Positions 1-64,000 of a stretch of DNA of 64,000 bases are shown piece by piece; within the stretch, counting starts at the first letter, position 1; every line of letters begins with the position of its first letter. This DNA is from Eutreptiella sp. 'Long Island Sound 2002' (lineage: Eukaryota > Protista > Euglenida). The notes beneath the pieces were generated by a model. That model saw only the letters and a program-made list of their open reading frames with translations. It had not been told where the DNA came from and did no database searches. The stretch is from positions 187,426,001 to 187,490,000 of the forward strand of contig OZ038378.1 of assembly GCA_964036045.1 (NCBI GenBank), read 5' to 3'. The translations under genes were made by a program, and so were the position numbers.

Positions 1-742
1 CCTGGGTTGCAGGTCGTGGTAGGGGCAACATGCATTGTGCACACACGATGCATTTTTACTGTGGTGCCCGGAGGGAGGAAAAAGTCCAACGGGCACATGT
101 GATCTCAAACATTGCTGCAATGCCACTTGTAGGATGGTATGTATGTTAGCGACCGTTATGCTGTTGCTTCAATGATATTGGGCGTCACACACACGCAAAC
201 ATTAAGTGGCACGAAAGCAGGAGGGGAACCTCCGATGCTGCTGAATCAAAAGGAAACCCCCTGGTGTCCTTGCATTGTACATGTGTATTGCACATGCACG
301 CCCTTCAAATGGTGTGCGCAATACAAGGTCCTCCCTGACAAAGGCGAACTGATTTTCCACAGAGTTTTGGTCCAATTCCTGCTGCACCAGGGCAGATCAG
401 GTTTTGAGGGTTCAGTCTTTGGCAGCAATTCTCATGAGGGGCCGACTTTTAGGGGCTGCTGCATGCACTGTGCGCCCACTATTTGTCCCTAGGGATCTCT
501 GCATCTCTCCTGAGGGCATGTAGGTCCCCGTCCACGTGCCAAGAGAACCGAGAGATCCACAAGCCTCCTTGAATTAACAGCAACCACCCAAAAGCCTTTT
601 GGCTGGGCCTCTTTGGACTGGTTTAGCGGGTGATGACAACTGGACACTTTTCTGTCAAACACTGCACCACTTCTCTCCTTTGCCTTGCCTTACTTTGCTG
701 ATGCGATGTATGGACTACCAAAGCTGTCCAGTGTGCTATCAC

Positions 743-1367
743 GACCACGGGGGGACGTCTCCTGGGTTTTGGTACGTGACCCCCCCCCCCCCGTCCTGCC
801 CTCCGGGCCCACTTAGTTGCCAAGGGTCAATAGCTACCGGCCATACATGTGGTGGCGCCGAAGGCACCCGAAATTTTTTTTCCATTCCCCTTGCCCATTT
901 TGTCCCCTTTGCACCCCAACACTACCCTTGAACCCAACCTTGACTCTAACGCCCACCCCAACCCTCAGCCTACTCCTAACCCTACCCCAAAACTTACCCT
1001 TGAAGAGTGAGTGCTGGAGTCCAAAATGGAGAGCAATGATGTGGCAAAAGCAGCCATGAACGAAATTTGGGGGATCTTGTTCAGCCCAATCAACATGGCT
1101 TGCATGGCCAAACCAACTGGCTGCAAAGGTTAGGGTTAGGTTTATGGTGATGGTATGTTTCGAGGGAGGGCAAGGGGAGGTAAGGGGAGCCTGCCCCCCC
1201 CCCCCCCCTCAAATCACCCCACCTTGAACCCCCCCCCCCAACCGACCCTCACCCCCCTCCAATGCCCCCCCCCCCCCCCCCCCCCCCCCCCGGGGGGCCT
1301 TCGGCCCACTTCTACTGGGGGGGGGGGGGATTCACGTACAAAAGCGAGGAGACGTCCACCCGTGATC
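743..1367. mobile_element. Foldback/MITE-like element with about 40-bp inverted ends and internal telomere-like repeats
   Basis: GACCACGGGGGGACGTCTCCTGGGTTTTGGTACGTGA plus polyC (743-792) is an imperfect inverted repeat of polyG plus TTCACGTACAAAAGCGAGGAGACGTCCACCCGTGATC (1317-1367). Degenerate CCCTAA-like run at about 926-999; TTAGGGTTAGG at 1130-1140. Confidence 0.55.
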
Positions 1368-1649
1368 ACCGCGCGTTGTTGATCATTGTAGGCGTAGATA
1401 TGTGGTGGTAAAACCATTAAGGGACGGGGCAGGCCATGATTGACCCAAATTTCCTTCCGGTGCGTTGTGTGTACCACTAGTGACAAGTCATACCTAGGCC
1501 TGGCTACCGTGGGCAACTAAGTGCGGCCAAAGGGAGGTGTGTGTGTAGGTGTGTGGGGTGGGGGGGTTGCACCTAGGAACCAAGGGGCCCCAAGCTACCA
1601 GTATTCACCACCCTCCCTTGTGCAAGCACAACTTTGTTGACGAATTGGC

Positions 1650-1880
1650 GGATGGATGGAATCAGGGGGCAGGGATGGATGAAATGGGCATGGAACGACG
1701 GGATCAGCGTGGACTAGACGGACGTAATCGGTGGATGGACGGAATCGGAAGATGTGCGGATGGTGGGAATCAGGGGATGTGCGGACGGACGGAACGGGTG
1801 CGGATGGGCGGAATTGCACAGATGGACTGAATCCGTGCCGACGGACGGAATTAGTGTTAATGGACGGAATGGACGGGTAG
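1650..1880. repeat. Degenerate (GGAC/GGAT/GGAAT)n low-complexity tract
   Basis: Repeated ggacgg/ggatgg/ggaat units read directly. Confidence 0.7.
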
Positions 1881-2208
1881 AATGGGCGGACATCTCCCCC
1901 TCACCTCTTGCGCAAGCACACGACTGGGTTCTAAGGGCGGGGGATGAGCTGACTCAAGCCAGCCTATGCAACATTCGATAGCACAATGGGCAAACTCAAG
2001 GTAACATTCAGCAGCTTGAGCGGTGACTGTTTTGCCTATGTCACAAGGGCTATATCGGAAGCTGAGTATCCGTTGCTTCGCGACCCTCCTTGCGCCAGCA
2101 CGGGCTTGTCAAAGCACGGAGTGGGCATAGAACCGTTGTTTTCGGATTTTGTGGGACTGCTATTTTTTGTGGTCTTGAAAGCAGGATTGAGCGTTCGTGA
2201 TGTGCTTA

Positions 2209-2913
2209 TAGGGGGCGCACTTAGCGCAATGCAACTATTTGGGCATGTGGCCGCACTAGAGACCCATACTTTGTGATACTAGGGGGGCATCATTCTTGTT
2301 TGAGAGTCCATTTTGATACTTCTTCCGCATTGGGGATATGGCATTTTTGGATTTTCACCTAGTTTCACCCATTTCTATTTTTTTAAAACTTTTTTTTGCT
2401 CATTTCCACCACATCCACTCTTTCCTAGGTTGATTTCTCCCCACCATGGGACCTCAAGAAGGCAGAGGTGATGTATCCTTGTCGTTAACCCCCCATCATG
2501 GGGACCCCAAGCACGCAGGGCGGATATCGGACCTCAGGATCATGATCAAGGCCGAGGGACAATCTAGCATCCTCTCCAAGTGCTGTATCACGTTCAAGTA
2601 CTGTAATCGAAGGTGACGTCACGGGCTTGATCGAGCCAAGACGTACCATGCCGTCATCCCGAGACGGTCAGCAGCGGGGCTATGCTAGACAGGCATACCC
2701 AGCACCCCCGGTTCCATCCTCCCACCCCCATTCGCGGAAGATGGACCACCTCCCACCCCCACTGAAGGAGGTCTCCCAGGGTGTGCAGTGGGACATGCTC
2801 CTCCGGCAGGGGTGATATAAGGGCATTTGGAAGGCGTGTGCTTGGGGACTCTTCAAGAGGAACTTGGTTTAAAAAGTAGCGCGCAGTGCGCGTGCAATGC
2901 AAGGGCTCCCCCA
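2209..2913 (-). mobile_element. Non-autonomous TIR element; same family ends as 46235-46949, opposite orientation
   Basis: The reverse complement of about 2210-2420 aligns by eye with 46740-46945 (GGTGAAAATCCAAAAATGCCATATCCCCAATG, CCTAGTATCACAAAGTAT). 2820-2913 matches the reverse complement of 46235-46330 (GGGCATTTGGAAGG, AAAAAGTAGCGCGCAGTGCGCG). Confidence 0.65.
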
Positions 2914-3349
2914 TAGGGAGTGCCGTGCACGCAAAATGCACACACAGTGCAAAGTTTTGTATGTCGGCAACTACTTGAACCCTCGTTTTGGCCCTTTTTC
3001 ACAAGTTTGTTGCCCATTTTCACTCATTTTTAGCCATTTTAGCCCGTTTTCACCCGGTTTTGCTACATGTTCTTTGTTATAGGTGGATGGTGGATTGTGA
3101 TGATGGGGAATCACCGGATGTTGTGTACATTCACCCTGCAACAAATCGGCATGTGGTTGTTACACACTCCTAAGCGGATTCCAACCTTCATGGCCATGGC
3201 CTTGCTATCTCTCGGAAACTACTATACAATGTGGGATGTTGCCTGTGCATTGTACCATGCTTTGTTTAAGGTTTGAGGTACACACGTGCTTTGTTGTTGT
3301 GTGTGCGCGTTGCGTTGCTAGCTTGGAAGCCCCGAAGCCCAGAAGCAGG

Positions 3350-4900
3350 ACCCTGGATGTATACACCAATGCGGCAATGACACACCGGAGGCGGTCATCT
3401 CCATGCTAGAAGGTTTCTCCACGGAGTCGTCTTGGGCTCCGACGCCAATCGCGCAAGCAACTCCCATGGCACATCAAACATCAAAGCCACCGGTGCAACA
3501 CACCAAACAAGAACACGCGCTAGGCAATCCACACAGACCCAAAGTGAGGCACATGGGTCATGACACACACACCAAGACATACACCAAGTGCTATAGAACA
3601 CATAGTGTTAGCACCCGCATGGAACGGCCGGCTAAGCGCGTGCGCCTGCCAACTGAAGGACACACTAATATGGCCCTGGAGCCCTAGCTCAAGAGTCCAC
3701 TGAGCAAGCGAGTTCAGACACCGCCTACGGGGCCCATGACAGCATGGGCTATACAATACCTCATGCATCTGGGGTCTCTGACCCTGAAACGGCGGCGCGC
3801 ATGCCCACACAGGAGGTGCGAGCGGCCACGCCAAAGGCACAACCGCCACAGCCACGGGCTGTGCGCGAAAGGGCAGTGCCCCCAGGGATTGCCAGGTGAA
3901 TAAGAAAAATTCAAGCGCCGGGCAGCATAGCAAGGGCTCTCAACCACATGGCTCTACCGATCACAGTGGTGGGCGCCGCCTCCTCATCCATGGCGTGTCT
4001 GCCACTAGTGCCTCCTCCAGCCCCCCACCTGCTGCAAGCAGCACTAGGCACGGGCCAGCCGGCTGCCACACCCATGATGTCTAGTGGCCCCAGTCTGCTG
4101 CACAGGCCACCAAAGCGTGCAACCCCCGGAGGTGACTCTGACATATTGTACGGGCCACCTGCAGCTACCTCTAACTGGAAGAGTACCCTCTCCCCTTCAC
4201 CGGTGGACCCAATGTGGTCACCGGCAGCCACCTCGGGAACTGCCACAGACAATGACCTTCAGCCAGTGTGCTTGGATGACCTCCCAGCCTCTATTATGCT
4301 CGGATGACCTCCCGGCCTCTGCCACGAACCCTTCTACTATGCCATAGAACTGGGAAGTCCTGCTCACTGAGAGTTCCCCTAGCATTGACCCTACCCAACT
4401 TTCTGAGACTTAGCACACCTTCCAACAGAGGCGATAGAGACGACAGCTCTGAAGTACCGATGGTGCCCCTGAAAAGTGTGTTACTCTCCCGCCCCCAATT
4501 GGGGTGAGGCCAAGTTCTCATGGACTTGTCCGGGACTATCAGACCGTACCCGGGCTGGCGCAGGTGAATGGACGCCCGCCTTTCTTGATGCAACAGGGCT
4601 TGCCCTTGCAGCACTACCATGGTCTACAGCATGCGACCTGACCGGCAGCAGCCACGTGAACGTACGGGGCATGGCCAGGCTACCACTGAGCAAACATAAC
4701 CAAAGTCAGCTGTGAAGCCTCTTGTTCTGTCGGCGCTGAAGGCACCCTTCCACGCGACCCTTGGGGAAGCAACGGTGGGACAAAGTGCCCTCAAGCCCAA
4801 GGCCTATGCTCCTAAATATGCACTCTCTCTCATCCATGGCCCCCAACACAGAAGAACACCATCTTGACATCAGGACATCCGTGAGGCAAGAAAGGATTTG
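3350..4900 (+). mobile_element. Decayed retroelement-like repeat
   Basis: Long stop-interrupted reading frames. 4186-4240 (CCCTCTCCCCTTCACCGGTGGACCCAATGTGGTC) recurs diverged at 26126-26185. Class assignment is inference. Confidence 0.35.
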
Positions 4901-5372
4901 GGCCCAAAAAACACCTTCTGAAGTTGGGATTGGCAAAATGAATCATTATCTCTTCTTCCAAGATATGGGCACTTGGCATCACCCAATGTTGATTTTTTTT
5001 TTTTGCTGTTGGTAGCTTGAGCTGCCCATACCAGTGCGGCTGCTTTGGACTATACCCACTTTCTCATGCATGACAGACACCAGATGCCTGGAGTGGCCAT
5101 CCCAGACAATCCAACAGAATTCCTCAAGCAAGCCACAATATGGAAGCCCCACATGTGTGTATGACGGTTTACTCCTGCTTGCATGCACCGCTTGGTGTGT
5201 CAGGTGGAGGTTGGTCACCATGGGGGAGGGCTTAGCAAACGTTAGCTGCTGTGCTTTTGCAATGCTGTCCCGCATGGTCCTTGTTTTGATGTGAAGACTA
5301 TGCTGCTGTGATTTTTGTGCCGCCATCGATTCAGAGTGCTGTGCCTCCCGCTTTCAATGCTTTGCGTTGAAT

Positions 5373-5770
5373 ATGCCGGATGCCACAGCCGTTGTCCGGG
5401 GCATCGTCCTTGTGGTGTGTGCAACCATCCCGCTTGCGGTGGCCAAGACATCGCAGGGGTGCACCAACGCATCGCCTGTGTACCTGATGATGCTAAACTC
5501 TACTGAGGGGATGGGGGGCTGGCTGCGGCTCTTGACTGAGTGGGTCGCTGTGGCCAAGAGCCACCATCTGAAGCTTGTGGAGCCGTGCGTGAAACACGGG
5601 AGCATTGTGCCCTGCGCGGCCTCCAATGACACCCTGCCGCTTTCCGGCTACTTGGACATAGACCACTTGAGGAAGACCATCCCTGTTGTGCCCTTCGCCG
5701 ATTTCGTCGGACGGTTTCGCGCTCTGCCAGCGGCCCAACGCAGTATGGAACTGCGGTACTCCTCGAAAAG
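5373..5770 (+). CDS. O-fucosyltransferase (GT-B, POFUT/O-FucT family)-like protein, exon 1 of 3
   Basis: ATG at 5373, hydrophobic N-terminus (VVRGIVLVVCATIPLAVA), motifs EGMGGW and LVEP typical of O-FucT N-domains. Donor AG|GTTGGC at 5771, phase 2. join(5373..5770,10067..10351,12684..13140) = 1140 nt, 379 aa. Confidence 0.8.
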
Positions 5771-6419
5771 GTTGGCCCACGTCCCATGCGGCGTTCTCTG
5801 TGTTGTACCCTGTGTTCCCCCCAGGCCGCTGATGGTGGCCCATGGGCTCACGCCTGCTGTCCCGTCCTCTGCATGAGTCTGAGTGGTGGGTGGGTGGGTG
5901 GGGGGCTGCTGGCATGAAAACTCTGAACTGAAAGCAAAGCCCTGGGCAGCCCCCCCTCCCCACAAAAAAAGAACGGGCTCAATCCAACCCAACCCAGGAA
6001 CATCGTGGGTTTCAATGGAGGGTGCGAGGGGCAGCTGTCCCAGGGGCCATGAACAAATTACTGAATCGCTCGAGTTTGACCAACAGGTTGCATTAGATGC
6101 CCCCTGATCTAGTCTTGAGTTGGGGTGGTGGGGGGGGGTGCACTTTGTACACTAACTGGTCGGCAACGGCCCTGTTTTCCCTGGGGCCCGAAAAGAGCCA
6201 CAACCCCTGGCAGACCATCAGTGCTCCTCGGTGGTCGTAGCGATTCACACTTCCCAATGTGCTCACTCAACTCCCCCCGGGCAGCACACCCCCAAAAGGG
6301 GGACAGCTGCACCAGAATATCTGTTCGCCACCGGTTGCAAGCACCCATTGCCACCGACACTTCTGCACCGGGCGTCGGGTGCCAAGTCAGGGGAGTTGAG
6401 GCTCGAGCAGGCGCAAACA

Positions 6420-6537
6420 AGCATGTGCAGCCGCAGCATGCCGCAGCATGCCGCAGAATGCCGCAGCACCCGTTTTTTGGAGCTGCACATAGGGGTTTGG
6501 AAGCATGCCGCAGCATGCTACAGCATGCCACAGCATC
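6420..6537. repeat. 10-bp minisatellite (GCATGCCGCA)n
   Basis: Repeated CCGCAGCATG units in two clusters. Confidence 0.75.
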
Positions 6538-6593
6538 CAATTTTTTGGGCTCATGTGTTTGTCTGCCTGCTCCTCCGACAACCACGCTCTGCT

Positions 6594-6737
6594 TGCCATG
6601 TTGAGCGAACGTTCAGTTTGATGGGCCACATCCAGACAAAGGACCGTTTGCATATGCACAAGAAATTTTTCCCAGGGACCGCACATGCTTGGGCGCAACA
6701 CCTTGAGGAAAGAGGCCCCAACATTGCGAATAATTGA
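6594..6737 (+). mobile_element. hAT transposase C-terminal dimerisation-domain remnant (intron 1 of the O-FucT gene)
   Basis: Translation CHVERTFSLMGHIQTKDRLHM fits the hAT dimerisation motif (ERxFSxMxxIxTxxR). No upstream catalytic domain is visible. Confidence 0.6.
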
Positions 6738-7761
6738 AGTCTCCTGGTTTGTCTTACAACTGTGACTCCGCACTGTAACCCCCAACCACTGCCGTTTTCC
6801 CTCCAATTGACGGCGGTTGCCCTTGGGGCGCTGAAATGCCACCACTCCGCACCCTGCACCCGGTATCCCTTCTGAAACCCAAGGGTCTGGGTACTTGCGC
6901 GACCGGCACGAGGAGCGAAGCCTGCGAACACACCCAGCCTCATGTATCTGTGCACATGCATGTCCAGCGAATTCTGATGGTGGCTTCAAAAGAATCCACC
7001 ATCAGTCAGCATCGTCAAGGGGAAGCTGTTTGTCCTGCTGTTCGGGACTTCCCTTCCCTGGCCACTCGCCCACATGCCTCAGGAGGGACACTGTCCGGAA
7101 TGTGCCATGAATTCACTCATACCTCGGCACGCGGGGTACCGGACGTGAAGCACATGCGTACCGTTTGGCCCTTGTATGTCCCTATTCAGTGACCGGCTCA
7201 CATACCCAGTGCAGGGGAGTCTTTTAGGATTCTCTCTTTTTTCTTGTTCAGGACTGCCCCTAAGGACCGCCCATTGGTGCCTAGGCTAGGGTTCGAGTCA
7301 CCGAGGTGGTTGAACCACTTTTGGTGTTATAACCCTCTTTAGTGTCTAGGGTGGACCTACCAGTTTTTGGCAGCAAGCAGCAAGCAATGGGCAAAAATCA
7401 GAGTTCTGTCCCGGTGCTTCGGATTTGGCTGAAATTCAGTGGATGATACGTGTGGGTGTGAAGTACCCTCACAAAAAGCTTGAGCAAGAAACTCAACGGT
7501 GGCGGCTGTGGATAGGTGTCGCAAGTGGCAGGCCTAGGTTTTAAATCTGTCAAAAATGGCCCGGAAGTGCCCTCTTTTGGCCAGTTTGGGTGCCTTGGAT
7601 GTCCATGGAGGGCGGCATTTCATCAGTGTCTAATGGCTTTCGCACCCAAGTACTGGGCTCAACGGCCTCTTTTTGGGGCCAAAATACTATAACATCAGCC
7701 TCGAAAGGCACCTCTTTTGCATACTTTTTGGAGTTCCGGCCTCTTGTGTTGTGTTAGACTA

Positions 7762-8406
7762 CCGGGCAAATTCCAATATTTTGCCAAAATATTTAATTCC
7801 AGTTTTTTTTTTCTGAGCGCAAAAAAAACAAGAAACGCAAAATTTTTAAATAATTCTGCCGTTTGGGACACAGGATTTCGCAAAAAAAAATAGGTTAATT
7901 AAATAAATAATTCGGAGAGTGTAGGGTTTGTACTGTTTGTGAACAAGCGTACAGGTATGATGCAAGGACCCTTGTTGCTTCCCCTATCTGCCCCGACCAC
8001 AGATGACCGCAGATGACAGTGTTGAAGTCCAGTAAGGTTTTGATGAGAGTTCTGTGTGTATTCTTCATGTTGTGACAAGCTTTGTTGTGCATGGGACAAA
8101 ATTTTTTTTCATCAGGTGGACAACTGCAAGACAACTGATAAGTTTGGTCCCTGCAAGATTTGAAGCAAGCATCAACATTGAGGACATAGTATTAAACGCA
8201 AAATGGTAGTCGGACAAAAATTAATCGCAAAAAATAAATTTATTTTATGGTTGGAATACACAGTTTTTGGCTCGCAAATTCAAAATAATCACAAAAATAA
8301 ATTATTTTTTGGGCTATTTAGTGGCAAAAACAAAAATTTTGCTAAATATTAATTGTTTCTTTTTTCGCAAAATATTCGTATTTTAAAAATATTCGTATTT
8401 GCCCGG
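7762..8406. mobile_element. AT-rich MITE with CCGGGCAAAT TIRs and TA flanks (Tc1/mariner-type)
   Basis: TA|CCGGGCAAAT at 7760-7771 and ATTTGCCCGG|TA at 8397-8408; non-coding AT-rich interior. Confidence 0.7.
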
Positions 8407-8408
8407 TA

Positions 8409-9715
8409 CCATGGATTGTGTTTAATGATGAGAGGGATCACTTCCAACCTATATTTTGCGCAGTCAACACTCTTCAATGCCCTGTTGGCACCACTAGTGT
8501 GCACGGCACACGTGCTAGGGTAGTGTTATGGGGGCCACCTGTGGATCCAAAATCGGTCAAAAATGATTTTTCCCAAAGTTGTTCCTTGGGGTGGTCAAAC
8601 AAGTAGTTTAAGGCTATTTTGAGCCGTACTTGACCCATATTAGCCCATGCAAGATCCCAAAAACCCTTGGAATAGGCAATTTTAGGACCGGTGGGTTGTT
8701 GTGTTTGAATGCCATGGATTGTGTTGGGCACCCTTGTAGTGATAAATACTGATGAAGGCGATCACTTCCAACCTATCTGTGCGCACTTAACACTGTGCAA
8801 TGCCCTATTGGAGTGGTGCAGCATGCAAAGTGCACATGCTAGGGTAGGGGTTTAGTGGTCACCGGTTGGTCCAAAAATGGTCAAAAATGGTTTTTCCCAA
8901 ACTTGTTTGCCGACCACTAGGGTGCTCAAACAAGTAGTTTAAGGCTATATTGAGCCGTACTTGACCCATATTAGCCCATGCAAGATCCCAAAAACCCTTG
9001 GAATAGGCAATTTTAGGTTTAGTGTTTTGTTAAAGGGGGGGTTGTTGTGTTTGAATGCCATGGATTGCATTGGGCACCCTTGTTGTGATAAATCCTGATG
9101 AAGGCGATCATTTCCACCCTATTTGTGCGGAGTCAACACCCTTCAATGCCCCATTGGAGTGGTACAGCATGCAAAGTGCACGTGCTCGGGTAGGGGTTTA
9201 GGGGTCACCGGTTGGTCCAAAAGTGGTCAAAAATAGTTGTTTGCTGACCACTAGGGTGCTCAAACAAGTGGTTTAAGGCTATTTTGAGCTGTATTTGACC
9301 CATATTAGCCCATGCAAGATGCCAAAAAAAATTGAAATAGGCAATTTCAAGACCGGTAGTGCATACAACGGGGGGGGGGGGGATGTGCTGTGTTTTAATG
9401 CCATGGATTGCATTTGGCACCCTTGGGGTGATAAATAATGATGAAGGGGACCGCTTCCACCCTATTTGTGCGCGGTCAACACCCTTCAATGCCCCATTGG
9501 AGTGGTGCAGCACGCACAATGCACGTGTTAGGGAATGGTTACGTGGGTCACATGTGGGTTCAAAAGTGGTCAAAAATGAATTTTTCCAAAGTTTTTCCTA
9601 GACCACTTGGAGTGCTGAATCAACTGGTTAAGGGCTATTTTGAGCCGTATGTTACCCATGTATGAGCCCATGCAGGCTCCAAAAAGCCTTGAAATGGGCA
9701 ATTTTGGGACTACCA
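8409..9715. repeat. Tandem array of four 300-345 bp units
   Basis: Units begin CCATGGATTG at about 8409, 8712, 9058 and 9401. Shared blocks such as TTGACCCATATTAGCCCATGCAAGATCCCAAAAACC recur. Confidence 0.85.
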
Positions 9716-10066
9716 TTGCAACACAAGGAAGCGGGGGGAGGGGTGATAGGGGAGGGGTGCGGGAGGAATGCTGGGGGGCATGTCTCTTGAGTGAGCAAAG
9801 CGAGCGAGGAAGGGTTTCGAGGGCGGTATGGCGGTAAGTGGCAGGAATTGTCCCACAACATGCATCCTTATTCAGGCCCGTAGGTGATGTTCCCTCCCCC
9901 TCCAGCTCGGTCCCGATATTCAGTCTTGATTAGGCTTAGGGCACCTCTCTCTAGTTCCAGTGTAACAGAACACGTTGTTTTTTTCTGTTGAGGACCGCTC
10001 TGATTCAGTGGCTCTTCAACGTGTGTCGCCTCTGCCTTCCTTTCACCGACTCGCGCTCCTTCGCAG

Positions 10067-10351
10067 GCGCCCCAGCAATGTCACCAGCCTTGCCCCTGCC
10101 ATCCTACCCCTCGCGGCATGCGTGGCCCTGAAGCCGCTGCCCTTCTCCTACAACAGCTACAGCATCCTCAAGGACCTGGCCCAGGTCGTGTCCTCCGTCC
10201 GGGCCACGGTCCTCGTGCTCACAGACCCATTCCGCCACAAGAAGCACAAGCGCACACCCCTCCTCCCGCGCCTCCGCCTCCAGGCCCTGCACTTTGCCCC
10301 GCAGCTGGTGCAGCAGGCCGAGGCCTTCGCACGGCTGCACCTGGGGACCAG
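10067..10351 (+). CDS. O-fucosyltransferase-like protein, exon 2 of 3
   Basis: Pyrimidine tract plus GCAG acceptor at 10066 (phase 2). Encodes LQALHFAPQLVQQAEAFARLHLG. Donor AG|GTGCTT at 10352, phase 2. Confidence 0.85.
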
Positions 10352-11634
10352 GTGCTTTGCGTGACCCATGTTGCTGTGACCTCTGCGGGTGTTGAACGGT
10401 CTTTGCGTTTCTCGCGATACATGGGTTTCAGTTGCCTGCCCCCTGAATCCACTGGGGGGCAGCCGGGCTCAGTCCTTGTATGTGAAGCCCTGCCCCGCCC
10501 CACCCCCCGGGTTTTGAAAGATAGTGGTCTCGGCGGTGTGACAGGCAGGTCCATAGTTGGTCTCACTCGCGCCGAAAAGCGGCCCAGAAAATTCTAAACA
10601 ATTAGGACGTAGGACCAACAGATATTTAAAGTTGTTGTGCATGCCACCCCATGGCCGCCCCAGGCCCCAGGACTGCCCCCCTGAGGTTTCTGGTTCCCCT
10701 TGCCCCGGGAATTTTTGACAGATAGCTGGTAGGTGGATAGGTGGTTCGCAGCGCAACCAGTTCCAACTGCTCCACTGTGCCTAAACCATGCAGGCCGTAT
10801 CAGGGGTGGTGATGAACTTGCCATAATTATCATGGTGGGGGTGAGGCTGTGATTGCCACTTACGAATTACGAAATTCCCACACGAGTCCTTGGAAAGGGC
10901 AGTCTGAGAACTGGTGATGGCTCATAAAGTGTGCTGCCAAGCAGCCCCAAGGGCAAATGCCCGAAAAAACATTCGCATGTTGCACACCTCGAAATCATCA
11001 GCGCATCATGGGGATTATTGTAAGGGGCCTGTGTTGGGTGCGGTGCTTTGGGGTTTTGGTGTTGAGGCGCTCAGCACGCGCCAACGGGAACTTCGTCAGC
11101 ACGCTCTTTCTGGGCAGAGCGCAAGAGAGCAGCGCGTGTGCAGCCCCTCTGGCCCAGAGAGTGACAACATGAGAGCTGGTCTCAGGTTGCGGTTGTGGTG
11201 GAAAAAGGAGGGGGGGGGGGGGGGGCAGCACCAAGGGCGCCACAAGGGCGGGGGCTGCACCCCGTGCGCCGGGAGGTGCCCGCCACGGGGGTGGCAACAG
11301 GGCCGTGACCAGCCAACTGCGCACGGGACAGTCCACGTTGTACGGAGATGTGAAATCCTTGTACGGGGGGGGGGGGGCAGGCAGGGGGGACAGGAGGGGG
11401 TGCGCGACAGGGGCACCCAGGAGCGCCCACAGACAGGGAGAGGAGCAACACAGACACACAGAACGCGGGAGCCACACCAGGAGGGACAAGGGCGAACACA
11501 GCAGACAAAGAGGAGGGGCACAGCGAGGCAGGAGAGGCAACCAGAACAGCGGGAACAGGGAACCAGAATGGAGGGGATGGGAGAGCGTGCGCATGGGAGG
11601 CACCGACAACAAAGGGGATGGCCTGGCCAGCCAG

Positions 11635-12157
11635 CCCCGTCGCTACCGGGTGCCAGGGCAACCCCTGCTCAACCGGCATCAGGTGGGGGGTGTCTCCCGC
11701 AGCCCAGATGGGCTGTTTGCGCAACAGGAGCGGGAGCCCATCAGGGGCAGACCAGCCGTGAGAGGCAAAAGGACATATGGTGGACGGCCGGGACAGCACG
11801 TGGAGGAACAGGGCATCTGGGCCTCACAGAAACACAGCGAGGCAGGCTATGGACGGCCTGTGGACAGAGGCGCATGGACAGCAAAAACAGTCAAACGACC
11901 CCGACAACAACCAGCACATCCTCACTACGCCAACTTTTGGGCGCCCCTGACGCGCAAACGGCACACCATGCCACATTCAGCACAGTCCCAACACACCAAC
12001 TACTGGGCTCCGCGAACGCGGAAACGACACCAGCAAGAGCACCGGCCGCAGCGGCCGGCAGAAAGCAGCAACCCGACGCAACATGCGAAGGGAAGAACAG
12101 GTGACTGTCCAGGGCCCCGTAAAGGAGCAACAACCAGACGGAGTGTCACACAGGGGG
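11635..12157. mobile_element. About 520-bp interspersed repeat, copy 1 (intron 2 of the O-FucT gene)
   Basis: Highly similar to 31142-31664 over its whole length; starts CCCCGTCGCTACCGGG and ends TGTCACACAGGGGG. Confidence 0.85.
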
Positions 12158-12683
12158 GGCGGGGTGTCTGTGGGCTGGGCTTCTGGTCGTGGGCATGGGC
12201 ATGTGTGGGTGGGTGGGTGGGTGTGCGGAGGGGGGGGGGGGGGCACAAGGCATGACCAGCGAAAACCCCAGTGGCCTTCGCAGCTGAGGATGCAACCCAA
12301 ACTGCGGGGAGACTCTGTAAGGTCTATGTTCGTCCCCTCTCCACCCCCTTTGGGAGCCGTTTTTGGTCAGCCAAATTTCGCCATTTGTCATTGTGTGTGT
12401 TTGGGGGGGGGGGGGGCGGCACCACCAACCCCTCTCACATCCGCGCATGCACCGTATCACGACATGCAATGCACAGAGTGTGCAGTGTGCAAAGTCCGCG
12501 GTGCGCAGCGTGCGGGCTACGTAGTCTGGATTTTTTTTTATGATGCGGTGTGCCCCCCCCCCCCCGTATTCAATTATTGGCTGGGTCACACTTCTGCTAT
12601 TCACTTTCCAATGGTTGTGCATTGTTGTGCATTGCATTGTCCAACGGCCTTGTGTCCCTCCCCCCCTCCCCCCGTTGCGGCAG

Positions 12684-13140
12684 GTACGCGGCCCTGCACT
12701 GGCGGGCCGGCATACTGGCCCCGTCGCAGTTCCCCGTGTGCGTGCGCACTGTGGAGGCGCGCGTGCGACGCCTCCTGGCGCGGAACTGCAGCACCGTCCT
12801 GCTGGTGACGGACCTGCCCAGCCCGGCCACGGGGTACCACCCGCTGTGGGACCTCCGGGATTTCAACACGAGCCACAAGTACGTGGCGCCGCGCGTGCAG
12901 GCGGCGCAGCAGCTGCAGCGGCTGGCGCAGGTGGTGCGATACGTGGACGTGGTTGGGACGGGGCAGGACCTGGGGGTGGTGGCCGTGGTGGAGCTCATGC
13001 TGGCGCTGCACGCGGCGGAGCTGGAGCTGTGCGGGATCCCGGAGTGCTCCAAGTGCACGCGGCCGCACTCCAAGTACACGGAGGAGCTGCGGCAGCGGCG
13101 CGAGCAGCTGGGCTTGCCGTTTTCGAAGAGCTGGCTCTGA
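12684..13140 (+). CDS. O-fucosyltransferase-like protein, exon 3 of 3
   Basis: Acceptor GCAG at 12683 gives in-frame R-YAALHWR (HxR motif). Also LVTD and DLGVVAVVELMLALHA...SKYT, the C-terminal O-FucT pattern. Stop TGA at 13138-13140. Confidence 0.85.
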
Positions 13141-13480
13141 GAGTGCGGGCTGTGCATTGGGGATGTGCTGAGTGGTGGGTCGGCCCGAGCGGGGGGGGGG
13201 GGGGGGCTTTGGGGAATCTTGGCTGGGTAGGTGGTCCAGCACACCGTCTCCGGTAGGTGCGGTGTATTTCTTGCTCTTTGGGTTCATCGACAAATCGATG
13301 CGGTGCAGATGCACAGAGCCAACCCCTCATCAAGGCCATCATTCCCACCCGCTCCGCCGGCACAGGCTGCTGCATAGACTGCTGCCCGGCCTTCCACAGA
13401 GGCTGATGCACGAACTGGTGCGCAGTGTCGCCCATACTTGACAGTGACAGCGTCTGTTTTGTCAAGTGGGTGGGTGGGTG

Positions 13481-13708
13481 CAGAGATGCATTGGAAGGGG
13501 GGGGGGGGGGCAGAACGCCCCCCCCCCCCCCCCTTCGAGGGCGCCCAGCCTGTGCCCAGCCACTGTCTCACTGACGGCAAGTGCCGGCTTCAATGGCGTC
13601 TGTAACGGACAGTAACCGCCCCCAACCGCTTTGGCAACCTCCTCTAACCGCCTATCTGACCGCTTCTCGGGCCGCCTCTGAGGTCCCTTCCCTTCTAATG
13701 CATCCTTG
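13481..13708. mobile_element. 228-bp hAT-type MITE with CAG-initiated TIR
   Basis: Left end CAGAGATGCATTGGAAGGG; reverse complement of right end CAAGGATGCATTAGAAGGG (16/19 identical). GGTGGGTG flanks both sides (13473-13480, 13709-13716), but within a GGGT tract. Confidence 0.8.
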
Positions 13709-14654
13709 GGTGGGTGGGTGGCCAACAGGCCCGCCCCCCAATCCCTTCCTCCCCAAGTTGAAGTGGTGCGACGCTGTCGCAGTGATTGTCTTCCTATATC
13801 TGCCGGCATTGACACAGGACAACCAGGGCAGGGGGGGCACACGAAGCCAGCAGTGGCGCCACTCCATCAGGCCTCCTGAGCTTTCAATCGGTGTGCTGTA
13901 GAGGAGCACGACGGGAGAAGGGCCCCACAACCCATAAACAAACCCCAAACCCTCATCTGGGCGTCGGACGTCTTGGGGTTGGTGAGTTTTCCTGACACTT
14001 CCCCCATCCCCCCGGAGGGTCACGGTTACTATTAGCATTCAATCTCGCCCTACTATATCCCTAAGCAAGTCCCCCCCCCCGCCAGCAGCCTGATGGGGTG
14101 GGGGGGTCGCCACTGGGATCATTGATGCTGTGGTTGACTCACTCTGTTTTGCCCTGGAGCGGGTGTGTTTTCGATTCCCGAGGGGGGGGGGAGCTGGATA
14201 GAGGCACCGGGCTGGACCCCCCCCCCATCCCTCCTCAAAAACGGCTCAAGTGACGGGACCAAAACCAACCCACGACTTTCTGTGGTCGCAATGGAGGTCT
14301 GGGTCACGGGTCACCAACACCCCAGCGCCCCGGACAGCCACGTTCCTCTGGTTGAGAGAGCTGTACCACGCCACCTCTCTGTTCCACCCACAGGCCACCC
14401 GTCTTACTGTTTGTTACACAAAGGTACCTATCGCCACTGGCGGGCCCTTTGTGTATGTCATGCAATGCTGCATTGTGTTTGCCTCGCTTCGGGGGGGGGG
14501 GGGGAGGATGTCCGTGACGTGCACGGCGTGTAGAGGTGCCCCCCCCCCCCCTCACCCTTCACTTTCTGTTATCAGCGTCACTGGATGGCTTTGTAAAGCA
14601 AAGAGCTCCGGGGGGCGTGGCCGACACTTCGTCTGGCCGTCATACCAATCCTCG

Positions 14655-14775
14655 TCATCTTCCCTCCACCGCCCCGTTTGTCAAGCCCCCGCCCCCATTT
14701 GAGCTCGTTTCTGGGGGGAAGGGGGCCGTTGGAGCCTCAGGGGGGCGGCACACAGCGGGGATGTACGTAGCGTAG
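14655..14775 (-). CDS. Hypothetical protein A, terminal exon
   Basis: Acceptor CCTCTCCCCAG (phase 2). Reads YATYIPAVCRPPEAP...GAVEGR, then stop TGA at 14657-14655. Confidence 0.55.
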
Positions 14776-15005
14776 CTGGGGAGAGGCTGTGCGCGGCGCA
14801 GAGTGTACACAGGGGGGCTGCGCACAGGGGGGACTGTCTGCCCCGGGTCAGGAGTGATCGTTGCATTTTAATGAAGCCGGGCAGTCCAATGGTGTGAGGA
14901 GGTGTGTGTGTTGGAAGGGGCCGACTAGGTCCCATACAGAGAGAGAGATCGGGGACCGGCAGGTAAAGGGACGGGGCCCCATGTTATGACTTTATGATGC
15001 TATAC

Positions 15006-15134
15006 GCTTGCCTGAGAATGCGAATGACGTTGGACTCTGGGTCGCCCTCCTCATCGGCACTGCACAAACTTCCAAAGTTGCGCACGGCCACCCCGTTCTC
15101 CCCTTCGCTCTTGGCCAAAGCACAGTTCCTCGCA
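15006..15134 (-). CDS. Hypothetical protein A, internal exon
   Basis: Codon-biased frame ARNCALAKSEGENGVAVRNFGSLCSADEEGDPESNVIRILRQ. Phase-2 acceptor; phase-2 donor GTATAG at 15005 (alternative GCAAGC donor at 15011). Confidence 0.55.
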
Positions 15135-15211
15135 CTGGTTCAGTTTAGAGGCTTGGTGATTTGGCGCTGCCTGATTGCATCTGTGTTGGTGGCTTCTGGG
15201 GAGTGATCTAC

Positions 15212-15264
15212 TCCTCGTTCACTCCGAGCGCAATGCTCCTTTCTTTGCGACTATGCTTCACGTT
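15212..15264 (-). CDS. Hypothetical protein A, internal exon
   Basis: TTGCAG acceptor, phase 0. Reads NVKHSRKERSIALGVNE. GTAGAT donor, phase 2, followed by a 77-nt intron. Confidence 0.5.
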
Positions 15265-15462
15265 CTGCAACGCTTATTTTGTGGCGCTTGCGCATTGATG
15301 TGTGCTTCCGTAGGCCACAGTCCATACCACAGCCCCGATTCCTTGCGAGAGCAGGTGTTTTAGGCCATGCTTCATCCACATCCCGCCCTGACTCTGCCCA
15401 TCGCGTGCATCTACCCACCGCAGAGCGCCAGCGGACGCCTCATTGCCAGCTCTCGTTCTTAC

Positions 15463-15648
15463 CATCCCAGTCCATAGTCCATGGACTGAGGGTCTGTCCT
15501 GACCATAATCACGCTTTCCTGGCGCAACGCCCATATCCTTGTCCAACACAGACCCCGAGCGGAGGGAGGGGAGACTCTGCCCATGAATGGCCCCAAATGC
15601 ATGCACCAGAAACGGGGAGGGCGTCTCGACCAAAGTGCGTGGTATATT
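15463..15648 (-). CDS. Hypothetical protein A, internal exon (5' boundary uncertain)
   Basis: Strong donor ATG|GTAAGA at 15462, phase 0, matching the next exon. Open frame ETPSPFLVHAFGAIHGQ...HGLWTGM. Confidence 0.45.
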
Positions 15649-18343
15649 CTGAGAGTGTACTTAGATTCTGAGACTGTCTTGTACTGTTGCAGAACTGTTG
15701 CAGGTTCATCAAAAGAACAATGCATGCATTTGCTCCCACATGCTGGCCTGTTGGCTTACGACCACCGCACAACTTGCTGCCCCCGGGGTTAGCGTGCCCT
15801 CTTGCATGGAGCATGATGCTTGGAGGGGTTGTGTGACACAGGTGCGGGGGGGGAAGGGGTAATGTTATCCACGTTCAGTAACGTGGCGTCTGGGTACGAA
15901 GTTCGTCAGGGCGCACAAGGGAGATGCTCTAAAGGCCCTGTGCAGGATACTGACCTGACACCCTCCCGCATAAATGGCTGTCAAAGGAGATGCACCCTGG
16001 TCCAACCCATGCATGCACCTGAACGTGCTGTTCTACATGCACATGTGCGGGAGGCGAAGGACTGGGTAGGGAGATGGTCATATGCACCAGTGCACTGACC
16101 ACGGAACCCCCACCCCAGCAGGGGCTGCGAGGGGAGGGGTGAAATAAAGTTTAATGCTGTTTGGATCCTTAATGATTTGGCCGATACGACCCGCCACATG
16201 GAGAGACAGAAACTGTGGGCCAAAACAGTGGCTTGTGGAGCTACATTGTGCACACACCTGCGGTCACGCGTTATTTTGAGAAACGCTCATCTCGGCCGGG
16301 GGGGGGGGGGGTTTCCAGGACATGCAGCTTTTCGTTGTGCACAAGGATCAGAAGCGACTGATCCGTTGTTTTGATGACGATCAATGCGGTTGTCAGAACA
16401 TCCCAATTTTGCTCTCCTGACCATTTTGGGTGTCCTTTCTAGCAACACAATTCCAGTCGTGGGGCAGAAGGGCCAAGGGCTATTTAAGGAAACTTTGGCA
16501 CTCTACCGGGACATATGCAAATGTGAAAGGTTCCAGCCTCAAAATGCCCTTTGGACACGGCCCCCCATCATATTTGTAGAAAATGGTTTTTGACCTATTT
16601 TTGACCCGCTTTGCCCCGTTGCCACCCTACGCTAGCCTCGTGCTTGTGCCTTTACCTCAAAGCGATTTGGGTTGCCAAGTTGTTGCCAAGTGATTGTGGT
16701 TGCCAAGTTTGAGGTTGTGCAAAACCTCCTGAATGCAGGTGCAACGTGCATTTGATGCTATTTGATGCGGAGTTGTGACGCATCTTTCTGCCCCGTACAA
16801 GTGTCGCACGGTCCAAGAATAAGGTAAGGTGGTAACAAGCACAGGAAGACGTGTCTATCAGGGCCCGGCACAGGGTTTGCATGAGGCTGAGGTAGCAACC
16901 AATACCCAGCCCTGAGCCTCCCTTCTCAGTGTGCAAAGTGTATGGGAGGGACCAACGTGCGTGTTGGATGCCCTCCCATGCTCATCGAATCAGCACGCAG
17001 TCGGCAGTACCACCCAGACCCAAGCAGAGAAAGGGCCCAAAGGCCAATCACAGGTCTGAACAACCGGCAGCTGGGCCAGATTACCAGTAGATGGTCGACA
17101 CACATGACGTAGACGGTAGAGTACAATCCACACATCCAGTGCTGTACAACAGATGCATTCCTTTGGCCACTCACTTCAAGCAGAAGAACCAGCATGTTGC
17201 TGCTTGGGGATGTAGGGGGTGATGGGACTGTCCCCGTATGACCCCCCTTCGCAGCGGTGGGCCCATTGTAGTACAATTCTGAGGTTCGTGACAGCGATGA
17301 CGAGTTAGTGGAGTGGGAAGAAGGCGGTCCGTCGACGAAGGATGAGACTATTTGTTGCATTGAAGCCACATTCACCGCTGGACTAAGCCTTCCTTGCCCA
17401 AAAAGAAGCCCTGAAATCCCTGAACCAGCCCCTCATTACTTTGATCCCAGTCGAAAATCAGGACCTCCAACAGGTCGCTCCGTGCTACGCCGCCCTCCGA
17501 TGGCCCAGCACCCGTCGCTGTGGGCCCCACATTCCCGCCTAAGGGCATGCCATCTCTTTTTGTTGAAGAGGTTCCGGAGATGGTGGTTGACCCCCAATGG
17601 CCAGTGGACTAGGTGAATTGCCCCGAGAATCCACTGAAGTCGTGGCGTTCCGTTACGCCCCACTGCTCAAGCAGCTCTGCCGGGCGACTGTGGAGACCTA
17701 CCTGTACAATGAGAGGGAGAAACTATGCCAGGGAGAAACAATTGTTCACAGCATGCTGTAAACGGATGTTTCGGGTATGGGTCATTCTGTTATGTGCAAC
17801 AACCTGGGAGTACTTTCATAAAGCCCTTGTGTGTTTAAATAGAATGCCTCTTCAATGGACAGCAATCATCAAATGCCTTAATGGTTCTTGATCTTCCTCC
17901 ATTGTGAGAATTGCGACTGTGCTCAGCACTGCAAGCGCCATCAAACACATCAAATGGCAGCGAGACCCAACTACAAAACGGTGCATGGGGCACTGCACAC
18001 ACCACACACCGTTTAGACATTTTCATCGGGAAATGGCCCCATTTTTTTCCTTGGGCGCATGAAAAGAGGGGTATAGGGGGCGTTTTCCCACAGTGCAGGC
18101 AGCACAGGCACAGCGCCAGTTATTACAGTGTTTATCCTAGGAACACCCTAAAAACCACCCACCTACAGAAGCGTGCATTCCTAGTGTACCAGCAGGGGTT
18201 GCAGGGTGCAGAATTCAGCACCCTAGGACCCCTGGCAAGCATCAGACCAAAAGAAAAAATCCTGGTCTGCCAGCAGGGGCTGAGCAGGGGCTGCAGGGTG
18301 CAGTATTCAGGACCTTGGCAAGCATCAAGACACATACCGGTAC

Positions 18344-18817
18344 TTATATGTTGCGGTTTGTTGAAACAGACGCTGCCAGCAGTCAGGCAGAAGCTCGAGA
18401 AGTGTGGAAGACTGCTCATTATTGAGCCCTGGAACGAGAACATGGAGAGAATCAACCTGAAGGATGCACTGGAGCACTGTGTCTTTGTGTTTTGCTATTT
18501 TTGCCTGCTTATGGGGGCGCAGCGTGCGCTATGGTATACCCTTGATTAGTACCCGGGGGGGGGGGGATCACTTTGAGTTTTCCAATTTTGATTAGAAGTT
18601 GCATATTGAGCTTCTCCTGTGTGTTTACTGGTTGGACAGGGCAGTGTTATTGGTGCATTGCTACCAGCACTCTGGTACTGTGGTGGCGCGTGACTTTGCC
18701 CTTTTAGCACGCATGTCTCCCCAGCACTCCCTCAACCGCATGTGCAGCTCTTCAAAGTCAAATACTTGCGCCAGGAAAAGCGGCACACAGTGCCTGTCTT
18801 TCAGTAGAGCTGAACAC
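18344..18817 (-). CDS. Candidate upstream exons of hypothetical protein A (18679-18817, 18344-18528; also 15883-15937)
   Basis: Splice phases chain consistently and frames are open (LLKDRHCVPLFLAQVFDFEELHMRLRECW), but 18370-18478 is also coding-like on the + strand. Confidence 0.3.
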
Positions 18818-19234
18818 CTATCCCAACAGGCAGTTTCCCGGTCATTTTAAGTGGATCATATGCCCTCGTGCTTGCATGTCTTGCTTCATGTCAGGGGTCC
18901 GTTGTGTTGTGTGTGTGTGTGGGGGGGGGGGGGGGGGCTGTCATTTTGGGTATGTTCCCCTGGGGGTGCGGGGATACCCGCAGGTCACATGCAGGCGGGG
19001 GGGGTTTACATGTGTATGCCTTGCAGGTTTCATTTGTTTGTGGAGTATGGGTAGCGGGCCGATTGGCTCTTGCTGTGCAAACTGATTTCAACTGCGTCAC
19101 TGTTTCGTGGTGATACAATCACAAACGGTAGTTTCTGCCCTTTTTGAGTGTTCATGTTTTCTCTCACCCAGAAATACAAAATGGCTGATTTGTTGGCAGA
19201 ACAGTAGCCACAGCCGACCGTACGTGTTGCAGAC

Positions 19235-20965
19235 ATGGACCACACCGATGCCGTGGAGAGGCGGTGGTCGAGTCACTCCGCCAGGAAGTCATTGCATTCT
19301 TCATTTAGTTCGAACCCCCGATGGCGCCATCGCCTGCCGGACAAGCCTGGCTGCCTGGACCTCTTGGCTTATCCCTTCCTGAATGTGAGGGCCTGGCTCC
19401 GCCTGCTCTGTGATAACTACTGCGCGAAGTTCATTCTGATGCTGACGTTTGGGGAGCACCTGCTCAAAGGATTCGTCGCTGGAGGAGGCGGGGGAGGGCT
19501 GCTGACCACAGAACGCATCATGTACCGTGGTCATCTCTCGTTTGAGAGGCAGCAGGTGTATTTCGCAGTGACCGGCCTTGCATGGGCCTTGAAGCCGTTG
19601 TTCAGCGTCATCGCCGACGGCTTCGTGATAATGGGCTACCGTAGGGCCCCTTGGATTGTAATCACGGCACTGATGGCCACAGCGGCATATGTTGCGCTGG
19701 TGACGCTCCCGCTGCCCCCAGTGTTACTTTGCGTCGCGTTCCTGATCGTCAAAGTAAACGTATCGTGTACCGACATCATTCTGGAGGGCCAGTGGACGGA
19801 GAAGTTGTCCTCAAAGCCCCAGTTGGCCCCGGATCTGTTGTCTTGGGTGTACATGGGCATCAGCCTGTGCTCTATCCTTGGCGTAGTGGTCGCGGGCCCC
19901 GGGATCGACCGCTATGGCGAGCAAATCCTGTGGGTCTGCATCCCGTTCCCGGTCCTCTGCGCAATTGGCGCGGCCTTGGGGTTCACCACAGAAGCCCGCC
20001 AAACAAAGACATGCGGAATCATGAGGGAGGCCATCTCAAAGTACCGGAACTTCTTTCTCTGCGCCATCATTGCCTCGGTCTGTGTCCTGGGCACTGCCGT
20101 CCTGAATCTGGTCCCAGGTCTTGGGAAGAACTGGAACTTCGGGCTGTCCATGCTCCTTGTGTGTGTGGTGTGCATCGCACACGTGGTGCTGCTGCCGGGG
20201 GAGATCTGGAAGCCGTGCCTCTACCTCTTCATCTCCAACGCTCTGTCTCTGGACTACGCAAGTCTGACGTACAGTTTCTATTTGGACGACCCCGAAGGGC
20301 TGCAGAGGGCCAAATGCCCGGATTTCTGCCCCCATTTCCCGGCCTGGTTCTTTGTTACCGTCATTAACATCGTCGACGCGCTGTTTGCGTTTCTGGGGTC
20401 GTGGCTGTTCAACAAGACCATGTCCGGCTGGACGTACCGAAAGGTGCTGGTGGTGAGTCAGTTGCTGGTGATGGTGGCCAGCACCTCCGATGCCATTCAG
20501 TTCTCGAGGGTCAACAGAGCGCTGGGGATTCCGGACGAGGTCTTTCTCTTGGGCAAAAGCGCCACCGCGAGCACGTTCTACATGATGAGCTTCATGCCCA
20601 TCACCATTTTGATCTCGCAGACCTGCCCCGAAGGAGTGGAGACCCTCACTTTCGCGCTGATGGCGGGCATCTGCAACTTCGGCGCGGCCGTTTCAGGCCT
20701 GATCAGCTCCTTTCTGATGCAGTTCCTGGACTTGGTCAACACCGAAGACATGGAGACGTGGAACTTCGACAACGCCTGGCTGCTGGCGCTGCTTGGGTCG
20801 TGCCTGCCCGTGATCACGCTGTCCATGCTCCCGTGGACCATCCCGGACGCACGCATGAAGGAGTCCCTGCGGAAGGCGGGTCCTGCCGCGGCTGAGTCCG
20901 AGAAATCAGAGCTTCTACGCGCGGAACCGTCGGATAAGGGGGAGGTGGAGACGGGCGGTGCGTAG
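19235..20965 (+). CDS. BT1: BT1-family folate/biopterin (pteridine) transporter, MFS; intronless, 576 aa
   Basis: About 12 hydrophobic segments. Motifs EHLLKGFV, WALKPLFSVIADGF..GYRRAPW, PDLLSWVY, PHFPAWF and CPEGVETLTFALMAGICNFG typical of euglenozoan BT1/FT proteins. TTGCAG immediately precedes AC-ATG. Confidence 0.93.
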   Translation: MDHTDAVERRWSSHSARKSLHSSFSSNPRWRHRLPDKPGCLDLLAYPFLNVRAWLRLLCDNYCAKFILMLTFGEHLLKGFVAGGGGGGLLTTERIMYRGHLSFERQQVYFAVTGLAWALKPLFSVIADGFVIMGYRRAPWIVITALMATAAYVALVTLPLPPVLLCVAFLIVKVNVSCTDIILEGQWTEKLSSKPQLAPDLLSWVYMGISLCSILGVVVAGPGIDRYGEQILWVCIPFPVLCAIGAALGFTTEARQTKTCGIMREAISKYRNFFLCAIIASVCVLGTAVLNLVPGLGKNWNFGLSMLLVCVVCIAHVVLLPGEIWKPCLYLFISNALSLDYASLTYSFYLDDPEGLQRAKCPDFCPHFPAWFFVTVINIVDALFAFLGSWLFNKTMSGWTYRKVLVVSQLLVMVASTSDAIQFSRVNRALGIPDEVFLLGKSATASTFYMMSFMPITILISQTCPEGVETLTFALMAGICNFGAAVSGLISSFLMQFLDLVNTEDMETWNFDNAWLLALLGSCLPVITLSMLPWTIPDARMKESLRKAGPAAAESEKSELLRAEPSDKGEVETGGA

Positions 20966-23439
20966 GGGACCTGCGTTGTGTTTGATACTGCACCCACGTG
21001 GCGCCGGGACAGAGGGGGTCTCTGTTGAGTCGAGGGGTTGGGCATCGCGTTCACAAGTCCCCTGCGAGTTGGCCATCCCGCCCCTCCTTTGAATGGCGCC
21101 CGCCCTTGCGCAGCGCAGGAGATGGGGCCCATCGTTTTGCCTCGAAGGGGGGCACAAAACAGTCATTTGGCAGATGCCACTGCAATTGAAGGGCTGCCGT
21201 GACCACGCCCTCCCACCATCCCCCTTGTTTTCCGCATGGTGCACGATGGTGTGGTGTCGCTGGCGCCCCTTGACACAGGTGTCACAGGTGTCATGATTAT
21301 ATATGCGTTGACTTGCACCCTTGGGCACTTCAAATGCTACCGAAAAAGAGAGAAATAATGCCCACACCAGACCGCTTGTCTACCATCCAAAATGTTGAGG
21401 CCAATTTGAATGAAAGAGTGCAGAAAAAGAGTCCTCGCGTGGGGTGCATTCTACGCACACTGTGTGTGCATTAGGCCATTTTCATATCGCTGCTCGGCGT
21501 TTAATTGCACCCTGCCCCAGGACCTTTTGCAGAGCAATAGGAAGTGGGGTACCGTGTGCCAGGCTGCACCCGTTCCTGATTGCTCTTGATCACAGGGACC
21601 AACCAAAGGGAATTATGCCCTGAAGCTGCAACCGGCGGGGAAGCCCCTGCATATACTTCTTCACTTAGAGTGGGGGATCAAAGGCAGTGCAGCGTGGGGG
21701 GAGGAAGGGCGGACGCACGTCTAGGGTAATGCGTCAGCGGGGATATCGCATAAAGACTCGTTTGTAGAGGTGCTGGCAATGGGATTGATGGGGGACCTCT
21801 TTTTGGGGCAGTGGGTTCCCTCTCCAAAAGAGGTATATGATAAGGAATCTATGCACTAGCACACGAGGGCAGGAGGAAATACAGTGCGTACGCTAGGGTG
21901 TGTCGAGAGGCTGCGGGGGCAGCAGAGGGAGCACTGAAGACCTAGTTCTGTACGATGGGTCAGAAGCCTCCTCGAGGAATCGAAGGTCAACGCAGTCAGA
22001 GTTATCGGTGCCATCGGTTGTGGGAGGGTTGGAGCATGAAAAGGACTGTGGGTGCAGGGCTACTTGCATGTGTTCAATCTCATCACAGTTGTCACCGGAG
22101 ACCTTCAGTAAGATCGGAACCTTCGTTCAAGGGTCCAGAGGCAACGAGGGCCAAGGAGTGCAGGGTGCATGGCAGCGTGACCTTCCTGTATGGGAGGTTG
22201 GTTGGGTTGTTGAAAGCCTATGCACTTTGCTGCTGTCTTTGTGGCGACCTGACAACGCTCAGCTCAATGGTATGGTAAGGTAGCAAGAACGCTGATGTGG
22301 TTGCAAATGAATTGTGCCCCCCCCCCCCCCCCCTCCACTTGAAGCCGAAAAGCAGGACTTTGGGGGCATTTCTCAGTGGCACCAGGATGTTTTTTCAGCA
22401 CCTTAGGCGTACATTGACGAGGGTTGCTTCGCGCATCTACCCAATGCCATCTCTGTTCCAGATACCATGTTCCAACGTTCGTTGATGGTGTATTTCAGCT
22501 CCCCGCCTGACTGCTGCCCCTTTACACAGGATGTCATGAATACAATCTTGTATTTTCAAGTGAAAGACAGACTCATAGATACAAGAGGCATACTATGACA
22601 TGACTATGACAAAGCAATTTCAGCATTTCGTTGTTTCAGTGTTTCATTGTAGCCATGGTCACCTTTCAAAGGTTTGTAACAGTAATGGCAGAAATGGCAC
22701 CACACCACCATGAGGTGTGCTGCTGGCTGCATGAATTATTGCCAATGCAGCCAATTGTAGGGGCGTGTGATGGGCAGCACAGCTGCCACACACCCAGAGC
22801 CGTTTTGCAGCCCCAGCATATGTGCACTGTACCTGCACCAGTGGCATCAGCCCACACCACACCCACAAAGACAAACCTGCTCCCACAACACCACTTTCTA
22901 CTTCAAAAACACCAAGATTCGATTTGCTGATGGGCCACTGTCCGATACTTTTTCTCAACACTGTTTTCCTCTGCTTGGGGCACATTCCCGCCCGGAGGGT
23001 CTCCTTTGACCCCCACCCTGGGAGGCCCCAGTTGGATAGCAGGAAACCACAGTGCCAAAAAAAAAACCCCTCCCTTTAGTGGTAGAGCTGTCACATTGTG
23101 GCCGCCTGAGGGTGTCACACTTCTTGATGCGCCTGCTCTATGAGACCTGGGGCGTGATGCCCTTGATTGCAGTACACATTTGGACCCTTTCAATTGCACG
23201 GTCTGCATGCCGCCCATTGGTGCATTTTGCACCCAGCAATAACTTGCACAGTATAACCCCCTCCTCCACCACCACTTATAACCCCGGGGGGTTATAAGAT
23301 TCTAGATGAAAAATCTATTGCCTTTGGCAAGGCACGTCGAAGAGAGATGACTAACTGTTGGCTGGAGGCACGCTTGGGGGCAGGGAGGAGGTCATAGGGG
23401 CGTTCAGGGGGCCCATGGCCCAGCCACAAGTTCTGCTAT

Positions 23440-23800
23440 CGGTCCCACAGCTTGACCCATGCAGATATAGTACCTATGCTGACATGACAGTCACCCGGCG
23501 GAGCCGTACTTGTGCTACAGTGTGCAGGCTGGGGAGCGCCGTGGCAATGAACACGTCTCCGATGATTGAAGCATCCTCCCCCCTTCAGAACACTCTCCTG
23601 ACAAGAATTTGAATGCACACAACATATGCTCCGGGAGGGAGCAGGATATTTGAGCCTGACCGTACACCCAGGCCACGAATCGTTCGATAGTGCAAGCTGC
23701 AAACTCAAGGCAACATCTTCCCTAACTTCACCAAAACCAACAGCATACATACTCTTTCGTTGGCTTTGGCCATGGGTTTGGAACCTTTTGCCCATATGGC
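23440..23800. mobile_element. Decayed retroelement-like coding fragment
   Basis: Stop-interrupted coding-like frames with no splice-compatible partner exons. Class not determinable. Confidence 0.25.
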
Positions 23801-25568
23801 TGGTACATGCAACGAAGCCATAAGCTAAAGATGGCTAAAGATGTGGAGGAATAGGCTGTCAATTCCTAATATCACATACTTCAATAGTCCATTGACTTGG
23901 GAGAGCTCACTTTCCCCCCAGCACCAAGTCAAAATGCATACCTACACCATCAATGAACCTTTTTAACTAAACCGTCTTAAGAAGAGCATCTTCAACGTAG
24001 GCATCCCGGCCAGATGCAAACAGTGCAAACATTGTGCAAGCACCTGGATGACCACCAGATGTTGGGAGACCACACATATATGGGAGATATGGGACAATAT
24101 GCTTCGGAAGAGTTGGTGTCAGATACCAAAATGGGGGGTAGGAAGAACGCCATGAATAGCTTAGAACCTTCCCATGTACATCCAGCAAGGAGGGACAAGC
24201 TTACATATCTCTCGGGGACGGTACTGAATGTGCCAACTCAGTGAGTTTTCTGTGGTCGTCGTCATTGTTGCCTGATTTGTGCCCACAGTTTGTCCCATAG
24301 GGGGGGGGGGGTATATGGGGTATATTCGAAAAGCCCTTGAAAAGGGCTATTTGGAACACCCGGGTCTGCATGTTGTACTACCGACATGTTTCAGATTTTG
24401 TCCGTCTTGGATGATGCCTGTGTTGCTTGCTGCCTCTTTTTGTCAACACGCAGCTACCATGTTCACATACAAATTCACTCCACGGGCTGTTGCTTCCCCG
24501 GATGCACCACAAAAGCCTTTGGTGCATAAAAGGGCTTGCTCTCGGGGTGCAGAGTGGGTGCAGGTGACTCGGCATCCTACCAAGCAGGCCAAGAAACCTC
24601 GTACAATTGTACAATCAGTTCACAGCAACAACAGAGATCCATGGGCGTGTCGGGACAAATTCGCAATTGTCTACTCCTTGACACCAAAAGGCCAATAGCT
24701 CTATCATATTGTGTCATTGAGGCCTAACTCTTGCATTTTTGAATTCTGCACATCAAAGTTCATCAATATAGCCTATTTGATTGTGTTGTGATATGTTGGA
24801 GCATCCCCGGCACGGGGAAACCTGGGTTGCATCCTAGCACCGTCCAACCTCGGCCCCCGATTCTGCAAAAATATGGTTTCGGGACCCCCCCCCCCCATAC
24901 ATTTCTGAAACGGCCTTTTCCACAGATTTCAAAAAGTATACACATACCCCCCCCCCCAAAGGGACGAAATTTTGGCGCGTTGGACCAAAAGTTCAGAAAA
25001 CCCACGAAAAGTACCTAAACCCACCGCGTTGGCGCATTCTGAATGTCCCCGAGAGATATGGATTTGGGACCTATGTGCAGATGGGGGTATTGAGCCAAAC
25101 CTTGGCCCACCAACCTCAACTGTGCCTCCGACTGTGCCTCCAAACGTATCAAAGCCCCAAGCCAACAATTCGTGGCAACCAAGTGAGAGCTAGCAGGCAA
25201 CACCTAGGGGACTACTAATGGATATCATGAATGTATTGTGGGATAGTCGTTGAATTGTTGTACAAAACCCAATGTTTTGCAAAAAAAATTTTCAATGGGG
25301 ATTGGACAGACTACACTGTGTCAATTGTATTGTAGGAGCATTGTTCATAGAGCAGTCCTTGTAGGGCAGGTGGGTGTTTGGGGCACAACAAAACCTAAGA
25401 CCCACACACACCCAGCCGTGGAGGCCCCCTAAATGAAATGGACATTTGTGTTCTTGGATGTGATAAACTCCCGAAATGTGTTCTATGTGGAGATGAACCC
25501 TCTATGAAGCTATGTCTACTGCAGTTTTGGCTTCAGTGGAACATTTTCTCTCCCCTCTTTGGGATGAC

Positions 25569-25668
25569 AGCCCCTTGTGGGAGTGAACATTAACAGAAAA
25601 ACTCAGAGAAGAGTTACTAGCCCCTTGTGGGAGTGAACATCAACATAAAACCTCAGAGAAGAGTTACT
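25569..25668. repeat. Tandem duplication of a 50-bp unit
   Basis: AGCCCCTTGTGGGAGTGAACAT...CTCAGAGAAGAGTTACT at 25569-25618 and 25619-25668. Confidence 0.9.
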
Positions 25669-27039
25669 GCATCTCATACTTTATGGAGAGGTTTATGTAG
25701 CCAGCCTGCAGATCACCAATTGGTCGCAATTTTTCCTCATCCAACAAGCTATGTTATGTGGGTGCGGGGGCAGGCCGATGGGTTTGGTGGCTGATATCCG
25801 AGATGGGTCCTAGAACCCATGGCCTCAGACCTCTTCCGCCAAAGCATGCCACGCATGCTTTACTCTTGCTTGACCACAATAGCATTGTGGTAGTAATCCA
25901 AATGCAAGAGACTGGATACCAACATGCCTGTATGACTTGCGTGTACTTCTTCAGCGGTGGGGGCCCACATAGGCCGAGCCACCAGTCAAGCCACAGGGAA
26001 ACATGCAAACGTGTAGGACCTGCACCATCCGATCATTCAGCTTAGCAATCATATACACCATACACCCGGGGGCATCTGTGAAATGTTGCGCTGATCGTGT
26101 GCGGCTACCTCCAGCTGGAAGAGCGCCCTCTCCCCCTCACCCGTCGACCCAACGTGGTCGCCAACGGCTACCTTGGGACACGGCTACCTTGGGAAAAAGG
26201 TTGCCATGCAGCACATTGTCCAGTGGCACCATTGGCACCTCATAATCCTCATCGCTGCAGGCGATGTCTTGTGGGTTAACTGTACAGTGGGCGGGCAGCC
26301 CAAGGCCTATGCTCCTGAACATGCACACATACACACACACACACACACTCTCTCTCTCTCTCTCTACCTACCCAAAGCCCACCATGCACAATACAATTTG
26401 TAAGCGTAAATGTTAAGCCCACCACTTTTCATAGGCCTGGTGAGAAGAATCCACATCTATCCTAAGCACCTCGGAGCACTCAAAGGTAAGACTCCAAAGG
26501 TCAACTGTGTGCCCAGTGTCTGAACATGCCTGTACGTGGAATGGTGTTCGGTGGTGATCGACTGAAGGTCTACAAATAAGATATATTGCTGCAGTCTTGA
26601 AATTCTTCAATGATCCAGGCAACAGTGGATGTTTATCTTCGAGCTTCCGCGTCGAGATTTTGAGTAACGGTGGTGCAAGTGTGCCGGCAGCGGGTTGTCC
26701 GCAGGATATGACGCCTACTCCCGACCCTGCGGTTTCAACATTCTAGTGTCGAGAAGATGCCCGGTGCTACACCTCATGGTTCCTTCCAGCAGAAGGGTCA
26801 AGACAGCAGTGTGTTTGTTGATCAGCTTGAATTGAACAGTAAAAGGAGTTCCCCTTAGCACATGACTCTCTCTGTGGAATTTGGAGACCGAAAGCATTGG
26901 GCTGAGGACTGCAGCTATTGATCTCATTTGTGTTTGTATTGGGACGTGAACAGACCAATGGCTGTTGGTCATATCGCAGCCCAAGCATATCCATTGCATG
27001 TCTGTCCCTTGCTGTAGGCAGTTTTCTCCAGATGCATCT

Positions 27040-27415
27040 ATGGGCCCATCACAACCGCCCGAAGCTGGACCCTGCACCGATGACACGTGCACCACAACAC
27101 AAACCGCCAGTGGCTCTGGTGCAGCCACTCTTCAACAAACCGTTGCCACACTGGGAGCCTTAGGGGACTTCTTAGATGCCCACGCCGTATATCACCAGCT
27201 ATGCAAAGTGGACTTCTGCCTCCTGACGCTTGGCGACCGTGTTCCGTGCCATTGGCTGGACGCCCTGGTGCCCGCCCTGGACTACCGTTGTGCAGACCTG
27301 TCCCCCTTGGCTGAGATGGTGCAGGAGGGGGCTGTCCTTGAAACCTGGCCCCCGGATCTAAAAGCGTTTGTGCGGCAGGCATTTGATCTACGATTGACGG
27401 GCAATGGGACTCGAG
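27040..27415 (+). CDS. METTL25: METTL25/RRNAD1-family SAM methyltransferase, exon 1 of 7
   Basis: ATG just after a TTTTCTCCAG acceptor. FL...DF...P..W...L...WPPDLKAFV..AFDLRL N-terminal pattern. Donor G|GTACGT, phase 1. join(27040..27415,28850..29127,29703..30557,31938..32028,33716..33830,36903..36969,38534..38704) = 1953 nt, 650 aa. Symbol is family-level. Confidence 0.8.
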
Positions 27416-28849
27416 GTACGTGCGAGGCGCTCCACTGTCACCCTGTATTTTCGATTTTCTTTGTGAGCTAACGAGCCCAACACCCTTGCTCAACACCCTC
27501 CAACTGTTGTCGGTTGCGGCGGAATATCCCTGAGTGGTCACCGGCTTTCTGTCTTTGCTTTTTGAGCACCCCGTTTAGGAACGGCCCAAATTAGGGAGCG
27601 CTCTCCGTATGTTTTCAGCCCCCCTTCGCCCTTGTCTACCGACCTCCGTCCAATGACGTGAAGTGGGTTCTCCCGATGCTGGCTCAACAGAAGCGGATAA
27701 TGACGCCAGAACAGACTATCCGCTGAGGCAGAAAATGGCCTAGAAGCTGTTGGATTTTGAACAGGCACAGTTGTGACTGATATGAGGCATGTCAGGGGAA
27801 AGGCAAGGAGGGGAGATTCCAGCAACCAATTGCTCAAGTCTCCAATCAGAAATTAGTTCCACTCACCCAGATCCATGTATACTTGCGACTGCAGAGCAAC
27901 CACGCAAACTCTACTTTGCTGGCAGGCTATCACCGGAAGCCATGGTTACATTCGGGAAGGTGTTGCACCCCGCAGTGATGGCAATGCAACCAACAGACGC
28001 TGAATTTATATTGATGAGAGATGGTTGTCGGCCCCCAGAATCACTTTGGCACTCATCACAGATTGTAACACACATGTGAGTGCATCTCAGGTGCCGGAGG
28101 CGTCCTCACGAATATCGTGCAGCTACGGAGGTGCCACCAGAGTACATGTCCGGCAGGTTAGGGAAGGCACCAGAGGTACCTCCAGGACTTGGTGCAAATT
28201 GCCATTCTCTGACCTGAGCTTATTTTAGGCACACTGTTAGCCTGCCCTGCTTGATGAATCTCCCCTCCTTGTTGTTGGCATGACGGCATGCCGCCCACCC
28301 ATAACATGAAACCCAGAATTCGCTCGATGGACTGCCGCAGCTCTGCAGGCATTAAGAAGCTGAAGTGTAGGTGCTTTGAGGCACATCTCATTCTTTGCTG
28401 GCACCCTTCCCTGATGCCTCACTCAGGGGGGGCGGGCAATGCTGCGCAAAAGGGGGCGTGGCAGGTTTATCATGTCCAACAAATAGTCTCAGGGCTCGCC
28501 AGAATTCAGAACCGGATCTCCGGCTTCCTGGTCCCCTCCCGCCATCCGCGAAGTTGTGCAACACAGACACCGAATTTGGAGGCCCAAGATCGAGTGGCTG
28601 GTGGCTAATTACCATTAGGACCTTTTTGCAAATGAGAGATTTCTTTTTGGGCCATCGGTGGCAGGATTCGGTTAATCGGCGGCCGTTGACAACTCAGCAG
28701 ACAGCGGTTGGCCGATGACCGAATGCAGTTATTCGTCGGCTGGTGCTCTCCTGAGGTCCGAGGGCACCAGAGGGCCGCCCTTTTTTTTTTCATTAAGGAC
28801 AGCCCATACACCAAATGTCGAGATGCGCCTGCTCCTGTTTTGTGTTCAG

Positions 28850-29127
28850 TGGTTAGTGGCCCCAGTGGTGCGCCGACCGTGCCCTTGAGCTCGACGGACC
28901 GGGCCGGCATGAACGAGAAGAAGGCCTACGAAGTGGGAATGGCATCCCGATTCGTGCACAGAGCCATGGGCGCCTGCGACTGCCACCATGTCATAGACGT
29001 GGGGGCTGGCAAAGGCTATCTGAGCAAGGTGTTGGCGTATGGGGCCGGCATGGCCCATCGCGTGTGCGCCGTGGACTGCTCCGAGACGAACGTGGCGGCC
29101 ATAGAGCGCCTTGGGCAGCGTTGCAAG
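28850..29127 (+). CDS. METTL25: METTL25-family methyltransferase, exon 2
   Basis: MNEKKAYEV and motif I VIDVGAGKGYLSKVL, VCAVD. Acceptor TGTTCAG phase 1; donor AAG|GTGTGA phase 0. Confidence 0.9.
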
Positions 29128-29702
29128 GTGTGATGGAGTCGCGTCGCCAGCGGTCCCCCTGTCTGACGGCCCCGACTTGCGCAAGGGTGGCGAACATGTC
29201 CAACCCGTTGTCCTCATGACCCGTAAGCAATGCGAGTTAAGGTGTTTGTGAGCCGCTTGCAGTGGGAAAGAGAGGCTGGGGCATGCCTGTGAAGAGCTGT
29301 TGCCGCTCGTTGACAACAATGTGCATGAGACTGCACCGCGAGTGGGCCGGTGGGTCGGAGGTGGAAAACAATTTCGTGCGGCTGCAATGAGCCGCTGATT
29401 CCGGGCCCTTTGATAGATTGCATTTCCCCGCCCGAGGAAACGTTATCGGCTGCGGTGGTGGGTCGGTCGGCGGGCGCTGGCGGGGGGGAAGGGAGACCCC
29501 GAGAGCAGTGGCCCGGGCTGCAACCCTCGTCAACTCGGCCCGAGCTGCTGTCCAACACATCCGCGTCTTGTTGCACGACGGGCCGCACGTCGGCGCCGGG
29601 GATCCGACTGTTGTGTTGCCTGACCTCGGCGGTGCCTGCGCGAGGCGGATGGGGTCCACCCGCCCCCCACCCCCCGGTCACTGCGGGCCATCTCCGTTCC
29701 AG

Positions 29703-30557
29703 GCTTCACCCTCCGGCCGCCTCCGTGCCATCGTGGCGCGCCTGCCCGGACCCATTTCCGCCACCAAAACCAACCAAAAGACGGTGCACGAGCTGCAGAC
29801 TTTGGCGCGACGCGCCTTCGCAGATCCCTCGCCCGCCGCCCTCCGCGCAGGCCCCGACCGGCCCCCCCCTGCGGACGCCGCCCCCGGCCCCTGCGCCGCG
29901 GCCCCCCCGGAGGCCGCGGGCCGCCCCCCGCAGTACGCGGTGTGCGGGCTGCATTGCTGCGGGGGTCTGACCTCGAGCACCCTCAGCGCGTTTCTGCACG
30001 ACCCCGACGCGGCGGTGCTGTGTGTCGTGGGCTGCTGCTACAATCTGCTGGTGCCCGATGACCGCGTGGAGGCAGGGGCCGAGGCCTCCGGTGGCTCGAC
30101 AGCCCCGGACGCCCTTGACGCTCCTGTGGCCCCTCCTCCCCCTCCGACCCTGACTGACCGCGATGCACTGTCGAGCGGTCACGTGTCGGCCGCTCCCACT
30201 CCCTCGAGTGCCCCCTGTGCGGCCCCCGTTGCTGCCGTCGTAGCACGGGAGCAGACGTGTGGCCCCCCTGCGGACGTCGCGCCCGCGACCTCCGTTGGCC
30301 CCCTGGTGACCGCTGTCGCCCCCGGCCCCTCCCCCGCCGGGCCCGGCGCCCCCGTTACGGGCAGTGACCTGCTGTTCGGTGCGGGCGCCCCCCCGTGTGA
30401 CCACTTCCCCATGTCGGCGGCGCTGCGCTGTGACCGCCCGCCCGCGAGCCTCACGAGGAACACGTTGATGTTGGCGTGCCAGTCACTGCACGGGCCCGTG
30501 CCCAAGCACTTGACGGCGGAGTCCTTGCAGGCCGTGGCGTTCAGGGCGGTCATGCAG
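29703..30557 (+). CDS. METTL25: METTL25-family methyltransferase, exon 3
   Basis: VCGLHCCGGLT...VVGCCYNLL and FPMS...LMLACQ...FRAVMQ motifs with Pro/Ala-rich insertions. Acceptor TTCCAG phase 0; donor CAG|GTGTGT. Confidence 0.9.
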
Positions 30558-31141
30558 GTGTGTATGGCCCTGGGGCACAAGGCCGTTTTGTTTTGTCTTC
30601 ATAACAGTGACGCCACGGGGGGTCAAGCTCCGTTCGCATGATCCATTTTGGTGCGAGGCTTCGCGCTCTCCGCTTCAGAATGCTGCGAGGAGGGACCACA
30701 CATCCAGCGAGGGGCTCCACTTGGGGGCGGATGGGCTCTATGCGACGGCGGTTGAGCTGTGAGGGGGGGTGATTGGGCTGCGACCGATCGCGATTGGGCC
30801 GTAACCATGCGGGAGCTGGCCAGTGACCCACGGTTGTTACACCAGAGGAAGTTGCCTGAGGCAGAGGTCACTCGCACAGTGCACAGTGCATTGTGCAGGA
30901 TCCTCGACAATCTCGGTCCCAATCCTCAGTCCTGCACGTACCCGGGGAAGCACCGTGCATCCTGTGATGGGCATGTAGGCAAAATACTCCTTCTGGCACC
31001 TCCGGCGCTAACGGGCACGTTAACCCCCCCCCCCCCCCGCAAAAAAAAAACAGCCAAGCCCAGTGGCCTTTTGTAACCAACTGTGGCCATAGACCTGGGA
31101 CGGGGGGCGGAGGGGGCAGGGGAGGGGGGGGGGGGAGTCAA

Positions 31142-31664
31142 CCCCGTCGCTACCGGGTGCCAGGGCAACCCCTGCTCAACCGGCATCAGGTGGGGGGTGT
31201 CTCCCGCAGCCCAGATGGGCTGTCTGCGCAACAGGAGTGGGAGCCCATCAGGGGCAGGCCAACCGTGAGGGGGAAAAGAACATATGGTGGACGGCCCGGA
31301 CAGCGCGTGGAGGAACAGGGCACCTGGGCCGCACAGAAACACAGCGAGGCAGGCAATGGACGGCCTGTGGACAGAGGTGTGTGGACAGCAAAAACAGTCA
31401 AACGACCTCGGCAACAACCAGCACATCCTCAATACGCCAACTATTGGGCGCCGTTGACACGCAAACGGCACACCATGCCACATTCAGCACAGTCCCAACA
31501 CACCAACCATTGGGCTCCGCGAACGCGGAAACGACACTAGCAAGAGCACCGGCCGCAGCGGCCGACAGAAAGTAGCGACCCGACGCAACATGCGAAGGGA
31601 AGAACGGGTGACCGTCCAGGGCCCCGTAAAGGAGCAACAACCAGACGGAATGTCACACAGGGGG
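31142..31664. mobile_element. About 520-bp interspersed repeat, copy 2 (METTL25 intron 3)
   Basis: Paralogous to 11635-12157 in the same orientation. Confidence 0.85.
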
Positions 31665-31937
31665 ATTCGCGTGACCGGACCGAGGAGGTTCCCATCCCCC
31701 CCCCTCGTGCGCACAATGAGCACATACCGGGCTGCGCCACCCCCCAATGGCTTCTCCTACGGCCCTCCAGCCCCAGAACATCAGCAACCTCAAAACCTGC
31801 AGCCCCAACGCCCGTCCCCCCACTGTGGGCCCATCCAGGTTCCACGAGCCAACACAGACTTCTACTTGCTACTACCCTCGCCCCCTCGGATTACCTTGTT
31901 GCCTACTTCACAGTGATTTCTTTTCTTCTCTGTGCAG

Positions 31938-32028
31938 CTCTTCCTGCAGCACGAGTTGGGGGTCATGCCCTCAAGGCAACGGCTCAGTCCGAAACAGAAA
32001 GCCCAGTCTACATTTGCTGAGTACTCAG
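31938..32028 (+). CDS. METTL25: METTL25-family methyltransferase, exon 4
   Basis: TTTTCTTCTCTGTGCAG acceptor, phase 0. Reads LFLQHELGVMPSRQRLSPKQKAQSTFAEYS. Donor G|GTGTTA, phase 1. Confidence 0.8.
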
Positions 32029-32092
32029 GTGTTACGGTGTGGGTTCGTGGGTGTTAGTGCTATCGCATCGCTCCCTTCCTCCCTCCCTCCCT

Positions 32093-32098
<6 letters not shown>

Positions 32099-32141
<43 letters not shown>
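32099..32141. repeat. (CT)n microsatellite
   Basis: Read directly. Confidence 0.95.
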
Positions 32142-32144
<3 letters not shown>

Positions 32145-33715
32145 GTCTCTCTCTGTGCTTGTGTTTGTGTGTGTGTGTCTGTGTGTGTAATTGGGATCCT
32201 TCAGCGTCACAGCTGCCTGGCCACTGCTCCGAAGATGACATGTGCATGTCACACGATGCATTCCGACAAATAAGCAGCTTGTGCCCCTGCCGCCTACAGA
32301 AAGGCGCCTCGTGCGTGTTATGAACTCATCTTTTGACTGTTTTTTGGCACATGCCTGACGAGAATTCTGCATTCAGCGCTGTTCTAAGTGCCTGTTTCTC
32401 GTGGACATCGTGTGTTTGTGTGTGTATGTGTATGTGTATGTGTGTGTGTGTGTGGATCCGTGTAAATGATTATGCATGTTTGTCCCCTAGGCCTCCTTCC
32501 CTGTGACGACCGCCGTGTCCAATGCACTGCTGTGTCCCCAGCTGCCCATCTCAGGGATGGTATAATTTCCGTGTGACAGTGACAGCCAGGGGCATGGCGC
32601 TCTGTGCATCATGACTGGGTCTGTGGTAAAACTTATCAAAAATTTTTACTAAGTTTACTAATTTTCAAAACTTAGTAAAAAACATTTTGTTCCTAAGTTT
32701 TTCCTCTGCGGGTGGGTTTTTTACTAGCTAATTTGCTGAGTAGAAAAATTTTTTTTCGACTAATTAAGTTGTTTTGTACACATTTTTTTCCTACAGAGTA
32801 GATTACTCAGTAAAAAAACCTCGTGGGCCACTGCTGATTTTGTACCCTGCTCTGAAGCTTTGGGGACCCCCCAGACCGCAGGGGTTATGTAGCCAATCTG
32901 CCCTACTTCCCTACTTCAGCAGCCATGCCTCAGTTGTTACGGTCCAGGCAAAGTACATTCTGGCTGGGAGACAGACATGCAACGATGTGGTTGAAGTTGA
33001 GTGATTCAGTGAATTGCATTGCGGCCCCACAGACCCAACGGGGTACCCAAACAGCCAATGAACGCTGTACGTCGCGTGTTCGTCAATAGAGTGATATGTA
33101 GCATCTGCGCCCCGCATTGAAGGTCATTTAAATTCACTGGGCGATCATATCAACCTGAACATTCCGCCCTTCAGACCGCAGGGTGATGACCACAGAGAGG
33201 TGACAAGGGTTGGCACCTTGAGGGGGGCTTCAGCGAGGGCTGTGTGGGTGTGCAGTGATGGCATGCTGCGTAGGCCCAGACGCATGCTGGGTGAAGTGGG
33301 GAACGGCATCACGCCTCTGGGCACAGAGGGGGGGTCGTGGTCCTGCATGGGGAGGCCTCAGCTCTGCAAGGGAGGGTCCTCAGGGCTGGACAAACAGAAC
33401 CAATCAAACTGCCATGTTCCAACTGTCGCAGAAAGGCGCCTATTCGCTAGATACTTTCGTTGCTGTTTGCGGCCGGACGAGACAAATACACTCAGACCAC
33501 CACTTTGTTGCTCTGTTTGTCCGCTACGGGTGTGTGCACGTGTCAATCAGCATTTGGAGCCCGGCCATGTTCTACAGGGGGTCAGCCTCCTGGAGGCTGC
33601 GTCCACACTGTTCTGTTTCTGCTGCTGCCCCACCTCGTGGGTCCTGTAGCAGGGGCTGTGTGCGTCCGTTGTGACTTGTGTATTGCCTCCCCGCCTACGC
33701 ATCGGCTGTTTGCAG

Positions 33716-33830
33716 CGTGTGTCTTGGAACGACCTCTGGGGCTTATGGGCTGGCTGCAAAAGCAGGGGCACTGGGCTGCTGACAGTGACGCTAGGGAGGC
33801 GTATTTCCTGCAGCAGCTACCCTCTCTCAG
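33716..33830 (+). CDS. METTL25: METTL25-family methyltransferase, exon 5
   Basis: TTTGCAG acceptor, phase 1. Reads ACVLERPLGL...EAYFLQQLPSL. Donor AG|GTCTGT, phase 2. Confidence 0.75.
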
Positions 33831-34702
33831 GTCTGTCCAGACCCCCACATGTGCCTTGTCCTTTTCTGCCATCCGAGCCCCTGCCAGTGGCCAAGAAGGG
33901 GTTCAGGCCAGATCCCATCCTCCCCAAAACTGCCGCTGCCATCGGCAGGAACGGGGGCCACCAACGGCAGAATGCCTGGAAGTGATGCGCACCACTGATG
34001 GGTAACATTTGGTGATCTGGAACCCTTGGCCCTGTGTTTCACTTCCCACATCAGTGGCGGCCAGCACCCTTCAAACTTCACTGTTATGGCACTGACTGAA
34101 CGTGATGGCTGCCGGTCCCGGCATGCGGGGGATGCCAAGGAGCAAAAGCACCATTTCTGAGGAGAGTGACACTTGCCCCACCCTCGCCTACCTAAAAGCG
34201 TTTCCCCTGGTGGCATCAGACAAGCACTGTAGATGTAGGCAGCTTCCAACTGAAAACTCCAACTGGTGTTTATAACCGGAAGCACTGAGCGGCACACTTA
34301 CCGGACCTTTGTGGCACCACCTCACACCCCACCCCACCCCACCCCACCCCACCCACCACCCACGACCTGCTCCCCTCTAGTACATCCGTGACCACCTTCC
34401 CCTGATCCCTGTCTGAATCCCTGCGTGACAATTGATGAAGGGGAAACAGGAGATTGGGGGACTTAGTTTGTGCTCAAGAAAATTTCTTTTAGGCCATTTT
34501 TGACGCACAAATACTTGGTTGGGTCTTACCCTCTTCCCCAGGAGCTGCCAGGATTGGGATGTCCTGTGGCCAAATCCCCCACTCTGATGGCAGAACTTGC
34601 GAACAAGATCAGCACTCTGTTGTCCTGTGGTCTGGTGCTTTGACTGTATCACTGGTGAACCTCTGCGGAACACTGGTGTTGCAGAGTGCGATGCACTGGT
34701 CT

Positions 34703-34980
34703 TCTGTGTCACAGGCACAGTGTGACTAGACAAAGCAGTGCCAGAGCCAAGTGTGACTGGGCAACGTAGCGCCTGAGGCACAGTGGAACGGAACGAAACA
34801 GTAGCTGAGGCACACTGTGGTGGGGCGAGTCAGTGCCTGGGGTACAGGGTCACTTCGGAAAACAGTGCCTCACGTACAGTGTGGCGGGGCAATGCAGTGC
34901 CTGAGGCACTGGGTATGAGGGCAGACTAGTGCCTGAGGCACTGTGGGACTGAACAGAACTGTAGCCAAGGCGCACAGTGA
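34703..34980. repeat. 32-bp-period array with a palindromic core and variable spacers
   Basis: Cores related to CAGTGCCTGAGGCACTG start at about 34703, 34736, 34767, 34799, 34831, 34863, 34895, 34927 and 34959. Confidence 0.8.
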
Positions 34981-35668
34981 TTGGGCACCACTGGGCCCCC
35001 ACACCCTGGCATGGTATCTGGCCCCACAAATTCGCACTGGGGGGGGGGGGGGGAGCAGGACTGGTACGCGCACATTGGCGCTGTCCTGAGGCCAGGGGTC
35101 ACCCGCTGTGCTCCTGCCAGTCAACGTAAGCCACATGGGGAAGAGTTGGCATAGCCAATGTCTCAGCATTCGAAGTGTTGCCCCTGTCGGCTGTCAGGGG
35201 TCCCCTTGCCACCTGTCCCGAGGCGCGATACCAAGTGTTGAATACTAGCCTCAGGTGGAGCACAGGGAAGTTTCCTCTCACAATCACAATCACAGCTCGC
35301 TGTTTCTACGGGGGCCAGCCTGAAGAGTGCCAGCTCCTTCTCCTCCTCAGCGTGGCAGGTGACCTAGAGACAGACCTCAGAAAACGAAAGCAACATGGGC
35401 ATGTGAGTCTGAACCCACTCTTGCAAGCTGTTGCATTCACTTAGCTCACACCTGCTCCTCCTAATGCCAGTGTGGATTACTGCCACCCTCAACTTGCTGG
35501 CACCGGTGCCACCACAGGAGCGGACGCCATGGAGGGGGTCTGTTGCAATGGTGAGCATTTTGTCGTACAGTCCATCCCGACCGATGAAACTGCTATTTCA
35601 CACACAACAATATGGCACAGCCACAGCCATTACGACCCCCTCACCCCCACCACGCCCACACCCACGCC

Positions 35669-35710
<42 letters not shown>

Positions 35711-36144
35711 TGGGGGCCTCTGCAGGGCCCACATGGACATTGGACTGATGGTTCTGCAGCATGGTAGGAAAGTAGGAGGGGGGAGGGGCGTCAATAGCCG
35801 AAGAGGGGGGCATGAGCAAGTCCTATGTATGTTAGACGCTCTCCCCCCTCCCCGCATGTTAGATGCACCCCCCCCCCCCCGCTCGAGTCCTATGGGTGCA
35901 TGGGGCAGGGATGTGGGGAGCGGTAGGGCACACGAGCATGCAATGTGTGTTTTGTTGTCTTGTGGCTAGTTTTCAGGGACAGGAGCCAAGGTGTATTAGC
36001 GGCGCTTGTACATATGGAGTCGACTGCCCGTCAGGGCAGCCTTCCTGCAGGGCAGAACATTGAACTCATGGTTTGCAGTAGTGGTAGGAAGTAGTATTGT
36101 TGAACCTCGCAGTTTGAGCATGATTGGAATTGATACTTTGGCAG

Positions 36145-36247
<103 letters not shown>

Positions 36248-36902
36248 ATGTGTTTCCCCATCTTTGCCTTTTTCTACCTTTGCTGTTGGACCCTGCAGCT
36301 TGGAGCTATGGATGCTTGCCCATGCACCAGGGCTATTCTGCTGTGTTGTATGGTTTGTTCATTGCGGCGTTTCCGCACACTGACCGGTTCTTTCATGTTT
36401 ACTAAGGGAGCGGAGAGTCTGACCTTCCACGCCTGCAACTCGCAGCCTGCAGCTGCGCAGTCAGCGGGACACACGGTGAACGACCTGGAGGGAGGGATGG
36501 GGAAGTGTTCCTTATGGTCAAGTAGCTGTGAATCAGTGTGCTAGGGGTCCTGCAAGCCCACACAATGAACAACAAACTCATGGTTATTGCCGCCTGTGAA
36601 GGAGAGTAATTGTTGAACCTTGCAGTTTGAGCATGACGGGAATCATCGTTTTGGCACACACACACACACACACACACATGCACGTGCGCACGTACGCACA
36701 CACGCACATAGGCACGAAAAGCAGGCAGAGCCCTGTGTGGATAGTGCAAGGGCAGTGGGAGGGCATGCACGCGCGCGTGTGTGTGTGTCTGCACGCACCC
36801 GTGTGCTTGTGCGCTTGCAAGTGCATGGGTGCTGGACAGTATTCCCAGCTCCTCCCCTCTCCCCTCCCCATGCCTGCTTCTGCGTGCCTACTTTTAACTC
36901 AG

Positions 36903-36969
36903 GGCTCTACCTGCGTTTGTGGCATTGCAGTTGATGCTCTCGCCCTTGATTGAGCGTCTCTTATTGGAG
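36903..36969 (+). CDS. METTL25: METTL25-family methyltransferase, exon 6
   Basis: TTTTAACTCAG acceptor, phase 2. ALPAFVALQLMLSPLIERLLLE matches the family AF..L...L.P.IE.L.L pattern. Donor GAG|GTACAG. Confidence 0.85.
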
Positions 36970-37927
36970 GTACAGTCTCCATCCTGGCGCCGGTCACCCT
37001 TTCGCCCCTGTGCCTCTGCCTCTATCCTTCCACCTAACTCACCTGTTGAGGTGCCTGGCAAAGGATCAGGGCAAGAGAGGCCAACGGAGGAATGTTACCG
37101 CACCCAACCAGTGCTATTCAAGGGGGCATCGAACCCTTCCCTGCCTTGGGGAGGCCCATACAGCAAAAATTAGGTAACCATTTGTCGTCTGCCCCCTTTG
37201 GGGAAACCAATACACCACGGGTGGTGCAGGGCAGCGTGTTATGCAGTGGAAAGCACAGCACCACAATTTATGGTCAGTGCAATGAAAATTGCTGTGCTGA
37301 AGTATTGATCCACACACTCGTGGGGACAAAACTGTGTACAAGGCACAGTGGATGTCACACTTTCTGTGCGTTTTGAAGGGATATTAAGACATTTGGTGTT
37401 GTGTTGTCTGTTGTGAAGGGGTGGTTTTGGGATTGATGAGGCTGATAGGGGGATAGGTTGCTCTGAGGCTTCTCGAGGATGAAGGCAAAATTGGGATTGA
37501 AGTTTCAGACACTTGCCCAAAAGTGGCGTGCCAGATGCTCGCCCAGCAAACGTTCCCCCACCATGACCACGCACATTAAAACTTTCTTGTTTCTGAGAAA
37601 CCTTTCCTAGTGCTGGCATGCTGCTGTCCCCCGTCGGCTGATGCCATGGCAGGATGGCAGTGCACCATTTCAGGTTTTCTTGGTGTTGTTGTCTGTTCGT
37701 TAGAGGCCCCCTTTGGGCCTGTCAGCTGCGCCATGCCTGGTACCACTGAAATTCCGTGTTCAGTTCTCCGGCAGTGGTGGGGGAGGGGGGTTGTTGACAG
37801 GGACACACCCCCACACCCTGCGGAACGGGGGCCATTTCAATGTCCTCCAGTTCTTCACAGCCCCCAGGGTGGCATGGTATGGCAGGGTGGAGTAGCAGCA
37901 TTGACGTGAGGGCACATGCACAAAGTA

Positions 37928-38313
37928 AACCCCCCCACCCTTTAAAAGCACGCAACTGAAATAAAAGCACGCAAGCCGGCGTTTATTAAATGCATCAAAA
38001 TAAAAGCACGTAGCACCATCCCAGCCTCACTGTCCCTCAAATGAAAACTTAAAGACCGTGAAATTGATTGTCAAACACATGCAATTTATCCACCTCGTTG
38101 TTTAGTTTTTCTTAAGAAAAGCAGTCATAGATAGCTGCTTAGGTGCAGCCTTTGGTTTAGGCTTTGTTGCGGCAGCAGGCCGCACCGCCTCAACCGGTGG
38201 CACAAACTGAAATGGCACCCGCAGCTTGGCATGGATGGTAGAAATAAAAGCCAGCAAAGAATAAAAGCACGCAATATAATAAAAGCACGCGCCGGCTTTT
38301 AAAGGGGGGGGTT
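37928..38313 (-). mobile_element. TA-flanked TIR element retaining an ORF 3' end
   Basis: TA|AACCCCCCCACCCTTTAAAAGC (from 37926) versus GCTTTTAAAGGGGGGGGTT|TA (to 38315). Internal AATAAAAGCACG repeats. The minus strand encodes ...KPKPKAAPKQLSMTAFLKKN-stop. Confidence 0.7.
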
Positions 38314-38533
38314 TAGCCGCGTGGGCAGAGTGGCCGCATTGAAGTGAAGGCACCTTCACAGAGTCGCCGCATTGAAGCAAGAGCACATGCAGAATCTAAC
38401 CTTTTGGAGGGGACAAACATGCATGATTCTCACATTGGTGGTGCTGCGTTTGAAGTGCCTCCTTCCCTGTTTTACATATGCTGATACCCACCCTCTGATC
38501 TCCCCACCGTGTCCCCTTCTGTCGCATTGACAG

Positions 38534-38704
38534 GATCGCCTGGCGTATCTCCTTGAAGGGGGTGCGTATGCAGCACTGCAGCCCATATTCGACCCGGCTG
38601 TATCCCCCCGCAACGTCTGTCTGGTTGCCTGCAAGAAATATGAGTCTTGGTGTGAGTTGCGGCGGCAATTGTGCAACTTTGGGCATGGGGCGTGTGAACC
38701 ATGA
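38534..38704 (+). CDS. METTL25: METTL25-family methyltransferase, exon 7 (probable last exon)
   Basis: GACAG acceptor, phase 0. DRLAYLLEG...IFDPAVSPRNVCLVACK is the conserved METTL25 C-terminal motif. Stop TGA at 38702-38704; an alternative donor lies at 38652. Confidence 0.85.
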   Translation, partial: DRLAYLLEGGAYAALQPIFDPAVSPRNVCLVACKKYESWCELRRQLCNFGHGACEP

Positions 38705-38742
38705 TGGGATGTCTTCACAGCGCGCTCACAACACTATGCCAC

Positions 38743-39900
38743 TCAGCAGCTCGACATTTTGTGCTGCAAAAGTTTGGGCCAATGATGTGCCAGAGCCAAC
38801 ATTGGGCTTGAGAACGTGCCACTGTGGCCAGAAGAGCAGGCGAAATGCACCGCAAGCCTCCAGATGTCACTCGAGGAAATGGCCATCAGCTGAGCAGCGG
38901 CAGGGGGTATTTTGCTGCCTGCAACTAAGACCAACCGGTTCTTCTCGTTGGTCCCCAGAGAGCAGGGGAGGCTGCCAGAGTGAACGGCTACAACAATTGT
39001 TGTGTGAATCGATGGGCACTCAGCGAGAGCCACACGCCAGCGGAACAGGAGGTACATTGGGCAGCACAACGATACGGGAATCACAGCGCACCAGCAGAAC
39101 GTTGCCTCGGGAAGCGAAGGGTGGGGCAAAGTGCGCATTTCGTCACGATGGATATCTGCGGCTCACTTGGAGGCGTGGACTGTTCGGACAGGCAGGGGTG
39201 CCAGCAGCGGGCACGCAACTGGCAGTAGTCTCGTCGAATGTATGTCCGCACAGATCCGGCAGCCAGAGCGCTCGCGGCAAACCTGGGTGTGCAACCCGCA
39301 CGACGGCAGCCGTGGGCAGGAGGATGCCACACTGCAACACCGCTGTGCCAGCGTTCATGCAGGACACCCTTGCGTGGCAGTCATGAAGGAGTGGCGGTCA
39401 CAGTGCCAACCTGAGCTACAAGGCACCAGGACATAATCGGTGGCCAAGCAGCGAATGCTGGATGGGCTTTTGGCGCAGGAACTCAGAAGATGAGGCCCTG
39501 CGGCCGGTGTCGAGGACGGACACAGAGCGAGCTCCCAAGCACAGGCGGCACATGGCCACGGCTGCCACCGCAGCTGTGCACAAGCGAATGGGAACCGAAG
39601 TCACCTGAGCTGCTTTCAGCAGGTTCTCGCGGAGGTGAGGGGACACATGCAGGGACCCGGTTCTGCTGGAGGCTGATGGCCATCAGCCTGGACCTCAGCA
39701 GAGCGCCTGTACTGCACACCAAACTGCTGGTGTCCCTCCGTAGCATGGGATCTCTGGAGCTTTGGCTGACGCAACCCGATGCTGTGTGGGGCAAAGGGCG
39801 GGATACATCTCCTCCTGGGGCCAATGGCACTGCGAGGCACCCGGGGGACTGGCTGTGCTGCTGGGGGAGGGGAGGATGAGCCCCTGCCATCTACTTCTGT
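38743..39900 (-). CDS. Possible unresolved multi-exon gene convergent with METTL25
   Basis: Codon-biased minus frames at 39416-39646 (LRENLLKAAQVTSVPIRLC), 39143-39367 (donor CAA|GTGAGC) and 38743-38980. I could not chain the phases unambiguously. Confidence 0.3.
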
Positions 39901-40249
39901 GTTTCTGCCTCTAGGACAACAGCACTGCAAGCGCCTGGAGGGGCGCCGTTGCCCCCTTTGGTGGGGAATCCAATGCTGAGGGTGGGGCAATTGGGTGCTT
40001 GGGTTTGGAGGAGCCACCAGCCCACAGATGATTTGTGTGGGGACTCTGGGTGTGGGTGGGTATGCGGTAATGTGCAACGCTTGGCCGATATTGTGTGCCA
40101 CCATGTGTGTATGATGGGGAGTGTGGCCCATGCAGGTAGCAGTGGAGGTTGTGTAGTGCCAGCCAGGGCTTAGCATGCAAGGTGCATGCATCTGGTTCCC
40201 TACTTTTTTTTTTACACATGTCAAATGTGTTCTAGCCTCATACTTCTCT

Positions 40250-43200
40250 GATATGATATCTATGACATAGTAAGAACACTTTTGTTGTTATGGGGAATCC
40301 CAGCACATGGAGCGATGATTGCCTGCCTTCTCAAAAGTAAAAATGGTAAATTGTTCATAGGCACCTACAGGGGTCCCTTGTGACCTGTATTTTTGGGGCA
40401 CCAACAAGTGCGGGCCCCCACACATTATGGTGGAACAATACATTCGGGATGTATACAGTTTATTGAAGCAAACCTTTGCATTGTTCTTCTTTACATGCCA
40501 CTTTTCGCCCCCTTTTGCGATGTAGATAAAGCACCCAAAGAAGAATGCTATTGTTTTCAAACACCAAGGCTTTTCTTTTCATGGTGGTTGGCACGATGAA
40601 AAGAAAAGCCGCACAAAGGCACAACATATTCATGTCAACTTTGCGTTTTACAACCTTTTCATAAGACATCATTCAACTATTTCCAAAAGTGCACATGGAT
40701 ACATTTCTTCATTGCATTCTTTCATGTACTGCATATGCATTGTGACATTGTTGTACATATGGTGTGTTGTGGATTGCTATGGATACGTTGGATTGGTCAT
40801 GGTTATATCATCTTCAATAGTTCGTTGATGATTATAGTTTGTGAACACATAAATGACTTATATGTTTTGACGTTATGATGTCATTTCACATCATATCAGT
40901 TTATGGTCTTTCGTATTGGATGTGCAATGGGATGGCGTTGATACTGGTGACCATAATTCACTTTGCCGATGGAGTCATATTGCATAATGTCTAGGGTGTC
41001 ATCATCCATTTATAACGAAATGCAATGGACATATTTAGGAGATCTTCATTTTGTTGATTTTGTTGGCACATGGTTTTGAGGCAAAAACGACAGCGGCATG
41101 GGTTTAATCAAGAGAGATAAGAATTACAACATGGTTTTCACATGTAAAGCGAGAAGTTTGGTTGTTGAAAAACAAATGCAGAAGCCCAGTTTTTTGTGAA
41201 TCGTTGCTACCTATGGATGAAAACAAAGGAGTACAATTACAACAGCATATTTCACTTTTTGGGTCACTATAAACATTTCTTGAGCACAAATAAAAACTGA
41301 TAGCAGCTTGTGACCGGAAAAAACCCTAAAACAATTTTCAACTAGTATGAACCCTACGGCAATCATCCAACCACTCCCCAAAAAGACGGATAAAAAATCT
41401 TTCAGTTTACAGAGCCGTACCGCAATGTTTTCAATGCAGTATATGGTTCGAAGTAGTCACGAAGATAAACATGTTTTGCTGAGTTTTTTATAGAGTTTTT
41501 GAAAAGAAACAAAAACATCTGTACACAATGGTGCTCACCATGGAGGTATTGTAAGTAATTCATTAGATAGTGAATTGATTACACTTAATTAATTAGGTAA
41601 TTAATGAGTTACAACGAAATAACTGAGTGATTGGACTCAACTTTGGGTAATTAATCGAATAATTAATCATTTGATGTGTAAATCATCATTTAAATTTGAA
41701 ACTTTTGTTTAACACCCGACCGACCAACCAACCGACCCCTCCGAGGCGGTTTGAAGTTCACTCGGACTCGTTTTGGCAAAACACGACCGACCGACCGTGA
41801 TAGCGGCGGACGCTGGTGATTGTAACCGCCGAACCAAATGCAAACCGCCTCACCAATACACCATGGTTCATTATTACGCGGATGGTGTAACTTTTCATTT
41901 TGGCTGTTCAACATGTCCAAAATGTTGTACTTCCGGGCTGGTCATACAATGCCATAAATGTGTGCATGTGTATGGGAGAAGGGAAAGATGAAACGAGAAA
42001 AAGGGGAGGGCAGGGGCTGAGCAAATCGGTGCGAACAACAAATCCGATGGTATAGCGGTGGTGGCAACATATCACACCACACCTGCCACTGCACATGTAT
42101 GGGGCTTTAGTTGCTGCTAGCGGTATGCCTCATTGCAGCACGTCACCACATGACGGGCCTCGCAATTGTTGCCATCACTAGTCTTGTACATGCACTTCAA
42201 GCGGTAGTCCCCCCCCCCTTTTTTTCTCCTTGTTGTCAGTAGCGATGGTCGCCATCTCGAGCAGCAGCATGAATATCATCAATATGGGTCTTGAACACGT
42301 GAGGCACTTCAGCAGCACAAATTGTATTAGTACATTGATGGCAAATAAGTGAAATGTTGGCAGTCTTGGATGCCACTATTGCTTGCTTTGCAGCTGGCAA
42401 CAATGAGACATGCACAGCGGGATTTGGGCCATGACATACGTCGCAAGACATTGCAGAACGTCTGAAAGAATAGAGGCATGCAGGTGAAGCAAGTGGCTGG
42501 GAACAATCCCCCTACCATGTCATCGCAACCCTCCAATAAGCACAATTTACCCCCCAAAAGACGTCCATTTACCCTAGACAACACACTTTACCCCTGCAAA
42601 GTCGCCAATCCCCCCCACTATGTTACAAAGTACCCCCTCACGCCAAAAACGGGAGAAATCCCTCCCCCCCTACCCGGTGGTACCAAATTACCCCTTGGGG
42701 GGTAGATGCGCCAATTTGGGAGGTCCCAACTAATGGGGCCACCACCCCAACAACACCACAGTAATTTACGGTCCACCACCCCAACATCTGCGGCTTCCAA
42801 AATGGGAATTTCTAGGCCTTGCTGTTGCTTTGGCCATGGCTTAGACCTCCCCGACCAAAAAGAAACAAATATCACTGTGCATGCTAATATGGCTGTAGCT
42901 TACACTGCCTTTAACGATGAAACATACCAATATCACTAATGCCCATGCTCATCAACATGCAAACAGATATAAATTTTCCTACACAACATCAAAAAGACAC
43001 AAACTAAAAAATTCATCGCACGGGCCTCCTGTGTCGAATTTTGATGAACCAAAAGCTAATTTTAATGGATTTTTTATGCCGTTCCAATTTTCAATGTCAA
43101 AGATGTGGTGTTGAATGCTCAGCATCGGCCACTGAAAAATCTTTGCTGGAAAATTGCTAACATGAAAATGCTGCACAAAACCGCTTTGGTTGCAATATTT

Positions 43201-44500
43201 GCCCTTAAAAATAGCTTATAAATCAGGACTTGGATCTAAAATTCGTGGCCTATGACTGTTCTCGAATTCGACAGGCTTTTTGGAGGGTGCACCAACATCG
43301 TACCGGATGCCATCGCCTGTGCTGTGAAATAGTAAATTTTTGATTACAATTGCTTTACATTTCAAGCATGCATCTTACATAGAATGTCATTCGGTACCTC
43401 ACCTTTGGTAGTGCATCTACATGGTGCATGGTGCATCCCCGGCTTATTGAAAATTAGTAGCTTATCAAAAATTAGTGGATGCTGATTGTCAAAAAATCAA
43501 GTTTGTGAAGTTGCTAGCTTTCCAAAACGGGCATAGTTCATGAAACTACAGCAACACGTTAATGAGCGCATGGAGGCGATCATTCTGAAGAGTAGTCATG
43601 GTGATTTTTGATGTATGTTTTGTTTCGTCGCGCGGCCCATATATGATAGTAGAAAGAAGAGTTTTTAGAAAAAGGCGGGTACCCATTCTCCGACTTGTAC
43701 ATCAAAAGCTCCCCAAAGGGGGGGGGGGGGTTGAACACATCAATCACACGATTGGGGCACTATACTCCACAATCGGAGATGAGTGCATCTTTATCCTCCA
43801 TACCGGACCCGGTTGAACCTCCCGGATAAATGATAGCCAAAAGCCCCCTGGGACATGGGCCGGGTTCACCTCGGTTCACAGACCTATACATAGACGAAGC
43901 GAAACAAAAAAAAATTGATCGATCACAATGCGCAACGCGAGATACTGCGTATAAAGTTGTTTTCATGCAACAAACCGAACATAATGACACATGTATGTGA
44001 TGAATTACGCAATGATCTATGGAGATATGCATGAGTGTCAACAAGCAACCAATCAACTAATATGGATGCCAATAACCAACAATCAACTAAACTAGAAAAC
44101 ATAACTCATCCTCAACAATGCATGGGTGACGAAAATGAATGGATGAATTCACATATTTCCTACTTCAAACTTGATATCAGTCACAAAATATGAATTAAGC
44201 ACCAAATGAACATTACGCACGAATAAATGCAATGACATATCATTGTCAATACATGTGACTCAACTCATTGGAACAAATGAACATGGCAACATGCCATGTC
44301 AATTAACGTTGACAAAAGTGCAACCCTTCACATAGTATTTCCAATACCAACATGTCCCAAAGCAACATTCTATGTACTGCAATAAACCAGTCCCTAAGGG
44401 GGCAGAGTAACTAGTCTATTTTCTATTCTCCCGGCTAGGGAGGAATTTCCTAAGTCCTACCCAATCCCGGGCGTAGCCTAGGAGCTCATGACTAGACTAC
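40250..44500. mobile_element. AT-rich block of decayed DNA-transposon-like sequence
   Basis: Visible drop in GC, no intact ORF, and a minus-strand fragment DYRLKCMYKTSDGNNCEARHVV near 42150-42230. Confidence 0.35.
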
Positions 44501-46234
44501 CCAAAAACCAAAAGACATAAAATTCAAAAATAAAATCCCAAAGTCCATCAAATACTAAACCTAAACCCAATCCCTACACACACGCACTACAAGTGCAAGT
44601 CAACATCTCCAGCTTCTTGAGAAGGTCCACCAAGCCGCTGTGGGGGGCCACAGTTTGTTGCTCCATGGTGGCGGGTTGTGGCCCCCACACATTAAAGATC
44701 CAAGCGGCAATACCCTCACATAACTAAAGACAAAGACAATGACACTTGCACAATCACAACCAACACATAAACATGCAACAAACAGGATGATGTACCCCCC
44801 CCCCTTGTCCTAGCTGCGCAAAAGTCCCAACTTAATACGGTCCCTACGCCTACTGTAGCTTGGACAAGGGCTTAGCTAGGACAATGGGGGGGGGGGTATA
44901 ACCTATACCTCGCCTAAACCTCACAACCAGTTCTAGACTGTGGATCTGAATGGGGAAAAGAAGTCACCCCTTGAACCTGTGCTAAAACTTCCCTTACCCC
45001 TGCATAGTGACCAACTCATGGTCAAAGGTTCAGAAACATGCAAGCAGGCAGCAAAGATAGCTCGTTCACATCTAGCTTACACCTACATGTGCTACACTCT
45101 ACACTACCACGACATACTGTATTATACTAAACTGCACCATACCGTACCATATGGCATTATAATGCATTGCAAACTGGACCTACATGAGGAAATACTTCAG
45201 AAAACTCACTCAGAGAGGAGAGTAAAAGGCATCACACCACAGCTGAAGAGCTCACATGCCTTACCAGATGTAGTAGGCTCTGACGCGCCCATCCGGGTGG
45301 ACATGCGGGATACTGATCCTGCACCCCAATAATGCCGGAGCATGATGGGAAAAACGGCTGTACCCTGTTTAGACTAAGCACGTAGAGTGCATGTGGATAT
45401 TCATAGCCATGCCTGTGGTCTATCCAGGCGGGCATGCTAAAGACCTAGGTGTTGCGGGAGGGGGGGGGGGTGACTTCCGGTTTTGGAAATTATCCACTAC
45501 TAAGGTGGGAGACCACCTGAACCTCTCCTTCAAGGCCAACTCAGTGATATTACACCTGAATGCTACAGCTCCTCATAAATTCATGTCATGGACATGTCGT
45601 TCCCGGCTGGGGCTTCCTGGGGCAAAGCGCTGGATGGGCGGATGACTGCGATGGCCCCATAATGGATGCATGCATCAGGTCGGCCTGAAATTATAACAGT
45701 CGCGACGTTGCTGCCAACTACAAGTAGCCCCACAACCCCACCCATCGAAAGACACCGAGGTGAGAAAGCAGAGCGCTGCTCGTCAGAGACCAAAAAACGG
45801 AAACAAATGTCGGTACCTGAAATAGACAGTGATGTCTCTTGGTGACTGTCACACTGTCACTGTCACTGTCACGTTCGGGTGCCCCTGACGCATTTACAGT
45901 GCGTGCACAAACAACCCATAATGATTGGACAGGCAGAATCTGCACCTGCCACATCCCCAGCCGAAGCCAATACCAACAGACGTTTGGTGGTGCACGCACG
46001 CCACAGAACGCCATGTGTATGAGTCTCTGCGCTGATTAACTCCACGCACGCGCGCACGCACACCCGCAGCAACTGCCTCATGGAAGGCTTGCGGCGTGTG
46101 CAGGCCCGTGGTGCATTGCATTGGGGGCAGCCTGTTCAAATCCTAGACCCCAACCGGGTGCGAAAACTTTTGGGGGCCTGGAGGGGGGGGGGGAGGGGGG
46201 GTAGGTGGATCGGCCGGTCAGCCGCCGTGGTCCC

Positions 46235-46949
46235 TAGGGGGAATCCTTGCACTGCGCGCGCACTGCGCGCTACTTTTAGAGTAGGTCCTCCCTAAAGAAC
46301 TCCAAGGCACACCCCTTCCAAATGCCCCCAAATTTAGGTCACCCAGACTACCCTAGCTGAAGACAAATGCAAGCTACCTTCCCCTCACATAAGACATCAT
46401 GCAAAATGCGGAAAGACACACACATATCCTCTTTTCTGTTCAATTGTCAACTAAATACAAAATCAGAATGCTTGGGAGTGGCGGCATTTGAAAGCTCACT
46501 CACCCTACCAGCTAGTGCCAAGGCCTCATATGTGTCCACCTCATCCTCAACTGGACCGGGGGGCAAAGTGGCTTGTAGGAGGGAATCCACGTCAAACTCC
46601 GGTTTCCACTTGTGGTACAATGACGCATCCTTATGAGCAGTGATGCGGCCTCGCATAGGGCATTCGACTATGGTCAGGCAAAAACCGGGGAGTCCGTCAC
46701 CCGAACTCAAGGGCCCACACCAAAGTGTGCAAGTCCGTGGTGGGGATGAGCAAAAAAGTGTGAAAAGGGGCGGAAATGGGTGAAAGTGGGTGAAAATCCA
46801 AAAATGCCATATCCCCAATGTGGAAGAAGCATCAAAACCTACGCTAGGGGCAACAATGATGCCCCTAGTATCACAAAGTATAGGTCTCCAGTACGGCTAG
46901 ACGCCCAAATAGTTGCACTGCGCCCGCACTGCGCTTAAGGGCCCCCCTA
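46235..46949 (+). mobile_element. Non-autonomous TIR element with TAGGGGG ends; same family as 2209-2913
   Basis: TAGGGGGAATCCTTGCACTGCGCG at 46235 versus GCACTGCGCTTAAGGGCCCCCCTA at the right end. Internal minus-strand ORF fragment KWKPEFDVDSLLQATLPP. Confidence 0.65.
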
Positions 46950-46954
46950 GAGGG

Positions 46955-47345
46955 GGGGTCAGTGGGTAACCCAACATACGTACCTCAAAATGATCCCCAT
47001 GACGCGCTGATCATTTTGAATATACACAACTGGGGTAAAAAATTTTTCAGAAACAATTTGCCCATTAGCTCAGGCTCCCATCAGCCAAAGGTCCAACCCG
47101 GAGGTCAGGCCAGGGGTCAAATTTTTTCTGTGTTTTTCAACCATTTTTGATTTCTCTACAAAATTCTGAGTATTTTGAGTATAGACACATAGGGTGAAAA
47201 AAAATATACCCCCTCAGGAAGGGCAAAAAAAAATTCGGCACCTTTACCCCGAAATCTCAAATTGGAGAAAGACGGGTTCGAAAACTTTGGGGGGTCTGGA
47301 GGGGGGGGGGGTCTGGAATTCGAACAGGCCGCCCCCCTTGGTGTA
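46955..47345. mobile_element. MITE-like interspersed repeat with an internal hairpin
   Basis: Non-coding and G-tract bounded. Contains the TCAAAATGATC...GATCATTTTGA hairpin (46985-47019) shared with 50642-50676. Confidence 0.55.
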
Positions 47346-48837
47346 TTCCCTAGTCGTCTTGCCACTGGTGACCCCCCTTTGGGTGCCCGTCGCCGTTCAC
47401 AACGGAGCTGCGGAAGTGCTCAGAGATGGGGCATGGATCGGGGGCGCGGGTGGGGACACAGCTATCCCCCTGCATTCAAACAAAACACAGTGCATTTCAA
47501 GGGCTCTGACGCCGGACGGCGGGCGTCGACTGTGGTCACATCATGAACCGCAGCCCGACACCCTCTGGCCGTGGGTGACACGCCGAACTATAAGCCCGTC
47601 TCTGCTAATGTCCGGTCTTCGGGGCTGTCTCAGAGGGATAAGAAACGGTGCTTGTTCGTCTCAGGCGGACTAGTCTTGAGGTGGCAGACTTGCGCGTTCA
47701 CCGACGATGATTTCGGTGGTCCATCAACGGGAATTGATGTCACTGTCCGTAGAGGACGGGACTTTGTCACGGGGGTTGGCCTTAATGAAGAAAAAAACTG
47801 AAACTGCCGGCCTCCGGTGCACACGGACCAGCTGGCGAGTAAGTGCAATCGGTGCCGTCGGTTCAGCGCCAGCCTCCGTCGGCTGAGTGTCAACCGCCAT
47901 CGGTTCACCGAATCCTGCTATCGATGGAGTCAGGCTGTCCGTCGCGAAGGGAAAAAAAGGTCATTCCAATAGGGACAGCACGAGTTTGTCACCCGCTGAG
48001 AACGTCCAAGTCAATGGCGAGGGCACGGGGATTGACGCCACGCCCACGCACCCCCACGGCCAGAAATGGCCGGCCAACTTTGCAGTGGGGCTTGGGCGTG
48101 TTCCGTGCCCTACCCCACCCCTGCGCCGTCAGTTGGGGCTGAGAGGCCCGGGCCACTGTACAGGGGAACAGATCGCCGTTTTCCCTCGACGGGGGGGGTG
48201 TTGCTATGCCGCAGCTCTATCCCTGTCCCTGTCCGACCGTTCCCGAACCCTTATCCAGCAACACTGGCCCAAATGGACAAAGCTCCAAAACAATCCTCCT
48301 TCCAATGAATGTTGGTCCCTTTATTTATTTATCGGCCTTTCCTTGTCAGTGATCCATTGCATCAAAACCTGAAGTCATGTATGCGCCCACAAAGTCGACG
48401 CAACTTCAGGGAACACCTTGGAAATACGGTACAAGGCAAAGGTAGGTCATCTGCATGTAGCGGTCAGATGCAAGCGGTCATCGCTGGAGTGGTACCCAAA
48501 TCCTGGTTATCATTGTCGTTATGGTTCATCTTCGTAATTCTGTACTTACGTACTTACTGACGAAGGCTTGCATGCTTGCTAACTAAGATGTGTTCCCAAT
48601 GGTCAGAAACACAATTGCATGCGAAACACTCTCTCGCAAAAACGGGGGGTTTGCAAGCCCTGAAAAGGACCTGCATTGAAGTTACCCCAGTAATTATATG
48701 TTTTGCCCTGGGAGGAGCCAAGGAACAGCAAGAACGACAGTCAGACAGGACGTGTGTTTCATGCGCAGTTTTGATGAATTGGGAGCAAAACAACCAAACT
48801 GAAGGGCAGGAAGCTTAACCTCTTACTTGTTTTGAAG

Positions 48838-48843
48838 CAACAA

Positions 48844-48894
<51 letters not shown>
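48838..48894. repeat. (CAA)3(CAG)15CAA trinucleotide tract, 19 units
   Basis: Read directly; no convincing surrounding CDS. Confidence 0.95.
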
Positions 48895-49211
48895 TGCCGG
48901 GGGTTGGGGGGGAGGGGGGCAGAGTTCCCTTTGCGTGTGCAGAGCAATGAGGGGTCGGGGTTTACCTGCAGGACCACACCAAGCAGTTTCGCGTCTCGGG
49001 GAAAGGGAGGTCTAAGGCAGTATCACCGATGTCCAGTGCCATGTCTTCTGTGAGTGACCTGCTTCTTGGAGGACGTCAGTTCTGGAGGGAGCGCAGGGTT
49101 TTGGGGGGCCAGGCTCAAGCTCCCTTGCCTAACACCACGAGCCTTTCCGGGGTACCTGTTGGTACAGTGCGTGCAAACACGGCCACTATTGAAGGCAAAC
49201 GTGGTATAGAT

Positions 49212-49233
49212 AAAATAGACACTCAGAAAGTGT
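49212..49233 (-). other. Genomic copy of the 5' 22 nt of the euglenid spliced leader (SL relic or SL pseudogene)
   Basis: The minus strand reads ACACTTTCTGAGTGTCTATTTT. It matches the recalled euglenid SL (E. gracilis ACTTTCTGAGTGTCTATTTTTTTTCG) but lacks the terminal TTCG|GT donor. Confidence 0.8.
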
Positions 49234-49845
49234 ACATAGGACTAGAGCTTGAGTGTATTAGCGCGGTGTAGGGCGAGGGACACGTGCGCACGGGTGGGGC
49301 CAATTTCCGCATCACCGGAAACGAGTGTTGTGCGATTCCCAGCCGTCCAGCCTGTTTCAGGGCCAACAGTAAGAGCGAGAACCCGTGAAGCAGGATGTCT
49401 GTTGGACGGTTGGCTAAGATTACAATCGGGGACCCGCACACCCGGAAGACCGAGTTGATATTTACCTCTTCACGCACTGCACATTTGTTCCATTCCAGCC
49501 CCCACCCCCGAGGCATAAGTGTCGTCGCTTGCTTCTTGATCATCGCATCACTTGCTGCATCCTGATCTCATCTGCACCGTTGTCGGGCGCCACTGCAGCT
49601 GGCCGCGTGATTTGGGGCATTTGTGGCGGCTTCGTGGCAATCTGGCGGCTGCAGCGTCCGCGTTCAAACAAAGCGACCACGTACATTTGGGTTAGACCAG
49701 AAGGGGGCTAAGGGCATGTTCCATACAACAATACGCACCGAAGGATACAAAATTGCTTGTCAAAAAGCCCATCTATTTCTATTCGCAAGATCGTCATCAT
49801 GTTCGTGTTTAGAGATTGGGCTTGGATACGCCTTTCGCAAAAAAC

Positions 49846-50460
49846 CTAGAAACTCTGAGACAGACAACTCAATGGCCGCCGGATTCTCTGCTGTTTCTCG
49901 CTTGCGGGTCGCGGCGAGCCCCTCCCAGGGGGGCTCTGAGCGCGAGCCCCGGCGGCCGGTGCGCACGCGTCACAGAACCTGTCCGTCAGCTCCTGCAGCT
50001 CCCCGTCATCCACCGCCACGCGCACGCGGCCCAAGAACTGCATCGGGCCGGCAAACGTGACGACGACCTCCTGCTGCAGCGCCAGCACCGGGAACGTCGC
50101 GAACTCCGGCCGCTCCGCGCCCCGGCACTCCCGCACAAAGGCCTCGGCGGCCCGCACGTCCCCCAGCGCGAACAGCACCTCCATGCACGGCCCGACCGGG
50201 GCCGCGGCGGCGGGCCGCCCTGCGTACGGCCGAATGACGATGTCGTGGCGCTGGTCGCGGAACGGCCCGTGCGTCTGCATCATCCGGTACACGGCGTTGC
50301 GGATCTGCGCCAGGGCCCCCGGCGACGCCTCCAGCTCCTGCTCGGCGACGCGCAGGAGGAGGCTCATCGTCCCCGATCGGCGGATGGCCTTGACCCGAAC
50401 AACGCCGGTGGAGCCGCACACCCGCTTCACGAAGGCGACGACCAGTTGCTTGAAGGAGTC
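49846..50460 (-). CDS. Cys-rich/RING-like hypothetical protein B, 3' exon (end uncertain)
   Basis: CCTTCGGCAG acceptor, phase 0. Strongly codon-biased DSFKQLVVAFVKRVCG...LQELTDR. Ends either at TAG 49848-49846 or at donor AG|GTTCTG (49978). Confidence 0.7.
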   Translation of the reverse strand, partial: DSFKQLVVAFVKRVCGSTGVVRVKAIRRSGTMSLLLRVAEQELEASPGALAQIRNAVYRMMQTHGPFRDQRHDIVIRPYAGRPAAAAPVGPCMEVLFALGDVRAAEAFVRECRGAERPEFATFPVLALQQEVVVTFAGPMQFLGRVRVAVDDGELQELTDRFCDACAPAAGARAQSPPGRGSPRPASEKQQRIRRPLSCLSQSF

Positions 50461-50478
50461 CTGCCGAAGGAGGGGCTG

Positions 50479-50852
50479 GGCGGGAAGAAAATTGCTCTGC
50501 GGGGGGGGGGGGGGGTGACACGGAAGCCCATTTCCCCAACCCCCCCCCCTCCTTGGCCGCCGTGACGGGAGGGGGGGGTTCAGGGCGGGGGTGCCCGACC
50601 TGCCGTGCCGGGGGGGGGGGGGTCAACCCAACATCTATGGCTCAAAATGATACCCACGTCGCGCTGATCATTTTGACTACTCAAATGTGGGGGGGGGCAA
50701 ATTTTGTGTTCCTGTGCCTTTGGCGCCAACATCAGTTCTTACACAAAATAAAGGGCCCGACACGGAACCCCATTTCTCCAACCCCCCCCCCTCCTTCGGC
50801 GGGCGCCCATGTCACCCCCCCCCCCCCTCGCAGAGCAATTTTCAGGTTGCCG
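50479..50852. mobile_element. 374-bp MITE with an AGGGGCTG target-site duplication, inside gene B
   Basis: AGGGGCTG at 50471-50478 and 50853-50860. Subterminal inverted repeat GAAAATTGCTCTGC-polyG-TGACA versus TGTCA-polyC-GCAGAGCAATTTTC. Confidence 0.85.
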
Positions 50853-50895
50853 AGGGGCTGTGCCAACGGGCGTGACGGGCGAAGGGCGCGTGCAC

Positions 50896-51075
50896 ACGTC
50901 GCGCGATGCTGCACATGAAGACGTCTCCGCCGGTGCCGGGGGCGGGGCCGCCTGGCGCCCTCGCGCCCCCCGTGCGGCGGTACGGCGGCCACGCCGCGCA
51001 GCGTGGCCACTCCCAACCCCCGCCTCCTGCGAGTGCGTTGTACACGGCGCGCAGGGCCGACGCGCACGGCGCACA
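50896..51075 (-). CDS. Hypothetical protein B, internal exon (3' boundary uncertain)
   Basis: GCACAG acceptor, phase 0. Reads CAPCASALRAVYNALAGG...DVFMCSIARR. Candidate donor GTGCAC at 50895. Confidence 0.6.
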
Positions 51076-51834
51076 CTGTGCAGCGGGCTACCTCTTGGGC
51101 CTGTTGGGCTCTGCAGAGCACTGAGGCTCACGTTGACGGGCTCTGGGGAATGAAACGCCGGAAACGTAGCTTCCGTATACCCCCGGGACACGGGTGTACG
51201 ATCATCGCTCATCAGAACAGTACCGAATGCTGCCTTGAGCTTGACGGGCTCTGGGCGGGGGGGGGGGGGGGGGCTGACGAATCCGCGTTCAGTAACTCGA
51301 CTTGTACGCCCTTGCCACACGGTCAGCCACACCCGAAGCGACAGGAACCAACGCTGTGGTCGCACGTGGTTGGTTCGTCGTCCGATGCACGGAAATTAGG
51401 GTGTGGGCAAAGGGGCGCGTCTTTCTGCGGTTGGACGCATCCTCCGCCCGTTCTCCGCCCCAAGGGGACGGGGCTAGGGTACTGGCAATGCGGAAGGCGT
51501 CAGCGGCAAACCCGTCAAGCGGCCGTTGAAGACCAAAGGTACCGTTTGTTCACATGGACCGTGTGGCAATCATTTGAGCGCAAGGTCAACCGCGCAAGCA
51601 GCAAAAGGGGCTACTTCCAGGGCTCATGGCGGGAGTGCAGAGGGGATGCCACACGTGAAACGCACCCTGAAACATGGACCCTCAGAAAGTGGTGACGTGA
51701 CCATGTGCCCATGCACAACCATCAGGAGTTGCAATGTTAGGAAAGCGGTGCCCTCGTTCCCGCCCCCGCGCTCAAACGAAAACCCTTTACCAAGCCCGAA
51801 AAGGCTTTAAACGATGTGCGGGTCCTGTCCACAC

Positions 51835-52170
51835 CTGGTCCGGGCGCACTCCAAAGCGCATCATGATGGGCAGCGTGATCTTGTTAAGAGGGCTATCGAA
51901 GGTGAGGCCGATGGCGGGGAGGCGGTACAAGCAACTGACGCTCTCGTCGATGTTGCTGTAGGAGGCGCCTGATCGTCCCAGGTCATTGCCCACTCGCTGA
52001 ATGCGGGCCTTGTACACGTCGTTGCCCTCCAAGCCCGTCACGTGGTCACCCAAGCTGCTTAAGTGGGAGGGCCGGAATGCGTCGCGGGACCGTGGCCGTC
52101 GCTTGTCTGGCATCGCGGACCTCACAGAATCCGGTTTGCGGTTGCTGTCGATTCCAAAGATGAAGCTGCT
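51835..52170 (-). CDS. Hypothetical protein B, internal exon
   Basis: GCCCAG acceptor, phase 0. Codon-biased SSFIFGIDSNRK...RFGVRPDQ. Donor CAG|GTGTGG, phase 0. Confidence 0.7.
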
Positions 52171-53560
52171 CTGGGCCGATGACGCGCGGGAGCCGCGCGA
52201 GTGCGGGGGCAGGAGCATGATGATGGGGGACTGCGGCAGCTGTACAAGGCCTGCCCTAGTGCCCAGTGGGAAGCGCTAAACGTGCACAAAGGGCGGTGCA
52301 CACCCGCGCCTCCATCGGAGGGCAGTTGCAAAGGAAAAGGACTGGGAAAAGAGGTTTGTCCAAATATATGGGTGTGGCCGGAACCCCGTGCACGCACGCC
52401 TTACACAGTTCGGTAGGTGACCGTATGGAGGGACCACATGAATGATCCTCTCATACCCTCTTGTGTTTTCACTGTTTTCCCAATCACGCTTTCGTCACCG
52501 GTGCCCTGGGCTCTCGAAGCTCGACAATGCATGTTGGTCAATCTGGTTTTGAGCAAACAAAGCACTAGCACTACAATGGACACATGGCAGAGCCCAGCAG
52601 AAGGGATGCCCAACAGACGTCCAGGGTAGCAATGGGTGCGATGGGGAATGTTCTGGAGGGCTGCTAGACGTTTTTCGACGTACTCAGGCTGTTGATTATT
52701 GTTACCACTCTTTGGGGTCCAGTTTAGGTCTGCACTCTTGACGCAAGTGCTTTGAAAAATCGATCAGACCAGTCGGCAACGTCTTCCAAGTGGATGCAAC
52801 CAACCCCATTGGCCTTTGTATTCCGCAACTGCGTTTGCCATCGCCCACCCTCCCCCAACCAGGGCACCCTCCCCCTCAAAAAAAAAAAGCATCTCTGCTT
52901 GGCGGGGGGGGGGATAAATTTTGGCAAAACCAGCACACGCAGTGGGGGGGTACCTGCGCCCGCACGCGCACCACGAACTACTTTTGCGGCAAGTACGCGT
53001 AGGCCGGCGTGGGCCGGCCCCTTCCCAAAATGGCCCCCAACAAGGGGAACCCATTGGCCACAGGGATTGCATAAACAACCCTCCTTCCCACATACATTGC
53101 ACAACAAAGCAGAGAGGGCATGTAGGGATGTCAGAAAGGAAGCACCATACATTTGCAAACTGACAAACCCCTCAATGGCACCGGAAGATTCAAAAAAAAT
53201 GCAATCAGAAGTGACTACGGGCTATGCGCCGGGTAAGGTGCTCCCCAGAGTGATTAGGGGCGCAACACGCTTACCCTAAGCGACAATAATGACTACCTCA
53301 GGTATCTGGAAACCAACCCTGACAGCCCCTGTTTCATGGATCCAAGGGTGAAGATGACAGTGGTTGGAAAAGGCTCTGAGCCCACGTCTCTTGATTGTTA
53401 GATAGGCGGATCTATAGTTTCACTTGATGTAGCGTAGAGTTTGTGGTGGTCTGCGTCCCAGAAAAGGCTACTTCATATAGAGGAATGACATGTGGTTTAG
53501 AGTGTTTTGCATCCCTTCAATCTTAGCGCCGCGTGCAAAACATGACGCTGGCCACTTAAA

Positions 53561-54400
53561 TTGGCCACAGTTGTGACCATTGATGCCGTTGGATGTCGAG
53601 TTCTTTTTCTTTTTCAAGGGTGTTATGCAAAATCTGTAATTTCTATGGCAACACGAAGAGGTCATGGGGTGATACAAAAATCAACGTGCAATAGCAGGCA
53701 CACCATGCCTCCCATTTCGCAATAGGAGACCCGAGCAACGCCTTTAATGATTGTTGACGCAAACGACGTTTCACATGCTTCAAAATAGTTTTCTAATCGT
53801 CCAATAAATTTCATACTGCATCGTACTGTGCTGCGTGGTGCTCTGAGGTACCACACTGTGCTCTCTTGTGCCTTACTGTCTTGTATTGTGCTGTGTTGTG
53901 CTTTGCTGCACTGCGCTGTCACACCTCTTCAGAAACTCTCTTTTGCGCATCTTGTTTCAGATGTTGCGCAGAATTTGCGATCGCAGCAATCTTGGGGGCG
54001 ATGATCCAAAACCTCGTCCCCATGTTCAGCGAGGCAGTCAAGCACATGCCAGCAAACGACTAGGCTCCGGACAAGGGCATGGAGCAGCATTCGGTGTTCA
54101 AAGAGTTTGCAATGAGCCAGTGTGCCCTTATCCCCTTAACTTGGTCAAATTGTTGTGACTAATTGATGACACTAGACCTCGAGTTCTTTTCTTTTTCAAA
54201 GGTGTTATGCACGGTCTGTGATTTCTATGGCAACGCGAAGAGGTCATGGGGTAGATACGAAAATCAGCACGCAATAGCGGGCACACCATGCCTCGCGTTT
54301 CACAATAGGAGACACCAACCACGCTTCTGATGATTGTTGATGCAAACACTTTTTCACCTGCCACAAGACAGTTTTTGACTCGTCCAATAAATTTCACACT
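53561..54400. repeat. Two diverged direct repeats of about 260 bp (53561-53820 and 54141-54400)
   Basis: Shared blocks CGAGTTCTTTT, TTTCTATGGCAAC.CGAAGAGGTCATGGGGT, GCACACCATGCCTC and CGTCCAATAAATTTCA. Confidence 0.85.
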
Positions 54401-54700
54401 TCCCATGCGTCGTGCACCAAATGGGTAGACGTGCGCCGGAACGTGGGCATCGTGCATCATTCTAACATCATCAGTGTATACTGGTGGGCTTTTGGTGGAG
54501 TTTTGTTTTGCGCAATCTCTTTTGCACAATCTGTGCCTAGTGACTTGTGCACTGGCTCAAGTGAAGGGCCGGCACACACCGCTGGGGTTGCGTTTCAACG
54601 ATGCTACGCAGCGTGTGTCAAGAGGGGGCCCTGCCAATGCACAAGACGGGCAAGAGGGGCCTTGGCACAAGTGGAAGAGACACACTGAATGACCCTGAAC

Positions 54701-54991
54701 CAATGGCTCAAAGAGCTTGGGCTCCTCATCCGCTCCCCTGAAAGCTGAAGACAAACACGTCGCGCAAACAAAATGGCCACATTTCTCAAAAAGATATGAG
54801 CGTTTCGTGCAGTACCTCGCCGTCGAATGGGAGTGAGCGGTGGCTGCAGGAGCTGTACACCACCTGTTGACTGAGACAGCTGTGGCAATGGGCTCATCCG
54901 GGACGAGCGTCACTGGGCTTACGATTGGGGAGCAGATCGAGCAAGCTGCCGCCTGATGCCCAGGGCACCAAGCAAAGCCAGTGGGGCAGAT
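54701..54991 (-). CDS. Hypothetical protein B, RING-like exon
   Basis: AATCAG acceptor, phase 0. Reads ICPTGFAWCPGHQAAACSIC...CGHFVCATC (CxH-xx-CxxC RING-type core). Donor position uncertain. Confidence 0.55.
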
Positions 54992-55503
54992 CTGATTGGT
55001 GAGGCTGAGAGGGTTGAAGAATGGTGGACGGTTGCCCTGTCCAATAAGTTCCGAGCCTCCAATATATCACTGCGTTGCCTCGCATACTGTCCAGCATTGG
55101 TTGTTGGTCGTGTTCACTGTTGCTCGGGTCAGAAAGGCTAACGCCCTGCGCGCCGTACGCCTTCCAATGCATCACAATTGTTGGCCTATGGACGGTACGC
55201 GGCACACCAGCCAATGCAGTACAAACTAAATGCACAAACTAGCACTAGAGGGTTTCTGCCTGCTTCTGGGTTTGAAAGTCGTTGTATGGTGCGCCTTTGC
55301 TTTAGGTGGGGGGGGGGGGTCAACGAAATACGGTGCTCGCAGTCTGCGGCGAGGCATTCCTGGGCCTCTATCGTGCACTATGTGGAGTGCATTGAGAAGT
55401 TTACCGGTGCCATTGCAGTCTCAAGGCTGGGCGTGAAGGTGTGGTACGGTCCAGGCCCTACTCATCTTGTAGCAAAGGGCAAGGTACAGTTGCAGAGGAA
55501 CAC

Positions 55504-55960
55504 CATGTATCCCGCTGCCCCCACTGACAGAAGACCTGCCGTATTATATCCAGAAACAGCTTTGCCACCACAACCGAATAAGCAGAGCAGCTGAAGTAGG
55601 AAGCAACTAGGACACAATTCAGAGCCAACCTCAACGGTCAATGACGTGGAAACAGACCCAGTGGCGCAAACGTCACGAACCATAAAACCTCCTTCTCCGT
55701 CTACGTGCACATTACCGTACGTGCACATCCAAGTCACCGAATCCGGTGAGAGAGACGAACTGTTGCCCAACGGTGGAAGTACTGACCGACTTGTGAAACG
55801 CCGTGACTTGTCGACGAGCGCTGAAGTGGACTGCAATCCGCCGATAAGATATCGCCTTTCCATCGGCGGCGACACGACCAATACGTCTGGGACTCGCGCA
55901 CTTCTGCAGCCGTCCCACCAACGAGGTCGAGGGACGGAGTGCGCGCGTACAAAAAAGCAT
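55504..55960 (-). CDS. Hypothetical protein B, candidate 5' exons (55504-55590 and about 55721-55960)
   Basis: 55504-55590 has a CTACTTCAG acceptor and an ATG|GTGTTC donor, both phase 0. Two alternative open frames fit the upstream exon. Confidence 0.35.
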
Positions 55961-56115
55961 GGCAATGAGTTCCACAGCGCCACAACAGCAGAGCTCTTCG
56001 GATAGCCCCCGCCTTGCTCCACGACCAAGCCGGCGTCTAAACCGTGTGTTCACGGCATCACCGCAGTAGATATGCGCACACAGAGGGGCGGGGGAGGGGG
56101 CACAATCCGTTCCGG

Positions 56116-57681
56116 TCACTGGGCCCCACGGTCACTAGATCCGTCCTGCTCTGCCCGCCCCAAGTCCCAAGGCGATCGGCCCGCGGTCTTCACCAGTTTG
56201 CCCGCCTTCCAGACATGCGTGACGTCCCCAGACCGCGTCAGGACCTGCAGGTCCACCAACGGCGACACCGCCAGGCCAATGACGTCCGCCTCGAAGCCCG
56301 GCTCCAAGCGGCCGCTCTTCGGCGCCAGGCCCCACTGCCCCATGCACCGGGGCGCGTCCGCCGTCGCGGCGCGGATGGCCTGCAGCGGCGTCATCCCGAA
56401 CATGTGAAGGAAGTTGACCTCCCGCCCCACTTTCGCGCAGCTGCCGGGGCAGTCCGTGCCGGCCACGATGGGCACGCCCTTGGCGATGGCCATCCGCACG
56501 GCCTTGGAGTGCTGCCGCAGCGCCCGCTGGCCCTTGCGCCACTGGTTCTCGTCCAGAAAGGGCGGTCGCGTGGTGCCGTTGAAGAAGTCCTGCACGACGG
56601 TGATGGTCGGCGTGTAGACCATGTAGTCCCGCTGCAGCAGCAGGTCCGCCAGCGCCTCGGACATCCACGTGCCGTGCTCGATGGACGTGACCCCGCCCAC
56701 GATGGCGTTGCGGATCCCGCCCGCGCTGTGGGCGTGGGCCGCGACGGCGCGGCGGGCCCGCCTGGCGTCCGCCGTGATCGCCCGGATCTCCTCCACCGAG
56801 AGCTCGGCGTCCGTGGGCTGGTCGAACTCGCTGAGCACGCCACCCGAGGCCATGATCTTGATGACGTCCGCCTGCATGCGGAGGTTCTCGCGCTCCCGTT
56901 TCAGGCACTCCGGCACCCCATCGCAGAGCGCCCCCACCGTCAGCCTCTGCCGATCCATCTCCAAGAAGACGTCGAGAGGCAGGGTCTGTTCGTCGGCGTG
57001 GCCGGACGTCATCCCGATGGCCCGGCCCGCGAAATGGAAGTTGGGGCCCGCGATGCGGCCGGTGCGCAGCAGCTCGTGCAGGGCCTGCCCGAACGGCCCC
57101 CCCACCTCCCGGACGGACGTGACCCCCGCCATGAGCGCGGCCCGGAGGTCGGTCACCGCCGCGTAGAAGCGCACGTAGTTCATAGGGTACGCCCCGCTGC
57201 TGAGGACGCCGTCCAGCTTGAACGGCTCGTCCTTGAACTTGAGGGGCCCGGCGAAGTGGGTGTGGCAGTCCCAGAGCCCCGGCATGACCGCCTCCACAGC
57301 GTAGGTCCGGTTGCAACGCAGGCCCCCCGGCGCCTGAGCGCGCGGCCCCGCGAACAGAATCTGATTCGCGTCGCTGAAGATGACGGAGGCGTTGGGGATG
57401 GGGTCGCCGGCCCCGGGAATCAGGACATGGGCGTCCACCCGTGTGATAAAGGGATACTGTGAGGCCGTTGCGGGGGCCGTGACATAGCCCTGAGGCAGGC
57501 CTGCCCGCAGTAACTGCTCCTCTGTGCCTCCTGGGGCAGAGATGGGGAGGCCAGGGCCTATCAGTGTAGGCACCAGCAGACCCACAGAGAGGCTCATTGC
57601 TGCAGCAAGGCCAAGGGCCCACCACGGGGGTCTGTGCAGACGTCTTGAAGGGCCTGTGGGGGCTTCCTTGAGCTGCTCCAT
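56116..57681 (-). CDS. Metal-dependent amidohydrolase (Xaa-Pro dipeptidase-like) with N-terminal membrane anchor; intronless, 521 aa
   Basis: Motifs MPGLWDCHTHF (HxH), GVTSVRE.GG, KIMASGG, AAHAH, SIEHG, AGTD and G.L.PG..ADVI. ATG at 57681 follows a CAG acceptor; hydrophobic segment WWALGLAAAMSLSVGLLVP. Confidence 0.92.
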   Translation of the reverse strand: MEQLKEAPTGPSRRLHRPPWWALGLAAAMSLSVGLLVPTLIGPGLPISAPGGTEEQLLRAGLPQGYVTAPATASQYPFITRVDAHVLIPGAGDPIPNASVIFSDANQILFAGPRAQAPGGLRCNRTYAVEAVMPGLWDCHTHFAGPLKFKDEPFKLDGVLSSGAYPMNYVRFYAAVTDLRAALMAGVTSVREVGGPFGQALHELLRTGRIAGPNFHFAGRAIGMTSGHADEQTLPLDVFLEMDRQRLTVGALCDGVPECLKRERENLRMQADVIKIMASGGVLSEFDQPTDAELSVEEIRAITADARRARRAVAAHAHSAGGIRNAIVGGVTSIEHGTWMSEALADLLLQRDYMVYTPTITVVQDFFNGTTRPPFLDENQWRKGQRALRQHSKAVRMAIAKGVPIVAGTDCPGSCAKVGREVNFLHMFGMTPLQAIRAATADAPRCMGQWGLAPKSGRLEPGFEADVIGLAVSPLVDLQVLTRSGDVTHVWKAGKLVKTAGRSPWDLGRAEQDGSSDRGAQ

Positions 57682-59505
57682 GCCTGCCCCCTGATACTGG
57701 GGAATTTCAAGCTCTGTTACGCAGGGCAGTGCACTGCAGAGGGACAGTAGAAGACGCACGCAACTCTCCAAGCCAAGAAGCCAAGAACCAGCAAAAGCAC
57801 CCCAGCAAGCAGTCCCCAAAGCGGGGAGGAATCAAAGTGGCTACAATACCCATGCTTTCTCAGGGGGGCCATGGTGGAGAAAAATCATACAGCTCCATAA
57901 CCCCAGGCCAAGGGGCTTCCATAGCGGAGAGAATTGAAAATTTTGAACTCACAATTCAAATTTGACCATGTTGGGTCAGGGAATATGAGGTGAAGCCAAT
58001 TTTCTGACCCTTTCACAAAAGGCCAAACCCTCCCCCTTGTGGGACCCGGCCCAACATGTAACCCCCTCCCCCCAATATGAGCCATTATGCACTGCTAAGA
58101 GTCACTACGAATGATGAAAATAAACAACAGGAGGGGGAATGTTTCCAAACTTCCACGGTACAGGTGGGGGGCTAAAGGGTGGAGATAGACTGTTTTTAGG
58201 GGTAAAGTGGCTATTTTTTAACACTCTTGGTAGGATCCTATCAACAGTGATGTTGTAACCCAGCTTTCAAAAATTTTCCCTCATACAGCTCTCCCACTGT
58301 CACAACCTTCGCTGAAACATATTTTTTTGAACTCCCCGAAAGGGGGGGGGAACCTCTGCCCCCCCCCCCCCCCCGAAAAAAAGGCGCACCTGGAAGTGGG
58401 GGTGGGGGTGGGGGGGCAGAGAGTGCGCCATTGCCATGTGGGTGGGTGGGCGGTGCGTGCACGGTGCGCACCGTTTTGGGCAATTACACCCCCCAAAAGG
58501 ACCCTCACAGAAAGGCACTGGACAGCAACATTGGCACCAAGAAAACAGCCGGGAAATGGGTATCTCATCAGTCTCTTGCAGTCTGAATTGAATCAGGATG
58601 ACATGTGGATTGTGCACAGCAAAATGATCGATGCACAACATATAGATATCCACCTGCATTCGAACATGAAGCTGAGCAAGCACTACAGCCATGGTCCTAA
58701 CACCCCTGTCCATCCCCCTTGAGGGGCGAACCCCATCACCGGCTAGTCCCCAAACAAAACCTATCACTTTCACATGGTAGTTTTTCTGCAACGTCTTGTG
58801 CCATATTCATGCAATCTTATGGAAGAAGATTGTCCTACTACTGACAATGACAGTGAAATGGACACTAACGGTGTAGTGCGTTGGGCAAAGTCTGCACACG
58901 AAAGCTGGAGCTTGGGCAACAGCTTTGGGGACAAGTTGCATTTCACCCGGAATGCCCCGAGGAAGAGTGGATCCGTAATAAATCGGGGGCACCAACTGCA
59001 CCACACCTGCACCCAAATGTGTTAAGCAGCCCAAAGCGAAGCCTGCTACAGCTAGCTCATCCATCCCTACTGCTGACAGGGAACATCTGCAGCAGTTCGT
59101 GGCTCTTTGTGTCTGTAAGAGAAAGTACACCGTCGATATTCAGAATTGAGTGCGGCCAAGAAACTGATGGATGGCTGCAGTGCCTTCAGATTTCTGCTTG
59201 TTCGTAACATGTGTCTCACACCATGAGCATCTGTGCATGTCCGTGCGTATCTCAAAGCCTTTGGCAAACAATGGCAAACAAGTGATTGGCTGTGAATTGT
59301 GCACTACATGGACTGATCAGTGTTTTGTCCGCGATGGTGTCCATCCCCCGCACCTATGGCGCGGGGGGGGGGGGGGTCACTTGGTGACCCCCCTGTGATG
59401 GGGGGTGGGGGGCATTGTCCCTTGGGGGGAGGGGGGACAAGGGGCTGTACTAAAAATGACCAAAAAATTAATGCGGATTCCTCTCCGTCGTTGAGGGTTC
59501 CACTG

Positions 59506-59831
59506 GGTCATTGAGGATTTCTCTAGGCCAGTAGGCCATTGAGGATTCCTCGAGGTCACTGAGGATTTCTATCGGGCATTGAGGGCTCCACTCGGTCATT
59601 GATGATTTCTTTAGGCCATTGAGGATTCCGTTAGAACATTGAGGATTCCTCTAGGCCATTGAGGATTGCTCTGGGCCATTGGGGTTTTCTCTCGGCCATC
59701 ATGGGATCCTCTAAGCTATTGAGGATTCCTCTCCGCCATTGACAAGTCCTTGAGATAATTGATTCCTCTACGCTATTGAGAGCTCCTCTAGGCCATTGAT
59801 GATTCCTCTAGGCCATTGACGATTCCCCTAG
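59506..59831. repeat. 20-bp minisatellite, consensus GGCCATTGAGGATTCCTCTA, about 16 units
   Basis: Head-to-tail diverged units with no spacers. Confidence 0.9.
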
Positions 59832-62800
59832 GCATTTCATGTTATTATGCACTGTGCCCTGGCGGTGCATCCGGCCCAAAAATCTCATTGGGCCGTGGGA
59901 AAAGGAACACAGGAAACTGTCACGTTGCCGTTTGACCAACATTGACTCTGCAACAAGCGTACCCTGTTCAGCAGCTGTTTGTGCTGTGCTGACAGGGAAA
60001 ACCAGAGCAAGGGTAGAGGGCATGGGTGTGAGAGCAAGAGTGATTGGACAAAAGGGTTCAACCAGGGCGCTTCTGTTGGAAAGAACCCCCTGAAGACAAA
60101 AGAATGGGACCCAAGCAACTTTTGTTCTGTTGTACCCCAGCACATTTTTCCTTTCAATACCCAATCATTCTGGCTACAGCCCAAAAAAATACAGGGGTTA
60201 CGCCAGACACGATTCAATCTACTAGATGTGCAAAATTGGTCACATGAAATGCCCATCCAGCAAATATGCAACTTGAGTGCCTCACAGGACCCCAACCAGG
60301 GCATGTGCGTTCGTAAGTACGCAGGAATTGAGGGCTTTCGCTCTTGTTCCGAGGATGAGGTGTAGGATCATTCCTCCAGAAAAGTGAGTCCTGAGCGCCA
60401 TAGACAGACCAGATAATAAGGAACGTCTGCTTTCGACAATATCTCTGTCGGCAGTCCCATGACACAGCCCTCCGGATGCAGTCCGGCATAGGGCACAACA
60501 TGTATTCAATCATAATAAACGGCGGGCTTCCATGGGGGACCAGGCAGCAAAGAGATTGTTCAAGATACAAAAATGCTTTATTGACTAGGTCAGAAAGTGC
60601 AACAACTTTGGGAACAAATTGGGGGGCGGAGGCCATCGGGCACGGGGTCCATAACCGGAAACAGAAGCGGGGAGGTTCGATAAAGGCGTCTGGAAACCCG
60701 CCAGTCTCGCCCGCCGATCCCCCGCTGGTACCCCACGCTGAAACCCCAAGGGACCTCCCCAGACCCCCTCTGGGGGCAGGACTGGGGGCTGGGGAAAGAG
60801 GGATCACTAACGCCCCCCTACCCTACCACCACCACCGCCCTGCGGGTCAAGGCCGAGTGGCGAAAAAAATATTTTACTGAAGTGCTCATTAGGGCAAAAG
60901 CGTGTGAGACGTTTGAAGATGATGGTCGGCCAAAAAAGGGGAATGCAGTGGTGATCCGCAGGTGGACCAACAGAATCGTGAACACGTCAGCCATCCCTCC
61001 ATCGGACAGGCGGACGGACCGATCCCCCCACCCCCACGCCTCAACCGCTCAACGCCGGTCGCAAGGCACCGGGACTGGGTCTCGGGAACACAGATGTCAT
61101 GCGCCGGTGCAGCAGCAATGGCAAACAGATTTCTGGGATCGAATCCCGAATTGCGATCTCCGGCGCCCCTAATTCGGTGGAGGGGGGCAGGCAGGGCAGC
61201 GCTCCCCGAACAGCGGAGGGCTGGTTGGGCACCATGCCCCCAGTGCAATGCCTTTTCTATGACCTGCAAGGCCTTCCCCGAAGCACAGTCCTGTACCTCC
61301 GTGAATGCGTCACAGCACAGTCGATGGAGACGTTTAAATGGACGGAATTCACCGAAAGAAACAGCGCGGCATCGAGCTTTTTTTTAAAGGGGAGATGTGT
61401 ATGCAGTAATGCGCCGGTTTAGATGTCCTACGTTTGTTGGGGGCAACGCAGGGCTGTCCTTACAGTCACCCCCCCCCTTCGCCCGCCCCAGAACGACTCC
61501 CCAACTCCGATCTCAACAGTAAACCAGACATCAATCAGCGGCTACTGTCGGTTACCATTCCAGCGATGTCGGTTGACCACCAACCGCTGCAACCTGTCAA
61601 CCCCATCTGCGACCTGATCCTCAGGCTTACTCCCATGGAAACAACAACAAAAAAAAAACAATTTTCCCCCAAAAAGGATGGCTCTGGGGCTGTGTGACAG
61701 GGCCCCACACGACGGGGGCTCAAACCGCTGGTGTGGAAGGGGTTCGCGGCGGAGTTTGGGAGCAGGTCACCCTGCCCTCCAGTGTGCTGAGCTATCCACT
61801 GGGCCCGTGTGGCAGGCACGGGGCCGTGGCTCGCGAGCGAGACAACAGCCGGCCCCCGGTGGGAGCAAGCCGCCCTGGAGCCGGCGCAAGCGTCAGCGGC
61901 GGGAATCCCTCGCGGGCCCTGCGTCGTGTACCCAGCCCCACTTGGCGGGTCACACCCAGTGAGACCGGCGTGATGGCCCCGGGAGCACCGCACGGGCGAT
62001 CCCACCTCCGCCGCAACGACAAGGGCGACGACGAGGGCTCCTGACCTTGCAGGAAGCAATCTTCGTGTCCCTGCACAAAGCCCCTGGCCCGCCCCCTCAA
62101 GGGCTGTGGAGGGGTCCCCTGTTCCGAACACCCCCCGTCTACCGTCCAAACGGGCCCCGACGACCGACCCCATGTCCCACAGCCGCCCAAGGGGAAGGGG
62201 GCAGGGGCTCCGGACGTGGTCCCGGCAGAATTTTTCGGCTCAGCGCGCTGCCAGACCGCCTGAGCGAGGTGGGCCCTGGGACACACGGGTCTGTTCTTGG
62301 GGGAACAGGGGGTGTTCCTGGCTATAACACCAGAGGTACCCTCCCTGGGGGACAGTGTAGATGACAGGTCAGCGGACATAGGGGCTGAGCTCCACAATCC
62401 TCTTCAGCTTCAACCTTCAAAACCCCTCGGACCCATCAGGGCACGGGGTCACGGCACAGAAGTACGTGGTGGGGGAAACCTTCAGAGGGCTTTTGTTCGT
62501 TGTGAGAAATTTCGCGCTGGAAGGGGTTTGAAGTGATGCTTCAAATCAAACGAAAATCGAACGCACCTTAAGCTTCCTCGCCTCATCTTAGACCGCTGGC
62601 CGCTGCACAGGAGACACTACCCGTCCTCGTCCAATCCGCCCCAAATGCACCAAACAGCGGACATGAAAGTTTGCCAACCTACTGCACTAAGGCTAAGGGG
62701 TGAAAGGGGTGACTGCCTGGTGGTTTAGATGTTTAGACAGAGACTGGTCGAAAGCGTCCCCAGCACTTCTACTGGTACATGGGCATACGGCGGGTCTGGG

Positions 62801-63631
62801 AGTTAAGGGGTACGGACTCTGTGATTGATGTGGGTGAGATTGGTGGCACAGGTGCAGGTGGTTGAGCGCTATAAATCCCACCAAGAGGTAGCAGGGCTCT
62901 AACAGTGAGCACTCGACCCTGGTGCACTGCCCATTCACACACTTCCCCGAATTCCTCCCGCCCCCCCCCCCCCTTGATCGCATGCACATGAAAAGCAATC
63001 AATTGACAAAGTATTGAGGCATTGCTATCCTGGAAATTGGCGGAAGCATCTCAAACAACCGGTGCCGCCTCACGTCAAGTGGGTGGTACGGGACCTTCTG
63101 CCAAGGGCCTGTGGTGAGGCCTGTGGTAAGTAAGCTGCTTAGTGCCGGTATGAGTTTTTGGGATTTCGGGATTTTCTACTTTGCTAGTCCAGACCGCCGA
63201 TGGGGGGAAATTGTTTTTGGCGGGCGAGAGTGGGCCAACTGTCCCTCTGCTCACAGGTGCCGGTCTGCCCCTTGGCGTCCCTCCCACACCGGCACCGGCA
63301 TGCTTCACACCGAGTCTTTCCCATGACGCTTTGTTTGAACGGTGCTCACTAGCACCACTGATGATGTGGGAAATGAACACATGGTTCCTGCACATCGGTG
63401 GTGCACATCGATGGTGCCGTCAATCTTTTCCACGTGCATTGTTTCCACTCTGAACTTCTGAAGCCCGCCCTGTCAGCGAGGGCGTGAAGTCACGCGGCGC
63501 AAACGGACAACCCTGGGCCTGCCCTTTCGCAAGGCCCTGCCACAACAGCCCGTTGCGCAGACCACCCTCTCCCTCCCTCTGCAAAGGCAGGCCCATCAGC
63601 CCCCTTTACAACGCCCTCAACTGCACAAGTG

Positions 63632-63937
63632 TTACGGCGCTGGAAGCCACGGCGCGGAGACGTCAGTGCGAGCGTCCATGGGGTCTGTGGTCTTCGGCCT
63701 GTCGTCGAGCAATGCATTGAAAATGGCGTTGACGAGGGCGTGCGTGGGAAAGAGATTGTCGAAGTGGTTGCTGTCCGAGAGCTCCGAGGCCCAAATCATG
63801 GGCTTGAGGATGCCGAACTGGTCCAGGATGGGCACGTGGCCCCGCCGCAGCAGCGGCACGGTGACGTCATTGTACATCATCAGCCGCTGATTATTGCGCC
63901 AGTCCTTGAGCTGCCGTGTGGCGGGGTGGCCCCCGAC
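63632..63937 (-). CDS. SGNH/GDSL (PC-esterase-like) protein, terminal exon; gene continues beyond the window
   Basis: CCCGTTGCAG acceptor, phase 0. R.N.RL..YN......L......ILDQF......DSNH (DxxH catalytic motif). Stop TAA at 63634-63632. Confidence 0.7.
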   Translation of the reverse strand, partial: VGGHPATRQLKDWRNNQRLMMYNDVTVPLLRRGHVPILDQFGILKPMIWASELSDSNHFDNLFPTHALVNAIFNALLDDRPKTTDPMDARTDVSAPWLPAP

Positions 63938-64000
63938 CTGCAACGGGTGGAAGTAGAAGCAGAGGGAGAGCTTAAGGGCGGGCTCCGGACTCCAGCACAC

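What the first reader, a model, noticed from the sequence alone, without database searches (positions are those of the whole stretch)
49160..49300. Isolated genomic spliced-leader copy without its splice donor
Seen: minus-strand ACACTTTCTGAGTGTCTATTTT (49233-49212) followed by ATCTATACCACG instead of TTCG|GT, with no 5S rRNA or SL repeat nearby. It lies 26 nt upstream of a CAATAG acceptor. Established: euglenid mRNAs receive the SL by trans-splicing, and trypanosomatid SLACS/CZAR/CRE retrotransposons target SL genes. Inference, three options: (a) an SL relic from a retroposed mRNA; (b) a degenerate or variant SL RNA gene; (c) a scar of an SL-targeting retroelement. It may sit in a 3' intron of gene B (30-nt micro-exon 49156-49185, GRVCTHCTN). 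Alternatively it may head a downstream ORF (MALDIGDTALDLPF..., donor AG|GTAAAC near 48965), giving a cis-encoded leader.
Basis: partly seen in the sequence, partly recalled or inferred. Interest (0 to 1): 0.75.

Follow-up and report, generated by a model that had tools for sequence, protein, structure and literature searches.

The report
Orphan fragment of spliced-leader gene
The leader-like sequence is real, but it is a stranded 160-base front piece (upstream flank plus the first 22 letters of the leader) of one of this Euglena genome's spliced-leader/5S RNA gene repeats, cut off before the parts needed for splicing, so it is an ordinary gene relic rather than a new kind of leader.

Summary
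Observation confirmed. The minus-strand 22-mer at 49233-49212 equals the first 22 nt of the published Euglena gracilis spliced leader (SL). It is followed by unrelated sequence, not by the rest of the T-run, CG and the GT donor. No 5S gene lies in the window.

The copy is far from unique: the 2.28-Gb genome holds 5,223 matches at one mismatch or less.

The decisive result is the flank. The 138 nt upstream of the 22-mer (49371-49234) are 83-84% identical to the non-transcribed 5' flank of SL-RNA genes in a 1.28-kb SL-RNA/5S tandem array on contig C6, and 76-79% identical to a second C6 array. Homology stops exactly after SL nt 22. Nothing else of the repeat unit is anywhere in the 64 kb.

So this is a solitary, old (about 11% private divergence), 3'-truncated DNA fragment of a divergent SL-RNA gene.
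- Option (a), a retroposed mRNA, is refuted, because an mRNA copy cannot carry the gene's upstream flank.
- Option (c), a retroelement scar, has no support.
- The proposed intron and micro-exon of gene B is not supported. That gene's paralog-conserved C-terminus and stop lie 475 nt upstream.

A relic of the same repeat was found earlier in this scan, 5.5 Mb away. Interest is low.

The parts
49212..49233 (-). SL exon nt 1-22 (canonical sequence, including the 5' hairpin nt 1-15 and the first four Ts of the T-run). The last 6 nt of the 28-nt SL, the GT donor and the whole SL-RNA body are missing.
49234..49371 (-). 138-nt non-transcribed 5' flank of an SL-RNA gene of the 'C6 class'. It is 83% identical to the consensus of array A (C6:126.74-126.77 Mb) and 76% to that of array B (C6:143.65-143.68 Mb).
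   Evidence: (nhmmer E=7e-41)
49304..49321 (-). Box 1: inverted repeat TTTCCG-N6-CGGAAA at -88..-71. It is identical in the window and array A and is absent from canonical SL loci. It is a candidate promoter element (inference).
49283..49292 (-). Box 2: perfect 10-bp palindrome CGTGCGCACG at -59..-50, conserved in the window and array A (one mismatch in array B). It is a candidate promoter element (inference).
49101..49211 (-). Single-copy sequence directly after the 3' breakpoint (49211/49212). It has no similarity to the SL-RNA body or to the repeat unit.
49846..50430 (-). Context: last ORF of the upstream gene ('gene B'), with no Pfam domain. A paralog on C21 conserves it to within 4 codons of the stop. 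The SL fragment begins 475 nt after this stop, on the same strand.
48894..49100 (-). Context: 207-nt segment with one 87% copy 139 kb away (C1:187336273-477). That copy lacks the SL piece. The segment contains the 'MALDIGD' ORF and shows no sign of coding constraint.

Best explanation
The site is a solitary, 3'-truncated fragment ('orphon') of a spliced-leader RNA gene, moved or left behind at the DNA level. It consists of about 138 bp of the gene's upstream flank plus SL nt 1-22. It derives from a divergent SL-RNA/5S rRNA repeat subfamily that now survives as two tandem arrays on contig C6. It lacks the last 6 nt of the leader, the GT donor, the Sm-like site and the 3' stem-loops, so it cannot donate a leader in trans-splicing. 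It carries about 11% private substitutions, spread as expected for neutral decay, so it is old and most likely inert. Shown: the homology, its two sharp borders, the absence of the rest of the unit, and its uniqueness in the genome. Inferred: the DNA-level origin (a captured array fragment, or the last remnant of a deleted array or orphon) and the lack of function.
For: - The whole-genome BLAST of 48950-49450 hits 49370-49212 against 38 array units on C6 at 76-84% identity, E down to 7.6e-40. The hits end exactly at SL nt 22.
- Those units are complete SL-RNA genes (SL, GT donor, AUUUUG Sm-like site, GGCCC-AU-GGGCC stem) linked to 5S genes at a period of 1.23-1.28 kb.
- A 1,413-position profile of the whole unit hits the window only at 49371-49210, E=7e-41. 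Nothing is found in the flanks even when they are searched alone.
- The covariance model of SL RNA aligns only model positions 1-24 at this site.
- The sequence downstream is no more similar to the SL-RNA body than shuffles are.
- The two upstream motifs occur in the genome only in the C6 arrays, the window and a few weaker C19/C22/C11 sites. The window is therefore the only dispersed copy of this class.
- Three-way comparison gives 18 window-specific, 17 B-specific and 6 A-specific changes in 160 nt.
- Window-specific changes are not placed with respect to A/B-conserved blocks (permutation P=0.49).
- The identity of 84%, not 100%, rules out a chimeric assembly.
Against: - There is no empty-site paralog and no target-site duplication or terminal repeats, so the mechanism of arrival is not shown.
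- Both palindromic upstream boxes and the 22 SL nt carry no private substitution. About 2.9 substitutions are expected in the 22 nt (P about 0.055). This leaves room for some retained promoter activity.
- The covariance model also aligned 9 nt (49199-49191) to the 3' end of the RNA model. That could mean an internal deletion rather than a terminal truncation, but the downstream flank shows no homology.
- Further loci (C19, C22) could not be fetched, so a closer source family is not strictly excluded.
Confidence: 0.82

Rival explanations
1. Orphan but live promoter. The retained upstream flank still recruits the SL-RNA gene transcription machinery, so a capped transcript starts at 49233 with 22 nt of SL as a cis-encoded partial leader. 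It reads into the downstream region, either as noise or as the 5' end of a downstream transcript.
For: Both palindromic boxes (-88..-71 and -59..-50) and SL nt 1-22, including the 5' hairpin, are intact. In kinetoplastid SL-RNA genes the promoter elements are upstream of the start (established knowledge, e.g. PMC1888695, listed).
Against: - There is no non-circular sign of constraint.
- The source arrays themselves look decayed: every SL exon read is mutated, their 5S genes score 36-59 bits against 102 for a canonical copy, and their variant SLs almost never appear in dispersed retrocopies.
- The downstream 'MALDIGD' ORF shows no coding constraint, and its paralog lacks the GT donor.
- There are no RNA data.
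Confidence: 0.08
2. SL-RNA gene with an internal deletion of about 70 nt (SL nt 23 to about nt 96 of the RNA) rather than a terminal truncation. The 3' end of the gene would still be present at about 49199-49191.
For: cmsearch aligned UUUGCCUUC (49199-49191) to model positions 97-105. Short colinear matches (CCTTCAATAGT, TTTGCA) to the region just after the array B gene appeared.
Against: Those matches score within the shuffle range (60 of 500 shuffles reach the score). The unit profile finds nothing after 49210, even in a 212-nt search space. Either way the gene is dead as an SL donor.
Confidence: 0.06
3. Scar of a site-specific retroelement that inserted into an SL-RNA gene, as SLACS, CZAR or CRE do in trypanosomatids.
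For: The break falls inside the SL exon. This genome is rich in LINEs that interact with the SL (earlier notes).
Against: - The sequence after the break is single-copy.
- No ORF of 130 aa or more lies on the minus strand, and there is no Pfam hit in 42.5-49.2 kb.
- The distal part of the SL gene is absent from the 49 kb on that side.
- The 5' border of the fragment is also a clean break at -138.
Confidence: 0.02
4. SL relic heading a retroposed, trans-spliced mRNA or LINE, as in dinoflagellate retrogenes and the SL-capped LINEs of this genome.
For: Many dispersed SL copies in this genome are of that type: 457 exact 28-nt SLs have no GT donor, and L011-L022 show a full SL joined to transcript-like sequence.
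Against: The 138 nt before the SL are the gene's non-transcribed flank. The SL is incomplete, at 22 of 28 nt. The downstream sequence is not a repeat or a recognisable coding sequence.
Confidence: 0.02

Closest known systems
Euglena gracilis SL-RNA/5S rRNA tandem repeat genes and their dispersed copies (Keller et al. 1992, as summarised in PMC2784804)
   Same: It has the same SL exon sequence (nt 1-22). Its upstream flank is homologous to one SL/5S repeat subfamily of this genome. [quoted passage not shown]
   Different: Only the front 160 bp of a unit of about 1.28 kb is present: no donor, no Sm site, no stem-loops and no linked 5S. The parent subfamily (period 1.23-1.28 kb, variant SL exons, different upstream flank) differs from the canonical class and from the published 0.6-kb unit.
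Orphons: solitary, often truncated members of tandem multigene families (histone, rDNA, 5S), from my own knowledge
   Same: It is a single diverged piece of a tandemly repeated RNA gene unit embedded in unique DNA on another chromosome.
   Different: How it was generated is not shown here. The fragment is much shorter than a unit.
Decayed 5S/SL repeat relics noted earlier in this scan (s1-195243, 5.5 Mb upstream on the same contig)
   Same: It is the same kind of object in the same genome: an SL-like sequence beside a gene that turns out to be a leftover of the SL/5S repeat.
   Different: That locus is reported to keep a donor and three local relics. This one is a single piece from a different subfamily, cut inside the SL. 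I did not examine that locus.
SL-capped retrocopies (dinoflagellate retrogenes, PMC5585692 and PMC12014239; SL-headed LINEs of this genome)
   Same: A genomic copy of SL sequence lies outside the SL-RNA gene arrays.
   Different: Those start with the SL and continue into the transcript, with an unrelated 5' flank. Here the 5' flank is the homologous part and the continuation is unrelated.
SLACS/CZAR/CRE site-specific retroposons of trypanosomatid SL genes (from my own knowledge)
   Same: An SL exon is interrupted.
   Different: There is no element, no second half of the gene, and no recurrence of the break site.

Membership tests
Functional euglenid SL-RNA gene | Complete 28-nt (26-nt on mRNA) SL exon ending in ...TTTTTTTTCG | tested here: not met
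   Only nt 1-22 are present, and nt 23 onward reads ATCTAT.
Functional euglenid SL-RNA gene | GT splice donor directly after the SL exon | tested here: not met
   For comparison, 1,058 genomic copies have SL28+GT.
Functional euglenid SL-RNA gene | SL-RNA body: Sm-like site (A/C-UUUUG) and 3' stem-loop | tested here: not met
   The covariance model built from 12 genomic SL RNAs deletes positions 25-96 at this site. Shuffle-level similarity only.
Functional euglenid SL-RNA gene | Upstream flank homologous to that of bona fide SL-RNA genes | tested here: met
   138 nt at 83-84% identity to array A on C6; E=7e-41.
Functional euglenid SL-RNA gene | Linkage to a 5S rRNA gene in a tandem unit | tested here: not met
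   No 5S in the 64 kb. 5S is present in the C6 units and in canonical loci.
SL-capped retrocopy (retrogene or LINE) | Full SL joined directly to transcript sequence, with a 5' flank unrelated to SL genes | tested here: not met
   The SL is truncated, the 5' flank is the SL-gene flank, and the 3' continuation is single-copy non-coding sequence.
SL-gene-specific retroelement insertion (SLACS/CZAR-like) | Retroelement (RT/endonuclease ORF or repeat) abutting the break, with the rest of the SL gene beyond it | tested here: not met
Orphon or pseudogene fragment of a tandem RNA gene family | Solitary, diverged partial unit in unique DNA away from the arrays | tested here: met
   It is the only copy of this flank outside the C6 arrays, apart from weak C19/C22/C11 motif hits. 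Its flanks are single-copy. It has 11% private divergence.
Orphon or pseudogene fragment of a tandem RNA gene family | Not transcribed or not functional | not testable with these tools
   No RNA data are available. The only indirect evidence is the neutral-looking placement of substitutions.

The most novel reading that the evidence does not exclude
The stranded SL-gene promoter is still active and starts a capped Pol II transcript at 49233. The first 22 nt of that transcript mimic the spliced leader. This would be a cis-encoded partial leader that could feed a downstream transcript, or masquerade as a trans-spliced mRNA in SL-based RNA-seq analyses.
Probability: 0.07. Interest if true: 0.5.

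Novelty: new member of a known kind. Interest (0 to 1): 0.15.

Why it matters
It matters little for biology but has some use for annotation.
- It shows that a genomic SL match in Euglena can be told apart by its flanks. The possibilities are an SL-RNA gene, an SL-capped retrocopy or a gene relic.
- Such relics can create false 'cis-encoded leader' or 'private SL cassette' calls next to genes.
- The comparison exposed a divergent SL/5S gene subfamily on C6 with two palindromic upstream boxes and oddly variable SL exons. That is a better target for follow-up than the relic itself.

Tried and rejected
- Rfam at permissive E-values around the site and at gathering threshold over the whole window gave only chance-level hits and no SL or 5S family.
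- Pairwise and multiple alignment of the sequence after the break to the SL-RNA body of three gene classes stayed within the shuffle range.
- A whole-unit profile searched against the window and against the two flanks alone found nothing beyond 49371-49210.
- Pfam on 15 ORFs around the site gave no hits.
- One large protein search with the gene B ORF returned only itself and two paralog fragments from another assembly, with no function.
- A search for flanking direct or inverted repeats found no target-site duplication and no terminal repeats.
- A test for constraint on the stranded promoter was negative (P=0.49).
- A test for use of the C6 variant leaders counted dispersed copies of two variants. 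Only 2 of each lie outside the array, which is no evidence of use.
- Keller et al. 1992 (PMC312261) is not held in the library. The chromosome-level genome paper does not mention the spliced leader.
I did not try another route.
Exons and ORFs were searched singly, by reference.

Full report
**1. What is in the sequence**

It is followed by ATCTATACCACG, and an AG lies 26 nt further on.
- The 22-mer is unique in the window even at three mismatches; none of 100 shuffles gave a match.
- It is identical to the first 22 nt of the Euglena gracilis spliced leader (SL) as printed in two papers: the 28-nt SL primer in PMC5654406 and the 26-nt SL in PMC6242988.
- The genome it comes from has 2.28 Gb in 2,317 contigs. 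That fits the published 2.37-Gb E. gracilis assembly (PMC11252322).

**2. How isolated it is**

Within the window it is isolated.
- No 5S rRNA or any other Rfam family passes threshold in the 64 kb.
- A covariance model built from twelve of the genome's own SL RNAs finds only this site.

Genome-wide it is one of very many.
- There are 5,223 matches at one mismatch or less.
- 1,515 copies are the exact 28-nt SL. Of these, 1,058 are followed by GT.
- 148 exact 22-mers are followed, as here, by a non-T.

The flanks of 30 sampled copies fall into recognisable classes.
- Canonical SL-RNA genes with a shared 5' flank, a GT donor and a strong 5S gene about 500 nt upstream (L001-L010; 5S shown for L006, 102 bits).
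- A full SL joined to transcript-like sequence, several copies sharing the same continuation (L011-L022). Earlier notes of this scan describe these as SL-headed LINEs.
- Several oddities, listed under 'noticed in passing'.

**3. The decisive result: the upstream flank**

A whole-genome search with 48950-49450 matched 49370-49212 to 38 places on contig C6. They lie in two tandem arrays:
- Array A: C6:126.743-126.766 Mb, 17 units, period about 1.28 kb, 80-84% identity.
- Array B: C6:143.652-143.680 Mb, period about 1.23 kb, 76-79% identity.

Every alignment ends exactly at the last T of the 22-mer.

The array units are complete SL-RNA genes. Each has an SL exon, a GT donor, a conserved body with an AUUUUG Sm-like site and a GGCCC-AU-GGGCC stem, and a linked 5S gene.

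The part of the window that is homologous is therefore the non-transcribed 5' flank of an SL-RNA gene plus SL nt 1-22.
- A profile of the whole unit (from -500 to +900) hits the window only at 49371-49210, with E=7e-41. It finds nothing in either flank, even when each flank is searched alone.
- The sequence after the break is no more similar to the SL-RNA body than shuffled sequence is.
- The covariance model deletes positions 25-96 at this site.

**4. Uniqueness and age**

Two motifs of the flank were searched in the whole genome.
- The 22-nt motif around a perfect palindrome, CGTGCGCACG, occurs only in the window, the two C6 arrays and one marginal C11 site.
- The motif around an inverted repeat, TTTCCG-N6-CGGAAA, also has weak copies (2-3 mismatches) on C19 and C22.
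- The window piece is therefore the only dispersed copy of this gene class found.

A three-way comparison over 160 nt gives 18 window-specific, 17 array-B-specific and 6 array-A-specific differences.
- The piece separated at about the time the two arrays did.
- It is old, with about 11% private change, and it cannot be an assembly chimera.
- Its private changes are not placed with respect to blocks conserved between the arrays (P=0.49).
- There are no private changes in the 22 SL nt, where about 2.9 would be expected. This is only marginal (P about 0.055, my calculation).
- No evidence of constraint results from these tests.

**5.

(a) A retroposed mRNA relic is refuted. A retrocopy starts at the SL and has an unrelated 5' flank. 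Here the 5' flank is the homologous part, the SL is incomplete, and the continuation is single-copy non-coding DNA.

(b) A degenerate SL-RNA gene is correct. More precisely, it is a solitary 5' fragment ('orphon') of a divergent SL/5S repeat unit.

(c) A retroelement scar has no support.
- The 6.7 kb beyond the break hold no long minus-strand ORF and no Pfam domain.
- The flank is not repeated in the genome.
- The distal half of the gene is nowhere in the window.
- The other border of the fragment, at -138, is an equally clean break.
- No target-site duplication or terminal repeats flank the piece.

**6. Gene context**

The ORF 49846-50430 (minus strand, 'gene B') has no Pfam domain and no homologs except two paralog fragments from another assembly.
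- Its paralog lies on C21, split there by 3.4 kb.
- Protein similarity to the paralog runs to within four codons of the stop at 49846.
- The SL piece therefore begins about 475 nt after the stop, on the same strand. That places it in a 3' UTR or an intergenic spacer rather than in a coding-region intron.

The 30-nt 'micro-exon' rests only on an AG and a GT.

The 'MALDIGD...' ORF lies in a 207-nt segment with one 87% copy 139 kb away. That copy lacks the SL piece. It shows four non-synonymous changes against one synonymous change, and a GT-to-CT change at the proposed donor. It does not behave like a constrained exon.

**7. How it most likely works**

It most likely does nothing. Without the last 6 nt of the leader, the donor, the Sm-like site and the stem-loops, it cannot act as an SL donor.

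The origin was at the DNA level, because RNA from an SL gene would not include the promoter flank. It is either a captured array fragment or the last remnant of a deleted orphon or array. Which of the two is not shown.

The only live possibility is that the two intact palindromic boxes still act as a promoter and start a transcript with a 22-nt pseudo-leader at 49233. I put this at about 7-8%.

The parent arrays themselves look run-down.
- None of the 30 units read has the canonical SL exon.
- Their 5S genes score 36-59 bits, against 102 for a canonical copy.
- Their variant leaders are almost absent among dispersed copies, with two of each outside the array.

**8. Comparison with what is known, and novelty**

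The literature already records tandem SL-RNA/5S units and some dispersed SL-RNA genes in Euglena (Keller et al. 1992, as summarised in PMC2784804).

This scan has already described decayed 5S/SL relics beside a gene 5.5 Mb away (s1-195243).

This is a further member of a known kind, and its interest is low.

**9. Limits**

No RNA data were available.

Noticed in passing
L033-L080 (G000:C6:126,742,968-126,766,061 and C6:143,651,921-143,680,446): Two SL-RNA/5S tandem arrays (about 1.28 and 1.23 kb) in which none of the 30 units read has the canonical SL exon. Within each array the 28-nt exon is about 7-10 times more variable than the 138-nt upstream flank (pi 0.073 vs 0.008 in A; 0.080 vs 0.011 in B). 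The RNA body is almost invariant. Exon types recur along array A like a higher-order repeat. The 5S copies are weak (36-59 bits). The variant leaders are nearly absent elsewhere in the genome. Why the exon is the variable part is unexplained.
   Followed up: partly
window 49283-49292 and 49304-49321; also G000:C19:38,693,541/38,694,580, C19:42,203,772-42,206,075 (3 units, 1.14 kb), C22:2,791,969: Two palindromic boxes lie upstream of this SL-gene class: TTTCCG-N6-CGGAAA at -88..-71 and CGTGCGCACG at -59..-50. They are candidate promoter elements. They are absent from canonical SL-gene flanks. Weaker copies suggest further small SL-gene families on C19 and C22.
   Followed up: partly
L029:1495-1626 and L030 (G000:C1:70,327,671 and C1:71,960,626): An SL variant (...TTTTATTTCG followed by GTATAC) with its own shared 5' flank sits in a hairpin of about 130 nt, facing a reverse-complement copy of itself. 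Rfam gives only sub-threshold miRNA-precursor-like hits. Many of the 148 '22-mer + A' copies occur as close +/- pairs (e.g. C5:34.36-34.94 Mb) and may be the same structure.
   Followed up: no
G000:C1:147,229,512-147,229,879: Six exact SL 22-mers (each followed by A) at a strict 69-nt period. This is a short tandem array built around a truncated SL.
   Followed up: no
L025/L026 (G000:C1:62,485,367-62,485,436): Two complete 28-nt SLs lie 42 nt apart, separated by the same 14-nt spacer that precedes the first one. This looks like a record of repeated SL addition or a local duplication.
   Followed up: no
L024, L027, L028 (G000:C1:58,715,533; 69,331,728; 69,333,985): An SL with a slightly altered end (...TTTTTTTTAGTG) is internal to a repeat family with a shared 5' flank (...GAATGCATGCATGA) and a shared continuation. 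It is neither a gene nor a simple retrocopy head.
   Followed up: no
G000:C2:188,591,370-188,621,161 and the first 0.5 Mb of C1 / 1.7 Mb of C2: Canonical SL+GT copies form an array with a 1,303-bp period on C2. Elsewhere they are spaced 8-60 kb apart near contig starts, as if single SL/5S units ride in a much larger subterminal repeat. The published unit is 0.6 kb.
   Followed up: no
window 48894-49100 and L032:1501-1705 (G000:C1:187,336,273-477); window 48896-48911 / 49093-49108: A 207-nt segment is duplicated 139 kb away at 87% identity. In the window it is bounded by similar G-rich 16-mers, and it is followed by a (CAG)n/(CAA)n microsatellite at 48836-48902.
   Followed up: partly
window 49965-50463 vs G000:C21:11,936,604-11,940,508: The gene B ORF is continuous in the window. 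Its C21 paralog has 3.4 kb inserted between the two homologous blocks, which are 8 nt apart in the window. This is an intron or insertion gain or loss between paralogs.
   Followed up: no
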